Part shown: one piece after another, positions 1-64,000 of the stretch | Numbering within the stretch: the first letter of the stretch is position 1 | Layout: every line of letters begins with the position of its first letter | Assembly: GCA_965262485.1 (NCBI GenBank) | Contig: OZ253540.1 | Coordinates: 3,606,080-3,670,079, forward strand | Source of the DNA: Dehalococcoidia bacterium | Lineage (GTDB): Bacteria > Chloroflexota > Dehalococcoidia > Lucifugimonadales > UBA3495 | Length of the DNA stretch: 64,000 nt | Direction: 5' to 3' | Position numbers and translations under genes: made by a program | The notes under the pieces: generated by a model | What the model was told of the DNA's origin: nothing | What the model saw: only the letters and a program-made list of their open reading frames with translations | Database searches by the model: none

Positions 1-319
1 ACATTATCAAAGCCTGTTTTTCTACATTGGTTACATCGCTATACCGACGTGTATTATGCTTTTCCAAAGGCTTTATATGAGCCGTCTGTCACCTATCGCG
101 TGAGCTGTCAATTACGACCCGGACTGCGCTGCATTGGTTGGTGCCATTCATTCCACGCTGCCGGCAATCGCATGCGATCCGGGATAGTTTGGCTATAACG
201 CACCTGACCATCTGCTGGCTCGGCCAGCGAGAACGCTGAAGAAACTCAGGGTTGTAGTTGAGGGCAGCATGGACGAAACCGACAAGGCGGATCAAGTCAC
301 ACCTTTAAGAGATACTGAC

Positions 320-1476
320 ATGAAAGACATAACATTTTTTCCGGTTGGCAATGCCGACACGTGCTTGCTGGCCACGGATGATGGAAGCCAGTTGCTGTTC
401 GACTTCGCCGCGCCCAAAAATCAAGGCGATGAGGACAAACGCATAGACCTGATTGAAGAATTTCGGAACAGGCTAGCCGAATCTGAACGGGACCACTTCG
501 ACATGGTTTCCTTCAGCCACCTGGACACGGATCATTTCGCCGGAGCATCCGAGTTCTTCTATTTGGAGCACGCAAAAAATACCAGGGTGAGGGAAGGGTT
601 CACATAAAGGAAATGTGGGTTCCTGCGGCGGCAATACTGGAAAGCCGTTGGGAGCAATCGGAGGAAGGTCGCATTGTTCAGGCTGAAGCCCGCCACCGCT
701 TGAAGGAAGGGAAGGGCATCCGCGTGATCTCCGAGCCCAAAGCCCTCGACAAGTGGCTGCCGGATGCAGGCGTAAAGCCGGACGAGCGGCGCCATCTGAT
801 TGTGAGTGCGGGGAACTGTATGCCGGGTTTCACCTTGGCAAGTGCCGGCGCTGAGATCTTTGTCCATTCACCGTTTTCGTACCAGCATGGCGGAAACACG
901 GAAGTCGACCGCAACGCTGAGTCGTCAGTTTTCCACCTGACGCTCCAGGACGGGGCAAAGCAAGTAAAGGTCTTCCTGACCGCCGATGCGCCCTATGAGG
1001 TACTGGAAGACATAGTCCGAGCTACCGAGAAAGCGGGTAACACCGACCGGTTGGAATGGGACCTGATGAAAGTCCCTCATCACTGCAGTTATAAGTCGCT
1101 GGGTCCTGACAAAGGTGCCGATGTGACTGAGCCTGCGGAGAAGGTGGCCCGCCTCTACGAACACTACGGCCGCGAGGGAGCCGTAGTGGTTTCGCCGAGC
1201 AACGTGATTCCAGAATCTGACGAAACGCAGCCACCTCATGTCCAGACTGCGGAGTATTACCGCAAGGTAGCTGAGGCGAAAAAAGGACAGTTCAAAGTCA
1301 CCATGGAACATCCGACCCAGGAGGATCCAAAACCCATGAAGGTCGAGGTGAGAGGACTGGGACTTGGTGCCACTGTGGTTGCAGGAAGTTCTACAAGCCC
1401 CAGCGGAAGTCGCCGTATGACCCATACCAGGACCTCCGAGAGCAGGAAGGGCGGGATGAGGCGAGGGGCAGACTGA
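320..1476 (+). pseudogene. MBL-fold metallo-hydrolase (ComEC/Rec2-type lactamase domain), split by a frameshift in an A6 run
   Basis: ORFs 269..607 and 613..1476 are consecutive pieces of one protein. The N-part has 'ITFFPVGNADTCLL' and metal motif 'SHLDTDH'; the C-part has 'KVPHHCSYKS'. One extra A in aaaaaa (574-579) would join them (...LEHAKKYQGEGRVHIKEMWVP...). Stop TGA 1474-1476 overlaps ATG 1476 of the next ORF (TGATG). Confidence 0.7.
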
Positions 1477-1895
1477 TGGCGCCAAAAGCCTCCGGTAGAG
1501 CGTTGGCAGACGTTGATGCCGACGCTCTTTCCATTCCCAAGGCCAAAGAATTGGCCATTTTTCTGCGTGCCGGCCACGGCGACGGGGCGCGGTTGGTCAG
1601 CTGCTGCCAATCGGTGGACCGAAGTGTTGAAGGTTTGACGATCGAGGTGTCAGTTTCGCTGCCACAGCGTCCGGCTAACGATATCAAGCCTAGCGAAACC
1701 ATCGTGGTCGGTTTTACCTCGGATGAGAGACTTCCACCCGGCGTTTTCTCGCCAAGACCAGATTTTCCATACGCTCCACATACGAATCTGCAAACCGCGG
1801 GGGAGTGGCGGAGTCTATGCCTTTACGACCAACCCTGGTACGAGGTCAAATTCGATTGGAATCCGGTACGCTTCCTGGAGCGCATCGTTTGGTGA
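1476..1895 (+). pseudogene. E2/UBC-like domain segment of an E2-E1-JAB fusion
   Basis: The C-terminal half 'PDFPYAPHTNLQTAGEWRSLCLYDQPWYEVKFDWNPVRFLERIVW' fits the UBC core pattern H-[PT]-N ... C-L ... W-x-P. It is in the same frame as ORF 1920..2738, separated only by TGA 1893-1895 (IVW*LEETAHGSL). The downstream ORF has no ATG (track start is TTG). Confidence 0.6.
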
Positions 1896-3482
1896 CTTGA
1901 AGAGACGGCGCACGGTTCGTTGCACCAACCGGACCAGCCTCTGGAGCCTCTGTTATTCGGTTCGTATTCAGACCTGATTATCCCAAGTGAACTTCTCACC
2001 ATGCCTCGGGGCTCGCACCGTTGGGCTCGGGTCAGGCGTATCAACCGGACGGCTGGCAACTACACCCTGGCGCTCGGTGGACTGACAGGCGTACCGAAAG
2101 CTGATGCGGAAGATCAATGTGCCGTAGTGGTCATGGCTACTCGGCCGATGACGCATGGTCTTATTCGGTCTACGCCCCGCACGCTGGGAGAATTGCATAA
2201 CCTTCTACTTGAAGGCGGCGTCAACGTTAACCGCGAGTTGAAGGGCATTTTCGACGGCTGGAATAGACGTTCCAATGCAGACGAGTTGAAAGATGTCCTC
2301 GCTGCCCAGTTGGTTATTGTGGTCCGACTCCCAAAAAGACGGCGGGATGGAGGTGCGGTTGAAACCGTCGAGTTTAGGGCGTTTAAGGTGCAGGACGCTG
2401 TTGGGATAGTAGGCGCTCGCCTTGGAATGGAGTGGCACTGTAGCGAGATCGAAGACCCCAACCCATCCGCGGCGCGACAGCAGAACGGACCTGAAACGGG
2501 ACTGACCTTACTGAATGTTCGAGAAGTTTTCACAAAGGAACTGGCGCGCCGGTCCAACGGGCTGAGCCATACAAGTTCCGACCCGCGGGTGACGGCAATC
2601 GGGGCTGGGGCGCTTGGGTCACCGGTCCTAACGAATTTGACGCGGTCGGGATATGGGCGGCTGACAGTCGTCGATGGGGATGTATTGCATCCCCATAATC
2701 TGGCGCGCCATGCTCTCGGTGCATCATACGTTGGGTAGTATAAGGCAGAGGCGCTTGCTTCCGACCTTTCCAAAATAATGGCTGAGGAGCCTCCGGTCAG
2801 ATCAATCGTCGCGAACGTGCTGTATCCCGGAAACAAGACAGGCGCACTGGAAGCGGCGTACCAGGACGCTGACCTGATTCTGGATATGGCCGCCTCGATA
2901 CCGGTGTCCAGGCATCTGGTGTATGACGTGAGCAGCGGGGCTCGCCGGGCGTCGTTGTTGCTGAACCCTTCGGGCAAAGCTTTGACCTTGCTCGCCGAGG
3001 ATGCCGTTCGCGAAATACCGCTGGATTCGCTGGAGATGCAATTTTACCGAGCCATCGCGAGAGACCCGGGACTGTCGTCGTTGCTGGACCATCCCGATCG
3101 GAACAGGATAGGACAGACCTGCCGGGATATTTCGGCGGAAATTGCCCAAGACGACGTCGCGATGCATGGCGGGATGGGAAGTCGGTCGGTGCGGCAGCTA
3201 TCCGAGTGTGGCAGAGCCCGAATCCGAACGTGGCTCTCGGATGAACACGACAATTATCGGCTGGTGATGGATATCGAGCCGGCAGTGCCGATCCGATACA
3301 CCAAAGGGGACTGGACGGTAGTTTTGGATACTGAGCTATTGGATACATTGGCTCGGATGCGGGAGTGCCGTTTACCCAATGAGACCGGTGGGGTCCTCCT
3401 CGGATCTTGCGATCGTTCCCGTAAGATTCTCTACGTAGTTGATGCCTTGCCGTCGCCATGGACAGCGAAGAACGCAGGATAA
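1896..3482 (+). pseudogene. ThiF/E1-like adenylyltransferase segment with an in-frame TAG
   Basis: Rossmann motif 'VTAIGAGALGSPVLTNLTRSGYGRLTVVDGDVLHPHNLARHAL'. TAG at 2736-2738 interrupts 'GASYVG*YKAEALASDLSKIMAEEP' with the frame conserved into ORF 2778..3482 ('DADLILDMAAS'). The 3' end already encodes the first JAB motif ('NETGGVLLG'). Confidence 0.75.
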
Positions 3483-3718
3483 GTTACATCCGCGGAACCA
3501 AAGGGTTGTCGAAAGAAGTTGAGCGGATTGTGCATGTTACCGGCTCGAATCTGGCCTACGTAGGCGAATGGCATTCACATCCTGATGGGCACGGCGTGGA
3601 ACCCAGCGCTGATGATAAGCGGTTACTGAATTGGATATGGGCTGGCATGCAGGAGGAAGGGGAGACCGGGGTGATGTGCATCATAGGGGAAGGGAAACAA
3701 CTGGGTGTTTACCTGTAA
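3458..3718 (+). pseudogene. JAB/MPN (JAMM) metalloprotease segment
   Basis: 'VGEWHSHPDGHGVEPSADD' is the H-x-H...S-x-x-D JAMM motif. The matching Glu motif lies upstream in another frame (ORF 2778..3482), so a +/-1 shift near 3455-3482 splits one JAB domain. Confidence 0.8.
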
Positions 3719-3852
3719 CGCGGATAGCGGACGTCATCGATATTCATTGCGACCGGTTGGGGGATGGAGTGTTTTTCCAGGCCCAAAGGCTACGTATGGC
3801 GTACGGCAGGCCGCCAGCAGCGGTTTAGGCCATAGGCTTGAAACGGTCCCGT

Positions 3853-4005
3853 ATGGCTCAGAAGAATGATGTTGGTTTGGTTTTGTCCGGCGGTGGCTTC
3901 CGCGCGACGCTCTTTCACTTGGGGGCGGTATGGAGGCTGAACGAGCTGGCTTTGCTTCAATCCGTTGCGATCGCCAATACGCAGCCCCTCTGCCCTCAAT
4001 GCTAG
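3853..4005 (+). pseudogene. patatin-like phospholipase, N-terminal fragment (50 codons)
   Basis: ATG 3853 gives 'MAQKNDVGLVLSGGGFRATLFHLGAVWRLNELALLQSV...' with the patatin oxyanion motif GGGxR[AG]. Similarity ends about codon 38 and TAG is at 4003-4005. It is below the ORF-track length cutoff. Confidence 0.55.
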
Positions 4006-4095
4006 TCCCGCACAGTCTAATAATGTCAAGATCGGTCAGCTCGACGCCGCGTCCTATTCTGCTAAAAAATGCACAACACAATACAGGAGGGAATT

Positions 4096-4887
4096 GTGAG
4101 CACGACCGTTCATTTCATTGACGTGGGGCAAGGTAACATGGTGCTGGTCCAGTGCGCGAGCGGCACCAATTTCGTCGTAGATTGCAATATCACGGAGGAC
4201 AACAAAGATCGCGTCCTCGGATACGTTGCCGGGCAGATAGGCTCGGGCAGTCGGTTGCACGCCTTTATTTGCACGCACCGGGATGCGGACCATATGAAGG
4301 GCGTCCGAACCCTTCATAACCAATTCCCAATCCGGGAAGTCTATGATAGCGGTTATCCCGGCACGTCAACGGACACAGACGAATACAAAGCCTACATGCA
4401 ACTCCGGAGGGACGTGGGGCACCGGATTATTGAGAAGCAGAAATACAATGACTATGGGCGAACGCGGTTCCGATATCTGAGCGCGAAAGACGACAGACTG
4501 TCGGGCAACGCCAACGATCAGGGGATCGTTCTTAAAGTGGAGCAACGGAACCCCGATATGTCCCGGGTCTTGGGCAGCACGATCCTAACCGGCGACGGCA
4601 GTTGCGCCGTATGGAAAGACGGCATCATGAAAGATTATGCTCCCAGTCAATTGTCGTGCAACATCTTGATGGCTGCCCATCACGGCTCTCTCGACTTTTT
4701 TGATGACCCAAGCAACAACCGTTACATGAAACATATGGAAGCCATGAAACCCGCCATGACCATCGTTTCCGTGGGACCGAACAACTATGGCCATCCCGAT
4801 CCCACAGCACTAAGGTTGTACCGAGAGAATTCCAGCGGCTCAAACCAAGGCAACAAGTGTATAGGACCGACCAGCAACACACGATGA
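4096..4887 (+). CDS. MBL-fold metallo-hydrolase (ComEC C-terminal-like)
   Basis: 'VHFIDVGQGNMVLV', 'CTHRDADH', 'AAHHGS'. The likely start is GTG 4096, 5 nt after AGGAGG (4085-4090); the track start is 4069. It has the same unusual H-x-D-x-D-H variant as the first MBL gene. Confidence 0.75.
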   Translation: MSTTVHFIDVGQGNMVLVQCASGTNFVVDCNITEDNKDRVLGYVAGQIGSGSRLHAFICTHRDADHMKGVRTLHNQFPIREVYDSGYPGTSTDTDEYKAYMQLRRDVGHRIIEKQKYNDYGRTRFRYLSAKDDRLSGNANDQGIVLKVEQRNPDMSRVLGSTILTGDGSCAVWKDGIMKDYAPSQLSCNILMAAHHGSLDFFDDPSNNRYMKHMEAMKPAMTIVSVGPNNYGHPDPTALRLYRENSSGSNQGNKCIGPTSNTR

Positions 4888-4919
4888 AGCTGACCTTGAA
4901 ATCCAGGGTCTTTCAGTTT

Positions 4920-6033
4920 TCAAGGGTTAGCCAAGCCCAGGATGGCTAAGGCTTGGCCCGGCGCCCAGCCGATGCGCCGTATTGCCGCCGCGATGTTGGT
5001 CTCCCCACCGCTCCGCAACAGTCCCAAGACCACGTTGCGCAATGCCGCCATCACCTGGGGCGCTGCCCCGGTTCTCACCTGGGATGCGTCCTCCCCCAGG
5101 GTCACATCCCGAACGTAGTGCAGCCGGTTCTCAATTCCCCAGTGGCCCCGTACATACCCCAGCAGTTTCCCCGGCCCGGTCTCCCTCCCCAGGCTGGTGA
5201 TAGCGTAGCGCGTCTCCATAGACACGCTCCCCTGCTGTTTCACCCGCCGCCGCACCTCGCAGACCTGCCGCACCCCGGGCCAGTCCAGGTATTCATTCAG
5301 CGCCTCCGTAGCCCGCAACTGCCGCGTCTCCCAGCGATCCCCGTGACGGCCCCGCCGCCGGGCCTGTCGGTACTGGGCCCCCCAGATCGGCTCGGCAAAG
5401 GCCAGGGCAATGGCATCGTACAGTTCCCGCTGGTTCTTTTTCACGATGACCAGATAGTCGCCCCCAGCGTCCAGCAACTGTTGGCAATAGTCCCGCTGAC
5501 AATACAAGGCATCCCCGGTAATCACGTTACCCGCCACCGGCAGCAGTTCCGCCGTCAGTTGCCGGGCCGTTGTCAGTTCCCCCGGTACCGGCCCCACCCC
5601 CCTTTTGCCCTACCACCAGGCTGGATTCGTGAGCATATCCGGCCACCAGGCGCACCCCGGGCAACTCTGGGCCGTGGATCCCCCGCAGGGCTTTGCCGTC
5701 CACCGCAATAGCGCTCCCTGCCGGCAGTCCCGCCCGGCTCCACTCGGCCAGGGCGGACTTGAAGGCGGCCGCGTCCAGCCGACGGAATACGGTATGAAGG
5801 CTGCCCACCGCTGGCGTCCTGGGCCGGGTGAAACCCATGGCCTGCACCGTGGCGGCATCTTGCTGGCGACCCCATTGATGAATCGCGTAGAGGCTGCGGG
5901 CCCCGGAGAGCATGGCGCAGACGGCCAGCGTCAGGATGGCCGGCAGAGGATGACGCCGTCCCCGCAATCCCCGGGGGTCCGGTACCGAAGCCAGGACGGC
6001 GGGCAGGCTTTGCGCTAGTTCCGTCGTGTTCAT
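4920..6033 (-). pseudogene. ISAs1-family transposase, frameshifted
   Basis: 'MNTTELAQSLPAVLASVPDPRGLRGRRHPLPAILTLAVCAMLSGARSLYAIHQWG...IAVDGKALRG' (ORF 5527..6147) continues as '...[17 protein letters not shown]...[20 protein letters not shown]' (ORF 4920..5597). The frame break is in the C6 run at 5597-5602. The likely Met is at 6033. Confidence 0.8.
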
Positions 6034-6047
6034 ATCCCCCAGTCTAA

Positions 6048-6909
6048 GAGCCTGTCTACGATCTCTGAAATAGGTTAAGTTGAGGCTATTATTCAGGGGA
6101 GGGTAATCATGTCTCATTCCTATCCCAGCGACATCAGCCGGGAGCAATTCGCCCGTATTCTGCCGACGCTGGAGTCGGCCCGCCGCCGGACCAAGCCCCG
6201 CACCGTGGACTTGTATGACGTTTTCTGCGGTGTGCTATATCTCCTGAAAAGCGGGTGCCAGTGGCGAATGATACCCGCGGACTTCCCCGATTGGCGCACC
6301 TGCTACCAGTATTTCCGGCAATGGAGTGAGCGGCCCGACCCGGAGCAGGATTCCATTCTGGAACAAGTCCTAAAAAAAATCGGTTGGCGCGGCCCGACGC
6401 AGCAATGGGCGGAAAGAGCGGACCAGCTTCTGTATCGTGGACTCCCAGAGTGTCAAGAACACGGACAGCGCCGAGCACAAGGGCTATGACGCGGGCAAGA
6501 AGGTATCCGGAATCAAGCGACACATCGCGGTGGATACGCAAGGATTGCCCCATGCGATCCACATAACCACGGCCAACGTCACCGACCGGGCTGGGGCTTT
6601 GGCGATGTTTGACCGGCGCCGAGACGGCCTCAGTCAAGTGCAGAACGTGCTGGTGGACGGGGGTTACACCGGAAAGCCCTTTGCTGCTGCGGTGCAAAGC
6701 TTGTTGGGAGCCGCGGTGGAAGTGGTGAAACGCAGCGAACTGCACACCTTCGTGGTGCTGCCGAAGCGATGGGTGGTGGAGCGGTCTTTCGCCTGGCTGG
6801 AGAAGTGCCGCCGCCTCTGGAAGAACTGCGAAAGAAAGCTCAATACCAGCCTGCAAATGGTGGTGCTTGCCTTCATGGTGCTAATCCTCAAAAGATTGTA
6901 AACAGGCTC
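6048..6909 (+). mobile_element. IS5-family (IS427-like) element, copy 1, nested in the ISAs1 element
   Basis: IRs are GAGCCTGTCTACGATCT (6048-6064) and GAGCCTGTTTACAATCT (reverse complement of 6893-6909). TAA lies on both flanks (6045-6047, 6910-6912). It is inserted 14 bp upstream of the ISAs1 transposase start. Confidence 0.85.
6109..6901 (+). CDS. IS5-family transposase, two-frame OrfA/OrfB
   Basis: OrfA is 6109..6489 ('YLLKSGCQWRMIPADFPDWRTCYQYFRQW'). OrfB frame is 6437..6901 ('DSQSVKNTD...GYDAGKKVSGIKRHIAVDTQGLP...VERSFAWLEKCRRL'). An A8 run at 6372-6379 lies upstream of the overlap; one A fewer fuses the frames, as seen in copy 2. Confidence 0.85.
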
Positions 6910-7024
6910 TAAGGCTTCTTCTGAAAACTGAAAGACCCTGCCTTGAAATCCGGTGGTGGTTGCGATATAGCAACTAACCAGTGATCAGTCATATCGACAA
7001 CGACGAATTATCTCGCCCGCCACC

Positions 7025-7782
7025 ATGCCATTTGTTGACCCCTACACCTTCCGAGCGCGAATTCAGCCCGCGCTCGTTGTTGTCTTGCCGTTGGGCTTCC
7101 TGATGTTTGCGCTGCTCCCGGAGCATCCGTTTTTCGTAACTGCGTTCTTTGCGCTTTTGGGTGCTGCGGGCGGCACCGCTGTTGTGGCGCAATTAGGACG
7201 GGAACGAGGCCGCAAGAAGGAGCCAAATCTGTGGAAAAGTTGGGGTGCCCACCCACAACCCGCCTGCTCCGGCATCGCCGCCAGGAAGGCGACGATGCGT
7301 TAGCACCTGGGTTGCGCCGGCAAGTCGAGGAGTGGATCGGTTATCCGCTTCCTACCGAGCAGGAGGAGGAAGCCAATCCCTCGTGGGCAGACACGAAATA
7401 CGAGGAGGCCGTAACGTCTCTGCGCGAGGCTACTCGGGATACCTCTAGGTTTCCACTGGTCTTTGCCGAGAACGCTAACTACGGTTTCAGGCGCAACTTG
7501 TGGGGCTTGAAGCCAATTGGGGCACTCATCGCCGCCGTGCTCGTTATGGTCTCTTGGACGCTGCTGCTGCTAACCATATGGGGGCGACCTTGGCCAGATC
7601 CGTGGTGGGACGTATTCGCAAACCCGGATAGCGTCGCAGTGATCCGGCTTGCGGTCGCGGTTGCGGACACGGCCCTCGCTGCTTTTTGGATATTTTGGGT
7701 CAAGCCGTCATGGGTCAAGGCTGTAGCCGACGCTTATGCGATACGGCTCATGGAATCCGTGCAGACGCTGAGGAGCGGCTGA
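7025..7782 (+). pseudogene. 4-TM membrane protein of unknown function, frameshifted
   Basis: ORF 7025..7303 (two TM helices, '...KKEPNLWKSWG') continues in ORF 7231..7782 ('PPTTRLLRHRR...' plus two more TM helices). The frames overlap and the shift lies near the G/C runs at 7242-7252. Confidence 0.55.
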
Positions 7783-8091
7783 TCCGGTGTCTCTTCGCGC
7801 GAAGATGAACATGGGCGCAGCGGTACGTCTGGGGTGTCTTGGGCGGTGTGTCTAGCGGGCTGGATAGGCCCCCGTTTGATCTCGTGGGTGCGCACGCCGT
7901 TCTGGGCCATGCTGTTCCGCGTCAACTAGATTTGCGGCATCCTGTTGCCTCACTCAGAATTGTTACCGACCGCTGGGGACGCAATCATGTGGGTGGGGCG
8001 TCAGGAGAATGGCAAAACAGAGAATTCCCTGTGGCGAACTCACATCTATCTTCGGATAGCCAACGAATATGTTGTGTGATACGATCTATCA

Positions 8092-8640
8092 ATGGCAAGC
8101 AATTTTGCCCAGTCGGATGGCGAACTGGCACTCGTTCCAGGCGGCAGTAACTGGGTCTACGGCGATCGTTTCTTCGATCGAGCGACCGAGATCGAAGCGC
8201 TGCGGGAGCGTGTGGAAAACGGCACGCACACGCTCCTGACCGCACAGCGCCGCATGGGCAAGACGAGCCTGGTGCGGGAACTGCTGCGTCGATTGGATGA
8301 CGAAGGGCAGTTTGCCACCGTGTTCGTGATCTGGAAGCCGCCATGGACGGGGCTGACGCCGTCACTGAGATGGCGATCCAGGCTCAATCGGTCCAGAGCA
8401 TCTGGAGGCGGATCCAGACGTGGTCCGCCAACCGCCTGGGGGACATCCGCGACAATGCGGAGGAGGTGGGAGTATCCGAGCTGAAGGTGCGGTTACGCGC
8501 CGGGATGGACGCCGGAAACTGGCAGCGCGATGGCGACCGGTTCTTTGAAGCTCTGGCAGCCAACGAACGGCCGGTGGTGCTGTCCATCGACGAGCTTTCC
8601 ATCCTCGTAAACCGTCTGCTGAAGGGGTTCCGTTTGGTTT
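8092..8640 (+). pseudogene. AAA/Arch_ATPase-like ATPase, frameshifted and 3'-truncated
   Basis: Walker A 'TAQRRMGKTSLVRELL' is in ORF 8092..8484. Walker B 'PVVLSIDELSIL' is in ORF 8343..9038. The frame break is near 8326-8345. Protein-like sequence stops about 8635, where the ORF runs antisense into the next gene. Confidence 0.6.
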
Positions 8641-9242
8641 CAAGTGATAGCAACAGGGGCATCAAGTACCGTACCACCCAAAAGCAAACGGAATCCGCCG
8701 TCGGCCAGCTCGCCGGCCAACCGCAGCATCTCGGGGCCCAGGGTTCCGAGATACACCGGCGTGTTTGGCGGTGGATTGATGGCGATTCCGATGTCGCGAT
8801 AGTTGATGTGCACACCCTGATAATTCACCGATTCGCCGCGCACCAGGCCGCGAACAGTGGTCAGGTAGTCGCGCATCAGTCCGAGGGCCGACGTGCGGGG
8901 GAATCCCAGGGCGCGCCGGTTGGCGGGACGATAGGCGCTGCCGGAGCCGATGCCCATGATGAACTTGCCGCCGGTTTGCTGGCTCATGGTGCCGCCCGAC
9001 ATGGCAAACCCGATGGGAGTTCGGTACATGACCGGTGAGACGCCGATGCCGGTGATAAGACCGCCGGGAACCACTTCGGCGCTGGTCTGCCAGCGGCGGG
9101 CACAGACCTGGAAGGAATCGGTGCCGATGTTTTCGGGCGTCCAGATGCTTTCGTAACCGAGCTGGGCAGCCTCGCGGGCGAGATTGGCCTGGTCGTCCCA
9201 ATTCATGCCCAAAGTGTGGTCAAGTCCAACGCCAATTTCCAT
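8640..9242 (-). pseudogene. LLM-class (luciferase-like) flavin/F420 oxidoreductase, C-terminally truncated
   Basis: 'MEIGVGLDH...LAREAAQLGYESIWTPENIG...GKFIMGIGSG...LGTLGPEMLRLAGELADGG' is the typical N-terminal ~185 aa of a ~300-aa family. The tail 'FRLLLGGTVLDAPVAIT' is unrelated. Confidence 0.65.
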
Positions 9243-9398
9243 CTAAAAACCCCTCCGGCGATGCGTGTTTGCGCTTGAAAGTCAACGCTGGGATTGTATC
9301 ACGCAGGGTCATCGCAAGTGGTTATTGCGATGCTTCGTTGTAGGGGCAGGCAGCCGTGTGGGATACTGGATTACGGAGAGCTAAAAGGAGAACTAACG

Positions 9399-9599
9399 AT
9401 GAATACCGTAGCGGAAATTCAGCAAGCAATTTTAGAGCTTCCCGAATCGGACTACATCCAATTGAGCCGTTGGTTTCACCAACTCGATTGGAAACAGTGG
9501 GACTTGGAAACAGTGACAGATTCCCATGACGGAAGGCTGGACTTTCTGGTCGCGCAAGCCACAAAAGCCAAAGTAGACGGCACGCTGCAAGAACTCTGA
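9399..9599 (+). CDS. small hypothetical protein (antitoxin-like size and context)
   Basis: ATG 9399 is preceded by AAAGGAG (9384-9390). The 66-aa product is 'MNTVAEIQQAILELPESDYIQLSRWFHQLDW...'. Stop TGA overlaps the next ATG (TGATG). Confidence 0.5.
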   Translation: MNTVAEIQQAILELPESDYIQLSRWFHQLDWKQWDLETVTDSHDGRLDFLVAQATKAKVDGTLQEL

Positions 9600-9697
9600 T
9601 GCAATCGGTAGCCTTCGGCTACTGCAACCGGGTTAAGGGCAAATGCCCGCAAGGATACCTAATCGACCGCCTCCACGAGCTGGGCATAGTGGCGTAA
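9599..9697 (+). pseudogene. HNH-endonuclease 3' remnant (copy a)
   Basis: The 32-codon ORF 'MQSVAFGYCNRVKGKCPQGYLIDRLHELGIVA' matches the C-terminal C-N-x-x-K-G tail of HNH nucleases. It also matches remnant b at 10562..10720. Confidence 0.35.
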
Positions 9698-9707
9698 AGA
9701 AGGAAAT

Positions 9708-10547
9708 ATGTTAATCACACGAAACGAAACTGCAATCGCAACGCTTGTTGTCAGTTTGATGATCATCTGGGTTGGAATCGCCTGCGATACGGCTGCACCA
9801 TCGGAACCAACGTCAGCCTCCATAGATATGGATACGCCTGTGTCCACCTCGGTAGCGATGGCTACCCCGCATCCGACATTGGAAACGGCGCCGGAACCTA
9901 CGGCGACTCCACTGCCGACACCCACAGCCACGCTAGGACCTACGGCGACTCCACTGCCGACACCCACAGCCACGCTAGGACCTACGGCGACTCCACTCCC
10001 GACACCCACAGCCACGCCAGACATTAGTGGTATGGCCGCTGATTGCGAGCTTGCTCAGGCACGGCACCGTGGCATAAACCTTCTCCAATGGTTAGGGTCT
10101 GTATCAGACGACTCACAGACACCTGCCCCATTGGAGGATGAACCCGACGCCTGCCTCGAATTTCGCCGCCAATTCCCTGATGATTTCGTACGCCTGATTG
10201 GGAACACTATATCGGGCACTTTTGCCTTGTATGACGATGATTTGTTTGTCGTAACACGGGAAAGTCCACTGAAAGGTCATTGCTGGGGGCAGGGAGGTTA
10301 TGACGATATAAGAGGGGGGTTAGGTGTGGTCATCAAGAACGGCGAAGGGAAAATTATCGCGAATGATGAATTGTGGTCTGGCAAACTAACCGGGCTTAAC
10401 GAATGCACGTTCCCTTTCTACATCACCAGCGTGCCGGATACTGACTTTTACGAAATAGAGGTCGGCAGACGTGGCAGTCTGGTGTTTTCACGCTCCGATT
10501 TAGAGTTAGACGATTGGCAAGTTGGATTCCAGATAGGGGATAGGTAG
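9708..10547 (+). CDS. lipoprotein with Pro/Thr-rich tandem-repeat linker
   Basis: Signal/lipobox-like 'LVVSLMIIWVGIAC', a PT-rich repeat region, then a globular C-terminal ~170 aa. Confidence 0.7.
   Translation: MLITRNETAIATLVVSLMIIWVGIACDTAAPSEPTSASIDMDTPVSTSVAMATPHPTLETAPEPTATPLPTPTATLGPTATPLPTPTATLGPTATPLPTPTATPDISGMAADCELAQARHRGINLLQWLGSVSDDSQTPAPLEDEPDACLEFRRQFPDDFVRLIGNTISGTFALYDDDLFVVTRESPLKGHCWGQGGYDDIRGGLGVVIKNGEGKIIANDELWSGKLTGLNECTFPFYITSVPDTDFYEIEVGRRGSLVFSRSDLELDDWQVGFQIGDR
9897..10016. repeat. 42-bp tandem repeat x ~2.9 (encodes PTATPLPTPTATLG)
   Basis: Units 9897-9938 and 9939-9980 are identical (cctacggcgactccactgccgacacccacagccacgctagga). The third unit is partial and diverged. 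Confidence 0.9.
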
Positions 10548-10561
10548 ATGAAAAAATCCAT

Positions 10562-10720
10562 CAGCCGGCGCAGTCCCGACACTTGGGCAATCACCTCTCG
10601 AATTGGCTAGTGAGCCCAGGGCATCTGGCGCTACTGTGCGCCCACTGCAATCGAGTGAAGGGGGACCGGCCGCAGGAATACCTGGTGGCCCGGCTGCGGG
10701 AGATGGGCATGGCGGCGTGA
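10562..10720 (+). pseudogene. HNH-endonuclease 3' remnant (copy b)
   Basis: The frame ending at TGA 10718-10720 reads '...HLALLCAHCNRVKGDRPQEYLVARLREMGMAA'. There is no start codon or N-terminal half. Confidence 0.4.
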
Positions 10721-10744
10721 GGTAAGCCAGCCGGGAATGATAAA

Positions 10745-11326
10745 ATGACAGCATCCGAAGAAATAACGTTTGCAGCGCAAATCGCTTTCTATCTGTCGCC
10801 TCTGATTATCGCTCTGGTCACTTTCGTCTTGGCTTGGTGGCGTTTCAAGGTGTTCAGAATCAGAGAACCGGCCATCACAACTGACCTGCAGGTAACCAGC
10901 CGCCAGTGCAGTCCTTCCTACAATGCGCTGAGCGCAGTGGTTGTGCTGACCAATACGTCCAGGGTGGCTGTACGAATCACTGGATTGACGTGGTCGGTTC
11001 AGGTGCTGTCACCCTACAGCGACGAGGATGTGGAAAGTAAGATTATTGTATATGCGCCCTATATGGAGAGTGTTGGCTCACCCATTGAGTTCCCGTGGAA
11101 CGTCAACTACACCGTTTCACGGGCCGATTCGAGGATCTACATGGAACCCGGAGAGTCAAACACGATCAGCATGAGCTTGGCGATGCCAGATTGGATTGAG
11201 GCGGTTGACGTTCTCATTGAATTAGACAGCCCACATAGTTCGGAAGGCTCGTCGTTGTGTTGGGCTGCGCGACGACAGCACGACATCAAATCGGAGGTGC
11301 GAAATGTCGTTCAAACCCAAGCGTGA
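10745..11326 (+). CDS. N-terminally membrane-anchored hypothetical protein
   Basis: TM helix 'IAFYLSPLIIALVTFVLAWW' followed by a ~150-aa beta-rich region. GC is lower than the flanks. No family recognised. Confidence 0.55.
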   Translation: MTASEEITFAAQIAFYLSPLIIALVTFVLAWWRFKVFRIREPAITTDLQVTSRQCSPSYNALSAVVVLTNTSRVAVRITGLTWSVQVLSPYSDEDVESKIIVYAPYMESVGSPIEFPWNVNYTVSRADSRIYMEPGESNTISMSLAMPDWIEAVDVLIELDSPHSSEGSSLCWAARRQHDIKSEVRNVVQTQA

Positions 11327-11472
11327 TAAGCACTTGCCAAAGGGGCTTGTCCACGGGATTACTTCGATCATATTCGAAAGCGCATTAGAGCCGGCAAAAC
11401 CACCTAGCCCGCCAGCAGATCCGAGTGCCAATCCCACTCGCTCAACGTCACCGAACCATAAGGAGGAAAAAG

Positions 11473-11685
11473 ATGATCAACAAACCAACTGACCACCATG
11501 CTACACCAACCCAGCCACCGATCCCAATCCCTGACGAGCGCATTTCGACGGAGGGTTTTGTCTTTTACGAACAACTCTCCGTCGCCAAAACGGTCGTGCT
11601 TCCTTCCGCACAAATCCCAGCAGCGCCGCCACCGACCACACAAAAACCGGCAGAGCCGCCACAATCGAATCCCCAAGAAAAATAG
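11473..11685 (+). CDS. small Pro-rich hypothetical protein
   Basis: ATG 11473 lies 6 nt after AAGGAGG. The 70-aa product is 'MINKPTDHHATPTQPPIPIPDERISTEGFVFYEQLSV...'. Support is only the RBS and the open frame. Confidence 0.35.
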   Translation: MINKPTDHHATPTQPPIPIPDERISTEGFVFYEQLSVAKTVVLPSAQIPAAPPPTTQKPAEPPQSNPQEK

Positions 11686-11771
11686 TTCGGCTCAGAATCT
11701 GCTCTCACGCCTCCCGCAAGCGGTTGGGCAGCAGGCAGAGGAACACTGCGATACCCCCGCCGACACCTGGG

Positions 11772-11879
11772 GTGAGCGAATATCCGGAAACGCTCAGCGA
11801 GGATGATGTCCTCGACGGCGGCGACTTGCTGCCCGGTTTCACCTCTCCGGTCTGGCGGCTCTTCCGACGGCATCGCTAA
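11772..11879 (+). pseudogene. Uma2-family nuclease 3' remnant
   Basis: 'VSEYPETLSEDDVLDGGDLLPGFTSPVWRLFRRHR*' resembles the C-termini of the three intact Uma2 genes (…PETIDGEPVLPGFVFNVRSRIFD). The upstream part is not in frame. Confidence 0.4.
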
Positions 11880-11950
11880 CCCCGCCCGTCCTTTCCGGCC
11901 AAGCCGGCGGCCGGTGTTATAATCGGCGCCGGTTTCGCAGGAGAGGGTAT

Positions 11951-12090
11951 TTGGCCACATTGATCGGCTCCCGCGCGACGGAAACCTTCCAGTCCTTCCG
12001 CCGCCGCGATTTCACCCTGGTTTGGGTTTCCGCCAACATCGCGATGGTAGGGCGGCAGATGGAGGTCATCGCCGTTTCCTGGCTCCCTTG
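11951..12090 (+). pseudogene. MFS transporter 5' fragment
   Basis: 'MATLIGSRATETFQSFRRRDFTLVWVSANIAMVGRQMEVIAVSWL' is a typical MFS N-terminus and first TM. Similarity ends about 12088, where the methyltransferase frame takes over. Confidence 0.45.
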
Positions 12091-14823
12091 GCCAGGGTAC
12101 TCCGGGATGATGTGCAAGCGGCGCTGGGGAGAGAGGGCAGTCCGCTTCGACTGTTGGCGAACGAGTGGAGCGGCCTCCTGTTCCCTGAGGGGGACGAGGC
12201 TCAGTTTGCGGATGCCTATGCACAGACGGTGACCTACGCACTGTTGCTGGCCCGGTTTGAAGGTGCAGAGAGCCTGATGCCTTTCATGGCCGTGGAAACC
12301 CTCCGGCGAGAGCACGGGCTCCTGGCTGAGGCCTTGCAGTTGCTGGAAGCCAACCCCGTCCGAGAAGAATTAAGTATGCCCATCGAGTTGCTTGAGCGCG
12401 CCATCGGGGCGGTGGACTCGACAAAGATAGGCCTCGGTGGGGACCCGTGGCTGTACTTCTACGAGCATTTTTTGGGAGCTTATGACCCGAAGCTCCGGAA
12501 GGACCGGGGCGTTTACTACACTCCTGTGGAAGTTGTTCGGGCGCAGGTGAGACTCGCCGGAGAGTTGCTGCACACCCGCTTCAAGAAACAGTTGGCGTTT
12601 GCCGACGACGATGTGGTGGTCCTCGACCCTGCAGTAGGAACAGGCACCTATCCGCTGGCGGTGTTGGAACATGCAGCGGAAGCCGTGCGAGAACGGCTAG
12701 GTCCGGGAGCCGTAACCGGGAAGCTGCGCAGCCTGGCTGACCGTCTGTACGCCTTCGAAATCCTAGTCGGGCCGTATTCCGTGGCGCACTTGCGTCTGTC
12801 TCAGAGACTCAGGGATGCCGGGGTTACCGACAAGACGGCGAACGTGTACCTAACGGATACGCTGGAGTCCCCCAATCAACAACTGGACTTTACAGCCAGC
12901 CTGCTACAGGCGCGGCTCACGGAGGAACACAAACGGGCACTGCAGGTCAAGAAAGACACGCGTGTCTTTGTATGCTTGGGAAATCCTCCGTACGATCGTG
13001 ATCTACGTGATCCAAACGAAAACGACGGCACCCGCCGTAAAGGCGGTTGGGTACGTTTTGGGGATGCCGGAGAGGCTACGCCAAAGCCAATCCTAGAAGA
13101 TTTCCTCGCGCCAGTGCGCGACGCCGGCGATGGGGTTCATCTGAAACCCATTTACAACGACTATGTGTACTTCTGGCGATGGGCCCTTTGGAAGGTGTTG
13201 GACTCCACCCATGACGCAGGCATCATTACCTTCATCACAGCATCGTCGTATCTACGGGGGCCTGGATTTGCTGGAATGCGAAGCAAGATGAGAGAGGTTT
13301 TTGATGAGTTGTGGATCATTGACCTTGAAGGGGACAGCCTTGGAACTCGGAAGACAGAGAATATTTTCGCTATACAGATCCCTGTAGCCATCGCTATCGG
13401 AGTTCGGAATGGTCCACCGAATCCGACGACGCCGGCGACGGTATGGAAGACGCGCCTCACAGGTCTAGAACAAGAGAAACTGATCGCCCTTGACCACACC
13501 AAGTCACTGGAAGACTATCAGTGGTCGCAGTGCCTGCAAGGGTGGAGAGATCCCTTCCAGCCAGTGGGAATCGGGAGGTATTTTGATTGGCCGGAGGTCA
13601 CGGATGTATTCCCGTGGCAGCACACTGGATCTGTGTTGTACCGGACCTGGCCCATTGGCGAAACTAGGGAGGTCCTCGCGGAACGGTGGCGTAATCTCGT
13701 AACCCGTCAGGCTAACGATAGACGAACCTCATTCAGGGAGACTCGCGATCGGAAAATCCATATTCAGTATGGGAGCCTCTTGGGCCACCAAGACCGCGAC
13801 CCGTCAATTGCTGTACTCAACGCTGACACTCCGGTACCTCCAATCGCGCCGTACTCATTCCGAACATTCGACCGTCATTGGGTGATCGCAGACTCCAGGG
13901 TCGGGGACTATATGCGTCCTGAACTGTGGCGGGCTCAGGGACCCCAGCAGGTTTATATGGTCGGAATGCTTGTCCAAGTGCTAGGTATAGGCCCCGCTGT
14001 GGTTGGGTGCACTGGAATTCCAGACCAACACCATTTCCGAGGATCGTTCGGAGACCGAGGAGTGATCCCGCTGTGGAGAGACGCTGATGCAACTCAGCCC
14101 AATGTCACTGATGGGCTGCTTGAGGCGATAGGTAGGGTGCACGGGACCGAGGTATCAGCCGAGAACCTCTTCTCCTACGCCTATGGGATTCTGGCCCAGC
14201 CAACGTACGTTAAGCGGTTCTGGGAGGAGCTTGAGCAACCACCGCCGCGCTTGCCAATCACCAAAGATAGCGGCCTGTTCACGCGAGTAGCCCGCCACGG
14301 GGCGCGTCTTTTATATCTTCACACTTATGGTGATCGATTTGGCGGACCCAACGACAATGGTACGGTGCCCCAAGGTCAGGTCCGATGCACCAAGGGTGTC
14401 TCACCAGAGAAATACCCGACCGGATTTTCTTACAACAACAAGACTGAGGTGCTAATCGTCGGCGATGGAGAGTTCGCGCCGGTAAAACCGGATGTGTGGA
14501 ACTATTCAGTCTCCGGGTTGCAGGTTGTGAAGTCGTGGCTGGACCGTCGCAAGCTGAAGCGGTCAGGACGACAGTCATCGCCCCTCGACAAGATCAGGCC
14601 AGAGCGATGGGATTTCACCGAGGAACTTCTTGAGTTGCTCTGGGTACTTGAAGCGACAATCAAACTCGAGCCTGAAGGGGCGGCTCTGTTTGCAGAGGTG
14701 TGTACCTTCGATGTGTTCTCGCGAGAGGAATTGCCCAGCCCGTCTGACGAGGAGCGGCAACCGCCTCGCAATATCGCATCAGGAGGGGAGCAACTTGGGC
14801 TCCTTGCTGAGGAAACGGATTGA
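12022..14823 (+). CDS. N6-adenine DNA methyltransferase with YeeA/type-ISP-like C-terminal region (probably 5'-truncated)
   Basis: Motif I 'VVVLDPAVGTGTYPL', motif IV 'CLGNPPYDR', upstream 'FADAYAQTVTYALLLARF' and C-terminal 'VWNYSVSGLQVVKSWLDRRK'. There is no convincing native start. Homologous sequence appears to begin at the junction with the MFS fragment. Confidence 0.8.
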   Translation: MGFRQHRDGRAADGGHRRFLAPLARVLRDDVQAALGREGSPLRLLANEWSGLLFPEGDEAQFADAYAQTVTYALLLARFEGAESLMPFMAVETLRREHGLLAEALQLLEANPVREELSMPIELLERAIGAVDSTKIGLGGDPWLYFYEHFLGAYDPKLRKDRGVYYTPVEVVRAQVRLAGELLHTRFKKQLAFADDDVVVLDPAVGTGTYPLAVLEHAAEAVRERLGPGAVTGKLRSLADRLYAFEILVGPYSVAHLRLSQRLRDAGVTDKTANVYLTDTLESPNQQLDFTASLLQARLTEEHKRALQVKKDTRVFVCLGNPPYDRDLRDPNENDGTRRKGGWVRFGDAGEATPKPILEDFLAPVRDAGDGVHLKPIYNDYVYFWRWALWKVLDSTHDAGIITFITASSYLRGPGFAGMRSKMREVFDELWIIDLEGDSLGTRKTENIFAIQIPVAIAIGVRNGPPNPTTPATVWKTRLTGLEQEKLIALDHTKSLEDYQWSQCLQGWRDPFQPVGIGRYFDWPEVTDVFPWQHTGSVLYRTWPIGETREVLAERWRNLVTRQANDRRTSFRETRDRKIHIQYGSLLGHQDRDPSIAVLNADTPVPPIAPYSFRTFDRHWVIADSRVGDYMRPELWRAQGPQQVYMVGMLVQVLGIGPAVVGCTGIPDQHHFRGSFGDRGVIPLWRDADATQPNVTDGLLEAIGRVHGTEVSAENLFSYAYGILAQPTYVKRFWEELEQPPPRLPITKDSGLFTRVARHGARLLYLHTYGDRFGGPNDNGTVPQGQVRCTKGVSPEKYPTGFSYNNKTEVLIVGDGEFAPVKPDVWNYSVSGLQVVKSWLDRRKLKRSGRQSSPLDKIRPERWDFTEELLELLWVLEATIKLEPEGAALFAEVCTFDVFSREELPSPSDEERQPPRNIASGGEQLGLLAEETD

Positions 14824-15196
14824 TGCTCAATCCGCGCCCTGAGCAGCTTCCATTTGGGGATAGTAGGGCCATGGCAATGGAGTGTTCCGCGTCAAGTATT
14901 CTTGCCGATTTGTCGCCGATTCCAAGCTCAGGCAACACGTTCCCAGATACTAAAATCCGGATTGTCTTTACGAGTGTAAACGGCAGCGGAGATGGAACGG
15001 ACGGTGGCGGAAAACGGGCCTAGCCAGCGTTGAAGGTGCGTATTCGCAATGTTTGCGCGGTTACAGACGGCTCGGGCGAGCGATCAGATTCGGTGGTGGG
15101 CAAGAGAAGACATCCGGGAGGCAGCAGCCGTGTCCAGTTAGGAGAGGATCTCGGAAACGTCAACTACAGCAGGTCACTAATCGGATAAAAGGGACG

Positions 15197-15811
15197 ATGT
15201 GGACCGCGATAGTGATTGCGGTGGTGTATGCAATGGCATTAGCCACGCCCACGGTCTGGGGGAGTCTGGCGCCTCAATGGCTGCAGGTCATGCTGGAGCA
15301 AAGGGATCGCTTCCTCACGCTGGGTGCAGCCATTTTTGGGATCTTATCGATAGTGGAACCGAGCCATGTCATGCCGAAAGCGTACTTGGCGACGGTAATT
15401 GCCGGCGGCCTCACTGCATATGCCGCAGTGCTCAACTCATTCAATCCAATCACCTTGGGAGTGGCAGGAGGAATCTTGCTGGCGACGTTCCCCGTGTTTT
15501 TGCTCTTAACAACTACTTGGCGAATGCCTAGGCGATGGGAGTGGGCAGGCTGGCCCGCCATAGCCTCAATTGTCACCCTGGTCGCGGTAGTAGCCACAAT
15601 CAATACACCATTAGCGGTGCTGATAGTCGCTATTCTCGGAGAGGAGATAGCGTTTGCGGCCTTGGCGTCGGCGGTGATAATCGCGGTGTTCGTACTTTTT
15701 GTTTCATGCAGTACGTTTGCGGTGAAAGGTGTGGGAAGAGCACAAAAAATATTTACGGAGCGATTTTTACACAATCAAGCTTCGGGTAGGAGACGGGGAA
15801 GACCCGCGTAA
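15197..15811 (+). CDS. multi-pass membrane protein, unknown function
   Basis: From ATG 15197, 'MWTAIVIAVVYAMALATP...' has 5-6 hydrophobic helices. The track ORF starts earlier, at 15053. Confidence 0.6.
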   Translation: MWTAIVIAVVYAMALATPTVWGSLAPQWLQVMLEQRDRFLTLGAAIFGILSIVEPSHVMPKAYLATVIAGGLTAYAAVLNSFNPITLGVAGGILLATFPVFLLLTTTWRMPRRWEWAGWPAIASIVTLVAVVATINTPLAVLIVAILGEEIAFAALASAVIIAVFVLFVSCSTFAVKGVGRAQKIFTERFLHNQASGRRRGRPA

Positions 15812-15928
15812 TAGCTTGGTCGATAGAGCGAAGTCCTTGGTGAACAATCGTGGGCGCCAGATCCGCCTACCATTCGATAGTGCAAATTTGCGCCGAGGCT
15901 ATATTCAGCCCAGAAACGGAATAATCGA

Positions 15929-16906
15929 TTGAAGATTGCAGGCGTTGACTTCCCGGAACCCCTGCTGAACGCCATGCGTGACGGCAGGCTGGTGATTTTC
16001 GCCGGCGCCGGTGTGTCCATGGGCCCGCCGGCCGGACTGCCCGGCTTCCGGCAGTTGGCCCAGCAAGTAGCCGAAGGAACTGGGCAGTCCATCGGCACAT
16101 CGGAAACCGAGGACCGCTTCCTGGGGCGGCTAGAAGACGGTGGCATTGATGTCCATCGCCGCGCTGCTCGATTTTTACAGCAGCACGATCCTGAACCCAC
16201 GGAACTGCACCGTAACTTGCTTCGGCTATACACGAAGACCGAAGATGTCCGAATCGTCACCACCAACTTTGACCCGCTGTTTGAGCAGGCCATCGGCAAC
16301 CTGTTCAATCCTGTACCGCGGGTATTTCAGGCTCCGGCGCTACCTTTGGGCAGTCGTTTTAATGGGATAGTGCACGTTCACGGACTGTTGCGCGAACCGG
16401 CAGAAATGGTGCTCACTCACCGAGATTTCGGCAAGGCTTACCTTACCGAGGCCGATGGCTGGGCGCGTCGTTTTCTGGTTGACCTCTTCGCTAACCAAAC
16501 GGTGCTGTTCGTAGGCTACAGCCACAGCGACATGATAATGACCTACCTTACCCCGTCGTTGCCGCCGGATGATGGACAACGGCGTTTCGCCCTGATCGGC
16601 GACCGGAGTGATGAACCGGAGAGATGGCTCGGACTGGGCATCCAACCCGTTATATTTCACCAAGTGGCCGATAATGACTTTAACGGTCTGGACGCGGCGG
16701 TAACCGGCTTGGCGAGCCACGTACGGATGGGCATTCTGGACTGGCAACGCGAAATCACCGAAATTGCCAACGGACCGCCGCCCATTGACGAGGAGGGTTC
16801 CAGCATCGTCGAACACGCTCTTTCCGATCCTGCGCTGACGCGTTTCTTACCAGGGCAGCCGATTCACCAGAATGGATTGATTGGCTTGACCGGAGCGACC
16901 AACTGA
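15929..16906 (+). CDS. SIR2_2-domain protein (defence-type NADase-like)
   Basis: 'RLVIFAGAGVSMGPPAGLPGFRQLA', 'VTTNFDPLFEQA', 'IVHVHG' and 'VLFVGYSHSDM' are the hallmarks of the SIR2-like defence family. It has a TTG start. The last ~20 codons look non-native (see finding). Confidence 0.8.
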   Translation: MKIAGVDFPEPLLNAMRDGRLVIFAGAGVSMGPPAGLPGFRQLAQQVAEGTGQSIGTSETEDRFLGRLEDGGIDVHRRAARFLQQHDPEPTELHRNLLRLYTKTEDVRIVTTNFDPLFEQAIGNLFNPVPRVFQAPALPLGSRFNGIVHVHGLLREPAEMVLTHRDFGKAYLTEADGWARRFLVDLFANQTVLFVGYSHSDMIMTYLTPSLPPDDGQRRFALIGDRSDEPERWLGLGIQPVIFHQVADNDFNGLDAAVTGLASHVRMGILDWQREITEIANGPPPIDEEGSSIVEHALSDPALTRFLPGQPIHQNGLIGLTGATN

Positions 16907-16911
16907 CCGCA

Positions 16912-19416
16912 TTGTTCGCCAACGGCGACTTCACTGAGAAAGACGGGATACTGTCCTCCTGGTTGGCAATACGGTTCGCTATTAAGAACGCCGACGTCCT
17001 GTTTCGGGCAATAGAGCGACATGGCGCAACGGTAAATCCACGGCTTTGGAGCCTGCTCGCTTGGCAGTTGGGAGAACCCGACGACGGATCGTTGGATGCG
17101 GAAACCCTTTCCAGGTGGGTCCATTTTCTGTTGAGTGCAACTCCGCCTGATGATAACGATTACGTCCTGTGCAATATGGCGGAAAAGTGTGCGCGCCTGG
17201 GTATCCTGCACGAATTGCTACAGCTATACGACGCGTTGACATCAAATCGCCAACAGACGCAACCTCGGTCAGGCTGGAACCAATCCCATCTGATACATTA
17301 CTGGGAAGAAACCCTGTGGCGGAAGTGCCTGGCGCCCAATTTGTCCGAAATAGCCGAATCGTTACTTGAACGGACCGTGAGGAGGCTGGAAGAGCGTCAT
17401 TTTGCGCTGCGAGCCTGGCATCAAGCGGATGATGCTCGGGATCCGGACAGCTTCCACCGGTCGGCTATCGAACCTCATCCGCAAGACCGGTTTCCTCATG
17501 ACGCGGATATGCTGATTAACATTGCGCGGGAGTGCGTGCAATGGCTGGTCATCAACAGAAATGACGCTGCCAGGCTGTGGTCTGAACGCTTCGCCCGTTC
17601 TCAGGCACCGCTACTGCGCCGTCTGGCAGTCCATGCCCTCTCAGTGCGAACCGACCCGTCGGCCGACGATAAAATCGCCTGGCTACTTGAGCATTGCGAT
17701 GTGAATGAAACCTGCGCACAGCACGAGATATACCGAGCAGTGGCCTCCGTATACCCACACGCGGGACCAGAGCAAAGGCAGGCATTGATTGCCGCCGTAC
17801 TGGCCTACCGCTGGCCGTGGGAAGACGATCCGGATGATGAACGTTACTCGGCTCACCATCATTACGATTGGCTCCAATGGCTAACCGAGGCCGACCCTGA
17901 CTGCATACTGGTGCGGCAAGCGCTAGACCTCATCCGGGCACGGCATCCTGAATTTGTGCCTCAAGAACATCCCGACCTCACTCACTGGATCGGCGATGTA
18001 TATGAAGTGGTCGGGAAGCCCAGTCCATGGAGTGTGGCGGAAATGCTGGATCAGTCACCCGCCGAATGGCTGCCCCAAGCGTTGGAACAACAACCTTCCG
18101 AATATACCGCCCACCCCCGCGATCAGATAATCAACTATGTGGCGGAAGCGACGAAGCAGAATCCAGACTGGGGGCTTGAGCTGGCAGACCAAATGACACA
18201 GAGTGCGGAATGGGATACTCACCTTTGGCGTGGGGTGATAAATGGTTGGTGTTCGGGAGGTCCGGATGAGGCCACCCTGGCTGGAGCAATTCGAATTCTG
18301 TCCGCGGACGCACTCCATGTCAAACACGTAGATGAGATCACGGATGCCCTGACATATCTAATCGGGAACAACGAGGTGGAGATGAATCCGGCCACGTTGG
18401 CCTTGGCGAACCAGACAGCGAGAAGCCTTTGGCAGCACATTGCGGTCAACGACCGTGGGATGGACTCGGATTGGATGGAGCGGGCCAGCAACCACCCTGC
18501 GGGAAGGCTCGCGCATTTCTGGATGCGAAGCATCGCCATCTGGAGAAAGAATCAGGAGCCGAAGCCCACCATGGTCAGCGGCGAGTATCGAGAAGCACTA
18601 TCGGAGATGGTGGCAGACCATGAGCTGCGGGGCACACTGGCGCGGGCAACGCTGATGTCCGAACTTTCCTTTTTGGCGTTTGTTGACGAAGAGTGGACTC
18701 GGCACAACCTGATACCGTTGCTGGCGCCCGAACACGACGACTTCGCGTCCGCTTGGGATGGCCTGGTCCATGGACGTCTGCACCCGATGACAGTAGAGCT
18801 ATTGCGAGAACCTTTCCTCACCGCGGTAGAGAACATCTTGCCCACTATGGAAGGTTCAACCAGGGAAGGATTCATCAGAAAATACACTCAGATGCTCATT
18901 TTCTCAGCGACCGACGCCAACGACACATGGATTACGAAGCTGTTCAAGCACGCTGACGATGAAGACAGACGCTTGTTCACGATGGAAATCAGTCGAGCCC
19001 TTCAGTTGGTGAACGAGTCCCACCAGCAAGAATGGTGGGATACCTGGCTCAGGGACTACTGGGAAAATCGTTTGGTCGGCGTGCCCACTCCTCTCAGCGA
19101 CACCGAGATAGTTTTGATGACCGAATGGGCTACGAACCTACCCGGGCTGTTCCCAGACGCCGTTGACTTGGCAACCCAAATGCCTTCGGTATCTGGCATA
19201 CTCTGGTTAGTACTATATAGAATCGAAGATAGCGGATTGGCCGAACGACACCCCATCGAACTGGCCAATCTGTTGATCCACATAGCGCAATCTGATTCCG
19301 AACCTTGGATCGGGCTCAGGATTAAAGGCATCGTCGACCAGCTATTGGAAAGTGACCTTCCCACAGACTTAAAACGTGGGTTACATGAACTTGCAGTCAA
19401 GCACAACCTACGATAG
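16912..19416 (+). CDS. 834-aa alpha-helical partner, probable C-terminal part of a DSR2-like SIR2 protein
   Basis: There is no ATG; the track start is TTG, 5 nt after the SIR2 stop. Its frame is open upstream to 16789 and reads protein-like 'FLTRAADSPEWIDWLDRSDQLTALF'. It is Leu/Trp/Ala-rich and helical-looking, with no catalytic motif seen. Confidence 0.65.
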   Translation: MFANGDFTEKDGILSSWLAIRFAIKNADVLFRAIERHGATVNPRLWSLLAWQLGEPDDGSLDAETLSRWVHFLLSATPPDDNDYVLCNMAEKCARLGILHELLQLYDALTSNRQQTQPRSGWNQSHLIHYWEETLWRKCLAPNLSEIAESLLERTVRRLEERHFALRAWHQADDARDPDSFHRSAIEPHPQDRFPHDADMLINIARECVQWLVINRNDAARLWSERFARSQAPLLRRLAVHALSVRTDPSADDKIAWLLEHCDVNETCAQHEIYRAVASVYPHAGPEQRQALIAAVLAYRWPWEDDPDDERYSAHHHYDWLQWLTEADPDCILVRQALDLIRARHPEFVPQEHPDLTHWIGDVYEVVGKPSPWSVAEMLDQSPAEWLPQALEQQPSEYTAHPRDQIINYVAEATKQNPDWGLELADQMTQSAEWDTHLWRGVINGWCSGGPDEATLAGAIRILSADALHVKHVDEITDALTYLIGNNEVEMNPATLALANQTARSLWQHIAVNDRGMDSDWMERASNHPAGRLAHFWMRSIAIWRKNQEPKPTMVSGEYREALSEMVADHELRGTLARATLMSELSFLAFVDEEWTRHNLIPLLAPEHDDFASAWDGLVHGRLHPMTVELLREPFLTAVENILPTMEGSTREGFIRKYTQMLIFSATDANDTWITKLFKHADDEDRRLFTMEISRALQLVNESHQQEWWDTWLRDYWENRLVGVPTPLSDTEIVLMTEWATNLPGLFPDAVDLATQMPSVSGILWLVLYRIEDSGLAERHPIELANLLIHIAQSDSEPWIGLRIKGIVDQLLESDLPTDLKRGLHELAVKHNLR

Positions 19417-19697
19417 CAAGCCAAGCCGGACCATAAACCGGCCGCGAATGCCATTGAGCAATCGACGGCTTTTGCAACAATGCTTAGTCTTTTTGCAGCT
19501 CTCGTAAAGCCCAATCCCGAGTAGCGAAGTTTTCTCAACGTGGCGCGCTGTCGCAGGTATTCTGTAGGTACAGGACACTAAACTGCGATCCGAAAGGTTG
19601 GTCTTCATAGGCGAAGACGGAACCAGCATCTTGAATCTAACAAATTCTAACCAGGGGAGGACCATCTCGTGAAGTTGACAAGCTGAATCTGCAGACC

Positions 19698-21464
19698 ATG
19701 TTTGCGAAGCAGATCTGGTACGAGGTCCCACGCTTTCAGAGGCAATACGTTTGGGACGAGGATGAGCAATGGGAGCCGCTGTGGGCCGATGTGCAGAACA
19801 CTGCGGAGCGTTCCTTGGCCATGCGCAACGGCGGAACTGTGGGGATGCAACAGCAGACGCACTTCCTGGGTGCAGTCGTATTGCAGCAGACACAGAACAT
19901 GACTGGCCAGCTTGAATCCCGGTTGGTGGTGGATGGGCAGCAGCGTCTGACCACGCTCCAATTGCTGGTCGATGCCATCCAAGAGGTCTATCAGCAACAG
20001 GGACTGCAAACCGCGGCGGAACGTTTAGCGGACATGGTGCTGAATTACGAACGATACCGAGGAGGCGACCCCGACCGGGCCTTCAAGGTCTGGCCTACTG
20101 CCGCAGACCAGGAAGCTTTCAGGCATGCGATGAGCAATGAACTGCCTAGCGATGAATTCAAGGATTCAAACATCGTACGAGCCCACGAATTTTTCAAAAC
20201 ACAGATTGCTCACTGGCTCATAAAAGACCCCGAGGAACGGGAGACCCGGGCCGACGCTTTGGAACGTACGGTGAATAACCTGCTCGAGTTGGTGGTCATT
20301 GACCTTGAAATGGGCGATGACCCGCACGTCATTTTCGAGACGCTGAATGCTCGCGGGACTCCTCTTCTGGAGTCGGACCTGATCAAAAACATGGTCATGC
20401 ACGAGGCCGTGAGTGCGGGCATCGCTCTGGATTCGGAAGCGGGCAAGAATTCGTGGAGGTTCGACGACGGTTGGTGGAGCCAGGATGTTCAGCAAGGCCG
20501 GTTGGTGCGGCCTCGTATCGACGTATTTCTGAACTACTGGCTGGTAATGCGCTCGCAAGATGAAGTGGCCGCCAAAGAGATGTTCTCGACCTTCCGCCGC
20601 AACTATCCTAACTGGTGTCCCTCTGGGTCAATTGCAGGACTCGCAGACGAGATTCATGCCGCAGCGGAGCATTACCGAACGCTGGAAACCAAGAACCGCA
20701 CAGAAATGGAACAGTTCCTCTATCGCCGTGAAGTGATGCAAGCGGGAGTGTTGACGCCGGTGTTGATGTGGTTGCTGACCGCCGAAACTCCTCAACAACA
20801 ATTAGACAAGGTATTGCGAGCTCTCGAAAGATTCCTAGTCCGACGGATGATACTCCGTATGTCGACCAACGGTTACAACCTACTGTTCATCGGAATGCTG
20901 GAACCGTTGGAGGAAGCAGGCGCACAGCGCGCCGGCGACACCGTGTCTGCATATCTCAAGGACCAGAAAGCCCCTGCGAGGCTCTGGCCGAATGACCACG
21001 CGTTGCGGGAAGCGTTCACCTCGTGGCCTCTCTACAAGTTCCTTACCCGAGGGCGGCTGCGCTTGGTGCTGGAAGGAATCGAGAGCGACCTCAGGACCAG
21101 AATGGCCGAGAGTCAAACCGTAGAACGGACATTAACCATCGAGCACATCATGCCGCAACAGTGGCGGGAGAATTGGAAACTCCTATCGGATATCGAGGAT
21201 GTCGACAAGGCAAAAATCGACCGCGACAACCTAATTCATTCGATGGGCAACCTGACTCTGGTAAACGGTCGGTTGAACTCCAGCCTTTCTAATGCTTCGT
21301 GGGAGGATAAGCGGGCCGCCTTGGATAAACACGGTATGTTTTTCCTCAATAAAAATCTGGTCAGCGAGGCCCCTGATGTATGGAATGAGACTACCATCGA
21401 ACAGCGCGCCCTAGCGCTATGCGAATCAGCCGCAAGAGTCTGGCCTTCGAGTAAGATGTTCTAA
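19698..21464 (+). CDS. DUF262/DUF1524 protein (GmrSD-like type IV restriction enzyme)
   Basis: N-terminal 'VPRFQRQYVWDEDEQWEPLWADV' (DUF262). C-terminal 'LTIEHIMPQQW' and 'HSMGNLTLVNGRLNSSLSN' (His-Me/DUF1524). Confidence 0.85.
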   Translation: MFAKQIWYEVPRFQRQYVWDEDEQWEPLWADVQNTAERSLAMRNGGTVGMQQQTHFLGAVVLQQTQNMTGQLESRLVVDGQQRLTTLQLLVDAIQEVYQQQGLQTAAERLADMVLNYERYRGGDPDRAFKVWPTAADQEAFRHAMSNELPSDEFKDSNIVRAHEFFKTQIAHWLIKDPEERETRADALERTVNNLLELVVIDLEMGDDPHVIFETLNARGTPLLESDLIKNMVMHEAVSAGIALDSEAGKNSWRFDDGWWSQDVQQGRLVRPRIDVFLNYWLVMRSQDEVAAKEMFSTFRRNYPNWCPSGSIAGLADEIHAAAEHYRTLETKNRTEMEQFLYRREVMQAGVLTPVLMWLLTAETPQQQLDKVLRALERFLVRRMILRMSTNGYNLLFIGMLEPLEEAGAQRAGDTVSAYLKDQKAPARLWPNDHALREAFTSWPLYKFLTRGRLRLVLEGIESDLRTRMAESQTVERTLTIEHIMPQQWRENWKLLSDIEDVDKAKIDRDNLIHSMGNLTLVNGRLNSSLSNASWEDKRAALDKHGMFFLNKNLVSEAPDVWNETTIEQRALALCESAARVWPSSKMF

Positions 21465-22323
21465 GAGCCTGTCTACGATCTTTTCAGGATTAGCACCGTG
21501 AAGGCAAGCACCACCATTTGCAGGCTGGTATTGAGCTTCCTTTCACAGTTCTTCCAGAGTCGGCGGCACTTTTCCAGCCAGGCGAAAGACCGCTCCACCA
21601 CCCATCGCTTCGGCAGCACCACGAAGGTGTGCAGTTCGTTGCGTTTCACCACTTCCACCGAGGCTCCCAACAAGCTTTGCACCGCAGCGGCAAAGGGCTT
21701 CCCGGTGTAACCCCCGTCCACCAGCACCTTCTGCACCTGACTGAGGCCATCCCGGTGCTGGTCAAACATCGCCAAACCCAGCCCGGTCGGTAACGTCGGC
21801 GGTAGTCACGTGTATCCCATGGGGCAATCCTTGCGTGTCCACCGCGATGTGTCGCTTGATTCCGGACACCTTCTTGCCCGCGTCATAGCCCTTGTGCTCG
21901 GCGGTGTCCGTGTTCTTCACGCTCTGGGAGTCCACGATGCAGAAGCTGGTCTGCTCTTTCCGTCCATTGCTGCGTCGGGCCGCGCCAACCGATTTTTTTA
22001 GGACTTGCTCCAGAATGGAATCCTGACCCGGGCCAGGCCGCTCGCTCCATTGCCGGAAATACTGGTAGCAAGTGCGCCAATTGGGGAAGTCCGCGGGTAT
22101 CATTCGCCACTGGCACCCGCTTTTCAAGAGGTACAGCACGCCGCAGAAAACGTCATACAAGTCCACGGTGCGGGGCTTGGTCCGGCGTCGGGCCGACTCC
22201 AACGTTGGCAGGATACGGTCAAATTGCTCCCGGCTGATGTCGCTGGGATAGGAATGAGACATGATTACCCCTCCCCTGGTGATAGTCTCAACTTAACCTA
22301 TTTCAGAGATCGTAGACAGGTTC
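21465..22323 (-). mobile_element. IS5-family (IS427-like) element, copy 2, inverted relative to copy 1
   Basis: IRs are GAGCCTGTCTACGATCT (21465-21481) and GAACCTGTCTACGATCT (reverse complement of 22307-22323). It is >90% similar to copy 1 by eye. The flanks are TAA (21462-21464, also the stop codon of the DUF262 gene) and TTA (22324-22326). Confidence 0.85.
21473..22262 (-). pseudogene. IS5-family transposase, OrfA-OrfB fused by an A7 run then broken by a 2-nt deletion
   Basis: ORF 21762..22262 reads OrfA straight into OrfB ('...EQVLKKSVGAARRSNG...DSQSVKNTD...'). The run is T7 on the plus strand (21993-21999) versus A8 in copy 1. The frame is lost at about 21776/21777 ('gctgggtttggcg' versus copy 1 'gctggggctttggcg'). 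Confidence 0.8.
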
Positions 22324-22325
22324 TT

Positions 22326-22607
22326 ACGCTAACTCCCAATCCATCAGGGCATTTTGCCGTGGAGATTCACGACTGGGAGGAGATGATAGCCAACCTGGAT
22401 GCGCTGGAAGTGCCGTATTCTCCACCCTCTGTCCGCGCCTACAGCGGCGGGCACTCCACATACATCCAAGACCCCGACGGGAACATGATCGAGCTGGTGC
22501 AGCACCCCTTGGGGCTGCGAAACTCAAAGAGCGAAACCGTGGAAGTACCGCATGACCCGAAGGGAATGAGGTGGGCGCAACAGCCCGACTTCGGGCCTAC
22601 TGGCTGA
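22326..22607 (+). pseudogene. VOC/glyoxalase-family protein, C-terminal fragment truncated by IS5 copy 2
   Basis: 'GHFAVEIHDWEEMIANLDALEVPY...STYIQDPDGNMIELVQHP' starts directly at the IS boundary. The N-terminal half is absent from the window. Confidence 0.6.
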
Positions 22608-22647
22608 CGCATTTATCCCGGTTGAGGTAACGCCTGAAGGATTACTA

Positions 22648-23501
22648 TTGTCGCGTCGGACTGGACTCCGAGGCTTCGGAGGCGCAGCCGTGCCTTTTCT
22701 AGGCGCCGGTTCCGGAGTGGAACTGCACCATTACGACGACGATTTTACCGATCCGTGGCAGTCCGTGCCGACCTTGCTGTTGCAGCACGGGTTCTCCCGG
22801 AGCGGCAAGTCATGGTGCAACTGGGTACCCTTGCTGTCGGGTGAACTCCGTGTCCTGCGCCCCGATATGCGAGGCATGGGCGGGTCCGTCATTGAGAAGA
22901 CCAATTCCAGCCTTCCCTGGACATCTTTGTCGATGATCCGAGCAGCATCCTCGACCACCTGGGTATAGAGGATGCGGTGTATGTGGGAGAATCCTTCGGA
23001 GGGATTCTCGGACTGAACTTCGTCCACAAGCACCCCCAGCGGGTCCGGGCGCTGGTGCTGTGCAACACCCCCCGCCGACTGCCGAGCAGGGAGCGGTCCG
23101 GCCTGGGAGGGGACACGGACGACGCCCTGAGCCGGAGCGTGGGGGCTTGGTTCAACGCCACCATCAACAACCGGCTGGACGCCAGGGTGGCGCTTCAGGG
23201 ACTCATAGACTGGTACATCGCCGAAAAGGACCGGACGTCTTCCTACATCGGGCGGAGCCTCCAGGCATACCTCGATACGCTGGACTTCAGCCCCTATCTG
23301 AAGGAGGTCGAAACTCCGACGCTGCTTCTGATGGGAGAGGAATCGCCCACCTCGACCCCGGATCAGCAGCGGTTCATGGCCGAGCAGTTGCCGAACTGTC
23401 GGCTGGTGGTCTATCCTGACCTGGGCCGCGGTATCAACGCTATCCACCCGGAGTGGTACACCCAACCGGTACGGGAGTTAGTCGCTTCGCTGACCATTTA
23501 A
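22648..23501 (+). pseudogene. alpha/beta hydrolase, frameshifted
   Basis: ORF 22648..22968 ('LLLQHGFSRSGKSW...LRPDMRGMGGS') and ORF 22977..23501 ('VGESFGG' nucleophile elbow). The intervening '...FQPSLDIFVDDPSSILDHLGIEDAVYVGESFGG' is readable in the second frame. The shift is near 22893-22897. Confidence 0.7.
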
Positions 23502-23511
23502 GGAGGCAATT

Positions 23512-24537
23512 ATGCCCTACTACATGTATGTTGCCGTGAACGAGGACAACAAGATTTCAGTCTTTACCGTGGACCCCGAAAGCGGAGGTCTCACGCACCA
23601 GCGCGACGTGGCTGTCCCCGGCGGCCCGTTCACCCTGGCGATCAGTCCCGACCGCAATCACCTGTATTGCGGCACCCGGGAAAACCCCCAGTTGACCAGC
23701 TTCAGGATCGATCAGTCCGGCGGAGGCCTCACGCAGACGGGGACGGTGCCGCTGGACTCGTGGCCGGTCTACGTCAACACGGACCGGAGGGGCGAGTTCG
23801 TGCTGTCATCCTATTACCAGGGAGCACGCGTGGCTGTGCACCCCATCGGGGACGACGGGTCGGTGGGAGGGGCCCCAGTCGTATCGCTGGAAACTGCGAC
23901 CGGGGCTCACGCGATGCAGACCGACCCGACCAACAGCTACGCTTTCGTTCCTCACATCGCGGGAAACGGCCCCAACCAGATCTGGCAATTCAAGTTCGAC
24001 GAGAACACGGGCAATATCACCCCCAACTCTCCGGCGATAGTGGAACTGGAGGAATTCCTGGGGCCTCGTCACTTCTGCTTTCATCCTTCCCTGGACGTAC
24101 TCTACTTCTCCAACGAGCAGGGTTGCAGCGTGAGCGGCTACCGCCTTGACACCGCGGCGGGAACGCTGTCGATCTTCCAGACCATTCCCACTCTTCCCCC
24201 CGAAGGCTTTGCCGAGAGGAACACCTGCTCCCAGATCCAGATCACCGGAGCGGGCAGGTTTCTTTACGCGCCCAACCGGGGCCATGACAGCATCGCCTGT
24301 TACACGGTGGACACCGGCACCGGCGAATTGGCCTCCAACGGCATCGTTGCTTCAGAGGCAAGACCCAACGCGCTGTGCCTTGGCCCCGGGGACCGGTGCA
24401 TCTACTCGGCCGGCCAGGATTCGGGCCAGATGGCCATATTCAGCGTCAATCCCGATTCCGGCTCGCTAACCTTGTCGGAGACAGTCCCATTGGGTAACGG
24501 GCCGTGCTGGATATCTATCGTGGAGTTGCCGGGATAG
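23512..24537 (+). CDS. lactonase, 7-bladed beta-propeller family (6-phosphogluconolactonase-like)
   Basis: 'YMYVAVNEDNKISVFTVDPESGGLT...PFTLAISPDRNHLY' and repeated blade motifs. RBS AAGGAGG lies upstream. Confidence 0.7.
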   Translation: MPYYMYVAVNEDNKISVFTVDPESGGLTHQRDVAVPGGPFTLAISPDRNHLYCGTRENPQLTSFRIDQSGGGLTQTGTVPLDSWPVYVNTDRRGEFVLSSYYQGARVAVHPIGDDGSVGGAPVVSLETATGAHAMQTDPTNSYAFVPHIAGNGPNQIWQFKFDENTGNITPNSPAIVELEEFLGPRHFCFHPSLDVLYFSNEQGCSVSGYRLDTAAGTLSIFQTIPTLPPEGFAERNTCSQIQITGAGRFLYAPNRGHDSIACYTVDTGTGELASNGIVASEARPNALCLGPGDRCIYSAGQDSGQMAIFSVNPDSGSLTLSETVPLGNGPCWISIVELPG

Positions 24538-24701
24538 GGCCGTCTCAGTTAAGTCAGCCGAGGCGCCACAGCAGCGGCATCTTGCAACGATGCAGTTCTT
24601 GAGCGGGAGTTTAGATTACGGCCTCACCAGAATTGGTGTCAACGCCGACGAACACGGCTTGTTGAAAAAGTCGGTATGAGGCAGTGAGGCAGGCTCAATT
24701 A

Positions 24702-25603
24702 GAGCCTATCCTAAAAATGGGTGAAACCCGTTGAGTAGTGAATGGGGAAGGAGGCAGAGGAGCGGCTAAACTTGGGGAATGACGAAAGCGAAGGAACCCA
24801 AGCCGCCGCGACCGCCCCGCGCCGGCCCGGCCACCCCCAGCGGGTGAATACCCATCCCTTGGATGGAGGCCGGCCCCGGGTTCCGGACCGGACCTGCGCC
24901 AACGGGTATCTGCTACGTGCTGCGCACCGGTTGCCAGTGGAAGTCCTTGGATGCCACCGGCATTTGCTCCGGCTCCACCGCCCACCTGCGCTTTCAGGAA
25001 TGGACCGCCGCCGGGGTGTTCCTGGAAGCCATGGCGGACCGGGCTGGAACGCTATGACGAATTGAAGGGTTTGGACTGGAGTTGGCTGAGCTGGGACGGG
25101 GCCCTGACCAAATCCCCCTTGGGCGGGGGGAAAAACCGGCGCCAACCCCACGGACCGGGGTAAGAGCGGGGTCAAACGCAGTCTGTTGACAGAAGCCCAA
25201 GGCATCCCGGTGGGGCTGGCAGTGGACGGGGCCAACCGCCACGATATGAAGCTGGTGCGGGCCACGGTGGACAGCCTCCCCGTGCCACGCCCCGCGCCCA
25301 GCCCAGAGCATCCCCAGGGTCTGTGCCTGGACAAGGGCTACGACTTTGATGAGGTGCGCCGGACCCTGGACGAGTTTGGCTTCACGGCCCACATCCGCAG
25401 CCGTGGGGAAGAGGCTCAGGCCATCAAGAAAGCGACCGGCTTCAAAGCCCGGCGCTGGGTGGTGGAACGCCCCCACAGCTGGATGAACCGCTTCCGGCGC
25501 ATTTTGGTCCGCTGGGACAAGTCTCCCACCAACTACATAGCCTTTCTGCATTTCGCCTGTGCCCTTATCGCTCTCAGAGCCGCCAGGTTATCAGGATAGG
25601 CTC
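24702..25603 (+). mobile_element. IS5-family-like element (third IS type), degenerate
   Basis: IRs are GAGCCTATCCT (24702-24712) and its reverse complement (25593-25603). TA lies on both flanks (24700-24701, 25604-25605). Confidence 0.75.
24790..25599 (+). pseudogene. IS5-family transposase with several frameshifts
   Basis: The pieces 'GGRPRVPDRT', 'GICYVLRTGCQWKSL', 'LSWDGALTKSPLGGGK' and 'GIPVGLAVDGANRHDMKL...RRWVVERPHSWMNRFRRILVRWDK' lie in at least three frames. Confidence 0.75.
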
Positions 25604-25670
25604 TAAGTATGGAACCGCGTTCTCTGGCGTAGCAACCATCCGTGACGAAGGTGGTAAAGTCATTGACACG

Positions 25671-27234
25671 TTGGAGGGTCAAAATACGCGCCTTTCCGAG
25701 GATAGCAAACGCGTCATGCAAAAGATTGAGGCGTTCCGTCAACAGCAATCTGATGACAATCGAATTGTTTTGGTATTTGCAACCACGGAACCAATTTCAG
25801 AACAAGACCGCCGAGCTTTGGAGGATATAAAAATAATTGGACGGGAGCGCATTTCCGACAAATTTGATGTCGAAGAAGTTTCTCTAATGACCATTTGGGA
25901 GGCCATAGTAGAAGAACAATCGCAGAGCCTGTCTGTCAACGTCAAAGGTCAGTTTGTTGATCAGGACGCCGGCTTGCTTGTAGGCATGGTTTCCCTGATT
26001 GACTTGTTCAAATTCCTCGTTGAATATAAAAACAAGGCAGGTAACCTCGACCAGCTTTATGAAAAGAACGTAAGACAGTTTTTGGGAAGTCGGCGGAAGG
26101 TTAACAAAGGTATCGTATCCACCTTGAACGATAATCCTCAATTGTTTGGGTTGTACAATAATGGCATCACTATTGTGGCGTCGAATTATGTGAAATCGGA
26201 TTCTGATAGCACAGTCGAGATACGCGATCCATACGTTGTGAACGGTTGCCAAACTACCCGCTCTATCTGGCAGGTCCTCGATGGTAAGCTCAATTCAGAC
26301 GGCAGTGCCCGTTCGGATGCCCTTAATGAATGGAGAGAAGGAGTCGAACGAGGTGGGGTAATTGCCAAGATTATCAAAAGCGGCGAAGCCGATATACTAG
26401 ATATTACGCGATTCACGAATTCTCAGAATGCAGTCCGAGCGCAAGATTTTATTGCGCTAGAATCTGGCTTCAGTGATTGGGCCTCTAGTATGGCAAACAC
26501 CTACAAGATATTCTTGGAGACTCAACGAGGCGGCATAGATGCCCGTAAGGCGCGCGAAAAGCAGCATCCAGAAATGGGGCAATTTGATGACTATGTCAAT
26601 GCTTTCGACTTGATAAAGGTCTATGGTGCTGGATGGCTGGCTGCCCTTGGCATGGCATTTGGCAAGAATGCTCCCTTCCTCCCGAAAGGTTCAATTTACG
26701 AACGGATCGTATCTCAGCAGGATGTTGAGATAAGGTTTGGCGCGCGCGATTTGTTATGCAGCGTACAAGATCAAATGCGCTGCGGACTCAATCGGTTTTG
26801 GACGTATTGCCGCCCGTCAACGTCCCAGCAGGGGATCGTCGAGGTTTCTGTTTTACTACGTGGTGATAGAGATGCTCCGCGACGTTATTAAGAGAACCCG
26901 GCAAGTCGCTGACGTACCCGAAAATTTGTTAACAGACGCAGTGCATAAACTCGCAGTTCCTGAGTCCGAAGACGCGTTCGGCGCGCTCTGCGATGCAGCG
27001 GTTGAAGCCGTTGACGAATACCTCACGGAAGGTAGCGAAAACTGTGCTTATGACGAACCAGTCTTCAGCGGCAACCTGTCCAACTTTTTGAAATCTGAAC
27101 AATTGGGCAGAAACGATCAGTTTGCGCCGCTGATGAGGTCATTGTTGGCCACTCACAATACACTGTTCGGGCGTGGTGCCCGCGGTAGTATTTCACCTAG
27201 GGAGCAAGTCGCGCAAGTTATAAACCCGAGCTAG
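25671..27234 (+). pseudogene. AIPR (abortive-infection phage resistance) family protein, N-terminally short and frameshifted
   Basis: 'NVRQFLGSRRKVNKGIVSTLNDNPQLFGLYNNGITIVA...VVNGCQTTRSI' is the AIPR signature. ORF 25671..26891 and ORF 26737..27234 overlap in different frames (shift about 26740-26760). The track start is TTG. The region is AT-rich. Confidence 0.75.
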
Positions 27235-27920
27235 GTAGTTTGGTGCAAGTCAAAAATCCTGCTGCGGACGTTGAACACAAACCCCGGCAGCACTGGCTCC
27301 CCGTCGATGGTCTCCGGGTCGTGCAGCACTTCGGGTTCGGCGTCGGGCCGGTAGATGTGCACCTGTTGGTTGTACGGGTCAATCAGCCAACCCAGCAGCG
27401 CGCCGTTGGCGATGTACAGTTCCATCTTGCGCTGCAACGGGGGCAAACGGTCGGCGCCGGACATTATTTCGGCGACAAAGGCCGGGCAGACGGTGATTGC
27501 GCCCCCCACGGAAACTGGCGGCATTGACGCTACCTGCTCCGGAGACAGCCACAAAGCATCTGGCCGTATCCGGGAGCCGTCGGGCAGGCGCATATTGGCG
27601 TTAGCGCCGTGGGCTTCCCCGCCGTACTCTTCTTCCCAGATTTCCAACGAGCTTGTCAGCCGGGTTTCAGCTTTCGTGCCATCTCGATTTACCATCGGAT
27701 TGATTACCAACTCCCCATCGCTGGTCAGCTCCAGGTTAAACCCACGGCCTTCGTTGGCTTTATCCAGGTCCACAAACCACTCATCTATCTCGGAATCGGT
27801 TAGTTTTCCGGCCACGGATTCCAGGACGGGCCTGATGTTGACGACCAACGTGCGCGGCAGGTCAAAATCGTCAGTGTCGGTAACGCCAACGGTATCTTTG
27901 ATAGTGGCATTGGTTGTCAT
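27231..27920 (-). CDS. Uma2-family (DUF820) endonuclease, paralog 1
   Basis: 'PDALWLSPEQV...VCPAFVAEIMSGADRLPPLQRKMELYIANGALLGWLIDPYNQQVHIYRP'. Confidence 0.85.
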   Translation of the reverse strand: MTTNATIKDTVGVTDTDDFDLPRTLVVNIRPVLESVAGKLTDSEIDEWFVDLDKANEGRGFNLELTSDGELVINPMVNRDGTKAETRLTSSLEIWEEEYGGEAHGANANMRLPDGSRIRPDALWLSPEQVASMPPVSVGGAITVCPAFVAEIMSGADRLPPLQRKMELYIANGALLGWLIDPYNQQVHIYRPDAEPEVLHDPETIDGEPVLPGFVFNVRSRIFDLHQTT

Positions 27921-27925
27921 AGCAT

Positions 27926-28630
27926 CTATCCTTCGAGAACGGGCTCATGCAAGTCAAAAATCCGCCGCCGCACCTCAAACATAAACCCCGGCAGCACCGC
28001 ACCGCCGTTGATCGTCTCCGGGTTATCCAGTACCTCAGGCGAGGCGTCGGGGCGGTAGACGTGAACCTGTTGGTTGTACGGGTCAATCAGCCAACCCAGC
28101 AGCGCGCCGTTGGCGATGTACAGTTCCATCTTGCGCTGCAGCGGCGGCAAACGGTCGGTGCCGGACATTATTTCGGCGACAAAGGCCGGGCAGACGGTGA
28201 TTGCCTTGCCAGGGGTAATGCCGCCCATTTCCGTTATCTGTGCCGGCGACAACCACGCCGCATCCGGCTGGGTTCGAGTGCCATCGGGCAAACGGACAAT
28301 TCCATCGGAGCCGGAGACGCGTCCGCCGTGCCCGTCGTTCCAGGCGAATAGCCTTCCGATCATTTCCACTTCCGCAAAGTTGCCGTCCATATTCACCATG
28401 GGATTGATTACCAGTTCTCCTTTAGCGGTCAGCTCCAGATAGAAGCCACGGCCCTCGTTGGCTTTGGCGAGACCGACGATCCATTGGTCGATTTCGTCAT
28501 CGCTAAGTTTGCCGGCAACCGAGTCCAGGATGGACCGGATGTTGATAGTGAGAGGCAATGGCACATCGCTCCAGTCAGTAATGTCGTGGTCATCCGTGGC
28601 TGGAGCGTGGGGTTTGGGTTGAGCAACCAT
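27926..28630 (-). CDS. Uma2-family (DUF820) endonuclease, paralog 2
   Basis: Same architecture; 'VCPAFVAEIMSGTDRLPPLQRKMELYIANGALLGWLIDPYNQQVHVYRP'. Confidence 0.85.
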   Translation of the reverse strand: MVAQPKPHAPATDDHDITDWSDVPLPLTINIRSILDSVAGKLSDDEIDQWIVGLAKANEGRGFYLELTAKGELVINPMVNMDGNFAEVEMIGRLFAWNDGHGGRVSGSDGIVRLPDGTRTQPDAAWLSPAQITEMGGITPGKAITVCPAFVAEIMSGTDRLPPLQRKMELYIANGALLGWLIDPYNQQVHVYRPDASPEVLDNPETINGGAVLPGFMFEVRRRIFDLHEPVLEG

Positions 28631-28656
28631 CTCGTCTATCCCTCCTGGCCAGGTGG

Positions 28657-29334
28657 TTAATGCAAGTCAAAAATGCGGCTGCGGACATTGAACACGAACC
28701 CGGGCAGCACGGGCTCCCCGTCGATAGTCTCCGGGTCGTGCAGCACTTCGGGTTCGGCGCCGGGCCGGTAGATATGCACCCGGCGCTGGAAGGGGTCGAT
28801 TAGCCAACCGAGCAGTGCACCGGAGGTAATCCACTCCTCCATTTTGGCCTGCTGGTCTTCAAGCGCGTTAGACCGGGAACGAATTTCTACTATGAAGCGG
28901 GGGGCAAATGGCGCACCGTAGTCGCGCTGGCCAGCCGGGGGCAATTCGGCCAACTGCTCTGGTGCAATCCAGCCAGCATCGGGAGCGCGGCGTCCCGGCC
29001 AAGGCATTCGCACTAGCGCGTTTCCGGTTACTACCAACCCAGCAGGGCCCGTGTTCGCCCAAAACTGCAAATCAAAATAAACGCTACCCGCACGCTGCAT
29101 ACCGTCCATGCTCTCCGACGCCATTGCCAATAATCTCCCGGCCTCATCAATCTCAAACTGGTAGCCCAAATCCTTGTTGTCATGAGTGAACTCAATGAAC
29201 CAGGCATCCAGCGCGTCATCGTCAGGCAGCAGGGCCAGCACCGAACGGATGTCCAGCGCAAAGCTCTCAGGGAGCATATCGTCGTCAGCATCGGCGGTTA
29301 CCGCCAGCGGAGCGGTGATCGGCTGTGTACTCAT
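28657..29334 (-). CDS. Uma2-family (DUF820) endonuclease, paralog 3
   Basis: 'APRFIVEIRSRSNALEDQQAKMEEWITSGALLGWLIDPFQRRVHIYRP'. Its C-terminus is identical to paralog 1. Confidence 0.85.
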   Translation of the reverse strand: MSTQPITAPLAVTADADDDMLPESFALDIRSVLALLPDDDALDAWFIEFTHDNKDLGYQFEIDEAGRLLAMASESMDGMQRAGSVYFDLQFWANTGPAGLVVTGNALVRMPWPGRRAPDAGWIAPEQLAELPPAGQRDYGAPFAPRFIVEIRSRSNALEDQQAKMEEWITSGALLGWLIDPFQRRVHIYRPGAEPEVLHDPETIDGEPVLPGFVFNVRSRIFDLH

Positions 29335-29345
29335 TTTGCTCTACC

Positions 29346-30044
29346 CTACGCCGCATCGTCCAGGCAATCGCGCAGCGGGCGGTTGATGCACGAGAAAATC
29401 GGTGTGTCCTGCAGCGTGTAGGGCCGGGCTTTGGATTCCCGCAGCTCCATCACCAGATCCAGAAACGTCCCCGGCTCATCGGTCTCGAACCCCAGCACAA
29501 ACTCCGGATCGTCCAGGCCGAACGAGTAGGCAGTGGAGATTTTCACCTGCGGGTATTTGTGGCCGATGACGAAGTGGTCGTTCATCAACTCCTGGCGATC
29601 TTCCTTGGGCAGCTGATACCAGTCGTGGGTTTTCCAGAACGGATACATGAAGAGATAACGCCGGCCCACGATTCGCATGGACGCCGCATCGCCGGTTCCT
29701 TCCTGCCCCTCATGCTGGTGGTTGTCGATGTAGGGCGAGCGACGGGTCATCGCCAGATAGGAATGAGGCGTTTCCAGGTATCCGCCCAACCGGGTCCGGT
29801 TCAGTTGCGCCGCCAGCTCGTTGATTGGCTCCAGCTCCGGACAAACCCCCCACAGCATGAAATCGGTGTCGCCGCGAGTTCCCACCAGGCTGTAGGTATT
29901 CAGCGACACCCGGTCGGCGAACTCGGCGGTAACAGCGGCAAACTCATCCTTGCCGGCGTCCCGTTCCGCCGACGCCAGGCGACGCCACTCGGGCTGCACC
30001 CGGTAAAACGTGTACTTCACAAAATCGCGCCTGGGATCCGCCAT
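29346..30044 (-). CDS. chdC: chlorite-dismutase-family coproheme decarboxylase (HemQ/ChdC)
   Basis: 'FVKYTFYRVQPEWRRL...YSLVGTRGDTDFMLW...MYPFWKTHDWYQLPKEDRQELMNDH' is typical of actinobacterial-type HemQ. Confidence 0.8.
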   Translation of the reverse strand: MADPRRDFVKYTFYRVQPEWRRLASAERDAGKDEFAAVTAEFADRVSLNTYSLVGTRGDTDFMLWGVCPELEPINELAAQLNRTRLGGYLETPHSYLAMTRRSPYIDNHQHEGQEGTGDAASMRIVGRRYLFMYPFWKTHDWYQLPKEDRQELMNDHFVIGHKYPQVKISTAYSFGLDDPEFVLGFETDEPGTFLDLVMELRESKARPYTLQDTPIFSCINRPLRDCLDDAA

Positions 30045-30134
30045 CGCTTACCTCACATTGAATATTCGTTGCATCTGTTGGGACTCATGCTAGCCCGGTG
30101 TGGCGGAGTCGTCAATCGGTCAGCCGGCAATCCC

Positions 30135-30295
30135 CCTCATCCCGAGCCGGTCGAAGGCCCACCTGTCATTGCGAGGAGCGTAGCGACGTGGCAATCTCGT
30201 TGAGGTTGAACACACGCCGGCAAACCACCATTGCTACGGCGACGAGATTGCCACGCTGCGCTCGCAATGACAGATTAAAGTGGGTACGCATGAGG
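30135..30295. repeat. modular palindromic intergenic element, family A copy 1
   Basis: An outer stem gtcattgcga...tcgcaatgac encloses a core (30187-30255) bounded by ggcaatctcgt / acgagattgcc. Related copies sit at 44314-44497 and 46651-46831. Confidence 0.8.
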
Positions 30296-30417
30296 CGCTC
30301 CTCCAGGTTAACATTTGGCCCGTTGTCGGCTAACTATATGGGCGGTGAGGGAAGGTGGGGGAGGCGCTGGAGTTCCGCGCCATTTACATTCCACGATTGG
30401 CAGGGGACGAAGCATCC

Positions 30418-32652
30418 ATGATTCCCCGTTTTGCTCTCCGGGCGCTGACCTCGTTGGGGATCGTCCTGGTTGCGGTGATGCTGACGGATGGCCAGCCTTC
30501 GTATGCTGAAGGGGACGAGGGTTGCCATTTCCTTATGCACCTGCGCCAGTCCATTGAATTCACCGGCCCTGCCGGCGGCTATGATTTCGAGCTGTACCGG
30601 CCCACCAAGTACGGCGCCAACATATACCTGTCGAACGTGTATGGCGACCGACCCTGCAACTGGCACGCTTCCACCAATCAGAATTGGCTCGATTTGAGCA
30701 GAACCCGTGGCGAAATAGCGGGAGGAGACGACACGTTCATTACGGTGAGCATCAACGAGCGGGCGCAGGATTTGCCACGCGGTGTCCATAAGGCGGAAGT
30801 GGTCCTGAAATCACCCCAGGGTCCGCAACTAAAATACCCCTGGAAAGTAGAGGTGATTGTACACGCCGAAACACCGTGCTCCCTGCACATCTCCCAGGGC
30901 ATCTATCAGGCCCGGACACTGCGCGGTGAGGTGCCGCCAGGATTCAGCGTGGCCATCCTCACCAACCACGGCGATGCGCCCTGCGAGTGGACTGCGCAGA
31001 GCAGTCGTCCCTGGTTGAGCGTCTCGCCTACCAGCGGCGTCGTTACGCCGCAGCAACCTGGACAAATCAAGATCACAGCCAACGCCGGCGTCGCCAACCT
31101 GCCTCCGGACGACTACGACGCGGTGGTACACGTGCAATGGGTCTCAACCCGCGCGATGGACGTTGAAATCGAAGCGAGTTTAGAGGTAGAAGCGCCGCCT
31201 TGCGAGCTATATTTTGCGGAAGGACAAGCCCTCAGGATTTCCGGCAAAGCCGGTTCGATGGATTTCTCTCCAACGCACCAAAAATACGTCCTGGAAAACC
31301 GGGGCGGCACCCCGTGCTACTTTTGGCAAGCCAACGGCGTGCCGGACTGGCTGGCTATCGAGGATGAGAGCACGGTCTATGCCGCCAGTCAAACGGATGT
31401 GCAGGTGCTGGTGGATCAGCAGGCTGCGTCTCTACTTCGACCGGAATCGTACGAAACCACCGTCAGGTTCGGTTCCGGCAACGTTTCGGCCAGCAATGGC
31501 TTGGCGGTTGGAATCGACGTAAATCCGTTACCCTGCCACCTGGAAATCGTCGACCGGAGAGAACTGGTCTTCCGCATAGAACCGGAGGGACAATTAGAAG
31601 GCGAAAACCAGGAATCGATCGTCATACGCAACAATTCGACAAATGAAGATTGCTCCTGGCGAGCCGAATCGCGGAGAGACTGGCTGGTGGCAGAGCCGAG
31701 CAGCGGCACACTTGCCGGCGGCGAACAATCAACCGTTGTGGCAAGGATTGATCCCAACACTGAGGGATTTATCAGACTTCGTACCGGCAGCCACAGTGAG
31801 AACCTGGCATTCGCAGTGGTCAATGGCGCAGCGGACGCCCCGGTGCCGGTAACTCTGGATATTCCCTGCGAACCGAAACAACCGTGCGCTTATTTGCACA
31901 CCAGCCACACTAAAACCACGGTGAATCAGCCGGCGACAATCTCGCTGTCGATTTACAACCCTCTCGATGACAACATCATCGCCCATCTTGTTGCCCGGGT
32001 GCCATCGGGCTGGCAGGTGCAGAGCGATAATTTCGCCGAACGGTGCAGCGCGATATGCAACCTGACCTATCCGGTCGCGGCCGGCGGTAAGCAGGAGTTT
32101 ATCGAAATATTAGCCACCCCCAACAATGCTGGAAATCACGTTTTCGAAGCCAATGTGGAATGGGAGGTCGTCAACCCGGACAAACCGGACGACCCGGACG
32201 ACGCCATGAACACGCAGACTCTCGAGCCTCCGCCCGAACCCCAGAACCTCCGCGTAGATGTGGAAGTGATCGGCCTCTCGCCAAATTCGGACGCGCCGGC
32301 GGCTCCCACTGCAACCCTTCCGCCAGCCACCAGCACGCCTATGCCCTCACCGACTCCTGAACCGTTGGCGGTCGCTAACGCCGTCAACCCCGCTGGCGGC
32401 GCGCCACCGAAGGTCAGCGGGACGACGACCAATACGGTGAATGGTCCGGGCGGCAGTGCAGGAATCCCCGGTTGGGGACTATTGGTGGCCGCGGCGGCAA
32501 CGATAGCGCTCGCGGCAGTAGTGTTAATGTTAGTCGTGCGACGCGGCGGCCGGCGGAGGATATCCCCGGTCAACAGCAGTCCGATTGACTACGATGAGCT
32601 CGCCCGCGCTATCGAGCGCCAACGGCGCAACCGTCCGTCCAGCGCGACTTGA
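30418..32652 (+). CDS. secreted, C-terminally membrane-anchored protein with four BACON-like repeats
   Basis: Signal peptide from ATG 30418 ('MIPRFALRALTSLGIVLVAVML'). Four repeats of C-x-W-x-A...W-L...(S/T)G (e.g. 'APCEWTAQSSRPWLSVSPTSG'). The protein continues with a conserved module shared with the next gene, a Pro-rich linker, TM 'GLLVAAAATIALAAVVLMLVV' and a basic tail. Confidence 0.7.
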   Translation: MIPRFALRALTSLGIVLVAVMLTDGQPSYAEGDEGCHFLMHLRQSIEFTGPAGGYDFELYRPTKYGANIYLSNVYGDRPCNWHASTNQNWLDLSRTRGEIAGGDDTFITVSINERAQDLPRGVHKAEVVLKSPQGPQLKYPWKVEVIVHAETPCSLHISQGIYQARTLRGEVPPGFSVAILTNHGDAPCEWTAQSSRPWLSVSPTSGVVTPQQPGQIKITANAGVANLPPDDYDAVVHVQWVSTRAMDVEIEASLEVEAPPCELYFAEGQALRISGKAGSMDFSPTHQKYVLENRGGTPCYFWQANGVPDWLAIEDESTVYAASQTDVQVLVDQQAASLLRPESYETTVRFGSGNVSASNGLAVGIDVNPLPCHLEIVDRRELVFRIEPEGQLEGENQESIVIRNNSTNEDCSWRAESRRDWLVAEPSSGTLAGGEQSTVVARIDPNTEGFIRLRTGSHSENLAFAVVNGAADAPVPVTLDIPCEPKQPCAYLHTSHTKTTVNQPATISLSIYNPLDDNIIAHLVARVPSGWQVQSDNFAERCSAICNLTYPVAAGGKQEFIEILATPNNAGNHVFEANVEWEVVNPDKPDDPDDAMNTQTLEPPPEPQNLRVDVEVIGLSPNSDAPAAPTATLPPATSTPMPSPTPEPLAVANAVNPAGGAPPKVSGTTTNTVNGPGGSAGIPGWGLLVAAAATIALAAVVLMLVVRRGGRRRISPVNSSPIDYDELARAIERQRRNRPSSAT

Positions 32653-32703
32653 TGTCAAATATTCTGGCCGCCGGACATTCCGGCTATCCCCAGGAGAAAC
32701 TTC

Positions 32704-33771
32704 GTGAAAAACTTTAACCATTTAATCAGCCTAATCAGCCGCAATGTGTCGTTGTTGACCATGGTGGTCTTCGTCGTGGGAACCATAGTGCTTGCGTCGG
32801 CAATCACGCCCGGCGCCACGAACACCGTGTCCGCACAGGAAGCAACCGAGATGCCGCCGGCCACCAGCACGCTGGGGCCGCAGCCTACGGACACACCGCA
32901 ACCCACGGCGACGCCGGCGCCCACCAGCACGCCGGAGCCGCTGGCAACGGACACCCCGCAACCCACCTACACGCCGGCGCCCACCTACACGCCACTACCT
33001 ACTCAACCACTGCAACCCACTTACACGCCGCTGCCTACCGCCGTGCCCCAACAGCCGGCCCAGCCGTATTCGGGCACCACTCCGTTCATCAACTGCGGCC
33101 CCGGCGAGCCCTGTATTGACCTGCACAGCAGCCACACCAATATCTCGGTAGATGACAAGGCGCAGTTGAGCCTGTCCGTTACCAACGCTCTCAACAAGCC
33201 CAATATGACGGTGCGGCTCTTGTTGGAAATCCCCTCCGGATGGGAGGTGGACGGCGAGGGATTCGCCGAGCGGTGCAGCGGAGTCTGCAACGCGGTTTAT
33301 GACGTGTACACGGCACAGCAGGAGCTGATTCAGATCACTGCCTACCCCAACCAAACTGGTTCTTCCCGCATCGCCGGACGCATCGAGTGGCGTTATGCCG
33401 GCGAAGATAGCCTCTACCACATCACCCGCGATGTATCCATCAGGGTAACCGCGGGCGCCAACGGCAACCAACAGCGCCAGCAGCCCATTCCGGCGTTCCA
33501 GGCCCAGCCCTACGTTCCGCAAGGCGCACCCGCATCGGCGCCGGTCGCGGCCCAGCAGCAACCCGCGCAACAGCAAACCGGGCAACAGCAAGCGGCGCCA
33601 GCCCAGCAGCAAAATACCGATCCCGGGGCAAGCTGCAGCCTGGCCCCGGAGTCCAACAGTGTCGATCCCAGCCTGCTGCTGGTCGCCGGGTTAATCGTGC
33701 CTGGCATTGCCCTCCGGTTCCATTGGAGGCCTGGGCGCGCCCGCAATCGCGTTGACGACGCGGCGGAATAA
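32704..33771 (+). CDS. secreted, C-terminally anchored protein, paralogous module to the preceding gene
   Basis: Signal anchor 'LLTMVVFVVGTIVLASA', then a PT-rich linker. The module 'CIDLHSSHTNISV...EIPSGWEVDGEGFAERCSGVCNAVY' aligns with 'CAYLHTSHTKTTV...RVPSGWQVQSDNFAERCSAICNLTY'. A Gln-rich region and a C-terminal hydrophobic segment follow. Confidence 0.7.
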   Translation: MKNFNHLISLISRNVSLLTMVVFVVGTIVLASAITPGATNTVSAQEATEMPPATSTLGPQPTDTPQPTATPAPTSTPEPLATDTPQPTYTPAPTYTPLPTQPLQPTYTPLPTAVPQQPAQPYSGTTPFINCGPGEPCIDLHSSHTNISVDDKAQLSLSVTNALNKPNMTVRLLLEIPSGWEVDGEGFAERCSGVCNAVYDVYTAQQELIQITAYPNQTGSSRIAGRIEWRYAGEDSLYHITRDVSIRVTAGANGNQQRQQPIPAFQAQPYVPQGAPASAPVAAQQQPAQQQTGQQQAAPAQQQNTDPGASCSLAPESNSVDPSLLLVAGLIVPGIALRFHWRPGRARNRVDDAAE

Positions 33772-33906
33772 CTTCCGGCCAACTGTCACACCCCACCACG
33801 GGGGTGAGTTCAACACTCACCCCCGCATTTTCGACGGGAGAATGGGCTACAATCCTGTCGTAACACTACCGCCAATTCGGCATCCACCAATCCAGGAGGG
33901 ACAACC

Positions 33907-34854
33907 ATGGTAACTATCGGAGAAGGTCAGTACACCTACACAGTGCAGGAGGGTTGGGGACAGCTTCCCGCCGGCTTCGCATTCAAAGAGGTGGCCGCCG
34001 TCGGCTGCGACGAAAACGACAATGTCTATGCCTTCAATCGCGGCGACCACCCCATGATGGTTTTTGACAAGGACGGCAACTTCATCAAGTCCTGGGGAGA
34101 GGGCGTCTTTCCCCGCGCTCACGGCATCACAATGTCGCCCGATGGCAACATCTTCTGCACCGACGACGGCGACCACACCGTCCGCAAGTGCACTGCCGAC
34201 GGCGACGTGCTGCTCACTTTGGGAACCAGCGGACACCCGGCCGGCTTCATGTCCGGCGACCCTTTCAACCGCTGCACTCACGTGGCCATCGACCCCCGCA
34301 ATGGCGATTTCTTCGTCTCGGACGGTTACGGCAACGCCCGTATCCACAAATACAGCCCCGACGGACAGCTGCTATTCTCCTGGGGCGAATCGGGCAACGG
34401 CCCCGGCCAGTTCAACATCGCCCACAACATCGGCACGGACCGCAACGGACGGGTTTACCTGGCTGACCGGGAAAACCACCGCGTGCAGGTGTTTAACTCC
34501 GACGGCCACTTTCTGGGCCAGTGGACGGATATGGCCCGCCCCTGCGGTTTGTACATCGACCAGGATGCCGGACTCGTTTACCTCGGCGAGCTGGGCGCCG
34601 CCATCGGTTCCAACGACCAGGCCACCGGACTGGGCCCACGGGTCAGCGTGTACGATACCGAAGGCCGTTTGCAGGCCAGGGTCGGCGACGGGCCGGAAGG
34701 CGAAGCGGCCGGCCGGTTTATCGCCCCCCACGGCGTCTGCCTCGATTCCGCTGGCAATATCTACGTTGCCGAAGTGTCGTGGACCCATACCGGCCAGCAC
34801 CTCAACCCACCCCGCGAGGTTCGCTCCCTGCAGAAGCTGGTCAAAACCGGCTAA
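33907..34854 (+). CDS. NHL-repeat beta-propeller protein (peptidylglycine-amidating-lyase-like)
   Basis: Repeated 'GQFNIAHNIGTDRNGRVYLADRENHRVQVFNSDG'-type NHL units. RBS GGAGGG precedes the ATG. Confidence 0.7.
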   Translation: MVTIGEGQYTYTVQEGWGQLPAGFAFKEVAAVGCDENDNVYAFNRGDHPMMVFDKDGNFIKSWGEGVFPRAHGITMSPDGNIFCTDDGDHTVRKCTADGDVLLTLGTSGHPAGFMSGDPFNRCTHVAIDPRNGDFFVSDGYGNARIHKYSPDGQLLFSWGESGNGPGQFNIAHNIGTDRNGRVYLADRENHRVQVFNSDGHFLGQWTDMARPCGLYIDQDAGLVYLGELGAAIGSNDQATGLGPRVSVYDTEGRLQARVGDGPEGEAAGRFIAPHGVCLDSAGNIYVAEVSWTHTGQHLNPPREVRSLQKLVKTG

Positions 34855-34865
34855 TTTTTGACTTA

Positions 34866-34929
34866 CATCGATAGACAGGATGGACAGGATAGGGAGATCG
34901 ATAAATCCTGTTTATCCTGTTCATCGATG
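34866..34929. repeat. imperfect 64-nt palindrome built from ACAGGAT/ATCCTGT heptamers
   Basis: catcgatAGacaggatGGacaggata ... aaatcctgtTTatcctgtTCatcgatg. The same heptamers occur at 41371-41402. Confidence 0.55.
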
Positions 34930-34946
34930 TAATAAAGAGAGTTACC

Positions 34947-35651
34947 ATGGAAATCCGGATTGGAAGTCTCTCCCGCGACGCCCGGGAAGCCAGCGGCGCT
35001 GCGTTGATTATCGACGTATTTCGCGCCTTCACCACGGCGGCCATCGCCTTCGACCGGGGAGCCCAACGCATCACGCTGGTCGCAGAAGTCGAGGAGGCGT
35101 TGGCCATCCGGCAGCGCAACCCCGCCATCGCCGACATCCTGATGGGCGAGGTGGGCGGCGCCCGTCCCGACGGATTCGACCACGGCAACTCACCCTTCGA
35201 GGCCTCGTCCATCGACTTCGCCGGCAAGAGCATCGTGCAGTCAACCAGGGCCGGCACGGTGGGCACGGCCGCCGCCGGAGCCGCCGGGTGCAATCCCATT
35301 TACGTAACTTCGTTTGTGGTGGCGGGAGCCACGGCGCGGGCGCTGCTGGCGGAAGACCCCCTGCCAGGCCGGGTGACGATTCTGGCTATGGGTGACCAGG
35401 GCGCGGACCGTTCCGACGAGGACGAGCACTGCGCCCTGTACCTGCGTAACCGTCTGGAGGGCCGCAGCCCGGACCCAGCAGCCCTGCGAAAGTTGATCAT
35501 GGCCGGCGGCGCAACACAAAAATTCTTCGACGAAACCCAACCCCAGTTCCACCCCCGCGACGTATCCCTCGCCCTGGAAATAGACCGCTACAACTTCGCC
35601 ATGCGCATAACCCGGGAGGACGGCCTGCTGGTGGCCCGGCGGGTGGGGTGA
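34947..35651 (+). CDS. comB: 2-phosphosulfolactate phosphatase family protein (ComB-like)
   Basis: 'ALIIDVFRAFTTAAIAFDRGAQRITLV' and the overall length are typical of ComB. Confidence 0.65.
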   Translation: MEIRIGSLSRDAREASGAALIIDVFRAFTTAAIAFDRGAQRITLVAEVEEALAIRQRNPAIADILMGEVGGARPDGFDHGNSPFEASSIDFAGKSIVQSTRAGTVGTAAAGAAGCNPIYVTSFVVAGATARALLAEDPLPGRVTILAMGDQGADRSDEDEHCALYLRNRLEGRSPDPAALRKLIMAGGATQKFFDETQPQFHPRDVSLALEIDRYNFAMRITREDGLLVARRVG

Positions 35652-35652
35652 A
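35599..35652. repeat. direct repeat a (3' end of comB)
   Basis: 51/54 identical to 36449-36502 (ccatgcgcRtaacccgggaggacggSctgctggtRgcccggcgggtggggtgaa). Confidence 0.9.
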
Positions 35653-35829
35653 GGAGTTGGGTAACTGTTCAGACTGGCGTGGATCTGCGGACTATTCGGC
35701 CTATTGTGGAGGGGCAACCAAGCACGGCATTTCCACTGCTAACCGTTTCCGTCCCCTCAAACGTGAACGGTTACGGAGTTGGTTGTACGCTTGACGTCAA
35801 TAGTCAACGTTCGGTATGCTTGACCGGAT

Positions 35830-36114
35830 ATGATCATCGGGTATCGGGATCGCCGAACCGAGCAGTTCGCCAGTGGAGTATTCATCGCGGCGTTCCAGGG
35901 TTTTGAAGACCAGGCAACGAATCGGCTGGCGATCCTTAATGCCGCAGTATCGCTACATTCGCTGAGATCCCTGGGGGGAAACCGACTGGAATCTCTCAGT
36001 GGCTCGCGTGTCGGGCAGTATTCCGTCAGGATCAACCGGCAATGGCGCATCTGCTTTGCTTGGTCTGATGGCGCCATGGGGCCCTCTGATGTAGAGATTA
36101 CGGACTACCATTAA
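35830..36114 (+). CDS. higB: HigB-type toxin (RelE/ParE superfamily, plasmid-maintenance killer)
   Basis: '...FEDQATNRLAILNAAVSLHSLRSLGGNRLESLSGSRVGQYSVRINRQWRICFAWSDG...VEITDYH'. Confidence 0.85.
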   Translation: MIIGYRDRRTEQFASGVFIAAFQGFEDQATNRLAILNAAVSLHSLRSLGGNRLESLSGSRVGQYSVRINRQWRICFAWSDGAMGPSDVEITDYH

Positions 36115-36125
36115 CTTCTTGGAGG

Positions 36126-36425
36126 ATGTGCAGTATGTTCAGGCGGATCGTTCATCCTGGGGAGATTTTGAAGGACGAGCTGGAAGAATTGGGGGTATCC
36201 CCCACAGCGCTGGCTCGGCAGATCGATGTGCCCCCGAATCGAATCAGCCAGATAATCGCCGGCAAGCGTTCTGTAACCGGGGACACTGCGCTGAGATTGG
36301 GGCATTGGTTCAGCATGGAACCGCAATTCTGGCTGAACCTCCAGACCCAATACGATCTGGCGGTTGCCGACCAGCTAGTGGGCGAAACCGTGCGTGGCCT
36401 GCCAACCGTCGCCTCCAGCCGCTAA
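36126..36425 (+). CDS. higA: HigA-type HTH antitoxin
   Basis: 'HPGEILKDELEELGVSPTALARQIDVPPNRISQIIAGKRSVTGDTALRLGHWF'. Confidence 0.85.
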   Translation: MCSMFRRIVHPGEILKDELEELGVSPTALARQIDVPPNRISQIIAGKRSVTGDTALRLGHWFSMEPQFWLNLQTQYDLAVADQLVGETVRGLPTVASSR

Positions 36426-36448
36426 CTGCAAGAGTTCGCCACGACGCT

Positions 36449-36502
36449 GCCATGCGCGTAACCCGGGAGGACGGGCTGCTGGTAGCCCGGCGGGTGGGGT
36501 GA
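36449..36502. repeat. direct repeat b (orphan copy of the comB 3' end)
   Basis: Encodes 'AMRVTREDGLLVARRVG*', matching the comB C-terminus 'AMRITREDGLLVARRVG*'. Confidence 0.9.
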
Positions 36503-36520
36503 ATAAACAGGGGAAGAAAT

Positions 36521-37438
36521 ATGACCAATGATTTTGCTGATCTAGAGAGCATTGCACAATGGACGGTATCATATGAAGCCGAAAATGTAATTGAAAATAG
36601 TATTGATGCGGGCGAACTAGCCTCATCATTACTATCAATACGACAATTGTGCCTCCGTTCGAATGAAATCATGAACGGAGGCACTGCAACTGCGTCCTTA
36701 CGCGTTATCGCAACTAACGCAGGATCCTTTGATGTTCATGTAGCACTGGCCATTACGCTTATCGCTGGGATGCACGCCCTTTCAGGGGACTACGTCTCAG
36801 CGGCTGTGAATTTGAAATACCTCCTAACAGGCAATCCCGGAGCGATGGGAATTATAGGGGCATTCAGGCATCTTCGGGGGAGATCTTATATCACTACTGA
36901 AATCAACCAGGATTCGGTTACACTTGAAGCTAATGAACTAAGATTAAATATCCCAGTGGAGGTGTTCAGCCTATTCCAAGATAGGAGTGTGAAAGAAGCG
37001 TTGAATGACATGATAGAACCTTTGAAACAACATAGCGTAACAAAAATCACATTTCGCGATGGAGATGAGGAATTAGTATCTTTAGAATCAAATGATTTCG
37101 ATGATCCTGAATACGATGATCCCTCAGATGAGACAGAAAATGTGATTGATATACCTATACAGAGGCTACGTGTTGCCTCTCCCAATTTAGAAAACAGGAC
37201 CGCTAAATGGCGATTGAACGACGGCAATACCACGCGGTGGTATTCGATTCATGATGAAGACTTCATGCAAAAAGTCACGAACGGTGACGAGAAATTTGGC
37301 GCTGGTGATGTACTCACTTGCCATGTTAACATTGTCCAGACATTACATAATGACAGTGGATTCGACAGCGATTACCGAATAATAAAGGTTCTGGATCATA
37401 GTTCACCCGGCAGGCAATTATCTTTCAATGATGGATAA
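36521..37438 (+). CDS. hypothetical protein, strongly AT-rich orphan
   Basis: A 305-aa uninterrupted ORF. Spot counts of 60-nt lines give about 35-37% GC versus about 65% in the flanks. Acidic stretch 'DFDDPEYDDPSDETE'. No family recognised. Confidence 0.6.
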   Translation: MTNDFADLESIAQWTVSYEAENVIENSIDAGELASSLLSIRQLCLRSNEIMNGGTATASLRVIATNAGSFDVHVALAITLIAGMHALSGDYVSAAVNLKYLLTGNPGAMGIIGAFRHLRGRSYITTEINQDSVTLEANELRLNIPVEVFSLFQDRSVKEALNDMIEPLKQHSVTKITFRDGDEELVSLESNDFDDPEYDDPSDETENVIDIPIQRLRVASPNLENRTAKWRLNDGNTTRWYSIHDEDFMQKVTNGDEKFGAGDVLTCHVNIVQTLHNDSGFDSDYRIIKVLDHSSPGRQLSFNDG

Positions 37439-40400
37439 ATTAATACCCAACGCCCTCATAATCGCATTGTTGCTGCCATGCACCGCCGGCTCTCTGCACC
37501 ATTGGTTGCGCAAAGTATTAACAGCAGCAATGGCCTGCTGATTTTCACTCAGGCCCAGCATTTCCAGCACAACATGGTCAATCCGATGACGGTTAGCGTC
37601 ACGGAAAGCGTAGGATGCCGGCTGTAGTTCCGACGTTGAGAGTTCGCCGTAATGACGGCGCGCCGTTGCTCTGGCCAGTTCGCCAGCCTCGCTGTCGGCG
37701 GAGAAATCAGGGATGGGGAATCCCGATAGTGCTCTTATCTGCATCGTAGCCCGGCCCGGTTGCGTCGTTTGGGCGTAGCAGGTTCTCAACATCAACCCAA
37801 ATGTCGAGTTAAGCCAAATGGCTAGTGCGGCTTTCACGTCGTCATTGCCGGAATGCAACGTCGTCCACGCCCGGCCGCCCATTGCAGATTGCGGGGTTCG
37901 TGCCGCTGCCAAAGCCTGCGATGTCAAACGCAAAGTACGGGAGATAAACAGATCACTGCGCTGCGCCAGCATCTGCCGGAGTTGCTCCTCATCGTCTATT
38001 GCCGGCTGTCCGTCATGAGTTGAGGAAACCAGGATTCGTTTCTGCGATTCGGAGTCTGCCGCCCAGAGTGAAGGGTATGTTGGCAGTATGTCCGGCGTGA
38101 TTCGGTCGAAAGTGAACGCACCGATGGTTTCCGTCGCTCCCCGTATATGACCAATCAGATGGTGCGTTGGGCCTATGGTAACCGCTTGCTCGAGAGCAGT
38201 CATCGGAAGGCTGAATTCCCAACCCTGTCGGTTTTCCGGGGAGTACAACCGGCCGACCATCAGCTCGGTAGCAACTGTGGCAAGGTGGTGGTTCTGCATT
38301 CCCACACCGAACCACGGGAAACCCGCTGAGGGCGGCGTGATGGCCGTCCAACTGCCGATGTGCTTGCCCGCTTCGTGAATAATGCCGCTGTTGCTGCCCG
38401 ATTGCCGAATGTCGTTTATCCAATTGGCGTACCAATAGGATTCTGTGACCGATTGGGGAATGTCGCTGATATTCACGCAAACAATCCGCGTGTCTTCGTC
38501 CGTGTCATCTTTGGTTCGCCGGGTAGCCACCAACAGCATCTCGTTCATATAGGTGTCGGCAGACATCATTGCAGTCTGGTGGGCGGTAAAAGCGATGGCG
38601 GTTATCTCTCGGTATTCACTCTCCACGGTACTGCGAAACCCCTCCCAGGATTCGGAGTGAGCGGCTGTGAGAGGCAGTACGGTAGCGAAAACGCCGCCGG
38701 CCTTGAGCTTTTTGCCAGCCAGGGCGGAAAAATCCGCGCCCAGGCCGGCTTGTCCATCAGTCATTTGGTTGCCGGCGTTTCGCAGGTTGTTGCGAATACT
38801 CGTCAGTCGTTTCATGCTGCGTTTGCGCTGGGGTTCGGTGATTCCCGTTACATCGAACATCCTGCGGTCGCCCCGGGCCCGGGAATAAGGCGGATTCTGT
38901 ATAACCACGTCCTGACTGTGATGGGGGACCGGGATAGAAGTCGGCTGCTCCAGGTTTGCAGTAGCGGTGCGGGCCAATTGGCCGGTTACATCGGTAATCT
39001 GGTCCGATTCCAGGAGTTCCAAGGAGCCGGTATTCCCGCCCAGAACAGCAACGGCGGCGATGTGGGCAGTGTGATACTCGGTTGCAATCTCGGCGGTGGA
39101 CAGGCCGGCAGCAGTCATATGGGACGCCAAAGAGTTGATGTCCAGGCCAGTGATTGACTGCTCCATCATTGTGCGATGCAGGTTGTCTGCGCTGCCGCCG
39201 GCTGATTCGTGCTTCCGCCGGATACCGTGATAGGAAGCTCGCAGCAGAGTTCCGGTTCCGCAGGCCAAATCGGCCACGCGGAGGTTGCCTACGGCAGTTT
39301 CGGATGCCCAATCATTCAGGGATATGCGCGCGACGGCCAGCTGCGACAGCAGTTCCGCCGTTTCGGGCAATGTGTAGTGCGCCGCTGTTTCCTCTCGGTC
39401 GTCCAACAAGAGGGGGAAGAGTTCGCCGGCGAAGTCCACCCGATTGCCAAGCCGCAGGGCCGTGACACGTTCTGCCGTGGTGGCCAGTTCGGTCAATACG
39501 CCGGAGCCAACCGCGTCCGGTATGCGGTCATCCAGCGCATCGCGGGCCGTATTGAAAATGGAACCGTAGTTGACTGCCAGTATCTTGTCCCACTCGGTTC
39601 GCAAATCGCCCAGCGTAATACTGCCGCGGCCGGCAGTCCTCAATTCCGCGATTGAGTGTAGTCCATTCTGGCGCAGCGTGGCTGAACCGGCTGCCAACAA
39701 GTTATGCAGTCGTAAAGAGGTAAGCCAGATGCAGCAGGCCATGCGTAACCCCTGCATTTCCTGACGCTGGCCCAATATGCCGGCAATGGCGCCAGCAACT
39801 CCCGGCGGCAGACTGCGATAAAGATAATCGGCTAGGCTGTGTATCCCAGCAGCTACTTGGCTGGCAGTTCGGGAAACTAAGGTCGGCGGCGCTGCCGCGT
39901 ATTCACAAAGTGCCGCCAGATCATCTACAGTGCCGACAACATAATTCGGATGCGCCGGCCAATAGGAAACATCTTCCTCAGTCAACGCGATTTCGGTCTC
40001 GTTACCTTCAATGTTTGCGGACAAGATAGCGTACCGCAGTTCCAAACCTTCCGGTTGCGCTAACCGCTCTCGCAGTTGGTAATTTGACCAGCCGCGAATC
40101 TCGAGCGGTGCGCCCACGGCAATGGCCGAACGTACCGGAAACGGGGTTCCTGTTACCAATCGGCCCAACCTGCTCCGGGCATCGCCGAAAGCGGGTTCGC
40201 CAAACTCTACTTCAATCACAACGGGATAAATGTCCGGCGGTGTGACCAGAATGTCAGGGCGTTCCCTCCTGGCATCATCAAACACCTGCTGGCGTTCGGC
40301 GATAATAAAACGTTCGTCCTCGCGCCACGCCCTTCGCCTGGCACGCAGTGCATTCGCCAACGCCTCATTAAAAGTTTGTTCGTGCATCAGGCCGGCGGGG

Positions 40401-40444
40401 CCAGATGGCATATTGGGCAAGTTCGGTTGCGTACTCATAAGCAC
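37418..40444 (-). CDS. 1008-aa N6-adenine methyltransferase with possible N-terminal PD-(D/E)xK-like region (type IIG-like?)
   Basis: 'HYTLPETAELL', motif I 'RVADLACGTGTLL', motif IV 'VVIQNPPYSR'. The N-terminal 'ERPDILVTPPDIYPVVIEVEF' is nuclease-like but lacks an obvious Lys. The C-terminal region is long and unassigned. Confidence 0.7.
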   Translation of the reverse strand: MLMSTQPNLPNMPSGPAGLMHEQTFNEALANALRARRRAWREDERFIIAERQQVFDDARRERPDILVTPPDIYPVVIEVEFGEPAFGDARSRLGRLVTGTPFPVRSAIAVGAPLEIRGWSNYQLRERLAQPEGLELRYAILSANIEGNETEIALTEEDVSYWPAHPNYVVGTVDDLAALCEYAAAPPTLVSRTASQVAAGIHSLADYLYRSLPPGVAGAIAGILGQRQEMQGLRMACCIWLTSLRLHNLLAAGSATLRQNGLHSIAELRTAGRGSITLGDLRTEWDKILAVNYGSIFNTARDALDDRIPDAVGSGVLTELATTAERVTALRLGNRVDFAGELFPLLLDDREETAAHYTLPETAELLSQLAVARISLNDWASETAVGNLRVADLACGTGTLLRASYHGIRRKHESAGGSADNLHRTMMEQSITGLDINSLASHMTAAGLSTAEIATEYHTAHIAAVAVLGGNTGSLELLESDQITDVTGQLARTATANLEQPTSIPVPHHSQDVVIQNPPYSRARGDRRMFDVTGITEPQRKRSMKRLTSIRNNLRNAGNQMTDGQAGLGADFSALAGKKLKAGGVFATVLPLTAAHSESWEGFRSTVESEYREITAIAFTAHQTAMMSADTYMNEMLLVATRRTKDDTDEDTRIVCVNISDIPQSVTESYWYANWINDIRQSGSNSGIIHEAGKHIGSWTAITPPSAGFPWFGVGMQNHHLATVATELMVGRLYSPENRQGWEFSLPMTALEQAVTIGPTHHLIGHIRGATETIGAFTFDRITPDILPTYPSLWAADSESQKRILVSSTHDGQPAIDDEEQLRQMLAQRSDLFISRTLRLTSQALAAARTPQSAMGGRAWTTLHSGNDDVKAALAIWLNSTFGLMLRTCYAQTTQPGRATMQIRALSGFPIPDFSADSEAGELARATARRHYGELSTSELQPASYAFRDANRHRIDHVVLEMLGLSENQQAIAAVNTLRNQWCREPAVHGSNNAIMRALGINLSIIER

Positions 40445-40491
40445 CTTTATACAGCATTGGCCCGGGCTACCTAAGCCTTGAGTCCTACCCC

Positions 40492-41367
40492 CTAAAACCC
40501 CACCATCCAGGCCGCGAACCGCCGCAGCAGTCCCTCCGATCCCTGCTCGATGGTGAACCGGCTTGCCGCTAGGGCCGTATCCAGATCAAGCCGGCCGTAG
40601 GCCAGCAGCAGGTAGGTGTTGGCGTCGCAGGACACCAGCAGGTCTATGGACGAGGCATCGCCGTGGACATTGTTGCCCACTTCCACACCGTCGGGACTGA
40701 CGATCACATCCAGCGCAGCGGCATCCGACAAGTGGAACAGGTAGCGCACCGCTTGGGTGGGCGGGTCGTTGCCCGGGTTGTAGGCGGTGCGGAGCCAGTG
40801 GGCCGACATCCCCAGCAACACCGGCTGCGCGTCGGCGTGGAGGCCGGCATTGCTGTCGAAGGCGCTGCGGATATCCCAGTCGTGCACCGCCAGCTCCTGG
40901 ATGCGCTGGCTCACGTACTCCCGCGCCGTCATAGTCCCGCGCCGGGGGTGCCAGCAATCGCAACGCCAGTCGTCGCCGCTGAAGTTTCCCAACAGACCGT
41001 GCAACGCGCGATAAAGTTGGTCGTACGTCGGCAGCAGATCGTCCCCCATGGACTGAGCGTAAGCGATGTCCGCATCGGCGTTGGCCGCCGACATCGCCAT
41101 GTTGTCCGTTGGCGCGCTGAATCCGGCGGGAGGCCCGGAGTCGCCGGTGCGCCCTCGGGTCATGCTGGCGATTTGCCGCTCGGCCCGGTTGGTCAAATGT
41201 CCGGCCACGTCGCGCACCGTCCAGGCGTCGCAGGCCGACTGCCGGCCCAGATCCGCGTCGGTCAGGCCCGACAGAAACTCGTGCAGCTCGCGGGCCAGGG
41301 TGCCGATAACGCGCACCTCATCCCGGATAATCGCCTCATCATAAGCCGCCATCGCACCCATCTCCAA
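40492..41367 (-). CDS. DinB/MDMPI-like (mycothiol-dependent maleylpyruvate isomerase N-terminal domain) protein
   Basis: 'LTDADLGRQSACDAWTVRDVAGHL'. Confidence 0.65.
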   Translation of the reverse strand: MEMGAMAAYDEAIIRDEVRVIGTLARELHEFLSGLTDADLGRQSACDAWTVRDVAGHLTNRAERQIASMTRGRTGDSGPPAGFSAPTDNMAMSAANADADIAYAQSMGDDLLPTYDQLYRALHGLLGNFSGDDWRCDCWHPRRGTMTAREYVSQRIQELAVHDWDIRSAFDSNAGLHADAQPVLLGMSAHWLRTAYNPGNDPPTQAVRYLFHLSDAAALDVIVSPDGVEVGNNVHGDASSIDLLVSCDANTYLLLAYGRLDLDTALAASRFTIEQGSEGLLRRFAAWMVGF

Positions 41368-41414
41368 TCAATCCTGTATATCCCGAATATCCTGTCCATC
41401 CCGGTTCAAATTCT

Positions 41415-42272
41415 TCACAGCCCGCCAAACCACCGACCCAGGTTCCGCAGCGCCACGTGGGCAATCGTGTCGGCAGTCTGGGACACCCTGACACGGCCGG
41501 CGCGCTTGGCGGTATTCCAGTCCACCCGGTTGTACAGGCACAACAGATACGTACCGGCATCGCAGCGGACGGTCAAATCCGGCTGACGGTCGGGAGCGCA
41601 GGGCTCAATGGAAAAGGCGTCGCCCGTAACCACCACGTCGTGGCTCAGGGACGCGCCGCCGTCGCCTCCCACTTCGAAACGATACGCCACCGGTGTGGTC
41701 AGCGGGGCCGTGGGGCGGAAGCAGAGTTGGTACCACATCTCCGACCCTGGCAGCAGCGCCGCTGCTCCGTCGGCGTCCAGTTCACCTTCGCCGGCGCCGC
41801 CCGAGCGCATGTCCCAATCGTGAATCACCAGTTCCTGAATACGCAAATCCAGATAGCTGCTGGCCGAAATCGTACCGCGCCGACGGTGCCAGCAACCGAT
41901 TGACCAGTCAGTCCAGTCCCGTAGAGTGTCGTCCAGTTCCTGGTACCACTGCTGGAAATTATCCAGCAACGCATCGCCCCACTCCCGGCGCATCTCCACG
42001 TTGTTAACGGCGTTGGCCTGCTGCACCTGGTCGGCAGTGGGCATAACGCTTTCGCCCTCGGGTGGGCCGCCCTCTCCGGCCAGCCCCCGCAGCAACGCCT
42101 CTCGCTGACGGACGGCTCCACCGGCCAGATGTGCGGCCACCGTGCCAACGTCCCACTCCGAGCACGCCGAAGGGCCGTTCAGCGCTGCGGCCGGCCCTTC
42201 GGATAGTCGCCGGTGAATGTCCCCCGACAAGCGTTTAATCAGTTCAACCCTGGCGGCATCGTCCAGCATCAT
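41415..42272 (-). CDS. DinB/MDMPI-like protein, tandem paralog
   Basis: 'PSACSEWDVGTVAAHLAGG' and 'IQELVIHDWDMR', parallel to the neighbour's 'IQELAVHDWDIR'. Confidence 0.65.
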   Translation of the reverse strand: MMLDDAARVELIKRLSGDIHRRLSEGPAAALNGPSACSEWDVGTVAAHLAGGAVRQREALLRGLAGEGGPPEGESVMPTADQVQQANAVNNVEMRREWGDALLDNFQQWYQELDDTLRDWTDWSIGCWHRRRGTISASSYLDLRIQELVIHDWDMRSGGAGEGELDADGAAALLPGSEMWYQLCFRPTAPLTTPVAYRFEVGGDGGASLSHDVVVTGDAFSIEPCAPDRQPDLTVRCDAGTYLLCLYNRVDWNTAKRAGRVRVSQTADTIAHVALRNLGRWFGGL

Positions 42273-42374
42273 TGCCTCCCCAAATTTGTCTGAGTCCCAA
42301 TCGCAAGTAGTTTATCACGACGCCGCCGGCAATCCGGGCCGGTGTATAATGCCGCCAACCGGGAGGTGAGAGTT

Positions 42375-44126
42375 ATGCCGGAAATGATGGGACCTCATAC
42401 TGTTATTCGTACCGAGTTCGGCCTGCCGGCGCTCATGCGCGACGGCGTGACGCTCTACGCCGACGTGTACCGTCCGGACACTTCGGACCCGGTGCCCGTG
42501 CTTTTGCAACGCACTCCCTACGACAAGGCACAGTCCCGGACGGGCAGCCTCGACGTGATGCGCGCGGCGTCCCACGGCTATGCGGTAGTGATCCAGGACA
42601 CCCGCGGGCGCTACACCTCCGAGGGCGAGTTCTACCCCTTCCTGGATGAACCGGACGACGGCTACGATACCGTGCAATGGTGCGCCGACCAACCCTGGAG
42701 CACCGGCAAGACGGGTATGTTCGGGCGTTCCTACGTGGGAGCCACCCAGTGGCTTTGCGCTATCACCAACCCGCCGGCCCTTACGACCATCTCCCCCGGT
42801 ATCACCGCCTCCGACTACTACGAGGGCTGGACCTATCAGGGGGGCGCGTTGGCCTGGGGGTTTGCCCTTTCGTGGACGATGCGACAATTGACCATGGCCA
42901 ACCTCGGCGCCATCAGCAGCCGCCACGACGTCCCCGAAGGCGCCCGCGCCGGGCTCCTGGAAGCTTTCAACCGGCTGGACTGCACCATGCGTCAACAACC
43001 CATCGTGGAGTTGCCGCACCTCAAAGCGCCGCTGGCGGACTATTTTTACGACTGGATTCGGCACTCGTCCAGCGACGAATACTGGCAGCGCTGGCGCATC
43101 GAGGACCACTACCCGCATATCACCACGCCGGCGCTGCACGTGGGCGGATGGCACGATATTTTCCTGTTGGGCACCCTCCGCAATTTCGTTGGTATGCGGA
43201 AACAGGCCGAGGACGCAACGGCGCGGGGCGGTCAACGTCTCATCGTTGGCCCCTGGCACCACGGCCCGTTTGCCGAAATGTCGGGCGACTACTTCTTTGG
43301 CCTGGGCGCTTCCGGGCCGGCCATCGACACCGACGGCGTGCAGCTGCGGTGGTTCGATTACTGGCTAAAGGGCGAGCAGAATGGCGCCGACGCCGATCCT
43401 CCGGTTCGCATCTTCGTCATGGGCGACAACCGTTGGCGCGACGAACAGGAGTGGCCGTTGGCGCGAACCCGGTTCACCGACTACTACCTGCACAGCGGCG
43501 GTCGGGCCAATACCGCGGCCGGCGATGGCGTCCTGTCTGCCGATGCCGCCGGTGAAGAATCGCCCGATGTGTTCCTGTATGATCCCCGCGATCCGGTTCC
43601 AACCCGGGGCGGCCCGCTGTGCTGTGGCCCGTCTTTCGTGCCCGGCGGCGCCTACGACCAGCAGGAGTTGGAGGGCCGCAGCGACGTGCTCTGCTACACC
43701 ACGCCGACCCTCACGGCCGATGTCGAGGTTACCGGGCCGGTAACCCTTACGCTGCATGCTGCGACCTCTGCCGCCGATACCGATTTCACTGCCAAGCTGG
43801 TGGATGTGGATCCGTGCGGTTCGGCGCGCAACCTTACCGACGGCATTATCCGCGCGCGATACCGCAGCGGCACCGATGAGTCCCGCCCCGTTACGCCCGG
43901 CGCCGTCCACGAGTACAACATTGACCTGGTGGCCACCAGCAACGTTTTCAAAGCCGGCCATCGCATCCGTCTGGAGATCAGCAGCAGTAACTTCCCGCGG
44001 TTCGACCGCAACTTCAACACCGGGGGCGATCCGTGGGCGTCCACCGACAGCGTGCCGGCGGTGCAAACCATTCATCACAACGGGCAATATCCGTCGCGCT
44101 TGCGCCTGCCCGTCATTCCCGCCTGA
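42375..44126 (+). CDS. CocE/NonD-family (S15) hydrolase
   Basis: 'VTLYADVYRPD...PVLLQRTPYDK' and 'GRSYVGATQW'. ATG 42375 follows GGGAGGTGAG; the track start is 42342. Confidence 0.85.
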   Translation: MPEMMGPHTVIRTEFGLPALMRDGVTLYADVYRPDTSDPVPVLLQRTPYDKAQSRTGSLDVMRAASHGYAVVIQDTRGRYTSEGEFYPFLDEPDDGYDTVQWCADQPWSTGKTGMFGRSYVGATQWLCAITNPPALTTISPGITASDYYEGWTYQGGALAWGFALSWTMRQLTMANLGAISSRHDVPEGARAGLLEAFNRLDCTMRQQPIVELPHLKAPLADYFYDWIRHSSSDEYWQRWRIEDHYPHITTPALHVGGWHDIFLLGTLRNFVGMRKQAEDATARGGQRLIVGPWHHGPFAEMSGDYFFGLGASGPAIDTDGVQLRWFDYWLKGEQNGADADPPVRIFVMGDNRWRDEQEWPLARTRFTDYYLHSGGRANTAAGDGVLSADAAGEESPDVFLYDPRDPVPTRGGPLCCGPSFVPGGAYDQQELEGRSDVLCYTTPTLTADVEVTGPVTLTLHAATSAADTDFTAKLVDVDPCGSARNLTDGIIRARYRSGTDESRPVTPGAVHEYNIDLVATSNVFKAGHRIRLEISSSNFPRFDRNFNTGGDPWASTDSVPAVQTIHHNGQYPSRLRLPVIPA

Positions 44127-44313
44127 CCAGGCCGCCGAGTCAGTAAGCGATGGCCCGCTATGGATGTCTGGTAATTGGCGTCATCCTGGCGTTGATCATC
44201 CTGTTCGTAATCGTCTACTTCTGGTCGGGCTGGCTGAATCGCCCCGTGGGACACAGCATCGCAACAACGGAATCCCCCCGCTCATCCTGGGCCTGTCGCA
44301 GGATCACCCACCC

Positions 44314-44497
44314 CACCTGTCATTGCGACCCCGTACTTGATACGGGGGTAGCAATCTCGTCGCCGTAGCAATGGTGGTTTGCCGACGCGTGTTCAACCTC
44401 AACGAGATTGCCACGTCCCTCGACAAGCTCGGGATGAGCGGGCCTCCGCGCAATGACAGCAGGCCAGTATGGTTTGACAAAGTGGGTACGCATGAGG
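44314..44497. repeat. modular palindromic element, family A copy 2 (core inverted)
   Basis: It has the same outer flanks as copy 1, but its core (44351-44415) is the reverse complement of 30187-30255. It also contains the hairpin ccccgtacttgatacgggg. Confidence 0.8.
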
Positions 44498-44549
44498 GTA
44501 GCCCATCGGTTGCAGGGATAACGCCCGGTTGCTACAATCTTAAGCACGC

Positions 44550-44623
44550 ACCGGCGTGGTGTAGTGGTAGCGCATCGGTCTCCAAAACCGAAGGTGTGGG
44601 TTCGATTCCTTCCGCCGGTGCCA
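44550..44623 (+). tRNA. tRNA-Trp (CCA)
   Basis: Acceptor ACCGGCG/CGCCGGT. Anticodon arm TCGGT-CTCCAAA-ACCGA. T arm GTGGG-TTCGATT-CCTTC (one mismatch). Discriminator G and an encoded CCA. Confidence 0.85.
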
Positions 44624-44934
44624 ATAAATACCTGCTCAAAGTAGGTATTTCCCTTTTAATCGACGTGTTTATCACTTTGTTGATGACGACGTGTTTGGGT
44701 AATCGCCATCGAAACCCTATCAACCTGACATGGTTTTAATGCTGCTGAGGCGTTTGGCGTTTCCCCGACGTTCGCGGACCACTTCCTCGTACTATTCCGA
44801 GTTTTTGCGTTGGTGGTATTCTCGGCATGGATCGCAGTTGGCGTATCCAGGTAGAGGCCGTCGGCGTCCGCAGTCGGCGCACATTCCAGCCGCGATCCGC
44901 TTTTCTCGATTGCGTTGGCTACGTCGCCTGGTTC

Positions 44935-45222
44935 TTAATCAATCTTGGAATTGGAGGGATAGAGACGATCCAGTTTAGTTCTGGCATCCTCAGTCCTGAA
45001 ACGCCAGTTGATGTCGGCTCGTGCCGCATTGCGCTCGGCCTCGTAGCCGTTGACCGCCCGTTGCAGAGCGGCAACATCGGGATTGCGCCCTTTAAGGCAA
45101 GCCCGGGGCAACACGCTGAACTCAATCTCCGCCATGTTCAGCCAACTGGCGTGCTTGGGCGTGTGGTGAAACTCCAGCCGCTTCACGATGCGCCGAGCTT
45201 CGGCGGCAATGACCATTGCCAT
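44935..45222 (-). pseudogene. IS630-family transposase C-terminal remnant
   Basis: 'RLEFHHTPKHASWLNMAEIEFSVL...INWRFRTEDARTKLDRLYP'. Upstream sequence to about 45400 is recognisable only in shifted frames. Confidence 0.65.
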
Positions 45223-45573
45223 CCAATTTCATGGTGTAACCTCCCCGGGAGTACCAACCAGAGCGGGCGGACAAATTACCACTGCTGCCCGTCTGACGGT
45301 ACGGTCTCACAAAGTTGCCCCGGCGATCCACAAAGGTGATTACTTTTGAGTTCAACCCTCCCTTGGCCCGGGTAATCCCCTGCTTCTGGCGTGACAGCCC
45401 CGGCGTCAACCCGGGCATTCCAAACTGATTGCCAGCCACTGGCCGGTTCACTATCATCAACACGAACCGGCTCACGTACGGCCGTGGTTGGTTCAAGGGC
45501 CGCGGCCCGGAACCAACCTCTCGAGCCACACCACGCAACCCCGGGAAAACGGACCAGCGCCACAACAGTCGCC

Positions 45574-46491
45574 ATGAAACCACGCAACGCCAAAGCAAAC
45601 CAACAAGCCGCTGACCCGCACGCCATTGCAATCGCTAAGGCAGTCCAAGAGGCCGTCCAACCGGATACCGTCATCCTCTTCGGATCACGAGCAATCGGAG
45701 ACTATCGGCCCGACTCGGACCTGGACCTCCTCATCGTCACCGACCAAAAACACCACATTTCAGCCCGGTTGGAAGCGGAACACGTCGCCCGCCATTACAT
45801 GAGGGCCAACCCGCCGGAACTGGAATTGGGCATCATCGCCATGGACCGACAGACGTTCGACCACTGCCGGCGCGCCAATATGCACATTGCCGGGCAAGCA
45901 GTAATCTATGGAGTCGTCATGAGCGGAGAACAGATGGACTACCGATACCACTACGAGGACGAATACCCCGAACACGGGCCCGAAACCCGCCAGCGCATCC
46001 GCCGCGCCGAAGAATACGGTTATAACCTCAACCACTTCGTCGAGACCGACTACTACGACAAGACCCTCATCGGCCAAGCTGCGGAAAAAGCGCAGGAGAA
46101 CGCCCTCAAGGGATGGCTTTCCAGCCTCCAGGACACCGGCCGCTACGGCCACGCCATCGGAGCCGCCTGGGACAAGCTTGTCGCCACAGAGGACTGGAAC
46201 CAACCCGTCATGGCCCAACTCTACCAAGCGGTCCAAGACGTGTTCGACTACACTACCTTCCCCGAGCCAGGCCGCAACAGCCCGGACCGCACCAGCAACT
46301 GGCTGATGCTGTACGCGACCATATATGACTACGCCCCCTCCGAACATCAAATGACCCGAGCGGAAGAAACCGAGCTAAGAGACAAAGCCACCTACGCCGT
46401 AGAAGGCATCATCCAGCGAATCCACCAAATCAGCGGAACGGACGACGCGGACGTATACGACAACGGGCGCAAACCTTGGAACAGGCCTTAA
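45574..46491 (+). CDS. fused nucleotidyltransferase-HEPN protein
   Basis: NTase 'VILFGSRAIGDYRPDSDLDLLIV'. C-terminal HEPN-like helices '...AAEKAQENALKGWLSSL'. The likely start is ATG 45574; the track start is 45391. Confidence 0.6.
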   Translation: MKPRNAKANQQAADPHAIAIAKAVQEAVQPDTVILFGSRAIGDYRPDSDLDLLIVTDQKHHISARLEAEHVARHYMRANPPELELGIIAMDRQTFDHCRRANMHIAGQAVIYGVVMSGEQMDYRYHYEDEYPEHGPETRQRIRRAEEYGYNLNHFVETDYYDKTLIGQAAEKAQENALKGWLSSLQDTGRYGHAIGAAWDKLVATEDWNQPVMAQLYQAVQDVFDYTTFPEPGRNSPDRTSNWLMLYATIYDYAPSEHQMTRAEETELRDKATYAVEGIIQRIHQISGTDDADVYDNGRKPWNRP

Positions 46492-46493
46492 CC

Positions 46494-46640
46494 CAGGGTC
46501 TTTCGTTCTCCCTCTCCCCTTGTGGGAGAGGGCTGGGGTGAGGGGTATAATCTGCCGCAGGATAGTTCCCTATCTCACACCCTCACCCTAACCCTCTCCC
46601 ATCAAGGGAGAGGGGATTTCTTGTAAAACCGAAAAGCCTG
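46494..46640. mobile_element. MITE (family B copy 1) with ISAs1-like termini
   Basis: The left end CAGGGTCTTTCGTTCTCC and right end (reverse complement) CAGGCTTTTCGGTTTTACAAG resemble the ISAs1 IR. It is flanked by the perfect 10-bp repeat GGCCTTAACC (46484-46493, 46641-46650). Confidence 0.8.
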
Positions 46641-46650
46641 GGCCTTAACC

Positions 46651-46831
46651 CAGGGTCATTCGGTTGTCATTGCGAGGAGCGCAGCCGCTCATGGTGAGCC
46701 TGTCGAACCACGTGGCAATCTCGTTGCGGTTGAGCACGTGCCGGGGAACCATCATTGCTACGGCGACGAGATTGCCACCCCCCGTATCAAGTACGGGGTC
46801 GCAATGACATGAGGAAAACCGAAAGGCCCTG
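46651..46831. mobile_element. MITE carrying a family A core (copy 3)
   Basis: The ends are CAGGGTCATTCGGTTGTC and (reverse complement) CAGGGCCTTTCGGTTTTCC. It is flanked by GGCCTTAACC (46641-46650) and GGCCTTAAGC (46832-46841). Confidence 0.75.
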
Positions 46832-47414
46832 GGCCTTAAGCGTCGAAAGAACCTAGTAGTCCGAAATCTTTGCAATGATGGGTTGAAATGATGGGTTGAT
46901 TGGTACAGGGCCTTTCCCCGGCCATACCGGGCTTATGGAGACTATCGCCGAGCAATCTGGCTTCCACCCGTCATTTCAAGGATGCTGGTCTGCTAGCCCA
47001 CTGCCGCGGAAAACCAAAACCGCAAGCACCGGAACGGCTCCAATGACAAGGCTGACGCAAGTCCAGCCAGCCTCGGACCGAGGCGCAGCTAACGATAACT
47101 CCAAGCCTCCGGACAAAAGGTCTCCGTTTCTCAACACACGACACCGCTAACCCAAAAAATAGTTGCTGATCCCGTCAACTTATAGAGCGGCACTGATACG
47201 GGAGGGTTCGAGAAGGCCGTCCAGCACGAATGAGGTTGACGCGCATCTTCAGTGGGCTGCATACTCACTCTCGCCGGCTGGCCTGGGCTGAAAACTGGGC
47301 AATCCTGAACCAGGTACGTCCTGTAAACTTGCTGGAAAGACGGTTGTGTACCGAAGGGACAGGCCAGTTGTCTGGCCAAACGAGAACTCATCCAACTGAA
47401 GGGGGAGGAGAACC

Positions 47415-49889
47415 GTGGCAGGACCATGTACGGGCCTAACCGTCCTGGATTTCTCATTGGGGATGCCAGGGGCCATCTGCACCTTGGTAATGGCCGACTA
47501 CGGGGCCGAGGTGATCAAGATTGAACCTCCCGGCGGAGATCCTTTCCGCTTTCAGCCCGCCTGGATTTCATGGAACCGCGGAAAAAAAGGCATTGTGCTG
47601 GATCTCCGCACTACAGAAGGCCGCGAGCAAGCCATCCAGCTGGCCGCCCGGGCTGATGTGCTGGTAGAGTCCTTCCGTCCCGGAGACATGGCCGACTGGG
47701 GGTTGGCGTATGACACCCTGTCGCAACTTTACCCGCGGCTGGTCTACTGCTCCATAACGGGCTTTGGGCAAAAGGGCCCACTCCGCCGGGTGAAAGGGTA
47801 CGAGGGTGTCGTTGCGGCCAAGGCGGGCCGGATGCTCAACTTGCAGGGACAGCCTAACCGGGAAGGCCCAGTGTATTCGGCGCTGCACACCGGTAGCTGG
47901 CACGCCAGCCAGGCTGCAGTGCGCGGGATCCTTGGCGCCCTCCGCGTGCGGGACCTGTGCGGGCGTGGGCAATGGGTCCAGACCAGCATCGTCCAGACCC
48001 TGGCTTCTCCCCACGACAACAATGTCGGTGACGGTGGACTGGTGAATATGCAGCTCCGGCGCCGGGACCCGGAGCGGTTCCCCGGGAGACCCGGCGGCGC
48101 CCGAGGCCTCTCCTCCATAGGATACGTTCCCGTGCGGACCAAGGATGGCACCTGGCTCCAACACGCCAATCAGAGGGTTCCGCACATCCAGGGGCATCTC
48201 AAGGCCATTGGCCTTGGGCACCTGCTCGAGGATGAGCGGTTCGAGAATGTTCCCGCCATCGACTTGGAGAACCGAGAACTCCTGCGCCGGGAGATACTGA
48301 AGAAGCAGTTGGAGAAGACCGCCGACGAATGGATGGAGATTTATCTCCAGGACGGCGACATCGCCGCTGAGCCCTATCGTAACAGCGTCCAGGCCATGGA
48401 TCATCCTGCGGTAGTCTCCAACGGTACAGTGGTAACGATCAATGATCCTCGCGTGGGCCCTATGCGGACCCTGGCCCCGCTCGTGGATTTAAAGGACACC
48501 CCGGGAGAGCCAAGCGGACCAGCCCCTGATGTGGGACAGCACAACGCAGAAGTCCTGGGACGTCTGCGGCAGCCGGCCGTGGCCGTAAGCGGTGGCTTGC
48601 CTGAGGAGAGTGGCACCGATGTGGCGACCCACCCCCTGTCAGGGGTCACCATCCTGGACCTGGCGACAATCCAGGCCGGGCCCTACGGCGCCGCCCTTTT
48701 GGCAGACCTTGGGGCACGGGTCATTAAGATCGACGCCACCGATAGGCGATTGGATGAAGGGCGGCGTTCCACTGCACAGGCAGTGGCCGACCCACGCACC
48801 TACGCTGGCAAGGAAGGCATTCAGGTTGACCTTCAGACCCCTGAGGGCAAAGAGATCGTCCATAAGCTGATCGCCAGTGCCGATGTTCTCTCGCACAACT
48901 TTCGCCTCGGCGTTCCGGAGCGCCTCCAGATCGATTGGGAGACCTGCCTGAAGATCAATCCCCGCCTGGTCCATGTCTGGATGGGGACCTATGGCGAAAA
49001 CGGAGTACACGCGCGCCGGCCGGGCGCCCATCCCATTCCCGGCGCTATCATGGGCGGCGCCATGCGGCAGATGGGCCGGGGCATGCCCCCGCCGCCGGAA
49101 CAGGTCATGGATATTGAGGAGACCGTTGAGGCGACCCGCTGGCTCATGAAATCCAACTGGGGACCGGACCAAAACACCTCCCCGGCTGTGGCCACGGGCG
49201 TCATTCTGGGCCTTCGGGCGCGGGACCTCACTGGTAAAGGCCAGCCCGTCCACATCACCATGCTAAACGCCAATGCCTGGACTAATGCCGATGAGTATTA
49301 CGACCACGCGAACCGCCCTCCCATTGCCATGCCCGACGAAGAACTTCATGGCCTTAATGCCCTGTACCGTCTCTACCGCTGCCGGGAAGGGTGGGTGTTC
49401 CTGGGTTGTCTGTTCCAGGACGAGTGGGAAACATTCTGCCGCACTGTGCAACGGGAAGAACTCCTGGCCGATCGCCGCTTCTCTACTCGAGAGGCGCGAC
49501 AGGCCAATGACGAAGCCCTGATTGCCGAGATCTCGGCAATCCTCGCCGGGCGTACCGCTGCCGAATGGGAAGAGTTGCTAATCATGGCGGACATCGGCTG
49601 TGTTCGGGCCGATGAAGCTCTGGAAGGAGAGTTTTATGCGGACCATCCCCACGCCAGGGCGAATGCTCTGAGCGTTGAGGTGGAGCACCCGTATGTCGGA
49701 AAGTACCTCCGTTACGGCGGGTTGGTCGAATTGTCCCTGACTCCGGGACTCTACCGGACCTCCATCCAAATTGGCCAGCACACCAAGCCCCTGCTTCGGG
49801 AAATCGGGTACGACGACCAGGAGATCGAGGACTTGGGAACGCGGGGAATCGTCCAATGGGCGGACCCCTCGGTGGGTGGGGAGCCGTAG
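47415..49889 (+). CDS. tandem-duplicated family III (CaiB/BaiF) CoA-transferase
   Basis: Two complete N-terminal signatures: 'LTVLDFSLGMPGAICTLVMADYGAEVIKIEPPGGDP' and 'VTILDLATIQAGPYGAALLADLGARVIKID'. GTG start after GGGGGAGGAG. Confidence 0.8.
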   Translation: MAGPCTGLTVLDFSLGMPGAICTLVMADYGAEVIKIEPPGGDPFRFQPAWISWNRGKKGIVLDLRTTEGREQAIQLAARADVLVESFRPGDMADWGLAYDTLSQLYPRLVYCSITGFGQKGPLRRVKGYEGVVAAKAGRMLNLQGQPNREGPVYSALHTGSWHASQAAVRGILGALRVRDLCGRGQWVQTSIVQTLASPHDNNVGDGGLVNMQLRRRDPERFPGRPGGARGLSSIGYVPVRTKDGTWLQHANQRVPHIQGHLKAIGLGHLLEDERFENVPAIDLENRELLRREILKKQLEKTADEWMEIYLQDGDIAAEPYRNSVQAMDHPAVVSNGTVVTINDPRVGPMRTLAPLVDLKDTPGEPSGPAPDVGQHNAEVLGRLRQPAVAVSGGLPEESGTDVATHPLSGVTILDLATIQAGPYGAALLADLGARVIKIDATDRRLDEGRRSTAQAVADPRTYAGKEGIQVDLQTPEGKEIVHKLIASADVLSHNFRLGVPERLQIDWETCLKINPRLVHVWMGTYGENGVHARRPGAHPIPGAIMGGAMRQMGRGMPPPPEQVMDIEETVEATRWLMKSNWGPDQNTSPAVATGVILGLRARDLTGKGQPVHITMLNANAWTNADEYYDHANRPPIAMPDEELHGLNALYRLYRCREGWVFLGCLFQDEWETFCRTVQREELLADRRFSTREARQANDEALIAEISAILAGRTAAEWEELLIMADIGCVRADEALEGEFYADHPHARANALSVEVEHPYVGKYLRYGGLVELSLTPGLYRTSIQIGQHTKPLLREIGYDDQEIEDLGTRGIVQWADPSVGGEP

Positions 49890-49969
49890 GCCAGTACGCC
49901 CAACCTGCGTCAATCTGCTCCATACCTGGATAACCTCATCTGAATCCAATTTGCGAAGGGAGGTCATAC

Positions 49970-50329
49970 TTGGCAATACTGGTCAGTTTCGATATAGATG
50001 GAACCCTGGAAGCAGGAGACCCGCCTGGGCCTATCACGATGAGCATGGTCAGGAAGGCTCAGGCTCACGGTTGCATTATCGGCAGCTCATCTGACCGTCC
50101 ACTTCCGGTACAGCAGGCCATTTGGGACAGACACCGCATCGAGGTGAGTTTTGTCTCAACGAAGCAGGGTCTCTTGGACCTGAAGTCTCGCTTTTCGGCT
50201 GAGGAGTACTACCATATTGGCGATACGGAGTTGGATCGCCAATTTGCCCTGACCGCGGGGTTCCATTTCGTCTCGATGGATGCCGGAAATACCGAGCCGT
50301 GGATTAACGGCAGGACGAACCAGGATTAG
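49970..50329 (+). CDS. small HAD-superfamily hydrolase
   Basis: 'VSFDIDGTL', 'GSSSDR' and 'IGDTELD'. TTG start. Confidence 0.6.
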   Translation: MAILVSFDIDGTLEAGDPPGPITMSMVRKAQAHGCIIGSSSDRPLPVQQAIWDRHRIEVSFVSTKQGLLDLKSRFSAEEYYHIGDTELDRQFALTAGFHFVSMDAGNTEPWINGRTNQD

Positions 50330-50614
50330 ACGCACTTTCAGCATCCTTTTTCTTTCCCACGAGCTTATGCGGACCTGAACCTGAAGCACGCCACCTATGA
50401 AATTGGCTGGGGACTGTTGGCATTTCACGTCATTCCGGCGAAAGAACGTCACCCCGTACTTGATACGGGGCCGGAATCCAGGCGCTTTGGAAAGCAGACA
50501 TCGTTCACATTCAGGGTACTCTGGATTCCCGCTTGCGCGGGAATGACGAGCTGGGGTTAGCGAAATCGCCTTATATCTCAAATATCAACACGGCCCAGGG
50601 ACTGTGGTGGGGCC

Positions 50615-50780
50615 TTTCGATTCTCCCTCTCTCCTTGTGGGAGAGGGCTGGGGTGAGGAGTATAGTCTGCCGCAGGATAGTTCCCTATCTCACACCTTCA
50701 CCCCCGTATCAAGTACGGGGCCGGCTCTAACCCTCTCCCATCAAGGGAGAGGGGATTTCTTGTAAAACCGAAAGGCCCTG
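50615..50780. repeat. family B element copy 2 (MITE-like)
   Basis: Near-identical to 46494-46640, plus an inserted hairpin ccccgtatcaagtacgggg. The right end (reverse complement) is CAGGGCCTTTCGGTTTTACAAG. No clear target duplication. Confidence 0.7.
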
Positions 50781-50939
50781 ACCGAACGAGTACATTGTAT
50801 TGACGGATTAGGGGGTTCATAGTAAAGTCGCGCTGGATAATACTTAATCTGTAAGGATATCCTGATCACATTTTACTGATCCTGGGCGGTTATAGCGTTT
50901 CACAACGAACGTCGGGAATATCCCAGGTAGGGAGCAGGA

Positions 50940-52688
50940 ATGCCAAATCTCGGAATACTATCAGCCCGCAATATCATAATCTGTACGTCACTTGCCACTG
51001 CTCTGATCTTTTTTATAGGATGCTCGAGTTCCAGCCCCGACGAATCCTCGGCCCCGGCGGCTCCGGTCGCCACTTCCGCACCGGTCACGCAGGATTCCAA
51101 TGTCGCCACGGCTATGCCCTCACCGGCGGAGTCAGCGCAGGGCGAGTCGGAGGTGGTCTCAGGGAAGGTCACTTTGATGGCCTCCGACTGGGGCACCCAG
51201 TCTTTTGAACCCCGGGACGCCACCGGCCAGATAATGACGCAGCACCGGATGTTGCATGGTTGGCTGATTGCGGGTAACGAGAATACCGAAATGATCCCGG
51301 GTATTGCCGAAAAGTGGGAACTGTCGGAGGACGGCCTCCAGTGGACTTGGACCATTCGCAACGGCGTTAAATTCCACAACGGCGACGACCTGACCATTGA
51401 CGATATTCAATTCACACTGGACCGGCACCACGGCCCCGAGGCGGCTGAGGGCGCCATCCACGGGGTTTTCATCCAGCAATCCAAGAGAACGGTGAGCCAG
51501 GAGATTACCGGTCCTAACACCCTAGTGGTAACCCAGACCGAACCCAACTCCACCTATCCCTTCCTGTTGTCGCAGCTTCATTCATCCGACTCCCACGGCG
51601 CCGTCCTGCCGAAGAACTACTGGGAATCGGTGGGAGGCAAGCAGGAATGGGAGGCCAAGCCGGTGGGCGCCGGCCCCCTCATGCTGGTTGACTTCAAGCC
51701 ATCAGAGCAAATGCTCTTCGAGCGTTTCGACGACTATTACTTCACGCCGGAAAACGGCTTCCACGAAGACCGCAGAATGAAGTTCCAGACCATGGACGTG
51801 CGGTTGGTGACCGAAGAATCCACCAGGATTTCAGCGCTGCGGGCCGGCCAGGCGGATATGACCGAAGCCAGCCTGAACGCCCGCAGCCAGGTAGAGTCTG
51901 CGGGAGGCCGCTTGGTCTTCATCCCCGAAGCCTCCTACTCCCAGGTCAGGCCCATGGGCTGCTGGAAGCCGGAACTTCCCTGCAGCGACAAGCGGGTGCG
52001 TTACGCCCTGGATTATGCCGTCGACAAAGAATTGATCCGGGACGCGCTCTATGGCGGCACCGAGGTCGCCCAGGTAGGTGGATTCGAGGCTGCCACTCCC
52101 AACGCCTTGGGTTACAGCCCTGAACTCGATTCCCTTCCCTTCGACCCAGATCAGGCCAGGGCTCTCCTGGCTGAGGCTGGTTTCCCCGGCGGCGAAGGTT
52201 TCCCTCCCTTCAAGATACATACCTGGAACGGCGGCGACGTGCCGCTTCAACCCGAGCAGGCCGAGTTAATAGCCGAGATGTGGAAGGACAATCTTGGTCT
52301 TGATGTTACGGTGATTGTGGGCGATCCCACCTCCGTCCGGCAGCAGGCCAGAGACCGAGAACTGGACGGCGACGTCTACTTCCGCAGCAACGAAGCCAGG
52401 TTCGATGGTGGGAGCCTGATGCGCAGCGCCACCGACCCCGAGAACCCCAACCGGCTGATGGATTCTCCGGAGTTGTTCGCCATTGTCAACGAATCCCTGG
52501 CGGTGTTGGACCCGGCCCTGCGGCAAGATGCCTACAACCGGGCCTACCGCGCCATCTGGGAAGAGCACTACTACTGGAGCCCCATATACGTCAATCTGCC
52601 CTGGGCCGTCAGCGACCGCATCGCCACCTGGGAACCGTGGCCTCTGGGTCCCTATGCCAGCGCTCTCTGGACGGTGACGCTGAAGTAG
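50940..52688 (+). CDS. ABC transporter substrate-binding lipoprotein, family 5 (peptide/nickel type)
   Basis: Lipobox 'LIFFIGCSSS'. The family-5 SBP fold is readable throughout. It is a paralog of 53215..54984. Confidence 0.85.
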   Translation: MPNLGILSARNIIICTSLATALIFFIGCSSSSPDESSAPAAPVATSAPVTQDSNVATAMPSPAESAQGESEVVSGKVTLMASDWGTQSFEPRDATGQIMTQHRMLHGWLIAGNENTEMIPGIAEKWELSEDGLQWTWTIRNGVKFHNGDDLTIDDIQFTLDRHHGPEAAEGAIHGVFIQQSKRTVSQEITGPNTLVVTQTEPNSTYPFLLSQLHSSDSHGAVLPKNYWESVGGKQEWEAKPVGAGPLMLVDFKPSEQMLFERFDDYYFTPENGFHEDRRMKFQTMDVRLVTEESTRISALRAGQADMTEASLNARSQVESAGGRLVFIPEASYSQVRPMGCWKPELPCSDKRVRYALDYAVDKELIRDALYGGTEVAQVGGFEAATPNALGYSPELDSLPFDPDQARALLAEAGFPGGEGFPPFKIHTWNGGDVPLQPEQAELIAEMWKDNLGLDVTVIVGDPTSVRQQARDRELDGDVYFRSNEARFDGGSLMRSATDPENPNRLMDSPELFAIVNESLAVLDPALRQDAYNRAYRAIWEEHYYWSPIYVNLPWAVSDRIATWEPWPLGPYASALWTVTLK

Positions 52689-52741
52689 CCTACAGCCCTA
52701 GCAGCCATCACCGCCGCATAGCTGTTGTTAGGTGGTTTTGC

Positions 52742-52771
52742 GGCTGCCCGCCTGTGACCGGGCGGGCAGCC
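52742..52771. terminator. GC-rich hairpin (candidate terminator, no U-tract)
   Basis: An 11-bp perfect stem, ggctgcccgcc / ggcgggcagcc, with an 8-nt loop. It lies 54 nt after the SBP stop. Confidence 0.35.
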
Positions 52772-52937
52772 TGCCATCCCTACTCTGGCATTGGGTGACG
52801 ACCGAAGAACCCTAATCCCAGCAGTGGGATGCCGGTCAGAAGGTTTTCGATATCCCGAGGGCCCGGCAGAATAAGTGTACAATTGGCCCCAAACGTACTA
52901 CCAAGGATTTTCGGTTTCCGGCTGGGTTGGAGACCGG

Positions 52938-53168
52938 TCACCGGGAAAGGCGGACGGTCCAGTACCAGCCAGCATGAAACAGGCCGCCCGCTGCGAAGCC
53001 GACCACCACTCCAACGGGTATGAATAACAATGCCAGGCCGAAGGAGAACATCAACAGCCCTAAATCGATAAACGCTCCGGGCACGGCTAGTGGAAGGTGG
53101 GTCAGATAGACCCAGACAATTGGCAGCACTGCCCCCAACAGCCCGAAGGCGACATATAGCCACTTCAT
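52938..53168 (-). CDS. small membrane protein (76 aa)
   Basis: 'MKWLYVAFGLLGAVLPIVWVYL...LLMFSFGLALLFIPVGVVVGFAAGGLF' has two or three hydrophobic helices. Confidence 0.45.
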   Translation of the reverse strand: MKWLYVAFGLLGAVLPIVWVYLTHLPLAVPGAFIDLGLLMFSFGLALLFIPVGVVVGFAAGGLFHAGWYWTVRLSR

Positions 53169-53214
53169 ATTAAGGCATCCTGATCGGTCAAAACTGACAC
53201 AAGGGAGGAATACT

Positions 53215-54984
53215 ATGTATATCCGGAAGAGGTTTCATTCCAACATCTGGTTGGTTGCTCTCCTGGGCATTTGCACCTTGATTATAGCGGCTTGTGGCGG
53301 AGGGGCAACACCTGCGGCTCCGGCTGCGACCACGGCTCCGGCCGCGACCACGGCTCCGGCTGCGCCAGTATCCGATGCTTCCAGCGCCCCGGCCGCCACC
53401 GTGGCTGCCGAGGCAACGGCGGCTCCCCCCGCATCAGCGGAAGTGTCCGGCACAGTGACCATAATGCAGACGGTGTTCGGTACTGAGGCTTTTGAGCCAA
53501 GGTACACCCTGGGCCTGGGGGAAACCACCTACCAGCGCGCTCTGCACGGCCTGCTGGTTGAGGGCAACCATGATACCCAGATGGTCCCGGGCATAGCCTC
53601 GGCCTGGGAAGTTTCTGAGGATGGGTTCACCTGGAGCCTGACCATACCCGCCGATAGCCCGGCGACCTTCCACAACGGGGAGCCGGTAACCATCGACGAC
53701 GTTGAATTCACCTTCCAGCGTTACTTTGGCAAAGAGGCCGAAGACGAGGCAACCAGCACCGGCGCCATCAACTGGTCCCGCTTGACGGATAGAATCGAAA
53801 TCACCGGGCCTGAGACCATTGAGGTCACCCATAACAAGCTCTCGTCGTCCTTCCCCTTCACCTATTCCGCTCTGCAGTCCTCCTCCGACGGCGGCTCGAT
53901 CCTGCCCCAGAAGTATCATGAAGAGGTGGGCGAGGATGGCTACGCCGACGCTCCCATCGGCGCCGGTCCCTTCCGGCTGGTTGAATTCAAGCGGTCTGAG
54001 CAGTTGCTGTTCGAGCAATTCCCGGACTACTACTACAACCCGGACAACGGTTTCCCCGAAGACCGACGGATGAAGTTCAAGACACTGGATATGCGGCTGG
54101 TGCCAGAGGAGTCCACCAGGGTTGCCGCCCTGATCGCCGGAGAGGCCGACATCGTTGAAGTGACCCTCCAGTCGAGGCCGAGGGTGGAGGCTGCCGGTGG
54201 TCGGTACGTCTGGATTCAGGAAGGATCCTACACCCAGGTACGCCCCATTGGATGTTGGATACCGGGCCTTCCCTGTAACGACAAGCGGGTGCGCTATGCC
54301 CTGGATTACGCCATCGACAAGGAGCTGATACGGGACAATCTCTACGGCGGCACCGAAGGGGCCGGTCTGGCCGGCTTTGAGGCGGTGACCCCCAGCACCC
54401 TGGGCTACAGCCCGGAATTGGACGCCACCCCCTACGACCCGGAGCGGGCCAGGGAGCTACTGGCCGAGGCCGGTTACCCCGGTGGCGAGGGTTATCCTCC
54501 CTTCACCCTCTACACCTGGCAGGCCAGCGATACGCCGTTCATGGTGGAACACGCGGAGCTGATAGCCCAGATGTGGCAGGATAATCTGGGGCTCGACGTG
54601 ACGGTGGAAGCGGGCCAGAACGTCAGTATCCGGGAGCGGGTGCGCAACCGTGAACTGGATGGCCACGTTTACTTCCGCAGCAACGAGGGCCGCTGGGACG
54701 GCGGCAGCCTGGTACGCAGCATGCACTACCTGGACTCCAGCCTGCGCCAGTCGGAGGATCCTGAGCTGGCCAGAATAGCGGACGAAGGGCTATCGGTTAT
54801 GGACCCGGCCCTGCGCCACGACGCCTACAACAAGATGTACCTGGCCTCTTGGGAGGAACACTATTCCTTCAGCACCACATACACCAACCTGCCCCTCGGC
54901 TTGAGCGAGCGCATCAAGACCTATCAGCCCTGGCCCCTGGGACCGTATCCCACAGCCCTGTGGACGGTGACCCTGAATCAGTAG
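53215..54984 (+). CDS. ABC transporter substrate-binding lipoprotein, family 5, paralog 2
   Basis: Lipobox 'LIIAACGGG' and an Ala/Pro/Thr linker. Long colinear similarity to 50940..52688 (e.g. 'DKRVRYALDYA[VI]DKELIRD'). Confidence 0.85.
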   Translation: MYIRKRFHSNIWLVALLGICTLIIAACGGGATPAAPAATTAPAATTAPAAPVSDASSAPAATVAAEATAAPPASAEVSGTVTIMQTVFGTEAFEPRYTLGLGETTYQRALHGLLVEGNHDTQMVPGIASAWEVSEDGFTWSLTIPADSPATFHNGEPVTIDDVEFTFQRYFGKEAEDEATSTGAINWSRLTDRIEITGPETIEVTHNKLSSSFPFTYSALQSSSDGGSILPQKYHEEVGEDGYADAPIGAGPFRLVEFKRSEQLLFEQFPDYYYNPDNGFPEDRRMKFKTLDMRLVPEESTRVAALIAGEADIVEVTLQSRPRVEAAGGRYVWIQEGSYTQVRPIGCWIPGLPCNDKRVRYALDYAIDKELIRDNLYGGTEGAGLAGFEAVTPSTLGYSPELDATPYDPERARELLAEAGYPGGEGYPPFTLYTWQASDTPFMVEHAELIAQMWQDNLGLDVTVEAGQNVSIRERVRNRELDGHVYFRSNEGRWDGGSLVRSMHYLDSSLRQSEDPELARIADEGLSVMDPALRHDAYNKMYLASWEEHYSFSTTYTNLPLGLSERIKTYQPWPLGPYPTALWTVTLNQ

Positions 54985-55195
54985 GACTGACACCTCCACC
55001 GGCCATCGGCGGCAAGGTTGTTGGCGACTCCGATGGTCCCGGGATCCACTGGCGTGAATGCCGGGACAACTAAGTTGACCAGCGGGACCCATGCCGATGG
55101 TTGGTACACTCAGGTCGTTCCCTGATCGCCGGCCTGGCCCAACGCACGGTGGGGCCGGCGAAGGACTGGATATACCACAAAGGTAAGAAAAGCAC

Positions 55196-56113
55196 ATGCA
55201 GCGTTACATACTGTTCAGGGTATTCCAGGGGCTGCTCGCCCTGCTCGTCCTCAGTCTGATCGTCTTTATGAGCGTCCACCTGTCCGGTGACCCGGCCCTG
55301 TTGCTGTTGCCGCCGGAGGCGACCACCGCCGACTACGAACAGCTTCGGGAGAACCTGGGCCTGGACCGACCGATCCTCGTTCAGTACGGCACGTTTCTCT
55401 TTAAAGCGGTGCAGGGCGACTTTGGCCAGTCCATAACCACCCGGCGTCCGGCCCGGGACGTGCTGCTGGAGCGAATTCCCGCCACCCTCCAGCTAGCGGC
55501 GGTGGGAATGCTCCTGGCAATAGCGATGGGGGTACCCCTGGGCATCCTGTCCGCAGTTAAGCGGGACTCGATTCTGGACAAGGCCTGCAAACTGTTTGCC
55601 ATCGCCGGCCTCGGCGCTCCGCAATTCTGGGTAGCCATCATGCTTATCCTGCTGTTTGGCGCTATCCTCCAATGGTTGCCGACCTACGGCCGGGGAGGGC
55701 CAGACCACTTCGTGCTGCCGGCCTTCGTGCTGGCTTGGTCCATAATGGCCGGCATGATGCGTTTGGCGCGCTCGAGCATGCTGGAGGTGCTGGACAGCGA
55801 GTTTGTCAAGTTCGCCCGGATCAAGGGACTGACGGAGAAGTTGGTCATCTGGAAACATGCCCTGAGAAACGCTCTGATCCCCCTGATAACCTTCGGAGGC
55901 ATCAGCCTGGCGGGGCTGCTCAATGGGGCCATTGTGGTGGAGGTCGTGTTCGCCTGGCCCGGCGTGGGGCGCTTGATGCTGGAGGGAGTGGCGCAACGCA
56001 ATTTCCCCATCGTAGAAGCCACCGTGCTCACCTCGGGTTTCTTCTTCATAATCACATCCCTTTTGGTGGACATCCTCTATGTGTACGTGGACCCGAGAAT
56101 CAGGATCGAGTAA
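55196..56113 (+). CDS. ABC transporter permease (DppB/OppB-like)
   Basis: 'MQRYILFRVFQGLLALLVLSLIVF' and the EAA-loop region 'VKFARIKGLTEKLVIWKHALRNALIP'. Confidence 0.85.
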   Translation: MQRYILFRVFQGLLALLVLSLIVFMSVHLSGDPALLLLPPEATTADYEQLRENLGLDRPILVQYGTFLFKAVQGDFGQSITTRRPARDVLLERIPATLQLAAVGMLLAIAMGVPLGILSAVKRDSILDKACKLFAIAGLGAPQFWVAIMLILLFGAILQWLPTYGRGGPDHFVLPAFVLAWSIMAGMMRLARSSMLEVLDSEFVKFARIKGLTEKLVIWKHALRNALIPLITFGGISLAGLLNGAIVVEVVFAWPGVGRLMLEGVAQRNFPIVEATVLTSGFFFIITSLLVDILYVYVDPRIRIE

Positions 56114-56131
56114 AGCGAGGGAGAACTGGAC

Positions 56132-57004
56132 ATGGCGCATACGGCAGTAACCAAAGAAAGTCGACTCGGTCAACTACAACAGCGGATCAGCAGGTCCAAG
56201 CTGCCCTGGATACCCATAGTGATCCTGTCCATTCTGCTGGTGTGCTCTGCGTTAGCGCCGCAGTTGTCCCCTAACGACCCCAACGACAAGGACATCATCA
56301 ACAGCCGCATCCCCCCGGGTCAGACCAGCGAGCACCTGCTGGGTACCGACATCCTGGGCCGGGATATGTTGAGTCGGATGATCTTCGGTGCCCGAACCAC
56401 TGTTTACATCAGCCTGGTAGCCCTGGCTACCGGGGCCATCGTGGGCACCGTTCTGGGACTGATTGCCGGATACCTGGGGGGCGTGATTGGCGCAGTCATC
56501 ATGCGTATCGCCGACGCCGTGATGGGATTCCCTACTATCCTGGTAGCCTTGGTCATCGTGGTACTGCTGGGCCAGGGCACGGAGAATATCATCATCGCGG
56601 TGGCAGTTACCGTGTGGGCCAGGTTCGCGCGGATGATACGGGGTGATACCCTGAGCATTAGGGAACGAGACTACGTAATTCTGGCCAGAATCGCCGGGGT
56701 CAGTCCTCCGGTAGTCATTATCCGGCATGTTTTCCCCAACGTGGTCAATACTTTGATGGTGCTGACCAGCATTCAGGTGGGACAGGTGATTCTGCTTGAA
56801 GCCTCCCTGAGTTTCCTGGGGTTGGGATTGGCCCCGGGGTCGCCGGCCTGGGGCATCATGGTAGCCGAGGGGCGTAACGTCATCCTGGATATGTGGTGGT
56901 TGTCCCTTTTCCCCGGCGTGGCAATAACCATAGTGGTGATGGCGTTCAACTTCCTCGGCGACTGGCTGCGCGATTACCTGGACCCGAAGCTCCGCCGGGT
57001 CTGA
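56132..57004 (+). CDS. ABC transporter permease (DppC/OppC-like)
   Basis: 'HLLGTDILGRDMLSRMIFGAR' and 'YVILARIAGVSPPVVIIRHVFPN'. Confidence 0.85.
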   Translation: MAHTAVTKESRLGQLQQRISRSKLPWIPIVILSILLVCSALAPQLSPNDPNDKDIINSRIPPGQTSEHLLGTDILGRDMLSRMIFGARTTVYISLVALATGAIVGTVLGLIAGYLGGVIGAVIMRIADAVMGFPTILVALVIVVLLGQGTENIIIAVAVTVWARFARMIRGDTLSIRERDYVILARIAGVSPPVVIIRHVFPNVVNTLMVLTSIQVGQVILLEASLSFLGLGLAPGSPAWGIMVAEGRNVILDMWWLSLFPGVAITIVVMAFNFLGDWLRDYLDPKLRRV

Positions 57005-57006
57005 CC

Positions 57007-57150
57007 CAATGCCTTTCAGTTCTCAAAGATTTACTCCGTCTTTCCCGCGAAAGCGGGAATCCAGAATGTCTTTACTGCACAGGGTGCTGGATTTCGGCTT
57101 GTGCCAGAATGGCGAAATCGAGGAAATCGAGAAGAACTGAAAGGCACTAG
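57007..57150. repeat. MITE-like element with degenerate ISAs1-like ends
   Basis: The left end is CAATGCCTTTCAGTTCTCAAAG and the right end (reverse complement) is CTAGTGCCTTTCAGTTCTTCTC. It contains the hairpin cccgcgaaagcggg. No target duplication found. Confidence 0.5.
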
Positions 57151-57278
57151 TACCGTTTCCAGATAGATTTGTTAATGTCGGAAAGCTGCCTCTAACTCTG
57201 GATTCCTGCTTGTGTGGGAATGATTAACAGGTGAACAGATATACGATATAAGGCATCTTCAAGTGGAAACGGTACTAG
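57147..57278. repeat. 132-bp element with perfect 14-bp terminal inverted repeats
   Basis: CTAGTACCGTTTCC at 57147-57160 and its reverse complement at 57265-57278. Confidence 0.6.
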
Positions 57279-57420
57279 GGACTGTGGTGGGGACATTGGG
57301 GAACTTAACTATGGGCGGCAAACAACTTTGACCAGCAAAAATACTTTACATATAATCCACGCTAGGTTGTGTCGGTAACGGCAACGCGCGGTGAGCAAGA
57401 TTCCACAGGAGGGGAGAACC

Positions 57421-57849
57421 ATGTCAACGATTCCAGGGCTAGAGAGACCGGTCCCGGTCCCCGATGATCTGACCAAGCCCTTCTGGGATGCCTGTAACGA
57501 GCGGCGGTTGGTGTTGCAGAACTGCACCGCCTGCGCGAGGCTGCATTATCCGCCCACCCAGCGATGCAACGAATGTGGCTCGGCCGACAATCTGGAGTGG
57601 AAAGAGGTGCAAGGCAAAGGACACATTGACGTGTACTTGGTGATACGCGACTCCCGCATCAGGGGATTTCGGTCGGCGCAGCCCATCAACTTTGCGGTGA
57701 TAACCCTGGACGAGGATCCCGGCATCAACTTCTTGTCCAACCTTCCGGGTACCCCGCCGGGCGAGGTACCTGTCGGAGCCCCGGTGGAACTGATATTTGA
57801 AGAAACGAGTACCGGCCAGTTGGTCCACGAGTGGCGGGCGCTCACCTAG
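57421..57849 (+). CDS. DUF35 Zn-ribbon/OB-fold protein
   Basis: 'PFWDACNERRLVLQNCTACARLHYPPTQRCNECGS'. ATG 57421 follows AGGAGGGGAG. Confidence 0.8.
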   Translation: MSTIPGLERPVPVPDDLTKPFWDACNERRLVLQNCTACARLHYPPTQRCNECGSADNLEWKEVQGKGHIDVYLVIRDSRIRGFRSAQPINFAVITLDEDPGINFLSNLPGTPPGEVPVGAPVELIFEETSTGQLVHEWRALT

Positions 57850-57904
57850 CCAACCTGGGTCTTACGGACACGGTAGATAGCGCAGAGGGCATAAGGGAGC
57901 TGAG

Positions 57905-59200
57905 ATGGTTAGTGACACGAGTTGGATGAGAAATCGGGAAGGGATGGGAATCTGGGAGCACCGCGGCAAGGTCGCCGTTGTCGGTTGGGGTCAGTCCCAT
58001 ATGGACCGGCGCTGGGACGGTGTGGCCCTGGACAGGAGCTGCGGCGGCTTGAGCAAGGAGGCATGCCTGAAGGCAATTGCAGACGCGGGCCTGTCGCTGG
58101 ACGACATTGATGGGCTTATCACCAGCCCGGAGACCCGTGCGGAGCAGACCTGGGCGCCTCGCCCTTATTTTGACCCGCCCTACGACACCGAAGACGGCCT
58201 GACCTATGCTTCCGCGGAGTGGATGCAGAGGGAATTGGGGTTGAAGAACGTAAAGCATCTCAAATCCGATGCACCTTACATCGGCCCGATGATGGGCCAG
58301 GCCGCTCAGGCGGTCGGTGACGGTTTATGCGAGACCGCCCTGGTATGGTACCCGATGGTTAACCTGGAAGGCCGGTACGGGCACAACAATCCACAGAATA
58401 TCAATCAGGAGGCCCCCGGCAATAGCGCCTTTTCTCTGCCGTGGGGTTATCAGAGTGGCGCCATGTTCAACAATCTGGTGATATTCCTGCAGTACTGCAA
58501 AAAATACGGCAAGTCCCACGACGGGCTGGCCCCGCTCTGTTTGAACTTGCGCAGAAACGGCCTGATGACCCCCTGGGGGTACTACGCTCTGCACGAGCCT
58601 TATCAGCTCACCCTTGAGGACTACTTGACCGGGCGCGTGATCGAGGAACCGCTGGTGATATATGATTGTGACCGGCCAGTCAATACCTGCGCGGCCTTCA
58701 TCTTCACCACCGCTGAGCGTGCCAAGGACCTGAGGCAAAAGCCGGTCTACGTCCTTAACCATGCCCAGAACAATGGCCGGGGCAGGAGCACCATGGCAAC
58801 TCTGGAGGAGCATCAGGAGGCGGTCGCCAGCCTGGCGCGGAAGATGTGGGAGGGCTCCGGGTTGGGTCCTGAGGATGTTGATATATTCAACCCGTACGAC
58901 GGCTACCTCACGTTCACGCAGCAATTCCTGGAGGGCTTCCAGTGGCACGGTGTCAAGCTGGGAGAGGCCCACGACTTCTACGCCGACGACATCAGGGTCG
59001 AAGGTCCGCATCCCTTCCTTTCAAGTGGCGGAAATAACGGAACGGGGCGCAACCGCGCCGTCCTCTACGCTGATAGCATTCAGCAGCTTCGGGGGACAGC
59101 GGGTGCACGGCAGGTGACGGTGCGGGCCGAAACTGCCCTGGCGGGCTGCAATACACCCGACAGTAACGGCTTCATCATGCTCAGCAAGCATCCGAGCTAG
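57905..59200 (+). CDS. thiolase-like (SCP-x/lipid-transfer type) protein
   Basis: It shows the usual pairing with DUF35. 'VAVVGWGQS...EACLKAIADAGLSLDDIDGLI' and C-terminal 'GGNNGTGR'. Confidence 0.7.
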   Translation: MVSDTSWMRNREGMGIWEHRGKVAVVGWGQSHMDRRWDGVALDRSCGGLSKEACLKAIADAGLSLDDIDGLITSPETRAEQTWAPRPYFDPPYDTEDGLTYASAEWMQRELGLKNVKHLKSDAPYIGPMMGQAAQAVGDGLCETALVWYPMVNLEGRYGHNNPQNINQEAPGNSAFSLPWGYQSGAMFNNLVIFLQYCKKYGKSHDGLAPLCLNLRRNGLMTPWGYYALHEPYQLTLEDYLTGRVIEEPLVIYDCDRPVNTCAAFIFTTAERAKDLRQKPVYVLNHAQNNGRGRSTMATLEEHQEAVASLARKMWEGSGLGPEDVDIFNPYDGYLTFTQQFLEGFQWHGVKLGEAHDFYADDIRVEGPHPFLSSGGNNGTGRNRAVLYADSIQQLRGTAGARQVTVRAETALAGCNTPDSNGFIMLSKHPS

Positions 59201-60384
59201 AATGCAGCGCCCTCAAACCCCAGAAGCTCAACGCCCAACCCGTTCCCTTTAGCCTGGGCAAGCACCTTGAAGTCGCCATACTCGTTCGAGTCCACCAGGG
59301 TCATCATGGCCATACGGCTCAGTGCCGTTCGGGCTGCGGACAGGCCTTGCGTTTGGAGGGCATCGAGGAACGAGAAGAAGCCAAGGTTCGTCAGGAACTG
59401 GCTCTGTAAGGCGTAGCCCACGGTGGCTAGACCGTGCCTGGCACCAATCCGCATGAGGGACGTGAAGTCCACCTGGCAGGTAATGTCCTGTTGCCCGATG
59501 TGCTGGTACGGGTCGCTGCTGACGACGTGTCGGTTGTAACAGACCAGCGTACCCCGGGCATTCTGGGGCGAGTAGAGGTCAGTGGCCGGTTGACCGTAGT
59601 CGATAGTGAGAATAAACCCGCGGTCCAGGGCTCTGAAAAGCTGGCCAGTCCAGTCCTCCATGGCCAAGTTCACCTCACCTCGATACCCTTCAGTCAAGGA
59701 CAAGCCCAAGCTGGTCAGCCTCTTTTCGATGCGAGGTGAGGATGGCTCTTCCAGGACTTCGGTGAGATTCTCCCCCGCCGACGTGACGAAGACTTCCTTG
59801 ACTCTTCCACCTTGGATGGCGAACCGGTGGACCGGGAAGTTGTCGATTAACTCGTTACACAGGATACAACCAATAACATTTCGGAACGCCCGAAGTCCTT
59901 CGGTTTTAACTCGTTGGATTCCGAAGATCGTGTCTTTCCCGCTTGAGGATATCCGATCTCCAGTCCCGGCGGCCCAGTCAAAGGTGCGGTCAGGTGGTTG
60001 GAGCCATCCAGGCTCGTAGTCTGCGGCGACATAGTAAAGCGCCTGAGCGAACCGGGTGGCCATCTGCCGGCAGGCATCCACGATGGATTGAGCCAAGACG
60101 CCGTCGCCGGAACCCACCTCAATCACATGGAAAACGGGAGGGTCTCCGAGGAGGTGCCACATCTGCTCCAGTTGCCGTGCGATCAGGGCGCCGAAAACCG
60201 GGTGACTGGTGGAAGAGGTACCGAAGTGGGCGCTGATCCTATTGCCCCGGGCAGAATAAAAGCCTCCATTGCGCGAGTACAGGCAGGCTTGCATGAACCG
60301 AGCGAATGTAATTCGCCCATTCTTTTGGATTAGATCTCTGATCTCCTGGTCAACCGCTGAGCGCAACGTCATCTCCCAGAACAA
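59197..60384 (-). CDS. SAM-dependent methyltransferase, MidA/NDUFAF7 (DUF185) family
   Basis: 'ITFARFMQACLYSRNGGFYS' and 'VIEVGSGDGVLAQ'. Confidence 0.75.
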   Translation of the reverse strand: MFWEMTLRSAVDQEIRDLIQKNGRITFARFMQACLYSRNGGFYSARGNRISAHFGTSSTSHPVFGALIARQLEQMWHLLGDPPVFHVIEVGSGDGVLAQSIVDACRQMATRFAQALYYVAADYEPGWLQPPDRTFDWAAGTGDRISSSGKDTIFGIQRVKTEGLRAFRNVIGCILCNELIDNFPVHRFAIQGGRVKEVFVTSAGENLTEVLEEPSSPRIEKRLTSLGLSLTEGYRGEVNLAMEDWTGQLFRALDRGFILTIDYGQPATDLYSPQNARGTLVCYNRHVVSSDPYQHIGQQDITCQVDFTSLMRIGARHGLATVGYALQSQFLTNLGFFSFLDALQTQGLSAARTALSRMAMMTLVDSNEYGDFKVLAQAKGNGLGVELLGFEGAAF

Positions 60385-60456
60385 CTAAGATTACCTGGAT
60401 TCTTAAGCAAGCTTATCAATGACAACTGCGTTTGGGCAGTCCATCCGATTATGACA

Positions 60457-60570
60457 TCATTCGTGTATGGCGGAGTAGCCCAGGGCCTGGGCGAGGAAGC
60501 TCTTGCCGACGCCAGCGGGGCCTAGCTGGAGCCGTTTGAGCAGAGGGGTGAGTTCGGTAACGCGGGTCAT
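60457..60570 (-). pseudogene. IstB-like/AAA ATPase fragment
   Basis: A 37-codon ORF 'MTRVTELTPLLKRLQLGPAGVGKSFLAQALGYSAIHE' holds only the Walker A region. Confidence 0.35.
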
Positions 60571-60817
60571 GAGTAATCCCCTCAGGCCGATTGCCGGCGG
60601 CATGCGGTGTAAGCGAAGGCGCTACTGGGACGGGCGAAGCGACCTGACCCGGCGGCAGGGGCAGTTGCCCCAAGCCGATAGTTCTCTCCGGTGGGTGTCC
60701 GTACGCCACCCGGTTTCTGTTACACCACGTTCAGGGACTATACTACGGCTGGAGAAGGTCTGACCCGAACCTGTGCCAGACTGAAGAAACAAAAATCCTT
60801 AACTCGGAGGGCCAAAA

Positions 60818-62578
60818 ATGCCAGTCAAAGGCACCACGCTAACCAGTCTTCGTCCATTGATGCAGTCTGTCAACGGAATGGTTGCAGCCAGCCACCCCAG
60901 CGCCGCCATGGCCGGTTTGGAAGTCCTGAAAAACGGCGGCAACGCGATTGACGCTGGAGTGGCCGTTGGCCTGGCGTTGAACGTGGTGCATGTCGATGAT
61001 TGCAGCTTCCTGGGCGTAGCGCCCACGGTGATATACCTGGCGGACCGGAAAGAAGTTACCACCATTGACGGGCTCGGGGTCTGGCCCAGGGCCGCGTCGG
61101 TCGAGTACTTCCAAAAACACCACGGCGGAAAGATTCCCGTCGGCGTACTTTCGTCCTTGACGCCGGCCGCCGCCGATTCGTGGCTGACGTCTCTATCCAA
61201 GTTTGGCACGATGACCTTCGGACAGGTGGCGACCGCGGCCATCGACCTGGCTGGAAACGGTTTCCCCATGTTCCGTTACCTGGCCGGCCGGTTCAAGACC
61301 GCCTTTGACCAGTACAACGCCCACCCGTCAACCGCCGAGATTTACCTGCCCGGTGGGCGCGCCCCCAAACAGGGGGAGCTGTTCTATCAAAAGGACCTGG
61401 CTGCCACCTTGCTCAAAATCGCGGACGTGGAGGCTTCCAACGCCGGGAAAGGCCGGGAGGCCGCGCTGAAGGCGGCCAGAGACTACATCTACACCGGCGA
61501 ACTGGGCCGCAAGATTGCCGCATACAACCGGGAGATGGGGGGACTCCTCACCGAGGAAGACCTGGCCCGGTATCATGTCCAGGTGGGTCCGCCCGTGACG
61601 GTAAATTACAAGGGCTACGACGTTTACAGCACCGGGCCGTGGGGCCAGGGACCAACGTTCCCCCAAGCCCTCAAGATTCTGGAAGGGTATGATCTGGCGT
61701 CCATGGGCCACAATTCCGCCGAGTACATCCATACGGTGAGCCAGGCCTTGAATTTGGCCTTTGCCGACCGGGAGCAGTACGTGGGGGACCCGGATTTCGT
61801 GGACGTGCCCATCAATGAAATGCTGGCGGAGGAATACCTGATCAAGCGTCGCTCTCTAATTGACCCGGGCGTGGCCTGGCCAGGCACGCCCCCAGCGGGA
61901 GACCCACGAAACGGTAGGGCGACCATCGACGGCGCCCCGCAGTCTCCCAGAGAGGCGGCAGTCCCGGTTGGCACAGCCGGAGTCAGTGGTGGCGGAACTT
62001 CTTATTTCGCCGTGATCGACCGGGATGGGAACATCTTCTCCTGCACCCCCAGCGAGGGCACCAAGAATGGTGGGCCCATAATTCAGGGCACCGGCCTGGC
62101 GTTCTCATTGCGCGGCTCTCAGTCCAAGTTGACCGAAGGCCATCCGGCATCGGTCGCCGGGGGCAAGCGGCCCAGGCTCACTCCCGCGCCTGCCCTGGTG
62201 TTGCGCGACGGCGAGCCCGTGATGGCCCTTGGGGCTCACGGCGGCGACCATATTCCGCAAGGCACTCTGCAACTGCTGTTGAACGTCCTGGAATTTGGCC
62301 GCGACCCTCAGGAGGCCGTGGAGGAACCCCGTTTCTACAGCTATAACTTCCCCAGTTCCAACTGGGCGTCAAGATATGAACCGGGGATGCTGCGGTTGGA
62401 AGGCCGTATTTCCGATGAAGTGGCCGAGAAACTACGGCGGAAGGGCCACACGATAGAGCAGTATCCAGATTGGTGGGAGGGTTCGGCTTTATACTGCGTC
62501 ATTACTCGCAACCCGGAGACCAAGGTGCTGCAGGGGGGCGCAGACCCGCGGTGCGAGGCCTACGCCGTAGGTTTCTAG
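60818..62578 (+). CDS. ggt: gamma-glutamyltransferase
   Basis: 'GMVAASHPSAAMAGLEVLKNGGNAIDAGVA' and the autocleavage/nucleophile site 'GGGTSYFAVIDRDGN'. Confidence 0.85.
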   Translation: MPVKGTTLTSLRPLMQSVNGMVAASHPSAAMAGLEVLKNGGNAIDAGVAVGLALNVVHVDDCSFLGVAPTVIYLADRKEVTTIDGLGVWPRAASVEYFQKHHGGKIPVGVLSSLTPAAADSWLTSLSKFGTMTFGQVATAAIDLAGNGFPMFRYLAGRFKTAFDQYNAHPSTAEIYLPGGRAPKQGELFYQKDLAATLLKIADVEASNAGKGREAALKAARDYIYTGELGRKIAAYNREMGGLLTEEDLARYHVQVGPPVTVNYKGYDVYSTGPWGQGPTFPQALKILEGYDLASMGHNSAEYIHTVSQALNLAFADREQYVGDPDFVDVPINEMLAEEYLIKRRSLIDPGVAWPGTPPAGDPRNGRATIDGAPQSPREAAVPVGTAGVSGGGTSYFAVIDRDGNIFSCTPSEGTKNGGPIIQGTGLAFSLRGSQSKLTEGHPASVAGGKRPRLTPAPALVLRDGEPVMALGAHGGDHIPQGTLQLLLNVLEFGRDPQEAVEEPRFYSYNFPSSNWASRYEPGMLRLEGRISDEVAEKLRRKGHTIEQYPDWWEGSALYCVITRNPETKVLQGGADPRCEAYAVGF

Positions 62579-62795
62579 CCCCGGCGCAAACACTGTCGAT
62601 CTTCCGGAGGTTAATAGATCCCTGACTTGGGCGACCTGTTGGACCAAGTTGATCACATACGCGACGAGATTGCCGCGTTGGAGCGGGACATGGGCCACAT
62701 TCCCACGGTTAACGGCAGGTCTTTCGATTATTTGAACGGCCGCGGCTGCCGGGCTGATCGGTGGCCAGCGGTCGCATTTTGATTACACTTGGGCC

Positions 62796-62995
62796 TTACG
62801 CTGACGCAGGCAGGGCAATCCGTTTGCGCTCGAGGTCTAATTCAAGCACCGTTACCCACACCCGCTGTTGCACTTTAACAACATCCGAGGGGATTACTGA
62901 CGAACCCATCAGCCAGCTGGCTGATGTGCACCAGCCCGTCCTGGTGTACGCCAACATCGACAAAGGCACTGTCCCGCGTCAAGCATTCTTGCCGG
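62796..62995 (-). pseudogene. Tex-like S1 RNA-binding domain, 3' fragment with a frameshift
   Basis: The minus strand reads '[27 protein letters not shown]' then, after one extra C, '[26 protein letters not shown]'. The rest of the gene is absent. Confidence 0.45.
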
Positions 62996-63030
62996 TTCCT
63001 GTTGCCTCATCGAGAAATGTTACCGAAAAA

Positions 63031-63611
63031 TCAGCACTTGGGATCATCCGCCGTCAGCGCTATTTCCGGCATTCCATCGTGGTCCGGCAACGTTGCTTCG
63101 GACGTGGCATAGACCAGCTTGTCGGCCATGATGCCTCGCCACTGCTGCACCCTCCGTTGCAACGTACCCAGGTGCGCCCGGCTGAATCGATCCGGTCCTT
63201 CCGCGTTCGCCAACTCCGTGGCGCTCTCGCCCTCGGTTCACGGTCGGCGTGCTCTTGCTCCTCACGCCACCGATCGGTCAGCCTGGCCAGAAAGCGTTCC
63301 AGGCTCTCGCCCCGAGGCGTGGGCCTGAGTTCATGCGACACAAACGCCGCCAGCGCCGACCGGGCTTCCCTGATCGCGTGCAGCAACGCCACTGGGTCCA
63401 ATGCGGCTCGGCGTTCACTGAGCGCTGCTTTCGTCCAGGCGCTAACCGCCTCGTGGCGCCTCACCCGGTCGCAGGGCGTGGCCGGTGGACTGTAGCGCTT
63501 CATCACCGCTGAGCCGCTGCGGGTTTTATCCAAGAGCTTGAATGACGGCTGGAAGTAGTTCACGTACCGCCGCATCACTCCGTGCAGGTGGGCTATGGTC
63601 TGTCCCGCCAC
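63031..63611 (-). pseudogene. DDE integrase/transposase C-terminal remnant, frameshifted
   Basis: 'VNYFQPSFKLLDKTRSGSAVMKRYSPPATPCDRV' (ORF 63060..63611) and 'GTLQRRVQQWRG' (ORF 63031..63213) lie in different frames. The catalytic core is absent. Confidence 0.5.
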
Positions 63612-63645
63612 CTGGCCAGAGTAACGGAAGCCAGCTTGTTCCTAA

Positions 63646-63855
63646 TCACGGGGTGAGCGTACTGGTCCATTGGGCGGCGTGTTTCGCGTTCGACCAACTC
63701 GAGCGGCGCATTTCAACCACGATTTCCGCCGCTTCAGCGAACGTCGGCGTGGGTGGTCGCTGGCAACCGGCTCCCGGCCTGGGGATGAGGTGCGCGTGCT
63801 GGTGGTGGACGACGACCCTCCAGGCGCTCCGGCACCTCCCAGACCCCCTCACCAA
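63646..63855 (-). pseudogene. P4-type tyrosine integrase N-terminal fragment
   Basis: 'PTFAEAAEIVVEMRRSSWSNAKHAAQWTSTL' resembles the arm-binding/SAM-like region of P4-family integrases. Confidence 0.4.
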
Positions 63856-64000
63856 GGCGGGCTACACGCGGGTGGTGACCGGCGACCCGGAGGAGGCGCT
63901 TCGTCTAATGGCGGCGGAGAACCCCCAGTTGGCGCTGCTGGACCTGATGCTGCTCGGCGCCGACGGTATCGAGCTGATGCCGGGCAGCCTTGGCATAGCC
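63785..64000 (+). CDS. response-regulator receiver domain (partial, runs off the window; possible frameshift at the N-terminus)
   Basis: '...AGYTRVVTGDPEEALRLMAAENPQLALLDLMLLGADGIELM'. The expected 'VRVLVVDDDP' is in a different frame (GTG 63790). Confidence 0.5.
   Translation, partial: MRCACWWWTTTLQALRHLPDPLTKAGYTRVVTGDPEEALRLMAAENPQLALLDLMLLGADGIELMPGSLGIA

Follow-up and report, generated by a model that had tools for sequence, protein, structure and literature searches.

Here we describe two different small elements that lie in tandem at the end of a nucleotidyltransferase (NTase) gene in a Dehalococcoidia bacterium, together with an ISAs1-family IS from the same window (the whole 64,000-nucleotide stretch of DNA that was analysed). 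Read directly from the sequence, the order at 46484–46841 is GGCCTTAACC, a 147-bp element (E1), GGCCTTAACC again, a 181-bp element (E2) and GGCCTTAAGC. A first-pass annotation of the window had placed two elements in tandem in one 10-bp target, and this layout is exact to the base. The features are as follows (TSD, target-site duplication).

45574–46491, forward strand: NTase gene, 305 aa, identical to P0123, with PF01909 and PF18765
46484–46493, forward strand: TSD copy 1, GGCCTTAACC, identical to the single copy in the empty sites L125, L126, L127 and L131
46494–46640, forward strand: MITE E1, 147 bp, ISAs1-type terminal repeats flanking a long imperfect palindrome (the 'GGGAGAGGG...GGTGAGGG' module)
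46641–46650, forward strand: TSD copy 2, GGCCTTAACC, the 10-bp spacer between E1 and E2, read directly
46651–46831, forward strand: MITE E2, 181 bp, ISAs1-type termini of 14 bp and 22 bp flanking a 'family A' palindromic module
46832–46841, forward strand: TSD copy 3, GGCCTTAAGC, read directly
50596–50780, forward strand: third copy in the window, E1 family, right end intact, left repeat disrupted, 24-bp internal insert
30164–30272, forward strand: family A palindromic module without ISAs1-type termini, matching the E2 interior
44317–44459, reverse strand: family A palindromic module without ISAs1-type termini, matching the E2 interior and adjoining tRNA-Trp
4904–6940, reverse strand: ISAs1-family IS with 19-bp terminal repeats, CAGGGTCTTTCAGTTTTCA, and a perfect 10-bp duplication, CCTTGAAATC
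4920–6033, reverse strand: ISAs1 transposase gene, two overlapping frames, split at the CAAAAGGGGGG run
6045–6910, forward strand: nested IS5-like element (DUF4096 and DDE_Tnp_1), separating the ISAs1 transposase start from the right repeat

The NTase open reading frame (45391/45574–46491) ends in a TAA at 46489–46491 that falls, as had been claimed, within the first TSD copy, and the target of the presumed first event, GGCCTTAACC, extends 2 bp past the NTase coding end. Copy 3 differs from the other two by a C>G change at position 9, which probably arose after insertion because the empty sites have C there. Both elements begin with CAGGGTC, and the reverse complements of their ends are CAGGCTTTTCGGTTTTACA (E1) and CAGGGCCTTTCGGTTTTCC (E2). 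The inverted repeats of E1 are slightly decayed (CAGGGTCTTTCG-TTCT versus CAGG-CTTTTCGGTTTT), each terminus carrying a 1-nt deletion relative to the E1 family consensus; those of E2 are CAGGGTCATTCGGTTGT and CAGGGCCTTTCGGTTTT. Folded as DNA, E1 reaches −41.1 kcal/mol (z −7.6). Compared with its counterpart in the L124 strain, the window copy of E2 has 23 bp inserted internally. The two elements are short and non-coding; the only open reading frame over the region (46645–46875, 76 aa) runs through palindromic repeat. An Rfam scan of the elements returned no family above threshold, E1 giving only sub-threshold matches to microRNA-precursor-like hairpins.

Relatives of both elements are numerous. 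Dozens of E1- and E2-type copies are present among the matches listed, which come from about 20 chunks of OZ244795.1 and from other Dehalococcoidia MAGs. E1 relatives of 149–156 bp (91–95% identity) have perfect 10-bp duplications in L007, L042 and L098, and a further one in L101 has flanks identical at 9 of 10 positions. E2 relatives of 145–157 bp have perfect 10-bp duplications in L014, L020, L043, L081, L024, L055, L063 and L108. The window itself holds two E1-type copies; at the flanks of the one at 50596–50780, whose left repeat is disrupted, no duplication was recognisable. The family A module that forms the interior of E2 also occurs without such termini, as had been noted for positions near 30135 and 44314, and the two occurrences are those listed above at 30164 and 44317.

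The resident IS carries its inverted repeat at 4904–4922 and, inverted, at 6922–6940, and its duplication at 4894–4903 and 6941–6950. The IS had been taken as full; it is disrupted by the nested IS5-like element, and its transposase lies in two frames. Without the nested insert its size is about 1171 bp. The insert has a second copy in the window (21464–22326) and is missing from the otherwise 97% identical IS in L064/L086, which, like the window copy, has a perfect 10-bp duplication. Deletion of one G from the CAAAAGGGGGG run gives a 370-aa transposase product that scores 212.8 bits against NF033564 (ISAs1; cutoff 70) over profile positions 1–314 of 314, and the two halves match PF13808 (DDE_Tnp_1_assoc) and PF01609 (DDE_Tnp_1). 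A search for an intact ISAs1 transposase elsewhere found none demonstrably so: all four diverged copies examined (window, L064/L086, L099 and L068) are split at the same G run. The common frameshift may reflect programmed recoding or shared decay, and the sequence-based assignment to ISAs1 is unaffected by it. A PDB sequence search with the transposase gave no match.

The ISAs1 family is widespread and includes the H-repeat elements of E. coli. As defined in ISfinder, its members are 1.2–1.5 kb long, have ends beginning CAGGG, make duplications of 0–10 bp and encode the transposase as one open reading frame. The resident IS resembles ISAs1 and ISEc1/H-repeat in its transposase, its CAGGG ends, its length (about 1.17–1.19 kb) and its 10-bp duplication. 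It departs from them in the transposase split at the CAAAAGGGGGG run, where a single uninterrupted frame is expected, and, in the window copy, in the nested IS5-like element.

The ends of the small elements are those of the IS. A search of the whole window with a 17-mer terminus, allowing up to three mismatches, gave six matches against 0.17 expected, all six at the ends of the IS or of small elements. IS repeats and MITE ends match at 16 of 17 positions, and a MITE in L005 agrees with the right end of the IS at 27 of 28 terminal nucleotides. The resemblance to the ISAs1 inverted repeat reported in the first-pass annotation is thereby borne out, as is the equal length of the duplications, that of the IS being a perfect 10 bp. 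Copies elsewhere behave in the same way. We sampled about 0.9 Mb of related Dehalococcoidia loci (at least 117 stretches), picked for containing the terminus. Among 54 end pairs in these terminus-selected loci of related genomes, the flanks form a perfect 10-bp duplication in 21 and are identical at 9 of 10 positions in 8 (29/54); in a shifted control no pair (0/54) reached 9 of 10 identical positions. The duplicated 10-mers are diverse in sequence, and no target consensus was found inside the 10 bp among thirty validated duplications.

Empty sites, the comparison proposed for related strains, exist. Four syntenic contigs from close relatives (L125, L126, L127 and L131) have a precise empty site with one GGCCTTAACC and no element, reading ...ggaaca GGCCTTAACC gtcgaaagaacc..., and L122–L124 have the same T/E1/T/E2/T' structure as the window, where T is the 10-bp target. 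The locus was found empty, doubly filled or deleted only; among 11 syntenic or related contigs, reached via NTase variants, none carries an E1-only or E2-only allele. These contigs derive from natural, mixed populations in which variants co-exist (a 23-bp indel, a 13-bp repeat difference and a deletion). In L118 the stretch corresponding to window positions 46476–47018 is missing. We considered this as a MITE-associated deletion and rejected it; L118 has SNPs in common with the empty-site lineage, so that the deletion probably arose without the MITEs.

Element–element junctions were counted as gaps of 0–60 bp from a right end to the next left end, across four CAGG-tipped repeat families. In the sampled loci, abutting CAGG-tipped elements are always separated by 9–11 bp and by exactly 10 bp in 7 of 9 cases, the window junction included. 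Partners at the other junctions are different element families separated by unrelated 10-mers, and the spacing is unchanged. Flanks of duplication-validated insertions start exactly with CAGG in 6 of 60 cases, against 0.39 expected (Poisson P = 3.5e-6). L024, from another genome, contains an independent stack of the form T'/C element/T/E2-like/T. In L081, L055 and L108 the duplication brackets the ISAs1-type MITE only; on the far side of the abutting element, L081 and L108 show no matching flank, and in L055 that side lies beyond the locus start. Bracketing of the MITE alone fits its insertion beside a pre-existing element. The junction in L007 has 10-bp spacing and no duplication identity, and either end of an E2-type MITE can face a junction. 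Exact end-to-end stacking is a recurrent feature of this element group in related genomes, and, because the gaps are 9–11 bp, it seems that a new copy joins a resident element exactly at its tip.

We therefore favour the following account, with a probability of roughly 0.85. E1 and E2 would be two different non-autonomous derivatives of ISAs1-family ISs, each consisting of ISAs1-type repeats around a non-coding palindromic module, and each would have reached the chromosome of this Dehalococcoidia lineage by a transposition of its own. Catalysis would have been provided in trans by an ISAs1-type DDE transposase making a 10-bp staggered cut. The first event would have duplicated GGCCTTAACC, and the second would have used one of the two copies again, giving T/E1/T/E2/T; the C>G change of copy 3 would be a later step. 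That there were two separate events is suggested by the target copy lying between the elements. The exact reuse is most readily explained if the transposase places each new copy precisely at the tip of a CAGG... end already present: if one strand were transferred at the junction of resident repeat and flank and the other 10 bp away, the 10 bp beside the resident end would be duplicated again. The first-pass annotation had seen direct evidence for mobilisation in trans. The shared ends and the shared duplication length stand, and from them we infer such mobilisation; 'direct' overstates it.

The same annotation also spoke of one target site used repeatedly. The structure agrees with this; a preferred sequence does not emerge, and insertion at the tip of the resident end explains the reuse better. 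Were GGCCTTAACC, or a motif in it, a hot spot of which one copy was struck again, one might point to the window IS, which sits in CCTTGAAATC and shares CCTT..AA with GGCCTTAACC, and to tandem dimers of the Drosophila P element, which favour sites near the target consensus (PMC5932611). However, the thirty validated duplications have no common sequence, junctions elsewhere keep their spacing with unrelated 10-mers and other element families, and a hot spot does not predict an abutting element that lacks a far-side duplication, as in L081 and L108; we consider this explanation unlikely. Exchange within the 10-bp repeat between a T/E1/T and a T/E2/T allele could also have built the array, and the mixed populations, with several co-existing alleles of the locus, would offer the opportunity. 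Such recombination still requires two independent strikes on the same 10 bp, followed by exchange through 10 bp of homology, and the survey of contigs recovered neither single-element allele, which makes it a poor candidate.

Slightly less probable still is a single event, in which a preformed E1–spacer–E2 composite moved as a unit via its outer ends. Those ends are correctly paired as inverted repeats, and the flanks of the 338-bp unit form a duplication identical at 9 of 10 positions. The internal spacer is nevertheless identical to the empty-site target, a coincidence between donor spacer and target of about 1 in 10^6, and no second copy of the composite occurs in any locus examined. We give least credence of all to the possibility that E1 and E2 are not transposons and that the CAGGG...CCCTG ends are stems of REP/BIME-like or terminator hairpins. 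The junction ccgaaaagcctg GGCCTTAACC cagggtcattcgg is itself a hairpin, and a metagenome scan for CCCTG-N(0-24)-CAGGGYCTTTCGGTT returned mostly the hairpins, with 8-nt loops, of unrelated intrinsic terminators in AT-rich organisms, and few true MITE junctions (for example L191, with duplication CGATAGCCCC). REP/BIME elements are palindromes of 20–40 bp without target duplication, and we know of no REP element that creates one. E1 and E2, by contrast, are 147–181 bp long, make exact 10-bp duplications with precise empty sites and have the termini of an IS that encodes a transposase and likewise duplicates 10 bp.

IS-derived MITEs are well known in bacteria, examples being Correia/NEMIS, ERIC, MITEAba12 and the cyanobacterial MITEs. 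Like these, E1 and E2 are small, non-coding, multicopy and mostly intergenic, with strong hairpin potential; their repeats match, exactly or almost so, those of an autonomous IS of the same genomes, and their TSDs, verified against empty sites, have the length of the parent's. By their size, below the limit of about 600 bp, and by coding content, repeats, TSDs, copy number and termini common to an IS, both belong with prokaryotic MITEs. They differ from known MITEs in their parent (ISAs1), in their host (uncultured Dehalococcoidia) and in their modular cargo, the same palindromic module also occurring without these termini. A 2024 review of prokaryotic MITEs (PMC10969869) does not include the ISAs1 family, and our full-text literature search for ISAs1 plus MITE found no described ISAs1 MITEs, the terms being unconnected in the papers examined. 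The stacked MITEs thus appear to be of a kind already known; it is their targeting behaviour, as yet unproven, that would be unusual.

The closest parallel to that behaviour is the targeting of inverted repeats by IS30, in which a new copy inserts beside a resident inverted repeat with a 2-bp spacer equal to the duplication length (PMC9333248). Here, too, stacked ends are set apart by a spacer of the duplication length (10 bp), a pattern known from sequences alone. Unlike in IS30, non-autonomous elements of different kinds, and even of different terminus families, are paired here, and there is no orientation rule, whereas IS30 gives only IRL–IRR junctions. With a transposase of ISAs1 type, the process would work like IR-targeting and not be a member of the IS30 system. 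Tandems of Drosophila P elements and of R1 with an intact target duplication in the junction have likewise been read as two insertions, and the same paper cites bacterial tandem dimers with a duplication in the junction (PMC5932611). Those of P and R1 are copies of the same element and are attributed to a strong target-sequence preference; here the elements differ, and the 10-mers are unrelated between sites.

With a sister-strain empty site and two elements in one target, the locus offers a clean natural record of two ISAs1-type integrations, one that would fix the stagger at 10 bp and suggests that 14–22 terminal bases are sufficient for mobility. To our knowledge, the transposition mechanism and target choice of the ISAs1 family are essentially uncharacterised. 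For annotation, such elements would account for a large part of the modular, palindromic repeat sequence in intergenic regions of uncultured Dehalococcoidia and for the spurious open reading frames called across them.

A tentative extension, possible rather than probable in our judgement, is that ISAs1-type targeting is positional and does not depend on the sequence duplicated: the transposase would choose the exact tip of any resident CAGG-tipped end, piling unrelated MITEs into T/E/T/E/T arrays, or, otherwise, a site at a constant distance upstream of a promoter, where 8–9 bp separate the end of the duplication from a −35-like TTGMCN hexamer. If this holds, a bacterial IS family with an unstudied mechanism would integrate in register with promoters and with resident ends. 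The 10-bp spacing and the −35-registered flanks make testable predictions on the target choice of this transposase. Long open reading frames lie 50–125 nt beyond the duplication, positions that are suggestive of a promoter; a test for their presence gave 20/24 versus 25/36, and discriminates poorly in high-GC DNA. TTG stands at +9/+10 of the flank in 19 of 53 cases, against a background of 3%, and 12 of these 19 flanks also have TAnnnT at −10 spacing. The TTG pattern is present in contigs of Dehalococcoidia, Planctomycetota and Phycisphaerae.

When the region 46300-47000 was read directly, the arrangement proposed for 46484-46841 by the first-pass annotation, in which two different MITEs (E1 and E2) alternate with three copies of a 10-bp target, proved exact to the base:

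Features of the tandem MITE site
46484-46493, target copy 1, GGCCTTAACC
46494-46640, E1, 147-bp element
46641-46650, target copy 2, GGCCTTAACC
46651-46831, E2, 181-bp element
46832-46841, target copy 3, GGCCTTAAGC

Both elements begin with CAGGGTC, and the reverse complements of their ends read CAGGCTTTTCGGTTTTACA (E1) and CAGGGCCTTTCGGTTTTCC (E2). The ORF upstream of E1 matches Pfam NTP_transf_2 and Polbeta and is a nucleotidyltransferase (NTase) gene; its TAA stop codon (46489-46491) lies within target copy 1, as annotated. A 17-mer terminus search with up to three mismatches returned six sites in the window (0.17 expected), all of them ends of the resident insertion sequence (IS) or of small elements, which bears out the claimed match between the MITE termini and the IS repeats. 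E1 and E2 show all the features that define a prokaryotic MITE at the sequence level and are classed as such.

Alleles were compared using contigs that carry close variants of P0123, a protein identical to the window NTase. In three filled alleles (L122, L123 and L124) target, E1, target, E2 and altered target follow one another as in the window. Four syntenic empty alleles (L125, L126, L127 and L131) read ...aaaccttggaaca GGCCTTAACC gtcgaaagaacc...; nor is there any element in L119 or L128-L130, a paralogous and more distant context. Because the empty alleles keep a single 10-mer and no element, the 348 bp are an insertion with exactly the boundaries first proposed. Position 9 of the ancestral 10-mer is C in the empty alleles, and the G in target copy 3 is therefore a change after insertion. 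No allele with E1 or E2 alone was found among the NTase-variant contigs fetched. E2 of L124 is without 23 internal bp present in the window; either the 181-bp E2 is a 158-bp form with an internal insertion, or 23 bp were lost in L124. The segment concerned (ccgctcatggtgagcctgtcgaa, 46684-46706) is similar to a portion of a different repeat module (ctcatcccgagccggtcgaa, 30137-30156), which points to exchange between repeat families, or insertion from one into another, once the MITE was in place. In L118 a stretch equivalent to 46476-47018 is missing, a deletion that probably arose without MITEs, since L118 has SNPs in common with the empty-site lineage. Some strains (L118 3880-3940, P0001; also P0128) have lost the NTase stop codon to a deletion, fusing the gene to downstream sequence in a variant of 312 aa with a different C terminus. 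A 13-bp unit (TTGAAATGATGGG, 2.3 copies at 46870-46899) is polymorphic, with one unit fewer in L123, L125, L126, L127 and L131.

A scan for CAGGGYCTTTCRGTTTT in one genome per species found at least 117 stretches, many in Dehalococcoidia MAGs, and about 0.9 Mb of loci, selected for carrying a terminus, formed the sample. The matches listed include many E1-like copies, 149-156 bp long and 91-95% identical, and many that are E2-like, 145-171 bp long. When every left end was joined to its closest right end at a distance of 60-400 bp, these matches yielded 54 pairs; the 10-bp flanks are identical in 21 and agree at 9/10 positions in 8 more, so that 29/54 pairs reach at least 9/10 identity, against 0/54 when the right flank was moved by 10 bp. 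The MITE family thus produces consistent 10-bp duplications, as the IS does, and in the MITE of locus L005, 27 of 28 terminal nucleotides are the same as in the IS right end.

The resident IS is itself interrupted:

Features of the resident IS and its nested element
4904-6940, resident IS, 2037 bp, transposase on the minus strand
about 6045-6910, nested IS5-like element, about 866 bp, between the transposase start codon (6033) and the right repeat
21464-22326, second IS5-like copy, 93% identical to the nested one

Its terminal repeat (CAGGGTCTTTCAGTTTTCA, 4904-4922) recurs inverted at 6922-6940, and a perfect 10-bp direct repeat (CCTTGAAATC) on both sides confirms the duplication length said to be common to IS and MITEs. 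The IS5-like element has two overlapping ORFs (DUF4096, DDE_Tnp_1). Without it the IS measures 1171 bp, as does a copy 97% identical to it, uninterrupted and with its own perfect 10-bp duplication (TCTCTACCTC), from another Dehalococcoidia MAG (L064+L086). The transposase gene lies in two overlapping frames, whose products match DDE_Tnp_1_assoc and DDE_Tnp_1, respectively, and which meet at a CAAAAGGGGGG run (5560-5620, minus strand). With one G deleted in silico, the product is 370 aa long and aligns with the full length of the NCBIfam profile NF033564 (ISAs1 family transposase), scoring 212.8 bits (cutoff 70); because of this end-to-end match we assign the element, by sequence, to the ISAs1 family. 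The intact transposase sought elsewhere did not appear: all four copies examined (window, L064/L086, L099 and L068; 85-97% identical, from different assemblies) are split at this very CAAAAGGGGGG run. Programmed +1 recoding or transcriptional slippage (neither, to our knowledge, described for the ISAs1 family) may be responsible, or else common decay.

How one target came to be used twice can be narrowed down. A single composite insertion of E1, spacer and E2 would have brought its spacer from the donor, a sequence that would match the target by chance about once in a million cases; such an event is excluded because the internal copy is identical to the 10-mer of the empty sites, which also upholds the annotated reuse of one site. 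The data do not support a sequence hot spot within the target: the duplicated 10-mers of different insertions are unrelated to one another. We favour end-directed integration, in which the transposase would take the tip of a resident element as its target position and the 10 bp beside that tip would be duplicated a second time. Several findings point this way. Across all loci we located the termini of repeats in four CAGG-tipped families (the ISAs1 type and those ending CAGGAYSATTGCRAA, CAGGGCTATCGCAWW and CAGGGCCTTTTMAAAG) and measured each distance of 0-60 bp that separates a right end from the left end after it; the eight gaps so obtained are all 9-11 bp (six exactly 10), and the E1-E2 junction (10 bp) is a ninth case. 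An exact CAGG start occurs in 6/60 flanks of duplication-validated insertions (0.39 expected). In L024, from a different genome, different elements have stacked independently in a single target: ...CCCTG is followed by CCCCGATGAC, a C-type element, GCCCGATGAC (equivalent to GGCCGATGAC), an E2-like MITE and GCCCGATGAC again. As predicted for insertion beside an already resident end, the duplication in L081, L055 and L108 encloses the ISAs1-type MITE only; the abutting element has no matching far-side flank in L081 and L108, and in L055 its far side is beyond the locus start. A metagenome scan for such gaps was confounded by terminator hairpins.

The junction spacer equals the duplication length, as in IS30 IR-targeting (PMC9333248), and a duplication copy sits in the junction, as in tandem elements of bacteria and Drosophila (PMC5932611); here, however, the partners are different non-autonomous elements and follow no orientation rule.

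For 30 validated insertions (L005-L117), the outward flanks show an excess of T, T and G at positions +9 to +11, counted from the edge of the duplication. With flanks that are resident ends left out, TTG stands at +9 or +10 in 19/53 flanks (background 3.1%, P about 9e-16), 12 of the 19 having TAnnnT at -10 spacing: a -35-like hexamer, TTGMCN, starts 9-10 bp from the edge, often with a -10-like TAnnnT 16-19 bp on, and long ORFs frequently begin 50-125 nt past the duplication. The register occurs in contigs of several phyla (L061, L117), on both flanks of the L099 IS, beside the window IS (6951-6966, TTGCGA at +10) and beside a third E1-type copy (50791-50830; TTGACG, 17 nt, TAAAGT). The elements seem to keep a constant spacing from promoters downstream of them, through either targeting or selection. 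The flanks of the tandem E1/E2 site lack the TTG register, which fits a second insertion guided by the end of the first element. The stacking rule and this register are potentially new behaviour; IS-derived MITEs as a kind are already known. We found no description of ISAs1-derived MITEs in the literature searched, whose coverage took in few subscription journals, and a review of prokaryotic MITEs from 2024 (PMC10969869) has no mention of ISAs1 or of insertions that are tandem or nested.

The 3.3 kb around the NTase gene, between peptidase and CoA-transferase genes, are an insertion hot spot, given that a family A module (the palindromic repeat also found inside E2) and a DDE_3-type transposase fragment (44935-45222) lie there together with the MITEs; a tRNA-Trp (CCA) gene (44550-44623) stands between module and fragment. 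A 20-bp palindrome, CCCCGTAYTYGATACGGGG, occurs at 44329-44349, 46779-46798, 50451-50470 and 50701-50720, each time in or beside a different larger repeat; it resembles a tiny module in its own right, either mobile or recombining. Within the third E1-type copy (50596-50780), which has no recognisable duplication, it is part of a 24-bp insert absent from other E1 copies, and the left terminal repeat (50596-50620) is lengthened internally by 12 bases, reading CAGGG-ACTGTGGTGGGG-CCTTTCG. L042 (5893-5927) and L101 (7062-7101) each carry an E1-type MITE inside a family A module, the two modules being different ones. Both MITEs sit in the module's outer arm at an equivalent point, following ...AAAGTGRGTAC, with opposite orientations and with duplications that match internally and differ from each other; this point is vacant in both window modules (30275-30299, 44460-44500). 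L081 carries four 169-bp tandem units (3831-4500; 94% matches), each joining half of the E1-type module to half of the family A module; tandem amplification, too, occurs in these palindromic modules.
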